From positions 8,294,654 through 8,339,400 of the forward strand of contig NC_068985.1 in assembly GCF_001194135.2 (NCBI RefSeq): a DNA stretch of 44,747 bases. Direction: 5' to 3'. This DNA is from Octopus bimaculoides. Taxonomy: Eukaryota. Under the pieces are notes generated by a model that worked only from the letters and a program-made list of their open reading frames with translations, was not told where the DNA came from and made no database searches. Shown here one piece after another: positions 1 through 44,747 of this stretch. Numbering within the stretch: the first letter of the stretch is position 1; each line of letters opens with the position of its first letter. The translations under genes were made by a program, and so were the position numbers.

Positions 1-13100: not shown

Positions 13101-14769
13101 TAAAACTTTATGTGCAAAAATCTATCTGTAAAATTTCATTAAAGAATATGCATATTTCAAAATGTCATGAAGAAATGAAATTGGATTGAAATGAAATGTA
13201 TCTCCNNNNNNNNNNNNNNNNNNNNNNNNNNNNNNNNNNNNNNNNNNNNNNNNNNNNNNNNNNNNNNNNNNNNNNNNNNNNNNCTGTATGCATGTATATA
13301 TATATATAACTATTAGGTAATATATTTTCAAATCGTCTTCACATTACTGTCCTTTAGTCATGTCTATTTCATTTTCCACAAAACGTGGTGATATCCAAGT
13401 GAACAAATTCCTTCTCTTGTTGACTCCTATTCATTACTTACCACTGTGGAAATGATTTACCGTCAAGCCACCGTCGTATTCTTTCCAATTCTTTCCAATA
13501 ATTTTTCTGGTTTTGTAACTTTTGTTAAAAATCCTTACATCATTCAAACTTATGTTAATTGCCAATCTTCCAGATTTGTAGAATATCGACTTTCTAATGT
13601 ATAGCCTTTACCAGAATTTCTATAACTCTGGGTAACGCCCTTTTGCTCTACATTTTACTAGAGCTTACTGGATTTTGGTTGTAATAGTTTCAAGGCATAC
13701 TAAATCAGTTTGGGGCAAATTGCAGCCTGCGTGACTTCCTGAATGACACGCCTCGACGAAAACTTAACTTGAATTATTTTAGTGTGGCCCGCTCGATGAA
13801 GAGCCATGTCTCAGGTGGTTTGATTCTCAATAAATTTTATCCATGCCTGTTCTAGATGTTCATAGCTTTCTGGTCTACGTAAAGTAATCCATCGAAGGCG
13901 AAGATGACTCAATGCGTAATTAGATAATATAAGAAACAGTACATTTATGGAGCTGTACAGTTTCTTTCATCCACTCAAATTTCGAAATTCTCTGACAAAA
14001 AATGCCCTACTGGAGCTATGTCTTGTATTTTTGGAACGACAGAATTTATTGAATATGATTTGTGATGAATTGGTGTCAGTCTTATAAAAATCCTTATCTA
14101 CCTTAATTATTTGTTAGTTCGACACTTTTCCTTCCATTTTCCTTAGCTTTCTTTACCTGTCAAGCAAGTTAGCGAGAGCGGCGGCGTTCACGTGCCACGC
14201 CCAAAATACATTTGGCTTAGTCTTCTGTAACATACATACATTTTAGAAAGAAAGAAAGAAAAAAAACGGGCCCCGTACGAACCCTCAACGATTTACTTAA
14301 TTTATTTTGACTGGAAATTAATATATGATAATTTAATTTTTAATTGGTGGCAAATTAATTTTCTTACGTAGACAAATTTCTTCGCTGTTTCTGGATATTA
14401 GAAAAGTGAGCAAAATTCCTCTCTCTACTTCGTTTGAAATCAAATTTGTCTTTGATACTTTAGGAGTTTATTTAAAATGTACCAGTCTAAGACAGTGGAT
14501 TGGCGAATCTAATAAAATCGAGCTGGATATTTTGCGCTCTGAGTTCAAAGCACTCAATATTCTTACGTGGGTGGCCTGTTTAATGTCGCAGTGTGACACA
14601 TTGGGAGATTTTTATGTTGCAAGCATTTGGTTTCAGGGTATCTTCCTCACTCCCTCCACCATTTTTAAACTTCTCCAAAGGGTCATCTACCCTCCCGACG
14701 AAAAGATAAAAGAAAAAGTGCGCCTTTTACATTATATTTCAGACATAAAAATATATTTCGCTAAATATC

Positions 14770-14923
14770 ATAGGCGTGGCTGTGTGGTAAGAAGCTTACA
14801 ACAACATGGTTCCGGGTTCAATCCCACAGTATGACAACTTGAGCAAGTGTCTTTTGCGATAGCCTCTGGCTGACCAAGGCCTTGCGAGTGGATTTGGTTG
14901 CCAGAAACTGAGAGAAGCCTATC

Positions 14924-14935
<12 letters not shown>
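14770..14935 (+). mobile_element. SINE family B, 5' half
   Basis: ggcgtggctgtgtggtaagaagctt...cttgagcaagtgtc...agaagcctatcg followed by (AT)n. Confidence 0.8.
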
Positions 14936-14963
<28 letters not shown>

Positions 14964-15584
14964 TGTTAGAATATTATACACTGAATTTATAATGTGTGCT
15001 CTTTGTATAAAATGTCAAAAATATTAATACTATAAAGTATTTAGACATTAATACGAGCGATTATATATTCTTTGTTTTGAAATAATAGATTGAAATTCAA
15101 TATCAAAAAAAGTTCTTCACGAAGATATATATGTCTAAAATAGTATTGTATTAAAAATATATGTAAATATATGAAACATGACCGCTTAAAAATTTGTTAA
15201 TTAGAAGAATGGCTTTAATTAATGATACATATTGAGCTCTCTATTTAGAAAGAGCACTTAAAACTGAATGTATTAGGTATGGAAAAGCAGTATCTGGGAA
15301 TTTCACTTAAAGATATACCGATTCCTTGTAAGGACACATATTTATTATCCTTTTTTCCAAAAACCAATAACTTAATAAAACGAATGAGATGGAAGGCATT
15401 CTTCTAATTAACAATTTTTTAAACTGTCATGTTTCATATATTTACATATATTTTTAATACAATACTATTTTAGACATATATACCTTCGTGAGGAATTTTT
15501 TTGATATTGAATTTCATACTATTATTTCAAAATACAGTATATATATTGTTAAGGTTTAGTCGTTTTAAATGGAGCATATATTCT

Positions 15585-15775
15585 TTCCTACTCGAGGCAA
15601 AATGCTCGAAATTTTTAGGGAGGAGGTCAGTCGATTAGATCGACTTAATTTATCGACCCCGAAGGGATGAAAGGCAGAGTCGACCTCGGCGGAATTTGAA
15701 TTCAGAACGTAAAGACAGACGGAATACCGCTAAGCATTTCGATCGGCATGTTCACGTTTCTACCATCTCCCCGCC
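15585..15775 (-). mobile_element. SINE family C
   Basis: Reverse complement of the family seen at 31513 and 33009. Confidence 0.8.
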
Positions 15776-15999
15776 TTTAAAATTGAGCATATATTATGAT
15801 ATAAATAATAGATAATCATAGTTATTATTGAAAAAGACTTATGTGTGTCGCTCTTCTCCGTATTTACAGCCTTCGGGTTTGTTTGCAAATTCATAAACAT
15901 ATATAAATATATGATAATGTAGGCGGCGGTAAGTAATGTGGACCAAAAAGGAAAACTATATGACTGATGGTGTTAGAAACGCCTATATTGCTAGAAGTA

Positions 16000-17291
16000 A
16001 CAGCTATATATATATATGGAGGAGAGGGAGTGGCATTGCGTCTGTGTTTGTCCTCCACCAGCGCTTGACAAACGGTGTTGGTGTTTTTGCGTCCCCATAG
16101 CTTAGTGATTCGACAAAAAGCAACCGATAGAATAAGTACCAAGGTTTACAAAATAAATTGTAGGATCGTTTCGTTCGACTAAAATTCTTCAGGGCGGTAA
16201 AAAATACAGACAGGTCGACACATCACATGTCCATGTATACTATCTCATCATTAGTAATCGCCAAAATGGATTAATAAGCGATTACTTCTATTGACAGCAG
16301 CAATAGGGAGATTGTTAATTACGATGTTCATACTTTCTTAATCCATTGCCTGCCATGAGCCCCATTTGCGGATCTGCTAAAAGCAGACTCACTGCCGGTT
16401 GTTCGCTGTATTTAAAGTGAACTGATACCATAGTTTCAAACAGAAAAAAATAAATAAATAAATAAATAAAAATGTTTATTATTGCAATTGAATAGAAAAG
16501 AATAAATATGCTTTTGTTTTTCAGCTATTCCCATCTGGGACTTTTCAAATTTTTCATAATTTCCAAAGTAATTCACATATGAAGAAAATTTAAATACTAT
16601 ATATTATTTTAATTCCTAAGATACCTGGCAAAGCCATAAACTATGAATAAAATAAATAGTTCATTGGCTGATAATCAGTGTTATTTACTTCTCCACTCTA
16701 CACCACTCCTTGAAATAGATCCGGTTTTAGAAATAATACTTAGATATTCTTCTATTTACTCATTAGATAATAAAATCATTATCTGATAAAAAAGAATGAA
16801 AGGAGAAAAATATCTAGGAGTGGGTGTGTGATAAAAAGTTTGTTTCCCAGCCACATGCTTCCGGGCGAGTGTCTTCTTCTGTAGTCTGGGAGCGACTAAA
16901 GCCTTGTGCGTGGATTTTGTAGGAGAAAACTGAAAGAGGCCCGATGTGTATGTCATGTCTTAACAGCCCCTACCGTTTTCACTGTCCTCTTTTTGTTATT
17001 AACTTTGACCCTCCGCAAATCCCAAATTTTTTGTAATTTGCTTTGCGGCAGCAACTGTTTTGACGAAGGCACATCTTGTCATAAATGCTCGAAATTTAGA
17101 GTAGATAAAACAGCCAACAACTGATGAAAGGTCGTTCTTCATGTTGCTTATCTTGTTTTCCATTTGTTTCTTTCATTGTTCACAAAAGAAAAAGAAAAGT
17201 TCGCATTCCATGTTTCTGTATTTCACATTTCATGTTGTTTACGTTCGATTACGACCTGTACTCATATATGTATATACATATATAAATATGT

Positions 17292-17339
<48 letters not shown>

Positions 17340-17865
17340 GCGAGTGTGTGTGTGTGTGTTTGTCCCCAATCATCGCTTGAAAAAAGGCGTTGGTGTGATT
17401 ATGTCCCCATAACTTATGTCCCCATAAGTACTAGGCTTACAAAGAATAATGCGTCCTGGGGTTAATTTGTTCGACTAAAGGCGGTGCTCTAGTAGGGCCA
17501 CAGTCAAATGATTCAAACAAATAGAAGAATACTAGGCGGACCACGCCCATTAGAAACAAACTCTCTCTTCTCCCTTCTCCTCTCTCTCCCCTCCTCTTCT
17601 TATCTTTGTTTAGTATGTGTGTGTGTGAGTGTATGGTGTATGCATGTGTGAGTATCTGTGTGTGGGAGATGTTTGTCTCCTCAACATCACTTGACAACCA
17701 ATGCTGGTGTATTTACGTCACCCGTAATCTAGCGGTTCGGCAAAAGAGAACCGATAGAATGAGTACTAAGCTTACAAAGAATATTCCTGGGGTCGATTTT
17801 TTTCGACTAAAAGGCGAGGCTCCAGCATGGCCGCAGTCAAATGACTGAAGCAAGTAAAAGAATAG
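16000..17865 (+). mobile_element. Cluster of SINE family B fragments (16000-16195, 16815-16945, 17340-17530, 17650-17865)
   Basis: Repeated matches to the family B head or tail. Confidence 0.75.
16960..17200 (+). repeat. Dispersed repeat, related to 22900-22975 (minus) and 23630-23890
   Basis: accctccgcaaatcccaaatttt...ttgctttgc recurs inverted at 22900-22975. The same order of TGACGA...GAAA...CTGATGA motifs occurs at 23750-23820. Confidence 0.55.
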
Positions 17866-18647
17866 TAGACGGGCCACGCCAATTAGAATCAAACTCCGTC
17901 CTCTCCCTTTTCCTCTCTCACTCTCCTCCTCTTCTTACGTCTGTTTANNNNNNNNNNNNNNNNNNNNNNNNNNNNNNNNNNNNNNNNNNNNNNNNNNNNN
18001 NNNNNNNNNNNNNNNNNNNNNNNNNNNNNNNNNNNNNNNNNNNNNNNNNNNNNNNNNNNNNNNNNNNNNNNNNNNNNNNNNNNNNNNNNNNNNNNNNNNN
18101 NNNNNNNNNNNNNNNNNNNNNNNNNNNNNNNNNNNNNNNNNNNNNNNNNNNNNNNNNNNNNNNNNNNNNNNNNNNNNNNNNNNNNNNNNNNNNNNNNNNN
18201 NNNNNNNNNNNNNNNNNNNNNNNNNNNNNNNNNNNNNNNNNNNNNNNNNNNNNNNNNNNNNNNNNNNNNNNNNNNNNNNNNNNNNNNNNNNNNNNNNNNN
18301 NNNNNNNNNNNNNNNNNNNNNNNNNNNNNNNNNNNNNNNNNNNNNNNNNNNNNNNNNNNNNNNNNNNNNNNNNNNNNNNNNNNNNNNNNNNNNNNNNNNN
18401 NNNNNNNNNNNNNNNNNNNNNNNNNNNNNNNNNNNNNNNNNNNNNNNNNNNNNNNNNNNNNNNNNNNNNNNNNNNNNNNNNNNNNNNNNNNNNNNNNNNN
18501 NNNNNNNNNNNNNNNNNNNNNNNNNNNNNNNNNNNNNNNNNNNNNNNNNNNNNNNNNNNNNNNNNNNNNNNNNNNNNNNNNNNNNNNNNNNNNNCGTGCA
18601 TACGCGTATCTGTTTAAGAAGCTTGCTTTGCCACCACAGTTCAATCC

Positions 18648-18687
<40 letters not shown>

Positions 18688-18742
18688 CGCGCGTGTAAGT
18701 GTGTGCGTATGTGTATATGTATGCTTGTGTGTGTATGTGTGT

Positions 18743-18769
<27 letters not shown>

Positions 18770-18773
<4 letters not shown>

Positions 18774-19200
18774 GAAGCGCGAGCTTATTGACCAGAGTGC
18801 TCTGCTCGCGAAGGTAAGATCGTCAGTTAGATTCCGGGCTTGTCTCCTTGAGCAAGATACTTTATTTCATATTGCTCCAGTGCACTCAGCCGGCAAAAGC
18901 ATGTAGTACCTGGGATGCAAAGGGCCACTCGTGTCACGTTCTCTGTCACACTGAATCTCCCTGGGAACTACGTTAAGGTGCATATATGTGTTTGTGTATT
19001 TGTGTGTCTGTGTTTGTTCCCCTAACTTTCCTTTGACAACCGATGTTGGTGTGTTTACGTCCCTGTTCGGCAAAAGAGAACCGATAGAATAAGTACCAGG
19101 TTTACAAAGAATAAGACCTGGGGTCGATTTGTTCGACTAGAGGCGATGCTCTAGCATGGCCGCAGTCAAAATGACTGAAACAAGTAAAGGAGTAATAAAG
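18770..19200 (+). mobile_element. Chimeric SINE: family D head and core, family A-type segment, family B tail
   Basis: Decayed tRNA head, ccttgagcaagatactttatt..ctccagtgcactcagc core, gtcacactgaatctccctgggaactacgttaagg (shared with A), then the family B tail. Confidence 0.65.
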
Positions 19201-19221
19201 TAAAGACAAAAAAGTATATAT

Positions 19222-19880
19222 AGGTGTAGGAGTGGCTGTGTGGTAAGTAGCTTGCTTACCAACCACATGGTTCCGGGTTCATTCCCACTGCGTGACACTT
19301 TGAGCAAGTGTCATCTATTATAGCTTCGGGCCAACCAAAACCTTGTGAGTGGATTTGGTAGTCGGAAGCTGAATGAAGCCCGTCGTATATATATATTTAT
19401 ATATATATATATATATATATNNNNNNNNNNNNNNNNNNNNNNNNNNNNNNNNNNNNNNNNNNNNNNNNNNNNNNNNNNNNNNNNNNNNNNNNNNNNNNNN
19501 NNNNNNNNNNNNNNNNNNNNNNNNNNNNNNNNNNNNNNNNNNNNNNNNNNNNNNNNNNNNNNNNNNNNNNNNNNNNNNNNNNNNNNNNNNNNNNNNNNNN
19601 NNNNNNNNNNNNNNNNNNNNNNNNNNNNNNNNNNNNNNNNNNNNNNNNNNNNNNNNNNNNNNNNNNNNNNNNNNNNNNNNNNNNNNNNNNNNNNNNNNNN
19701 NNATATATATATATAGGTGCAGGAGTGGCTGTGTTCTAGGTAGCTTGCTTACCAACCACATGGTTCCGGGTTCAGTTCCACTGCGTGGCATCTTGGGCAA
19801 GTGTCTTCTACTATAGCCTCGGGCCGACCGAAGCCTTGTGAGTGGATTTGGCAGACGGAAACTGAAAGAAGCCCGTCGTA
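19222..19880 (+). mobile_element. Two SINE family B 5' halves (19222-19390, 19715-19880) separated by a gap
   Basis: Both match the family B head and end in microsatellite. Confidence 0.8.
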
Positions 19881-19894
19881 TATATGTATATATA

Positions 19895-19944
<50 letters not shown>

Positions 19945-20993
19945 TGTCTTCCTATCTGTATGGAATGGTACAATTTACTTTCAGTTCATAGTTTTTCTAA
20001 TTCTCTTGAGGTCAAATACTCGTTAGGAAAGCCGAAGCCGTATAACATATATATTAACCATCAAAATATGCCATTATTTAGGGAAATAGAAAGCATTTAA
20101 TTTCCTCATTTAACTGCACATGCAATCACTGATAAGTAGATATTTCAACATGTTCATTGTGATCCTAAATACTGAATGTAACAGAGCTGAATATTCTTGC
20201 ATCAAACGTAATTTTAAAATTATTATGCATAAGAATCTAATTTAATAGTATTGTCACTTCCATGTCAGAAAGGATAGAATGTCTGTATTACAAGAGCGTA
20301 ATTCCTACTCCAGGCAAGGTAGAAGCTATTTGATATGAAGTTTTAGTGTCTGAGAATGTGATTATTGAATGACTGACTTTTAGTTCAATGAAAACGATTC
20401 TTTTTTTTTCTTTTAAATAAATGCCCAATTTTCAGTGTGACTAAATCAGACTAGCACGCGCACACACGCACACACACACACGCACACACNNNNNNNNNNA
20501 CACACACACACACACACACACAAGACTAGGATTCAATGATTCAATGTAGATTGTTAATCTATGATCCAGTATCTGAATATAGGGAGACACACCCGCTTGT
20601 ATATTTTCTCGTAGTGAAATTTCGCCCACGAATATCTTTGAGTCATTATCAATAAGTTTCCTGTGAGAAGTAAAGTTCACCGATGAGTCACAACTTTTGA
20701 GCCAAGGACTCAGAGTCACACGCTGTTCCTCACTTCCCTTATGACACAATCAATGTATCAACCAAGCACATTAGTGTCACTTTTTCTTCTTACAATATAT
20801 TCTATAAACTTACTCAAAAGCACAAATACATATTTCTGGTACAGCCATTTTCTTTTTCTATCCTTCACCGGGTTATTGATAAGTTTGAAAATTTCATCAC
20901 ATACAACAATGTATTTTCTAATTCTTACGGATGCCCCTGTCCCCGGGTCGGGTGGTTGGACTCTCCGCATCAGAAACGCTCCTTTAGCCTTAT

Positions 20994-21613
20994 ACTCTTT
21001 TACACTTTTACTCTTTTACTTGTTTCACTCATTTGACTGCGGCCATGCTGGAGCACCGCCTTTAGTCGAGCAAAACGACCCCAGGACTTATTCTTTGGAA
21101 GCCTAGTACTTATTCTATCGTTCTGTTTTGCCGAACCGCTAAGTTACGGGGACGTAAACACACCACCATCGGTTGTCAAGCGATGGTGGGGGGACAAACA
21201 CAGACACAAACACACATAACATACATACATATACATATATACGGCGGGCTTCTTTCAGTTTCCGTCTACCAAATCTACTCATAAGGCTTTGGTCGGCCCN
21301 NNNNNNNNNGCCTAGTACTTATTCTATCGTTCTGTTTTGCCGAACCGCTAAGTTACGGGGACGTAAACACACCACCATCGGTTGTCAAGCGATGGTGGGG
21401 GGACAAACACAGACACAAACACACATAACATACATACATATACATATATACGGCGGGCTTCTTTCAGTTTCCGTCTACCAAATCTACTCATAAGGCTTTG
21501 GTCGGCCCGAGGCTATAGTAGAAGACACTTGCCCAAGGTGCCAGGCAGTGGGACTGAACCCGGAACCATGTGGCTGGTAAGCGAGCTACTTACCACACAG
21601 CCATTCCTACGCC
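20994..21613 (-). mobile_element. SINE family B, full length, with an assembly duplication around the 10-N gap
   Basis: Reverse complement of family B. About 21102-21299 is repeated at about 21310-21508. Confidence 0.85.
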
Positions 21614-22448
21614 TATAATAACCATTTTTTTTTTCTATCCGACTCTCCACATCAGAAACGCTCCCTTAGCTTTATGTTAACTCTCATCGTATCAAAAGTG
21701 TTCTAACCATGAACTTCTCATTTCATTTTATATTTCACATTATTTGACATGACTTTTGTTAAGTAGAAAAAGTGGGGGAATTGAAGTAAATTTGGCGGTA
21801 ATTTCTAACTGACAGAGTTACTAAGTTGTAGGCGCCTTTTCATTGACTAAAGAGATAAACAATTTAAACAGCAGGTGGTGTGGTTCTCTTAAGATAATCT
21901 TGTTTGTCGACCCACTCCGCTTTACTCATTGTTTTGCTCAACTGCTGAAACAGCAAAATATTACAAACAACCCGGAGATAAAATAGTTAAAACAAACAAA
22001 GAAAGACACTACGATCTTCCCAGTACTTGCGGGTATTTGGTAGTCACTCCCCGCCACCGTTATAGCAGCAACCACCACTACCCCCACCGCCGCCACCAAT
22101 ACACCATTATCTCTATTACTGCCACTATCACACAGCCACAGCCTTTACCACAATAACAACCGCCACCTACTTCTACGACTACTACTACTACTGAGCGCTC
22201 ATCACGGTCGATTGATTTGGTAGAAATAGCAGTCGCAGTTTCCTTAATCCACAATTTTTATATCCTAAAGCTAAATCAGAGAAAGGGGTTGGATCCTATA
22301 GTTTTTTGAAATATGAAAAAGTGTTGATGGTCGTGGTTGCAACGTCTTTGATCATAGTCCTGCCGAATCAGAACAGACTGTTAACAACAGAACTAGTGTT
22401 CCTTTAATAAATCATATCCTCACCACCACCGCCACCACCAACCGCAAC

Positions 22449-22715
22449 GGATCTATTTCAAAACGGGGGCAACATTTTTATGACCGCCCAGCAGTAACTC
22501 TATTGAGCTGAATAGACGTCAGTGATTGGTTGAAATTACAGAAATACGACAACTTTAACATGGAATAACTTGCGAATTCCTTTTTTTTTTTTTTGTTAAG
22601 AAGACTAAGAGTAAAAGATGTTTTATATGACACATTCTACCAGTGTCCCAATTTCAAAGTGTTTCGTTAGTGTTTCGTTAAGAAAATACTGGTGCCCCCG
22701 TTTTGAAATAGATCC
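22449..22715. mobile_element. 267-bp MITE with 23-bp perfect TIRs and 8-bp TSD (Merlin-like ends)
   Basis: GGATCTATTTCAAAACGGGGGCA at 22449-22471, its exact reverse complement at 22693-22715, and accgcaac on both sides (22441-22448, 22716-22723). Confidence 0.9.
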
Positions 22716-23031
22716 ACCGCAACAACAACAACAACAACATAGTCGTTATTATGATGCTTCATATTGTATGTAGTGCCATCGCTCTCTTTCTATACATCCC
22801 AATCAATCACCGACACTTCTTGTTCGTGGCATTATCATCATTCATACTGTTACCAGTAATACAAATAATAACTAACTGCTAAAAACTAACGAGGAGGGAC
22901 TGTCGTTCCTGCAAAGCAACTTAAATAAAATTTGGGATTTGCGGAGGGTTAAGTTGGTAACAAAAACAGGACAGTAATATAATATAATACATATATATAT
23001 ATATATACAGTCTGTTAAAGTCTGTCATACC

Positions 23032-23071
23032 GGCCATGACGAAGGGAAATAGCCCTGAAACTCGAGTCGCC
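23032..23071 (+). ncRNA. Minimal type I hammerhead ribozyme motif (Penelope pLTR type)
   Basis: GGC-C(A)UGACGA-AGGG-aaauag-CCCU-GAA-ACUCGAGU-C-GCC: stem II of 4 bp, palindromic stem III, GUC triplet, stem I of 3 bp. One core deviation. Confidence 0.65.
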
Positions 23072-24678
23072 TTTATATATTTATATTTATATATTTATAT
23101 ATTTGATCCTTTATATTGAACACTCAATATTTCATCTACATTCAATACTTTCTTTCATGGTGCCATCCATTTTTATTTTATTTTATTTTATATTATATAT
23201 TGTATATTATATTATATATTGTATATTCCATATTCTATACCCCACATTGGTTCTGCAGGAATATAAATAAAATATAAAAACAGACAGTGTTGGAACTCTT
23301 TTAAACAAAATAATATATTCCTCTATACACAATCATACAAAAAAAACCCTTTTTTGTATTTATTTTTACTCGCATATATNNNNNNNNNNNNNNNNNNNNN
23401 NNNNNNNNNNNNNNNNNNNNNNNNNNNNNNNNNNNNNNNNNNNNNNNNNNNNNNNNNNNNNNNNNNNNNNNNNNNNNNNNNNNNNNNNNNNNNNNNNNNN
23501 NNNNNNNNNNNNNNNNNNNNNNNNNNNNNNNNNNNNNNNNNNNNNNNNNNNNNNNNNNNNNNNNNNNNNNNNNNNNNNNNNNNNNNNNNNNNNNNNNNNN
23601 NNNNNNNNNNNNNNNNNNNNNNNNNNACACACTTCACGTCTGGCTGTACAGCCTTTTTGTTTGTTTATTTCACCGTTTCGTTTTCCTGTCTTGTTTTCCG
23701 TCCGCCACTACCCTCCACGAAAACAATTTAATTTGTGTTCGTGGGAAGAACCATTTTAACGATGCGTACTGCCTTAATTCTTCGAAACGCCGGAGTTTTA
23801 ATGGTGGCAGCTGATGAAGGGGATGTTTCTATGTGGCCTGCTTGTTGTTGCACCTTGTTTACCATTTTGTTCTTGTTCTTTTGCTACGTCATGTACCCAG
23901 TTATGTATTTATATGTACATGTGGATGAACGTATATACATACATGTACATATATATGCATATACTCATATATTGTTTATATATATATATATATATAGATA
24001 TATATATATATATGTATAGGTATCTTTGTAGGTGTGTATGTGTGTGTGTGTGTGTGTGTTGTTCTTACATCTATAAATATGACATTATAACATTAAAAGT
24101 TCCACAGGTGTATTAAAAATTTCCAATTCAATTCACCATTCTAATTCTATTCAGCCACAGTTTACTCAATGTTTTTAACGGACGTGAAACGTTTTAAAGA
24201 AGTGTTGAACATAATAATTTCAATACATCCGGTTTGCTTTGTAACCTGTTTATGTTATTTTAAAGGAAATAGATTTTAATGGGAAAGTTTTGCTATGAAA
24301 TTCTCTTATATTGTCTTTCAAAAAATAATTTTTGTTATACTTTTGAAATCTCTTTCCCCCAGCTATGATTTTATGTGTGCATATGTTTCAGTGTTTGAAT
24401 ANNNNNNNNNNNNNNNNNNNNNNNNNNNNNNNNNNNNNNNNNNNNNNNNNNNNNNNNNNNNNNNNNNNNNNNNNNNNNNNNNNNNNNNNNNNNNNNNNNN
24501 NNNNNNNNNNNNNNNNNNNNNNNNNNNNNNNNNNNNNNNNNNNNNNNNNNNNNNNNNNNNNNNNNNNNNNNNNNNNNNNNNNNNNNNNNNNATATATATG
24601 AGTTTGACCCTCTGGCCGATAACTTCCTAAAAGACCAATGGCTAAAAGAGGTTGAGAAACACAGCCGTAACGCCACAC

Positions 24679-24846
24679 ATTCTGTGTCCGATTAGTATTT
24701 GCGAGGGGAGGTCATCGCTCCCATCCCTAGCCTTACGTCATACATACGGACTCGATTTTCTGGTTGGTTACCTGTCCTCAACGTGTGTTAATTATCAGGG
24801 ATAGGAGCGATGACCTCTCCTCACAAATACTAATCGGACACAGAAT
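24679..24846. repeat. Long inverted repeat (50-bp arms, 68-bp spacer), probable MITE or foldback
   Basis: 24679-24728 and the reverse complement of 24797-24846 differ at 3 positions. Confidence 0.85.
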
Positions 24847-26562
24847 TATGTGTCGTTAGCTAGCTGGAAGAGATGCCTTCCTGGAGTTATAAACGTCAGT
24901 AGCACTGTCCCGTATAGTACCGCACACTTGGTTGGCAATTATATGCTACGATTCCGTATTGCTACTGTTTACACCTCACTCAGAGATTTAATATAACTTA
25001 TACATACATANNNNNNNNNNNNNNNNNNNNNNNNNNNNNNNNNNNNNNNNNNNNNNNNNNNNNNNNNNNNNNNNNNNNNNNNNNNNNNNNNNNNNNNNNN
25101 NNNNNNNNNNTATATATATATATGTTTGTGATTGTATATTGTATTTCTTTGTATGTATAGATAGTATTGTTGGAAATCACCTTCTCGTCTTTATTTATTT
25201 AGGTATTGTACTTGTAGGACTGTAAATTTCGACATTTTTAAAAACCAGTTGTGTGAGATTCATATTATTCGGTTGCAATTTCTAGCAGATCAAATGATCT
25301 CCACGAAGGCTCTCATGTTAGCTTTGTATTAACTTGATCAACAAACCTATCATGAAACTAATTAAGCTCAATGATGTCATCGGTGAAGCAGGAACTAAAT
25401 ATTGATCACAGAATAATTCAACCACGTAGGCCAGTTACAATGTTGTATCGCCCGTTCGACGTACGATATAACGGGATAATGATAACGTCCTTGCAAATCA
25501 TTTTACTCATGAAACTGATTATAACCTTCGACAATACGCAACTCTCGGCTTACTCTGTTCTCAAGGCTGTCTGTGTATGTCCATTTATATTGTGGCTCGT
25601 TGAAAAAAAAATTAAGTGTTTAAAGAATAATAATGATTCAGAGTCGCCTAACATAATGGAAATTATCATAGAAGCGCTAAAATTTAACTAAAACTATACA
25701 TTCGTAAAGAAAATATTATGTTACTAATAGCTTTTTAATATGTTCGTTAAGAAAGTCAACTTCAGACATGTTCTGCCTTTCTTTTTTTTAATGACCTTAT
25801 CAGCAAAGCATAAGGACACACTACACTTGCTGAAATGGTGACTAGAGAATCAGTTATAAGGAATACGTACATGACTATATACTGACTATGCTTCAGAGAC
25901 GTCTGCATGGAAAATTAATGTAAATGTAAATAATCCAAGAAGCCTTATGAATCTAACCAAAAAATAATTATGCCATGCAGTAACAAAAAATAAAAACAAA
26001 ATAAAAATGAAAAATAAAAGAAGTAAATTAGTTTGGCAAGTACGGGAGACAACTCCTGATATGTTTCAATCTTCTTATAATCTCGCCAGCAAAGCCATGG
26101 GCTTTAACATGTCGACATAGTTGTAGAAGAATCGTTCGTAACGATTTGTAGTCAACGTTTTAATGTTGTAATTAAACAATTAAGGTTTCTTGATAACATT
26201 AAAACTATTTACACTGAATCTACTACTGTAAATTCCTGCCGATGGCGCCTCTAATTTATGTTGGACATAGATTTCATGATTGTTAGTGGCTTGGACTCGT
26301 TATTTTCTATAGTCGGTGCGAGTGATTGTGGTGTTGGTCTTAAAATAGTTAGGAGCAATAATGGAAAAGTCCATCGTGATAACGGTGGTAACGAGAGCAA
26401 TAACTATGGTTACTGTAGCGACACAAGTTCTGATGGTTCAGGTGGTGGTGATGGTGGTAGTGGCAATATAATAACGTCATGTTAACTCTAAGTGGCTCAC
26501 AGACCATTCAGCAGGGCAGGTCGGTCGATGTTAATCATAGTAACAGTAGTCATAATGTAGTA

Positions 26563-26598
<36 letters not shown>

Positions 26599-26753
26599 GT
26601 AGCAGTAGTAGTCGTACAGACAGCGGTGGTGGTGGTGGTGGTGGTAGCAGGTGGTCGTCATGATGGTGGTAACTTTCACAATAAGCATGTACGTGACTTT
26701 GTTCCTTTAGTTCTGATCGATTATATTTTTTCTATTTCACAGAACAATTGAAA

Positions 26754-26823
26754 ATGAAGGCCGTAATATTATGCCTCGCTATTATGCTCTCTTACGCTCT
26801 ACTGGTAGCAGCAAACGTCAATA
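26754..26823 (+). CDS. Coding exon 1 of a small secreted/GPI-anchored glycopeptide (signal peptide)
   Basis: Acceptor ttttctatttcacAG at 26742, aaaATG, MKAVILCLAIMLSYALLVAANVN, phase-1 donor GTAAGT at 26824. Confidence 0.8.
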
Positions 26824-27139
26824 GTAAGTATTTTCTCTCTATATTACATACATGCATATATGTATGCATGTATGTATGTATATATTCATTTATTCTTTTA
26901 GGATCTTTTTTAAAACGGGGGCCACATTTTTCATTAACGAAACACTTTGAAACTTGGAACACTGGTAGAATGTGTCATATAAAACATCTTTTTCTCTTAG
27001 TCTTCTTTTAAAAAAAAAGAAATCCCTAAGTTATTCCATGTTAAAGTTGTCGTATTTCTGTAATTTCAACCAATCACTGACGTCCATTCAGCCGATATAC
27101 ATTAAGTGCCGACTACATAAACAAACGATTCTGAAACAA

Positions 27140-27203
27140 TTAACCCTAACCCTAATCCTAACCCTAACCCTAACCCTAACCGTAGGGTTAGGGTTAGGGT
27201 TAA
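27140..27203. repeat. Inverted telomere-type repeat (CCCTAA)~7 then (TTAGGG)~3
   Basis: Directly visible. Confidence 0.9.
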
Positions 27204-27788
27204 AGCAAATTTAAAATGAAAAAAGCAAATAAAACGAAGGTATGGAGATTAAATACGCTTTACATCGCTTAANNNNNNNNNNNNNNNNNNNNNNNNNNNN
27301 NNNNNNNNNNNNNNNNNNNNNNNNNNNNNNNNNNNNNNNNNNNNNNNNNNNNNNNNNNNNNNNNNNNNNNNNNNNNNNNNNNNNNNNNNNNNNNNNNNNN
27401 NNNNNNNNNNNNNNNNNNNNNNNNNNNNNNNNNNNNNNNNNNNNNNNNNNNNNNNNNNNNNNNNNNNNNNNNNNNNNNNNNNNNNNNNNNNNNNNNNNNN
27501 NNNNNNNNNNNNNNNNNNNNNNNNNNNNNNNNNNNNNNNNNNNNNNNNNNNNNNNNNNNNNNNNNNNNNNNNNNNNNNNNNNNNNNNNNNNNNNNNNNNN
27601 NNNNNNNNNNNNNNNNNNNNNNNNNNNNNNNNNNNNNNNNNNNNNNNNNNNNNNNNNNNNNNNNNNNNNNNNNNNNNNNNNNNNNNNNNNNNNNNNNNNN
27701 NNNNNNNNNNNNNNNNNNNNNNNNNNNNNNNNNNNNNNNNNNNNNNNNNNNNNNNNNNNNNNNNNNNNNNNNNNNNNNNNNNNNNNNN

Positions 27789-27826
<38 letters not shown>

Positions 27827-27827
<1 letters not shown>

Positions 27828-28156
27828 AGGGGTTCTTTCAGCTTCCGTCTACCAATCCATTCACAAAGCTTTTGTCGGCCCGAGGCTATAGTAGAAGACA
27901 TTTGCAAGGTGCCACACAGTGGAGCTGAACCAAGAACCATGTGGTTGGGAAGCAAGTTTCTTACTACACAGCCACTCGTATTAATATATATATATAAAAC
28001 AAATAATAAATGAGTATATGCATATATACGTACAGGTATGTGCATACCTACGTCTACCTGTATATATAGGTGCATATCTGGGTACAGGACATTGCAANNN
28101 NNNNNNNGTATATATAGGTGCATATCTGGGTACAGGACATTGCAAACAAAGCGTAG

Positions 28157-28193
<37 letters not shown>

Positions 28194-28353
28194 TGGTGTG
28201 TTTACGTCCCCGTAACTTAGCAGTTCCGCAGAAGAGATCCGATAGAATAAGTACTAGGCTTACAAAGAATAAGTCCTGGGTTCGATTTGCTCGACTGAAG
28301 GCAGTGCTCCAGCATGGCCACAGTCAAATGACTAAAACAAGTAAAAGAGTAGA

Positions 28354-28426
<73 letters not shown>

Positions 28427-28800
28427 TGTATATATTCTTACCACACAGTCACCAGAGGTATTTTAATATGCTGACCACTTGATGAAATTTTGGGGAAAAA
28501 AATTTATCCTGTATTAGAAGTATCTTTCTATCTATCTATCTATCTATCTAATGTATATATATTCTTACCACACAGCCACTACTGTATATATATACATGGA
28601 AGAAGGTGAGAGAGAAAGGCTGGTGGCGTTTGCCGAACTGCTAAGTTATGGTGACGTAAACAAACCAGCATGGGTTGTGAAGCAGTGTTGGGGACAAACA
28701 CAGACACACACATACGTACATACATACATACATACTATTTCTGTCCACCAAATTCACTCACAAGATTTTGATCGGCCCGAGGCTATAATATAAGACACTT
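27827..28800. mobile_element. Intronic SINE family B fragments (27827-27976 minus, 28190-28350 plus, 28620-28800 minus)
   Basis: Matches to the family B head and tail. Confidence 0.8.
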
Positions 28801-29619
28801 GAACGAGATATCACATATGTTGTTAGGGACTAGACATCAGAGATAAGCGAAAGAAAATAGATATTCTCTGTGCATGATGGAAAATAATTGTGAACAGGCC
28901 GGTGATTGAAGTTGAAAGAATGGAAAAAAGTGAAACAGAATACAGGAAGAGGGTTTCGGGGCCATGCGAACTGGATCATGAAGTATCAGATTTCGTTGGA
29001 GAATTTGTGCAATGCTCAGGTATCTGTAGGATAACAAGAAAGCTTCGCAAAGAAGGAAAACAAAAATTGCACTGTATTTATATCATATATAATCGTAGAA
29101 AATCACAGATGTCGGGATGAAGTATTATACTATCTTCTTTTGGGTCAGAATTCAAACTTTATGCTGAAGTTTCCTTGTGTCTCTTGGGCTTCATCCTAGT
29201 AAATCTCTTGGAATTGTTTTTTTGCGATATATGGATGATGTAAAATTATAGCATAACTTTAGATCATGACAACACGACAAAACTTCCAAGTATATAATGT
29301 TATTACTCGCTATAGTAAGCATTCTATCATAAGAGTATACAACGTTATCGCTGTTTAGAACTGACTTGTTCTGTAAGGATGTTTATTTACAGTCATGTGT
29401 ATTACATTCTGTTAATTAAATGGACACGTTGCTGTAGCATTGACAAATAGGAATAACCGATTCCTCAGTAGATTGTCAATTTTATCTATTTTTCAAGTTT
29501 CGATATACAGCTGCATAAAAGTTATTATTTGTATTATGATGGGACAAGAAGTCGTGTTGCAATTTTAGATGCGACAGAAACAATCGCTTCTTCGCTCCTA
29601 ATTGGGAGATTTAATCAAG

Positions 29620-30530
29620 ATAATATTTCCAATCATTATTGATTACATGATACCTCATATCTGGCTAATTGTTGATCACTCGGGCATAAAATTCTTCAGG
29701 TTTGGAAACAAAGAAAAAGCTCGCTATAATTTTTGACCCCTTTACGAGTAATAAACACTTTTCCTTCTAAATAATTTTCTAATGATCTGGAAATATGATT
29801 ATCACATGGAGCCAGATCAGGACAATAAGGAAGATGAGGCAAGGCTTGCATATTTAGTGTAATAATCTTTTCGTAAGTGACTTGGACAATAAGTGGTCTG
29901 CATTATGATTTACCAACGGCGGTCCCTTTTCCTTCAAGGGCTCGGTATTAACAGTTTCGTCGTTTTGGCTAAACACTTCATGATAGACGACACCTTCATC
30001 TCCCACCAAACTCAGAGCATAACATTTTCGATTGCAATCTTGGCTTGGTATGGATTACCTCTTTTCGTTGGGTATTGACCACTGTTGTTCTTGTTGGATA
30101 TAGTTATAGAGAAGGTACTTTTCATCACTTGTGATTACTCTAGCCGAACAACGATGCAGAGCAGAGGTCAACTCTTTAATTACACTGAGAAGCCGCCAGC
30201 GGATGAAGAGCCCACTAGCCAAGTTTAGACACTTTTCCCAGTGTTTTTTGATCCAGGTGTGACTTGAATTGTTTTTCTAATTCTCGTGAAGTTTGCTTTG
30301 AATTTTCATCAACTATGGTTTTCAGAATTTCAGTATTGACAGAACTTGTTTGTCCAATTCAAGGGATGTGCGGCAGAAAAACTAGCCAAATCACCGTTGG
30401 CATATCCGGACACTTAAAGGTTTATTTCCATAGACAAATGAATATTCTTTGCCGTTTCTATTGCTAAAAAGTCCATTTTGAATTCATACAGCATGCAATG
30501 CCTGACATGGGTCTGATTTAAACCCGCTTC
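29620..30530 (-). pseudogene. Decayed mariner transposase, intronic
   Basis: HVRHCMLYEFK at the N-terminus, remnants of the WVPHEL and TGDEKW regions, and LPHLPYCPDLAPCDNHISRSLENYLEGK (YSPDLAP motif). Many stops and frameshifts. Confidence 0.85.
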
Positions 30531-31205
30531 AAAAGGATAAAATCGATACAAATTTAACCACTATAGTATAAAATAATCTGTAAAGAAAGAGAAAAACGTT
30601 GGACTATAACACTTAATGCTAGTTTTACCGTAAAAAGTACCATCAAAGGGATCATGTCAAAAATGTGACAAGCCTTTCTTTCCAACTTAATACATATTTT
30701 TAACATTGGTATTGGATAATGTTAATTAATTGTGGTAGGCATACTTTAAAGAAGAAACGGAGAAAATATGGCTTCAGTCTAGATCCAAAGTTGAACTGAC
30801 TACATAAGGAAACGCATTTTCCTACCTATGTTGTTTTGTTACCGTTGGATAGTCCAGTGTAAAGCTAACTGAATAGGCATATCATCGAAGGTATTTCAGC
30901 TATAACCATCACATATTTTTAGGGTTATGCAGATCAACATTATTCGACGTATTCTTCTTATAATTGTGGTGGATATATCATTTGATGACCATTTGTCTGT
31001 TGTTTCGTTAGAAGTCAGTCAACAAGTCACAGGCTCAATCATTAGGTCGATTAAACTAAATATGCATACAGCAATATGTCAATTTTTTTCTGTTTAAAAA
31101 AAGTTGTAATGTTTCTCAAATAAAACTTATTGTCAAATATTGTAATATTCGAAAACAAACTATTTTTTTTAAATGCTAACATTGAGTCTCACTATTATAC
31201 TTCAG

Positions 31206-31297
31206 CAACTGATAGCAACGTAACAATGTTTACTACACAAGGAATGGATGGGAATATGACAACTCAAATTCCAGAAACTACCACTTCAGGATATTCG
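31206..31297 (+). CDS. Coding exon 2 (Thr-rich mature peptide)
   Basis: Branch point CTAAC at 31176-31180, acceptor cttcAG at 31205, phase-1 entry matching exon 1, (T)TDSNVTMFTTQGMDGNMTTQIPETTTSGYS, phase-0 donor GTATGT. Confidence 0.8.
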
Positions 31298-31512
31298 GTA
31301 TGTTTATATTATATAGAAAGTCTATGGAGAAATAGAATTCCGTTTATTTTTGTTTGTATAATTTGTTCCCCAGAAAGGTGGAGAGCTAGCAGAGAGGTTA
31401 ACATGCCGGACACAATTCTTAGCGGCATTTCGTCCGTCTTTTCATTGTGAGTCTGTTGTATCCTTATGGATAAGCGAATGCACTGCAACAGTGTAATAAC
31501 AATATAATCGAG

Positions 31513-31738
31513 GGCGGTGAGCTGGTAGAATCATTAGCACACCGGGCAAAATGCTTAGCGGTATTTCGCTTGCCGCTACGTTCTGAGTTCAAACTCCACC
31601 GAGGTTGACTTTGCCTTTCATTCTTTCGGGGTCGATAAATCAAGTACCAGTTACGCACTGGGGTTGATTTAATCGACTTAATCCATTTGTCTGTCTTTGT
31701 GTGTCCCCTCTATGTTTAGTCCCCTGTGGCCAATAAAG
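31513..31738 (+). mobile_element. SINE family C
   Basis: ggcggtgagctggtagaatcattagc...ttctgagttcaaactcc...; homologous to 33009 and 15585. Confidence 0.85.
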
Positions 31739-32479
31739 CGGGTTACTGCCGTTTGTTTCGATTATATCTATATGTAATCGCACGTAACGCAACAACAATC
31801 TTTTAAGTACAAACAATCCAACACGCTAACTCGAACTGTGAACTTTGAACTCTAGCTTTGAACTATTAACACATGAAGTATAGAACTAGCACGAACTTTC
31901 CTCCGTATTTGCCACATCGGGCATAACGAAGATGGGGCAGTGCAAGGACAGACAAAACTAGCACAAACTACCTTACTCAGACTGCTTCTATATATATATA
32001 TAGTGGTCCACTCCATTCTTGCCAGAAGGCGTCCTACTCTCGCACAACAGAGTCCCAGTTCCGACGAGGATGACCTAGCTGGTCATCCCTTCGGCATCAA
32101 TGTAATCGATTAACCCGCTCCTACAAACTTTAAAGACTTGTGCCTTTATTAGAAAGAAATATTTAGTCCCCAGGGCAACACTAATCCAAATGTTACCATT
32201 TCCATGTTGAATCTAAAATTACATTATCGTATGTGCTCCTCCTAAAGTCTCTGCGTGTCATGTCAAAGAATTTTGATTCCCAGGCTCGCATATTTTTCGC
32301 GTAATTTTTGGTCGGAAACGTCAAAAAACCTGACACGAATAAAGTCACTGTATCAAAGATTTTCATCTTGTTATCTTACATATATCATGCCTAGCTTATA
32401 TGCTGAAGACCAAGCATGTCGACATCTGTCTTAGCTTACGTTCAAATATTAAGCTCTCGGTTGCGACAACGAATGCTCC

Positions 32480-32745
32480 AAATAGTTGGCAAATTAAGGT
32501 GTAAATGGCTGAGTATTCCGCAGTCACGCGTACTTTCAACGTAATTCTCAAGGAGATTCAACATGACAGAATTTCACAAACTTGACCGTTTGAAATACTG
32601 GTACTACTTTTTCTTGCTGGCTGAGTGGATTGAAGTAACTTGAAATAAAGTGTTTTGCACAAGGACATTATTCGCCGCCGAGAATCAAACTTATAAGCAT
32701 ATGATTGTGAGCCGAATACCCTAGCCACTAAACCACGCGCCTTCA
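32480..32745 (-). mobile_element. Old tRNA-derived SINE (family D-like)
   Basis: The minus strand starts gaaggcgcgtggtttagtggctagggtattcggctc and carries a ccttgtgcaaaacactttatttc core. Confidence 0.65.
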
Positions 32746-33008
32746 TACGTTCATATATACGGGGCTTTGGAAAGGATGAAACTACTTCGCAACTTATACT
32801 AATAACGCTAAAAACCAGAATGAATAACGCAAGTCAGTGTATCGGGTGCTCTGACGATGCACATGAACTATTGCGTAACAACGTAAAATTATTAGCTAGT
32901 GAAGCAAAAACTGTATTCGTCGGTGACAAATATTATTTAAAATTTTTGTGAGGCGGATATGTTTTGGTATTATTATAACCTCATCAATGAAATATAGCCT
33001 TTACCTAA

Positions 33009-33225
33009 GGTGGTGAGCTGGCAAAAACGTTAGCACGTCAGGCGAAATGCTTAGTGGTATTTCGTCTGTCTTTACGTTCTGAGTTCAAATTCCGCTGAGA
33101 TCGACTTTGCCTTTCATCCTTTCGGGATCGATAAATTAAGTACCAGTTGCCTACTGGCGTCGATCTAATCGACTGTCCCTCCTCCGCCCAAATTTCGGGC
33201 CTTGTGCCTAGAACAGAAAAATATT
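33009..33225 (+). mobile_element. SINE family C
   Basis: Homologous to 31513-31738. Confidence 0.85.
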
Positions 33226-33389
33226 TAGCCTTTACTTAGCTATTCTGGAGGCGCAAGTATGTAAATAGCTAATCGAGATAGTTTGAATACTGAGATACTA
33301 AAATTACTGAGTTATTTTTTCCTTTAATTGAATATTATATATAAATATTTGAAATATATAATAATTACTTATTTCTCTTTCTTTTGCAG

Positions 33390-33449
33390 ATTGTTATACC
33401 TTCAGTTTTGTTTGTCGGAGCAGCGAATTTATTACAGCGATTTTTCTGA
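33390..33449 (+). CDS. Coding exon 3 (hydrophobic GPI-signal-like tail and stop)
   Basis: Strong acceptor atttctctttcttttgcAG at 33389; in phase 0 it reads IVIPSVLFVGAANLLQRFF*. Confidence 0.75.
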   Translation: MVIPSVLFVGAANLLQRFF

Positions 33450-33514
33450 ATGATTACTTTCAATCAATAATATTTGCAATATAATTTTTTATATAAATGT
33501 CTTGAAACAATATA

Positions 33515-33520
33515 AATAAA
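33515..33520 (+). promoter_or_regulatory. Candidate polyadenylation signal
   Basis: AATAAA about 65 nt after the stop. The sequence is AT-rich, so a chance match is possible. Confidence 0.4.
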
Positions 33521-34199
33521 ATCTTTGATAATTGTATCACGAATTTAAATCTGTCTTCATATGTTCAATGATTATACTACGATTGATGCCGAAAAAAAAT
33601 AACAGAGGATGAATAATGAAATTGAATTTGCTATCGGGTTTGGAGGAGCCGAATATAAAAATGAAGAACAAACAAAACAAAGAGCAAAGACAAAAAAGAA
33701 GAAAAATTCAAAAGTTGTGAAATGGTGTATTCCTGTAATGAATCCAGACCCAGAATGAAGTAAATTCCGGCAAAACCATCAGAAAATAATATGCTTACTC
33801 AAGTGTAATTTGTTTAAATAAATAATATCATTCTGACATAAAATAAAAATATTTATTTATTTATTTCTCATCATGTGGTGATAACTTTGTCGATGGAGCT
33901 TGAGACAATTTAAAAAATTTTTTATGTGACTTTGAGTCCACTGGTCAAGGTGTAAGATGCTCAAATTGCCTCCTCTTTCTCAGTATTCACCATGTTGATG
34001 TATAATCAAAGGCAATCTATCAGTGGCCATGATGTCTATTTTTTAAAATTCTGACATGGATTAAGAAATAAAATTATGTATAAAATCTGTATCCGTCCGT
34101 TTCTATTATAAGGCGATAGGATGTTATCTGTGAGAGATTTAGTTGTTATTTCTAGCAAGTCGAACGATCATTTAGAAGCTGACCCCTTAAAATTGCATG

Positions 34200-34267
34200 G
34201 AAGCCGCAGGCGCGAGCCTGCGTGAAGCCGACCGCGGGTGCAGATCTCGGTGGTAGTAGCAAATATT
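34200..34267 (+). rRNA. Isolated 28S rRNA fragment (not a functional gene)
   Basis: gaagccgcaggcgcgagcctgcgtgaagccgaccgcgggtgcagatctcggtggtagtagcaaatatt matches the conserved LSU segment ...GGUGCAGAUCUUGGUGGUAGUAGCAAAUAUU, recognised from memory. Confidence 0.85.
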
Positions 34268-34269
34268 GC

Positions 34270-36480
34270 TGTCAAAGCAACCCCTTTTCAGTGCACTGTT
34301 CTGATAGAATAACAACCAAATCTCTCAGATGATACCGTACTGTCTTACAAAAGAGGATTCGTTGGATAATGTCGTTTTGTATACAGTATGTTTGAGAAAG
34401 TGGGATGGATATGAAATGGGCAGCTATTAATTAAAGGTTTGCTTGATCTTAGATTTGTTCAATTTGGAATATTATGGTTCAATGCAACGCTAAAAGTCAA
34501 ACAGCTTACTCCTCTTGGGAATAGCAGATTCCGTGACATGTTTCTTTGTTTTAGAGTTGATAAACGGACATACATCCATGCATACATACATGCATACATA
34601 CATACATACGTATATACACGAAAGAACGATACCGACACGAGTTGGAGAAAGTCCCACCGACCTGATCTTATCCGTGATCAACGAAATTGCGAGACAACAA
34701 GTAGCTCAAATCCAAACTCCTAACTTTTGGACAATAATGTCCTACTATATTGTACCGCAGTAACTGTGCACCAACAGCTGGGAGTAAGAGAGACCGATCC
34801 GAACGATAACACAGAACCAAAAATGAATTTTTTCCTTACATCAATGGACTCAGGGAAAAAGATAAGTCAGCTGGACTCTATCATCAAAAATGCGAGGCTA
34901 AATATGAGTTCACGAATCACCAGCTAAGACTGCATGATAGGTTCTCCAAATTGTATGGGAACTGCTGCCGAGAAACAACCACAGAAAAACTTATCACCCT
35001 CAAATATGATCTATGTGTAGTAAGTTCATATCTTGGTTACTGTAAAAGATTACACGAACGGAAAATGATAAAATGAAAGTTTGCTTGAAATTCACAAGCT
35101 GTATATTACAGTTATTGTGAAACTGCCGAATGGAGAATCATCAGGGAGAGACCTGATAGTAGGTTACTGTTACACAAACCTCACGTTCTATAGGGAAGCC
35201 CCATGTGACCAAAAACTATAGGCTCATAGCATAACAAGATATTAAGACTACATACTGGGATATGCAGAAAAGGATAAAATTAATGCCACCCACAAATATC
35301 TTTTTTGCTTTGTTTGATGATCTGTACACAGGCTGTCTGAATATGGATATGAATATGACCTTAAGAATGCCAATCAATATCACCGAAATCTCTAAACGGT
35401 ATGGCTAGCCTACAAGAAGGGGTTCGACTCTGTGCTTCACTCGTGGGTGGTAGAAACACTACACTTTGCCAAAGTACCAGCTGTTATTGTTAATGGCATT
35501 GAAAGATTGACCACTGACAACTACTAAAGCAACACCTACTGTTACAAACACTATTTAGTTATCAATAGGCATATTCCAGGCCGATAGTTTATCTTTAATG
35601 CCGTTTGTAGTAACAGTGAATCTTTTGTCAGCCCTTTTAACAAGATACGAAGACTACATGCTTGGATATGCAAGAAAGAATAAAATTAATGTCACCCACA
35701 CATTTTTGTTGAAGACCTAAAGTTATATTCTAGTAATATGACTAACATCAAGAGATAATTAAAACTAGTTACAATATTCTCACGAGATATAGGAATAGAG
35801 TTTGAGTAAGATAAATGCTCATATATGATAGACAACCGAGGAAAGATTCTCGATTAAGCAAAGAACGTGTACATCAACGGCTTGTCTATCTCCCCTATCT
35901 CTAATGATGAAAGTTACAAGCACCTCGGAATCAATGAGAATGTTGCATACGTTGGTGCTGTGACTAAAGTCAGAATAACAAAAAGAATACTTCTATAGAC
36001 TCCGGAAAATATGGAACTCGGAGTTGTCTTCATTTAATAAGATCATATATCACAATTCTTCTGCAGTACCAGTGCTAGTACCAACATTTTAAACATTGGA
36101 CTAGGCACTCAATGAAATACGCAGCCTGGACATCAAAACCAGAAAAGAACTGACCAACACTGGCAACTTCCACATTAACTCTGACACCGATAGGAGAAAA
36201 AGTGATGGAGGTTGAGGCATAAGGCCAGTCCAAACAGCCTTTGAATGTCATATTGTATCACTCAGACCTTGTGGACAGTAAAGAAAGAAACGAGTACATT
36301 CCATACATACTCAAAAGTGAGATAAAAAAAAACGTCTTCAGAGTGGAAGAATTACTGTGCAAGCACTCTGAGAACACATGTCTCATACGCCCCAAATGAG
36401 GCTGGACTGGCCTATTTAAACAGCGAATGTAACTTACTTCAAAAAGATCTGAAATTAACTTTCTTCCGAACAGAATAATC
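34270..36480 (+). mobile_element. R4/Dong-clade non-LTR retrotransposon, copy A (N-terminus and RT), degenerate
   Basis: YKKGFDSVLHSWV, GIFQADSLS, a decayed xxDDLKLY motif, YKHLGI, AVPVL, LDIKTRK, NFHINSDTDR. Many stops and frameshifts. Confidence 0.85.
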
Positions 36481-36483
36481 AAA

Positions 36484-37950
36484 AGTTCCCTTCTCATGGG
36501 TGCCAGACGCCCTTCGTTTTGCTAAAGTTCCAGTTAGCATAGTCAATGCTATAGCTGACCTAGCTTCATCGTGGGTCACAATCTTGAAGTTAAATACAAA
36601 GGGCCTTGACCTGATTACAATATTCCCAAAGGATACAGGATTGAAGTTTGGTCAGGATAAATGTTGAGATATGGTTGAGAAAAGAGGGGAAACTGTAAAC
36701 CAGACTGGCAGCGTCTCCATCAATGACTTAACCTTTTCTCTGTATCTTATGAGAAATGTTACGGGTACCTAGGGGTGGATGGAAACAAATCTTACGATGG
36801 TACCTGTAAAGAGACAAATGCCACTAAAGAATATTGCAGCCTGATAAGTAAAATATGGGCCTCAGAACTCTCTGCATTCAATAAAATAGTGGCCCACAAA
36901 GCGTTTACAGTACCAGTACTCATACCGGCATTTGGGCTGCTTGATTGAACGCTTGATGAGATCCTAGCCATTGATGTGAAAACCCGGAAAATACTAACAA
37001 GCACATAATTTTCACATCAACAGTGATGTAAACCGACTCTGTTTGAAACGAAAACAAGGGGACGGAGGCTTAACATCGATCCAGACTGCCTTTGAATGTC
37101 ATATCATATCCCTTCGGCAACATCTTTTAACCATTAGGTGTCGAAGTGCATCTCTTGACCAAGTTTGAAAACACGAGGCTGATAATATCATGAGACTTGG
37201 AAAGCAGCTCCTCGAGCAACATTATCCGATAACCTTTAATACCTGTCCAAAGAAGTCGTACGTCTCTACCGCAACGTATTATCAGATGGGAGGATGAGTG
37301 TATATGAGCAGAAGACCATGTTGGCAGAAAGCTCCAGTGTAACAGCTACGCTGATTGTCAAAGCAGTTTGCCATAGACCAACAGCCGGTTTACTAACTCT
37401 CACTTTGAAGGAAATTAACCAAATACTTAATGCACAAAAGGGAGAGAGACGTAGGGACAAAACACCAAAAGGTAATAACCGATGCAGACTTTGTGAAGTT
37501 AACACCAAAAATATTACTCACATTATAAGCAGTTATCCAAAAATGTTATCGCGTTATTATCTACCGATGAGACATGATGTTGTAAGCAAGGGACTGTATA
37601 ATGAGATACGCGGAAAGGGTAACCACGAGGTCAAAGAAATAAGAACCCACAGTATGGTAGATGCCATAGCCACTCATAAGTGCTGGTGGAATGTTTCAGA
37701 GAAAATCTTAATAACATGTAAACACAACAGACCTAATACAATGGTTTGGGACGCAGAAGAGAAACTGTGTACAGGTGTACAGTAGTGGAAATGAGATGCC
37801 CAGCAGATGATAACATAAGGCTAAAGATGAGCGAAAAGGAAAATACCTACGCTGAACTGTTGACAAATCTACAGTTACTGTACCCAAAATACAAGTCATT
37901 ATGCAAAGAGTCATTGGCTCACCGTCGTCGTCGTTTAGTTCCAGACTAAA
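36484..37950 (+). mobile_element. R4/Dong-clade element, copy B (partial RT, CCHC and restriction-like endonuclease)
   Basis: VPFSWVPDALRFAKVP, RKQGGR, CRLCEVNTKNITHIISSYP...RHDVV, HNRPNTMVWDAEEKLC..VEMRCP (PD-(D/E)xK region). Confidence 0.85.
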
Positions 37951-38019
37951 CACGATTGAAAAAAAATCTAAATTCGAAAGATATTTCTTTCATAGGCTTC
38001 ATTTTGTCTATACCTGAGA

Positions 38020-38395
38020 CTACGCATTGAATGGCCGAATGATTAAGAAGTTCGTACGCAACTCAAGGTCACGATGTTCGATTTCACTGTGTGGCATTCT
38101 TCGATAAATGTAATTTTTTATAGGCTACAATTCGACCCTTGTGTGTAAAGGTGTATAGATGGAAGCTGTATGGAAAGAAACCCGTCCGATGGGTTGTGCT
38201 TGTCACACTCTATGTCACTCTATGTCACACTATGTCATACTGTATGTCACACTGTATGTCACTAGTTATATCTGAGAATTACGTTAAGAGCACACATGCT
38301 TGTGAGACACTGAGTCACCAATGCACTAACTCAATGAGTTGGTCATTCAATCGATCAAAGAATTGAACCCTCATCGTCGAACGACGGACACCTAT
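38020..38395 (+). mobile_element. Old SINE with family A-type tail
   Basis: Decayed tRNA head; gagaattacgttaag...gaaccctcatcgtcg tail. Confidence 0.55.
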
Positions 38396-39202
38396 CTATT
38401 AAAACCTACATCATCCAGTGTGCACTTGCTTTCATTTTTTTAAAAAGGCAGAGTAAGATTAATGGAAGTTTGGTTACTGTTTCTAGCGACTCAAACATCG
38501 TTATAGGGACTTCTTTACTTGCACACCATCGTGGTGACTTAGCTCTCAGATAAGCCAATCTTAGACCAAAGGCTTCCCTGCAGTGCTGAATTTGCGCTAT
38601 CTTTATGTGTTAGAGCATACTGAGAAAATGTTTAAAATACATGGAGTTTTACCACAGAAGGAAACTTTGAAGATATACCATCAACTTTATTATATTATCT
38701 AGTAGATAATCTTTTAATGTGAAGTATGTTTTAAGAGAGATTTGGCTGCTATTTGGAGTAGTTCAAGTTACCACAGAGACACCTCTGTGTGTGTGTTTTG
38801 TTGTGGTTATTTAGCACAATAATTTTTAAAGAAATCTGGACAACTTTCTTATTGCTAACCATTCAACTTCAAATTGCAATTGTTAATCGTTGGATGTACA
38901 TATAGAGTGGGATGTACATATAGTGTTATCGTATAGAGTGGAAGTTCAATAGGAAGTGTCGAACTCATAATCTTCTGGTTAGTAATCTATTACCTTAAAT
39001 TTGAAGCCATTAAGTCTATTTTACTGTTGCCATGATGGGGTATCACCTTAAAATATTTAACTGATCATACTGACTTCAGTACGTATTTCAATCTGGCATT
39101 TATCTTATAGATCTCTGCTTGATGGACTGCTATCTTTGTGACATAATGAGACACAATACTCGATTTAACAACAGATTAAACACACACACACACACACACA
39201 TA

Positions 39203-39360
39203 TTAGGTGCAAGTATGAGTGTGAGGTTGAGACGTTTGCTTCCAAATCACATGGTCCCACGTTCAGTCCCACTGCATGGTACCTTGGGCAAGTGTTTTCT
39301 ACTATAGCTTTTGACCAACCACAGACTTGGGACTGAATTTGGTTGACGAAACTGCAACGT
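39203..39360 (+). mobile_element. SINE family B head, diverged
   Basis: cacatggtcccacgttcagtcccactgcatggtaccttgggcaagtg. Confidence 0.75.
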
Positions 39361-39587
39361 TGTTCATCAGAAAATGACCGAAAAATATGTTTATAAAGAA
39401 GAGTAGTTTGCTTCATACTCTTCGTATGCCGATTCTGCTCATAAGAAAGGAACAAATAATACAATGTGGCTGTAGGTTATAACTCTAGGCAACGCCGGGG
39501 TGCATAGCAAGTAATGAATATGAAGAACCGGCACCCATACTGCTGTAATGCTGCTACTGTTGCTGCAGGAGCTGTTGATGATGGAAA

Positions 39588-39628
<41 letters not shown>

Positions 39629-39944
39629 GTCCTACATAGAATAAAGTAACTTTACGATACTGAATGTCAATAAGTACTTTGAAATAAAGTTAAATATAGA
39701 AAATAATAAAACGTATTCACACTTAGTCATGCATCCAAACGTTTTTATTATTTTTTCTTCTGTAACAGATTAACTGCATGTATATCAATGTGCGTGTATA
39801 TGTGTCGGTGTGTACTTCAGGATGCGTACACCTACACGTAATACAGACACACACACACACACACACGTTGTCTGATCAATAGGTATCTGAACTGTTGTCA
39901 TAGTAACGAAGCTAAAGCACGTAGAGTAAAACCGCTTCGCACAG

Positions 39945-40690
39945 ATTGACCTTAAACTTTGATGCGCATGCTCACTAAGTTCTAATGTTCTAGCTCAATT
40001 CCGCATTTTACAGCAGTGTTTGGAAGGAAGGTGTGTAGCGTGTGATCGTCACATTGACTATGACAGAGAAAGTTGATCAGAGAGTCTGCATCAAAGTTTG
40101 CCAAAAGTTTGGTGATACCTGCTCACAGGCCTACGCAAATTTTCAAAAGGTTTTCATTCTTCTCAACACAATCAAGGAGATCTTGTGCAACTGAAACCCG
40201 TCTTTTTGTTCAGCTGAAAGCAGTTTTGGCACAAACTTAGCAGACACGCGTCTCATACCCAAATCTTTTAGTGATAATGGACTGAACTGAACCGTAACTA
40301 ATCTGCCGATCTTATGATAACTTACGGATGGTGATTCGATGGTGATTTCCTCTCGCAGCTGGACGCATATCTGCGATGTTTTTCTCAGTTCTGCTAGTTG
40401 TAGGTCTCTGAGAACGTTCGTCGATACCGACATTTTGTCGGCTATCTTCGAAACGTGAGAACCACTCGTACACTTGTGTGCGGCTCATGTACCTCTTTCC
40501 ATACACTTTCTGCAACTTTCCGTAGGCTTCTGTGTAGGTTTCGCCATGACAACTATCATTGTCATGGTCAATGCGACGATCACACGCTACACACCTTCCT
40601 TCCAAGCATCGCTGTAAACCACGGATGTGAGCCAGATTGTTAAAACTTAGTGCACATGCACAGCAGGATTCAAGGTCAATCTTTGTCAAG
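39945..40690. mobile_element. Two convergent mariner 5' ends (plus about 39945-40140, minus about 40140-40690)
   Basis: Plus: MTEKVDQRVCIKVCQK. Minus: MSRTQVYEWFSRF...RPTTSRTEKN...RRVSAKFVPKLL. The leaders are homologous in inverted orientation. Confidence 0.8.
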
Positions 40691-40777
40691 TGACTCTATT
40701 CTGCGTGCTATAGCTTCGTTACTATCGCAACAGTATGGTAACTTATTGATCAGACCGCGTATATATACATACATACA

Positions 40778-40818
<41 letters not shown>

Positions 40819-41224
40819 CTCACGCACACATACACTTTTATACGCGTGCGAGTGATTTTGTGTGTGTGTGTGTGTGTGTAAAATGAACCCTATAGTAAAA
40901 TTGGAGGACTCTCCTCACCGAATCGACTACAGAAAAACAATCTTAAACACACACACGCACAGACAAAGCAGAAAATTAACTTACATATGTAAAAAATGCA
41001 AATGAGCAAAAAGTGTTACATTTGCTCATTTGCATATCAACACACTCGTTGACAGCCACTATTAATCAACTAAAATATTGAAACAATGCGCGTGTGTGAG
41101 TGTGAATATTTTATAAATAAGCATACATGCTTATTTCTTATTTCGTTCTCTAAACATAAATTTAAGTGAGTTGAGTAAATCAATCCGGTAGTTAAACTAA
41201 GCAATTTTCTCTGCAGAATGAACT

Positions 41225-42416
41225 ACAGGGAACTCGTCTAATTTCAGCGACTCATTATTGTTTCACTGGAGGTATTCTCTTAATGTGTAGCTAATTGGTA
41301 ATTTTAGTAAGATTTCACACGCGGCACGCAGTTGTTCTTGCAGAATCAAAGCTCATTCCTGGCGCAGTTTTGCCTTCAGAGCATCGAGCGATGCATGAGG
41401 AGTGCCCGAAACCCTCGTCTCCAAAATGGACCAATCAGAAAAATCCAACGGGTTGAGATCGGGGCTTCTTGAAGGCTATACATCTTTACCTGTGAACGAC
41501 GGAATATTTTTTCTGAATCCAGTGTTGTGCCTGTTTGGAGCTATTGGATGATACTGAGACCCGTTGGAGGCTCCAAGGCGCACCTTGAAGGTACTCATTC
41601 GCCCATGGAAGCAATCCGGCTTCCAGAATGTCGCTAAAGAATCGCTGGGTAATTTTAACACCCGAGGGCACAAAAACGAGGAGAGACTTTCCACTGGCTG
41701 TCACAGCAGCCCAAACCATAACTGACAGTGGATTTTGACGTTCATTTACGAGTCTACCCTCGACGGAGCCAGATACTCCCCAATGTCGGTCATTGTGGTG
41801 GTTTACTGTTCGATGTCAAATTTCTTTTCATTACTGAATACCAGGTTGAGCAGCGTGTGCCTTCAGCAATCTGATGCAGAATAAGACGACTTCTCTCCTG
41901 TCTCATGGCCTCATAAACTTATATGAGCTCAAGACGACGGGTCGTGTTTTAGGGGTGTGTCCTGAGATCATCCTTCAGTACTCGATACGTTGATGTTTGG
42001 CTTATTTTTGCTGTGACAGCCAGTTTTCTGACGGAACGACGAGGATTTCACCGCATCTTTTCTCTCGTATTTTGATAAGGTCAGGGGTCTGCACACTTAT
42101 TTTTTGGTCATGTCCAGGTCAATCAGTGATTGAACCAGCCTCTTGAAATCTGTTGACAATTATCCGGACTGTCGTTCGGCTAAGTTTAAGTTTTCTTTTT
42201 GCTGCAGCTGTATTATTTTCGCTTCGTTTGTAGAAGATACTGATTGTGTTTCGGTCTATAGCCATTATCTAATTTATAAATCTGAATTTATTTAGTCTGA
42301 AACAGAAAGAAGATACACGAAGCTTTAATATTGATGTATAATTTTCATATCTTATCATATTTATTGGTAGTTATTAAACACCGTATCTTCGGTTGCCTTA
42401 ATTTCGGGCCACCCCG
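41225..42416 (-). mobile_element. Tc1/mariner superfamily element of maT (DD37D)-like type, decayed
   Basis: VFSNEKKFD, SVMVWAAVTASGKSLLVFVPSGVK, a decayed QQD region and a SPDLNPLDFS motif. TIR-like end caccccg+TA at 42416; the other end is weak. Confidence 0.8.
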
Positions 42417-42420
42417 TATA

Positions 42421-42591
42421 TACAGGAGTGACTGTGTGGTAAGTAGCTTGCTTACCAACCACATGGTTCCGGGTTCAGTCTCACTGCGTGGCATCTTGGG
42501 CAAGTGTCTTCTACTATAGCCTCGGGCCGACCAAAGCCTTGCGAGTGGATTTGGTAGATGGAAACTGAATGAAGCCCGTCGTATATATATG

Positions 42592-42624
<33 letters not shown>

Positions 42625-42676
42625 TTGTCCCCCTAGCATTGCTTGACAACCGATGTTGGTGTGTTTACGTCCCCGT
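42421..42676 (+). mobile_element. SINE family B, running into a gap
   Basis: Head, internal (AT)(GT), tail start. Confidence 0.85.
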
Positions 42677-43544
42677 NNNNNNNNNNNNNNNNNNNNNNNN
42701 NNNNNNNNNNNNNNNNNNNNNNNNNNNNNNNNNNNNNNNNNNNNNNNNNNNNNNNNNNNNNNNNNNNNNNNNNNNNNNNNNNNNNNNNNNNNNNNNNNNN
42801 NNNNNNNNNNNNNNNNNNNNNNNNNNNNNNNNNNNNNNNNNNNNNNNNNNNNNNNNNNNNNNNNNNNNNNNNNNNNNNNNNNNNNNNNNNNNNNNNNNNN
42901 NNNNNNNNNNNNNNNNNNNNNNNNNNNNNNNNNNNNNNNNNNNNNNNNNNNNNNNNNNNNNNNNNNNNNNNNNNNNNNNNNNNNNNNNNNNNNNNNNNNN
43001 NNNNNNNNNNNNNNNNNNNNNNNNNNNNNNNNNNNNNNNNNNNNNNNNNNNNNNNNNNNNNNNNNNNNNNNNNNNNNNNNNNNNNNNNNNNNNNNNNNNN
43101 NNNNNNNNNNNNNNNNNNNNNNNNNNNNNNNNNNNNNNNNNNNNNNNNNNNNNNNNNNNNNNNNNNNNNNNNNNNNNNNNNNNNNNNNNNNNTCATAAGA
43201 TAAACATAATAAAAAGATTACACGTGTTTCATAACTAATTTTCAAATAGAAAGGAAATTTAAATCGATTAAAATCAATTGGAATTATCGAAAATAAATTC
43301 TATTCAAAAATATAGCTAATCGTCAGATCGTAAGTAGAACAATAATTAGATATATATATCTCAACCAACAATAAGTACCAAATGAATTAATATGAAATAC
43401 TTATTATATAAAGATAGAAAAAATATTAAAAATATCATAATATCAAAATAATAACCATTCAATAATCATCCCTTCATCCATTATAATAACATGTATATTA
43501 TATACAAAAAACATCTTACATAAATTATCATTGTTTTAAATTAT

Positions 43545-43780
43545 CATTGTTACTCGACAGGGCGCATAGCTTGGAGATCAGAAAGTCATTCCAGGTCGAG
43601 GCGTTTCTTGTCTGCTTTGGTAGGTCACAGCTACGGTACTATGGACATGATAAGAATGTCACAAGAAAGCATGGCATGAGGGATTCAAATGACCCGGCCG
43701 CTAGAAGACTTAGAAGTAAACCGAAAACGAGATGATTGAGAGGACGATTCTTCAGAGGAATCCACCTATTTCGGCCGCAT
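43545..43780 (+). mobile_element. 3' fragment of an RTE-like LINE ORF
   Basis: QLRYYGH...IRMSQES..KPKTR resembles the RTE C-terminal LRWxGHVxRM...GRPxxRW motif. Confidence 0.6.
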
Positions 43781-43844
43781 GTATGTATATGTGTGCCTCA
43801 GTGTGTGTATGTGGTTGTATGTGTGTGTGTGCGTGTGTGTGTGG

Positions 43845-43888
<44 letters not shown>

Positions 43889-44250
43889 TTGTATGTGTAT
43901 CTATTTATACATATGTATATATGCTTGTGTCTGTTTGTATATGTGTGTTTTTGTGTGTGTGTGCATGTCTGTTGGCATGTGGGTGTGTCTGTGTGTGCGT
44001 TTGTGTATGTGTTTGTGTGTGTGTGTGTATTCGTACATTTGTATATATGCATGTGTGTGTTTGTATATGTGTGTGCTTGTGTGTGTGTGGATGTATGTTG
44101 GCATGTGTGTGTGTCTGTATTTATATACATGTATATAAATATGCATATATGTATATATGAACCTTTCTCTCTTCCTCCCTCTCTCTCTTTCTTTCTTTCC
44201 CTCTCTCTTTCTCTTTCTCTCTTTGTCTCTTTCTGTCTCTCACTCTCTCT
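43780..44250. repeat. Degenerate (GT)n/(GTAT) tract followed by (CT)n
   Basis: Visible repeats. Confidence 0.9.
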
Positions 44251-44715
44251 GTAACATTATTACATGTATTATGCACATATGAAATTGGTCAAAATGACGT
44301 TTTTGGCAACAAGACTCCGAGTAAAAATATGTAAAATAAACAAGTTCAAGGCTTCTCATAATTATCATCATACGAATAAATAATGAAAGTGAATCAGTGC
44401 ATGAAACATACCTGGACATACAACGACACATTTGTTTAGTATAAGACTGGTTTTATGATTCTGCAATAAACAAAAATTTATCACCAACTTATAAAGCTTA
44501 ACAACCGATATTACGTAAACAATTCTTGTGGCATGACCGGATTTTCCACCTTAATTTTGAAATTCCCTACAAGTAAAAATACCATTGCTTAACTACCGTA
44601 GACAAAAGAATGTAGTTTGCCTACCACAGTTGGCTTGCTTTTGCGTTCTGGAGTGTTAGCTTGTAATTCCTTCTATAATTTGCATAGCAATTTCTTAATA
44701 CTTAAATTACAGTAA

Positions 44716-44747
<32 letters not shown>

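What the first reader, a model, noticed from the sequence alone, without database searches (positions are those of the whole stretch)
26743..33520. Hidden three-exon gene for a 73-aa CD24/CD52-like GPI-anchored glycopeptide
Seen: splicing 26754-26823, 31206-31297 and 33390-33449 at consensus GT-AG sites with matching phases (1/1, 0/0) gives MKAVILCLAIMLSYALLVAANVNTTDSNVTMFTTQGMDGNMTTQIPETTTSGYSIVIPSVLFVGAANLLQRFF*. It has an N-terminal hydrophobic stretch, three N-X-T sequons (N23, N28, N40; N23 is created by the splice junction), 12 Thr/Ser in residues 21-51, and a hydrophobic tail with no cytoplasmic domain. Established: signal peptide + tiny glycan scaffold + GPI signal is the architecture of mammalian CD24 and CD52. 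Inference: cleavage near A20 and an omega site near S51 leave a mature peptide of about 31 aa, a lineage-specific surface glycopeptide that homology-based annotation would miss. The acceptor before the ATG implies an unlocated 5' UTR exon.
Basis: partly seen in the sequence, partly recalled or inferred. Interest (0 to 1): 0.85.

Follow-up and report, generated by a model that had tools for sequence, protein, structure and literature searches.

The report
Unannotated small octopus surface-glycopeptide gene candidate
Three short, cleanly spliceable exons in repeat-rich octopus DNA would encode a 73-residue protein that looks like a tiny sugar-coated, membrane-tethered peptide, but there is no expression or conservation evidence, so it remains a plausible unproven orphan gene.

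Summary
Joining 26754-26823, 31206-31297 and 33390-33449 at GT-AG sites gives exactly the stated 73-aa ORF, with phases 1 and 0 and three N-X-T sequons. Both assembly gaps lie inside intron 1, so no codon crosses them.

The model is better than chance. The exon-3 acceptor is the best-scoring AG on the strand. Exon 2 is open only in the frame that exon 1 requires. Comparable models arose in 2 of 350 simulated windows and in none of the real-DNA controls.

Everything beyond that is inference:
- No relative or exact copy exists in about 15 billion proteins. That collection was shown to include the annotated O. bimaculoides, O. sinensis and O. vulgaris proteomes.
- There is no Pfam match, including CD24 and CD52, and no transcript data could be reached.
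- The GPI signal is plausible by hand, with omega better at G52 than S51, but it was not tested with a predictor.

My estimates are about 0.65 that this is a real gene and about 0.45 that it is a GPI-anchored glycopeptide. The likeness to CD24/CD52 is architectural, not homology. It is an ordinary kind of find: an unannotated orphan gene candidate.

The parts
26713..26742 (+). Acceptor region before the start codon: CTGAT branch-point-like motif (26713-26717), T-rich tract and AG at 26741-26742. It implies an unlocated upstream (5' UTR) exon if it is used.
   Evidence: PWM score 9.7, rank 14 of 2259 AGs on the + strand. CTRAY motif present (base rate 7.5% of AGs).
26743..26753 (+). Short 5' leader AACAATTGAAA giving the start context AAAATGA.
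   Evidence: AAAATGR context at 15 of 783 ATGs in the window.
26754..26823 (+). Coding exon 1 (70 nt): MKAVILCLAIMLSYALLVAANVN plus 1 base. Signal-peptide-like. Donor ATA|GTAAGT.
   Evidence: donor score 5.7, top ~3.6% of GTs; the only signal-peptide-like first exon in the window that is not microsatellite-derived; about 1.7 such first exons are expected per window by chance, so exon 1 alone is not significant.
26824..31205 (+). Intron 1 (4382 nt as assembled). It contains gaps 27273-27788 and 28098-28107, SINE copies, microsatellites and a telomere-repeat palindrome. CTAAC branch-point motif at 31176-31180.
31206..31297 (+). Coding exon 2 (92 nt): (T)TDSNVTMFTTQGMDGNMTTQIPETTTSGYS. The S/T-rich glycopeptide core with sequons. 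Acceptor cttcag|C, donor TCG|GTATGT.
   Evidence: open in only one of three frames, the one exon 1 demands; the only one of 296 exon/frame candidates with S/T >=35% and >=2 sequons; unique in the window.
31298..33389 (+). Intron 2 (2092 nt), with SINE-derived repeats.
33390..33449 (+). Coding exon 3 (57 nt + TGA): IVIPSVLFVGAANLLQRFF*. Hydrophobic C-terminal tail (candidate GPI-attachment signal or short membrane anchor).
   Evidence: acceptor tcttttgcag|A scores 12.4, the best of 2259 AGs on the + strand; hydrophobic terminal exons are about 1% of candidates; tail length and hydrophobicity fall in the range of known GPI signals.
33450..33520 (+). Presumed 3' UTR, with AATAAA at 33515-33520.
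   Evidence: Weak evidence: AATAAA recurs 4 times in the next 620 nt of this AT-rich DNA.

Best explanation
The locus is most likely a real, unannotated, lineage-restricted octopus gene. It has three coding exons and probably a 5' non-coding exon further upstream.

Inferred pathway for its 73-aa product:
1. The N-terminal signal peptide takes it into the ER and is cut after A20 (V18-A19-A20|N21).
2. Oligosaccharyltransferase glycosylates N23, N28 and N40. All three are N-X-T sequons.
3. The T/S clusters may receive mucin-type O-glycans.
4. The GPI transamidase removes the C-terminal ~21 residues at G52 (or S51) and attaches a GPI anchor.
5. The outcome is a ~31-32-residue acidic peptide (3 D/E, no K/R/H) whose mass is mostly glycan, held on the outer leaflet of the plasma membrane.

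It would then act as a glycan scaffold: glycocalyx or anti-adhesive coat, or a lectin ligand. This is the design mammals use in CD24 and CD52, reached here without any detectable homology.

Only the sequence features are shown. Transcription, splicing, cleavage, glycosylation and anchoring are all inferred.
For: - Exact ORF and canonical GT-AG sites with compatible phases.
- Both donors have near-perfect intron sides, GTAAGT and GTATGT.
- The exon-3 acceptor is the best AG on the strand, and the pre-ATG acceptor ranks 14 of 2259.
- CTRAY branch-point motifs lie 25-30 nt upstream of two of the three acceptors, against a 7.5% base rate.
- The start context is AAAATGA.
- Exon 2 is open in only the required frame.
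- Exon 2 is the only S/T- and sequon-rich exon candidate among 296.
- The exons are single-copy islands between SINEs and microsatellites.
- Full models of this quality arose in 2 of 350 simulated windows. None arose on the minus strand or in two other octopus loci.
- The hydropathy profile shows two hydrophobic ends and a polar core.
Against: - No transcript evidence could be accessed.
- No relative or exact copy exists among about 15 billion proteins. That collection holds the annotated proteomes of three Octopus species and at least a few Logan octopus transcript contigs.
- There was no hit in metagenome contigs. The HMMER hits to exon 2 are spurious repeat proteins.
- There is no paralog in the window.
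- A signal-peptide-like first exon alone is expected by chance about 1.7 times per window.
- Exon 1 lies on a small contig joined only by scaffolding.
- The simulation thresholds were set after seeing the candidate.
- The omega region is not textbook. Y53 is unfavourable at omega+2 if omega is S51. The spacer IVIPS is rather hydrophobic, and R71 sits near the C-terminus.
- The exon-2 acceptor is only moderate (top 13% of AGs).
Confidence: 0.45

Rival explanations
1. Chance assembly. The three segments are unexpressed intergenic DNA in a transposon-rich region. The coherent-looking ORF comes from picking compatible GT/AG sites and hydrophobic or T/N-rich translations in AT-rich sequence.
For: - Signal-peptide-like first exons occur about 1.7 times per simulated window, and signal peptide plus hydrophobic-tail chains in 70% of simulated windows.
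- At the loose thresholds, about 0.6% of windows give a full model.
- There is no homolog, annotation or transcript trace.
- The surroundings are transposon debris with no other host gene.
Against: - Several independent signals were not used to select the model: the best acceptor on the strand, the second strong acceptor before the ATG, branch-point motifs, the start context, and the single open frame of exon 2 matching the phase.
- No simulated model had a strong terminal acceptor.
- The real-sequence controls gave zero (minus strand, other octopus loci).
Confidence: 0.3
2. The gene and exon structure are real, but the C-terminal segment is a short transmembrane anchor with a 4-residue cytoplasmic stub (QRFF), or the product is simply secreted. 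On this reading it is a small type-I mucin-like microprotein rather than a GPI-anchored one.
For: - The hydrophobic stretch S54-L69 runs almost directly from the polar core with little polar spacer.
- A basic residue (R71) follows it, as at the cytoplasmic end of membrane spans.
- Y53 is unfavourable at omega+2 for omega = S51 (and reading of the sequence; GPI rules from established knowledge of omega-site preferences).
Against: - A stretch of 16-17 hydrophobic residues containing P58, S59, G64 and N67 is short and weak for a stable transmembrane helix.
- The tail length (21 aa after G52) and hydrophobicity match known GPI signals.
- G52/S54 give an acceptable omega/omega+2 pair.
Confidence: 0.17
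3. Some of these exons are real but belong to a different transcript structure. Possibilities are an extra exon hidden in the 516-N gap, an upstream coding exon spliced to the 26742/26743 acceptor so that M1 is internal, a mis-scaffolded exon 1, or exon 2 splicing to a different downstream exon.
For: - Exon 1 sits on a 2.16-kb contig between gaps.
- The frame upstream of the ATG stays open back to the acceptor (xAA CAA TTG AAA ATG), unless the upstream exon ends in T.
- The enumeration lists alternative in-frame downstream exons at 36266-36316 and 38419-38533.
Against: - The alternative downstream acceptors are far weaker than 33390.
- No Pfam domain occurs in + strand open segments from 33603 to 38014.
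- The gap's right flank is a truncated SINE, so the gap content is probably repeat.
- M-K followed by a 16-residue hydrophobic run right after a good start context is typical of a true N-terminus.
Confidence: 0.08

Closest known systems
CD24 (mammalian heat-stable antigen; Pfam CD24 family)
   Same: Overall design and size: about an 80-aa precursor, signal peptide, a ~30-aa S/T/N-rich heavily glycosylated core, and a ~21-aa C-terminal GPI signal with no cytoplasmic domain. The candidate's tail length and hydrophobicity are similar.
   Different: The candidate has three coding exons, whereas mammalian CD24 splits its coding sequence over two (from memory). The taxon is a cephalopod. GPI anchoring is unproven here.
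CD52 (CAMPATH-1 antigen; Pfam CD52 family)
   Same: A minimal GPI-anchored glycopeptide with an N-glycan very close to the mature N-terminus. CD52 has it at N3 (from memory); here N23 would be residue 3 after cleavage at A20. It is an acidic peptide that serves mainly as a glycan carrier.
   Different: No sequence similarity. The mature peptide would be ~31 aa against 12 aa, with three sequons against one. The gene structure and lineage differ.
Generic small GPI-anchored mucin-like surface peptides of other lineages (e.g. trypanosomatid small mucins, Dictyostelium PsA)
   Same: Signal peptide + short T/S-rich glycosylated core + GPI signal. These families are lineage-restricted, fast-evolving and hard to find by homology (established knowledge).
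   Different: No relationship was tested or expected. Those families are usually multi-copy, whereas no paralog is present in this window.

Membership tests
CD24 family (Pfam CD24) | Sequence match to the family profile or to a member | tested here: not met
   The Pfam-A scan at E<=1 returned only a sub-threshold DUF2798 hit.
CD52 family (Pfam CD52) | Sequence match to the family profile or to a member | tested here: not met
   There was no Pfam hit.
GPI-anchored protein (generic class) | Cleavable N-terminal signal peptide | tested here: inconclusive
   Judged by inspection and hydropathy only. The n-region is M-K, the h-region is A3-V18 (mean KD >2), and small or neutral residues V18 and A20 sit at -3 and -1. 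SignalP was not available.
GPI-anchored protein (generic class) | C-terminal hydrophobic tail of about 15-30 residues running to the C-terminus with no cytoplasmic domain | tested here: met
GPI-anchored protein (generic class) | Small residues at omega and omega+2, followed by a short polar or flexible spacer | tested here: inconclusive
   G52/S54 is an acceptable omega/omega+2 pair. S51/Y53 is not. The spacer IVIPS is more hydrophobic than usual. This is a reading of the sequence only; NetGPI, PredGPI and big-PI were not available.
GPI-anchored protein (generic class) | Experimental release by PI-PLC or a chemically identified anchor | not testable with these tools
   This is a wet-lab assay.
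Expressed spliced protein-coding gene | Canonical splice sites with compatible phases and an uninterrupted ORF | tested here: met
Expressed spliced protein-coding gene | Transcript evidence (junction reads or cDNA) | not testable with these tools
   No octopus RNA-seq is searchable by DNA here. The exact 73-aa product is absent from the 15-billion-protein collection. That collection holds only 2 Logan-derived members even for octopus rhodopsin, so the absence carries little weight.
Expressed spliced protein-coding gene | Conservation in related species | tested here: inconclusive
   No similar protein was found in the collection, which includes the annotated O. bimaculoides, O. sinensis and O. 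vulgaris proteomes. Genomic DNA of other cephalopods could not be searched.

The most novel reading that the evidence does not exclude
An octopus- or cephalopod-restricted orphan gene has independently arrived at the CD24/CD52 design: a minimal GPI-anchored peptide whose only job is to display N- and O-glycans on the cell surface. It is missed by all current Octopus annotations. It may be one of a class of tiny lineage-specific surface glycopeptides that homology-based annotation systematically overlooks.
Probability: 0.4. Interest if true: 0.45.

Novelty: new member of a known kind. Interest (0 to 1): 0.3.

Why it matters
If real, it adds a cephalopod example of convergent evolution towards a minimal GPI-anchored glycan carrier. 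It would also show that small, fast-evolving surface glycopeptide genes escape annotation in repeat-rich mollusc genomes. Its tissue of expression (skin or sucker epithelium, sperm, haemocytes, neurons) would point to a role in cell-surface glycan display. It does not open a long-standing question, and a specialist would not be greatly surprised. Unannotated orphan genes with a signal peptide and a hydrophobic tail are expected in such genomes.

Tried and rejected
- Homology search with the 73-aa product against 5.8 billion cluster representatives: one word-sharing candidate, nothing at E<=10.
- Exact look-up among 15 billion proteins: absent.
The read-through ORF around exon 2 is not on record.
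- Calibration 1: a 260-aa transposon ORF of the window found only one distant hit.
- Metagenome scan with back-translated peptide patterns: 600 pattern hits, none confirmed.
- HMMER with the 30-aa exon-2 peptide against 1.84 billion representatives: three hits, all LRR or 'LDGNVTKKQ' repeat proteins matched in many stretches, so spurious.
- Pfam on the product and on 19 neighbouring open segments, plus concatenated downstream + strand segments: only transposon domains (zf-CCHC, HTH_48, RVT_1) and nothing for the candidate.
- PDB sequences: nothing. Rfam: nothing in the window.
- Literature searches for cephalopod GPI or mucin-like peptides, for CD24/CD52 in invertebrates, and for the SINE string: nothing relevant.
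- Paralog search within the window: none.
- Rejected idea, that the exons are pieces of a repeat: they are unique. Only intronic flanks match repeats.
- Correction of my own error: the SINE matches first credited to the O. bimaculoides locus are in the O. sinensis locus.


Full report
**What is in the sequence.**
- Exon 1 (26754-26823, 70 nt) starts at an ATG in the context AAAATGA and ends at ATA|GTAAGT.
- Exon 2 (31206-31297, 92 nt) lies between cttcag| and |GTATGT.
- Exon 3 (33390-33449) follows tcttttgcag| and ends in TGA.
- Joined, they give 222 nt and the exact 73-aa product quoted, with intron phases 1 and 0.
- The sequons are N23-T-T (spanning the first junction), N28-V-T and N40-M-T.
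- Residues 21-52 hold 12 S/T, three acidic and no basic residues.
- A further acceptor (ttctatttcacag|) ends 11 nt before the ATG, and AATAAA lies 66 nt after the stop.

**The assembly gaps.** Both gaps fall inside the proposed intron 1, so no codon crosses them and 'in frame across the gap' does not arise.
- The 10-N gap (28098-28107) has the same 38 nt on both sides. This looks like an unmerged contig overlap, so the sequence is continuous there.
- The 516-N gap opens on its right into the internal (CA)n and the 3' half of a SINE. That stretch aligns to positions 145-340 of the copy at 21270-21640. The gap should therefore hold that SINE's 5' half and microsatellite. An extra exon cannot be excluded.
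- The more serious caveat is that exon 1 lies on a 2.16-kb contig (25111-27272) with gaps on both sides. One of these is a 100-N gap. Exons 2 and 3 lie on a 14.5-kb contig.
- The physical linkage and orientation of exon 1 therefore rest on scaffolding, plus the coherence of the model itself.

**Source organism and surroundings.**
- The window is AT-rich (37% GC) and full of microsatellites and a SINE present in at least seven copies.
- The same SINE occurs at 82-94% identity next to the rhodopsin gene of Octopus sinensis (L002). The window's pattern of many odd-sized N runs matches the O. bimaculoides assembly GCA_001194135.2 (L001).
- The genus Octopus is therefore shown. O. bimaculoides is only suggested.
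- Everything recognisable around the candidate is transposon debris: a gag-like zinc-knuckle ORF (548-1339, -), a reverse-transcriptase remnant (14337-14831, +) and a Mos1-type transposase remnant (40315-40695, -).
- No Pfam domain was found in open segments of the locus or in + strand segments up to 38 kb.
- Rfam finds nothing in the window.

**Is it more than chance?** I scored all GT and AG sites with generic metazoan splice-site matrices. These were written from memory and used only for ranking within the window.
- The two donors are in the top ~3.5% of GTs. The exon-3 acceptor is the single best of 2259 AGs on the strand. The acceptor before the ATG ranks 14th. The exon-2 acceptor is only in the top 13%.
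- CTRAY branch-point motifs sit 25-30 nt upstream of two of the three acceptors, against a base rate of 7.5%.
- Exon 2 is open in only one frame, the one exon 1 demands.
- I enumerated all 2-4-exon models starting with a signal-peptide-like first exon. The candidate's exon 1 is the only first exon that is not microsatellite-derived. All six models that pass every filter use exons 1 and 2.
- Exon 2 is the only S/T- and sequon-rich exon among 296 exon/frame candidates on the real and reversed strands. Hydrophobic terminal exons make up about 1% of candidates.
- In 350 second-order-Markov simulations of the window, 2 produced any model passing all filters. None of these had a strong terminal acceptor in the 250 simulations where that was scored.
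- Two other octopus loci (48.5 kb, both strands) produced none.
- Two cautions apply. The thresholds were set at the observed values, so these numbers flatter the candidate. A signal-peptide-like first exon on its own (about 1.7 per window), or signal peptide plus hydrophobic tail (70% of windows), is fully expected by chance.
- At the loose level, a multi-gigabase genome would yield hundreds of such models. The extra signals that did not drive the selection make a real gene the better bet. These are the best acceptor, the second acceptor, the branch points, the start context and the frame match.

**External evidence.** None could be obtained.
- The product has no relative among 5.8 billion cluster representatives and is not present as an exact sequence among 15 billion proteins.
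- I calibrated this with octopus rhodopsin. The collection contains the annotated proteins of O. bimaculoides, O. sinensis and O. vulgaris, but only two Logan-derived members even for that very abundant transcript.
- The gene is therefore not annotated as a protein in those three species. The absence of a transcript-derived copy says little.
- A metagenome scan found nothing.
- A full HMMER search with the exon-2 peptide found only repeat-protein artefacts.
- Pfam and PDB searches found nothing.
- No paralog is present in the window.
- The literature searches returned nothing relevant.

**What it most likely is and how it would work.** I put the probability of a real gene with this coding structure at about 0.65.
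- The product reads as a secretory-pathway protein. It starts M-K, followed by a 16-residue hydrophobic core, with V-A-A before N21. This fits cleavage after A20.
- The core is polar, acidic and S/T-rich, with three N-X-T sequons. The first would be residue 3 of the mature peptide, as in CD52.
- The protein ends in 19-21 mostly hydrophobic residues with no cytoplasmic domain.
- The most economical mechanism is GPI anchoring.
- The mature product would be a ~31-32-residue peptide carrying up to three N-glycans and possibly O-glycans on the outer membrane leaflet, that is, a glycan scaffold.
- I give this full reading 0.45. I give 0.17 to a short transmembrane or secreted variant, 0.08 to a different exon structure, and 0.30 to chance.

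**Comparison with known families.** The resemblance to CD24 and CD52 is one of architecture only. There is no Pfam match and no BLASTP alignment, and the exon structure differs. It should not be filed as a member of either family. It belongs to the generic, repeatedly evolved kind of small signal-peptide/glycopeptide/GPI-signal surface proteins. If real, it is a new, lineage-restricted member of that kind.

**Verdict.** This is a credible but unverified orphan-gene prediction of a familiar type, in a transposon-rich stretch of an octopus genome. Junction-spanning RNA-seq reads and a look at the syntenic locus in other octopus genomes would settle it quickly. Neither could be done with the tools at hand.

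Noticed in passing
window 27141-27203: Head-to-head telomere-type repeats: about six CCCTAA units run directly into three TTAGGG units, forming a palindrome (27159-27202 matches its own reverse complement at 91%). It lies 70 nt before the 516-N gap, inside the proposed intron 1. It could be a genuine interstitial telomeric inversion or an assembly artefact.
   Followed up: partly
window 28060-28145: The 10-N gap at 28098-28107 is flanked by an identical 38-nt sequence on both sides (TRF period 48). This looks like two overlapping contig ends that the scaffolder did not merge, so the true sequence probably has one copy and no gap.
   Followed up: yes
window 21101-21509, plus copies near 4254, 7229, 9071, 28199 and 28640: An abundant octopus SINE with an internal microsatellite. 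There are at least 7 copies of its 5' half in the window, one as a 209-bp tandem duplication. The same family sits beside the O. sinensis rhodopsin gene at 82-94% identity. Several assembly gaps open inside its microsatellite.
   Followed up: partly
window 5-1339 (-) and 2407-2802 (-): Gag-like ORFs with a CCHC zinc knuckle (Pfam zf-CCHC, sub-threshold), apparently two diverged copies of one retroelement. The only database relative is a 53%-identical MetaClust protein.
   Followed up: partly
window 40146-40695 (-) and 41489-41815 (-): Frame-shifted remnants of a Mos1/mariner-type transposase (HTH_48 domain, E=2.7e-07). The DDE-like part did not reach Pfam thresholds.
   Followed up: partly
window 35396-37782 (+) and 14337-14831 (+): Degenerate non-LTR retrotransposon reverse-transcriptase fragments. 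RVT_1 is sub-threshold at 14337-14831. RT-like motifs are visible by eye in segments downstream of the candidate, but Pfam did not detect them.
   Followed up: partly
window 27273-27788 and 42677-43192; 25011-25110: Two gaps have exactly the same length (516 N). An exactly 100-N gap lies just upstream of the exon-1 contig. These look like placeholder or estimated sizes, so distances across them are unreliable.
   Followed up: no
window 7462-7885: A long imperfect (AGA)n/(TCT)n microsatellite of about 140 units, which produces long spurious S/F-rich ORFs on the minus strand.
   Followed up: no
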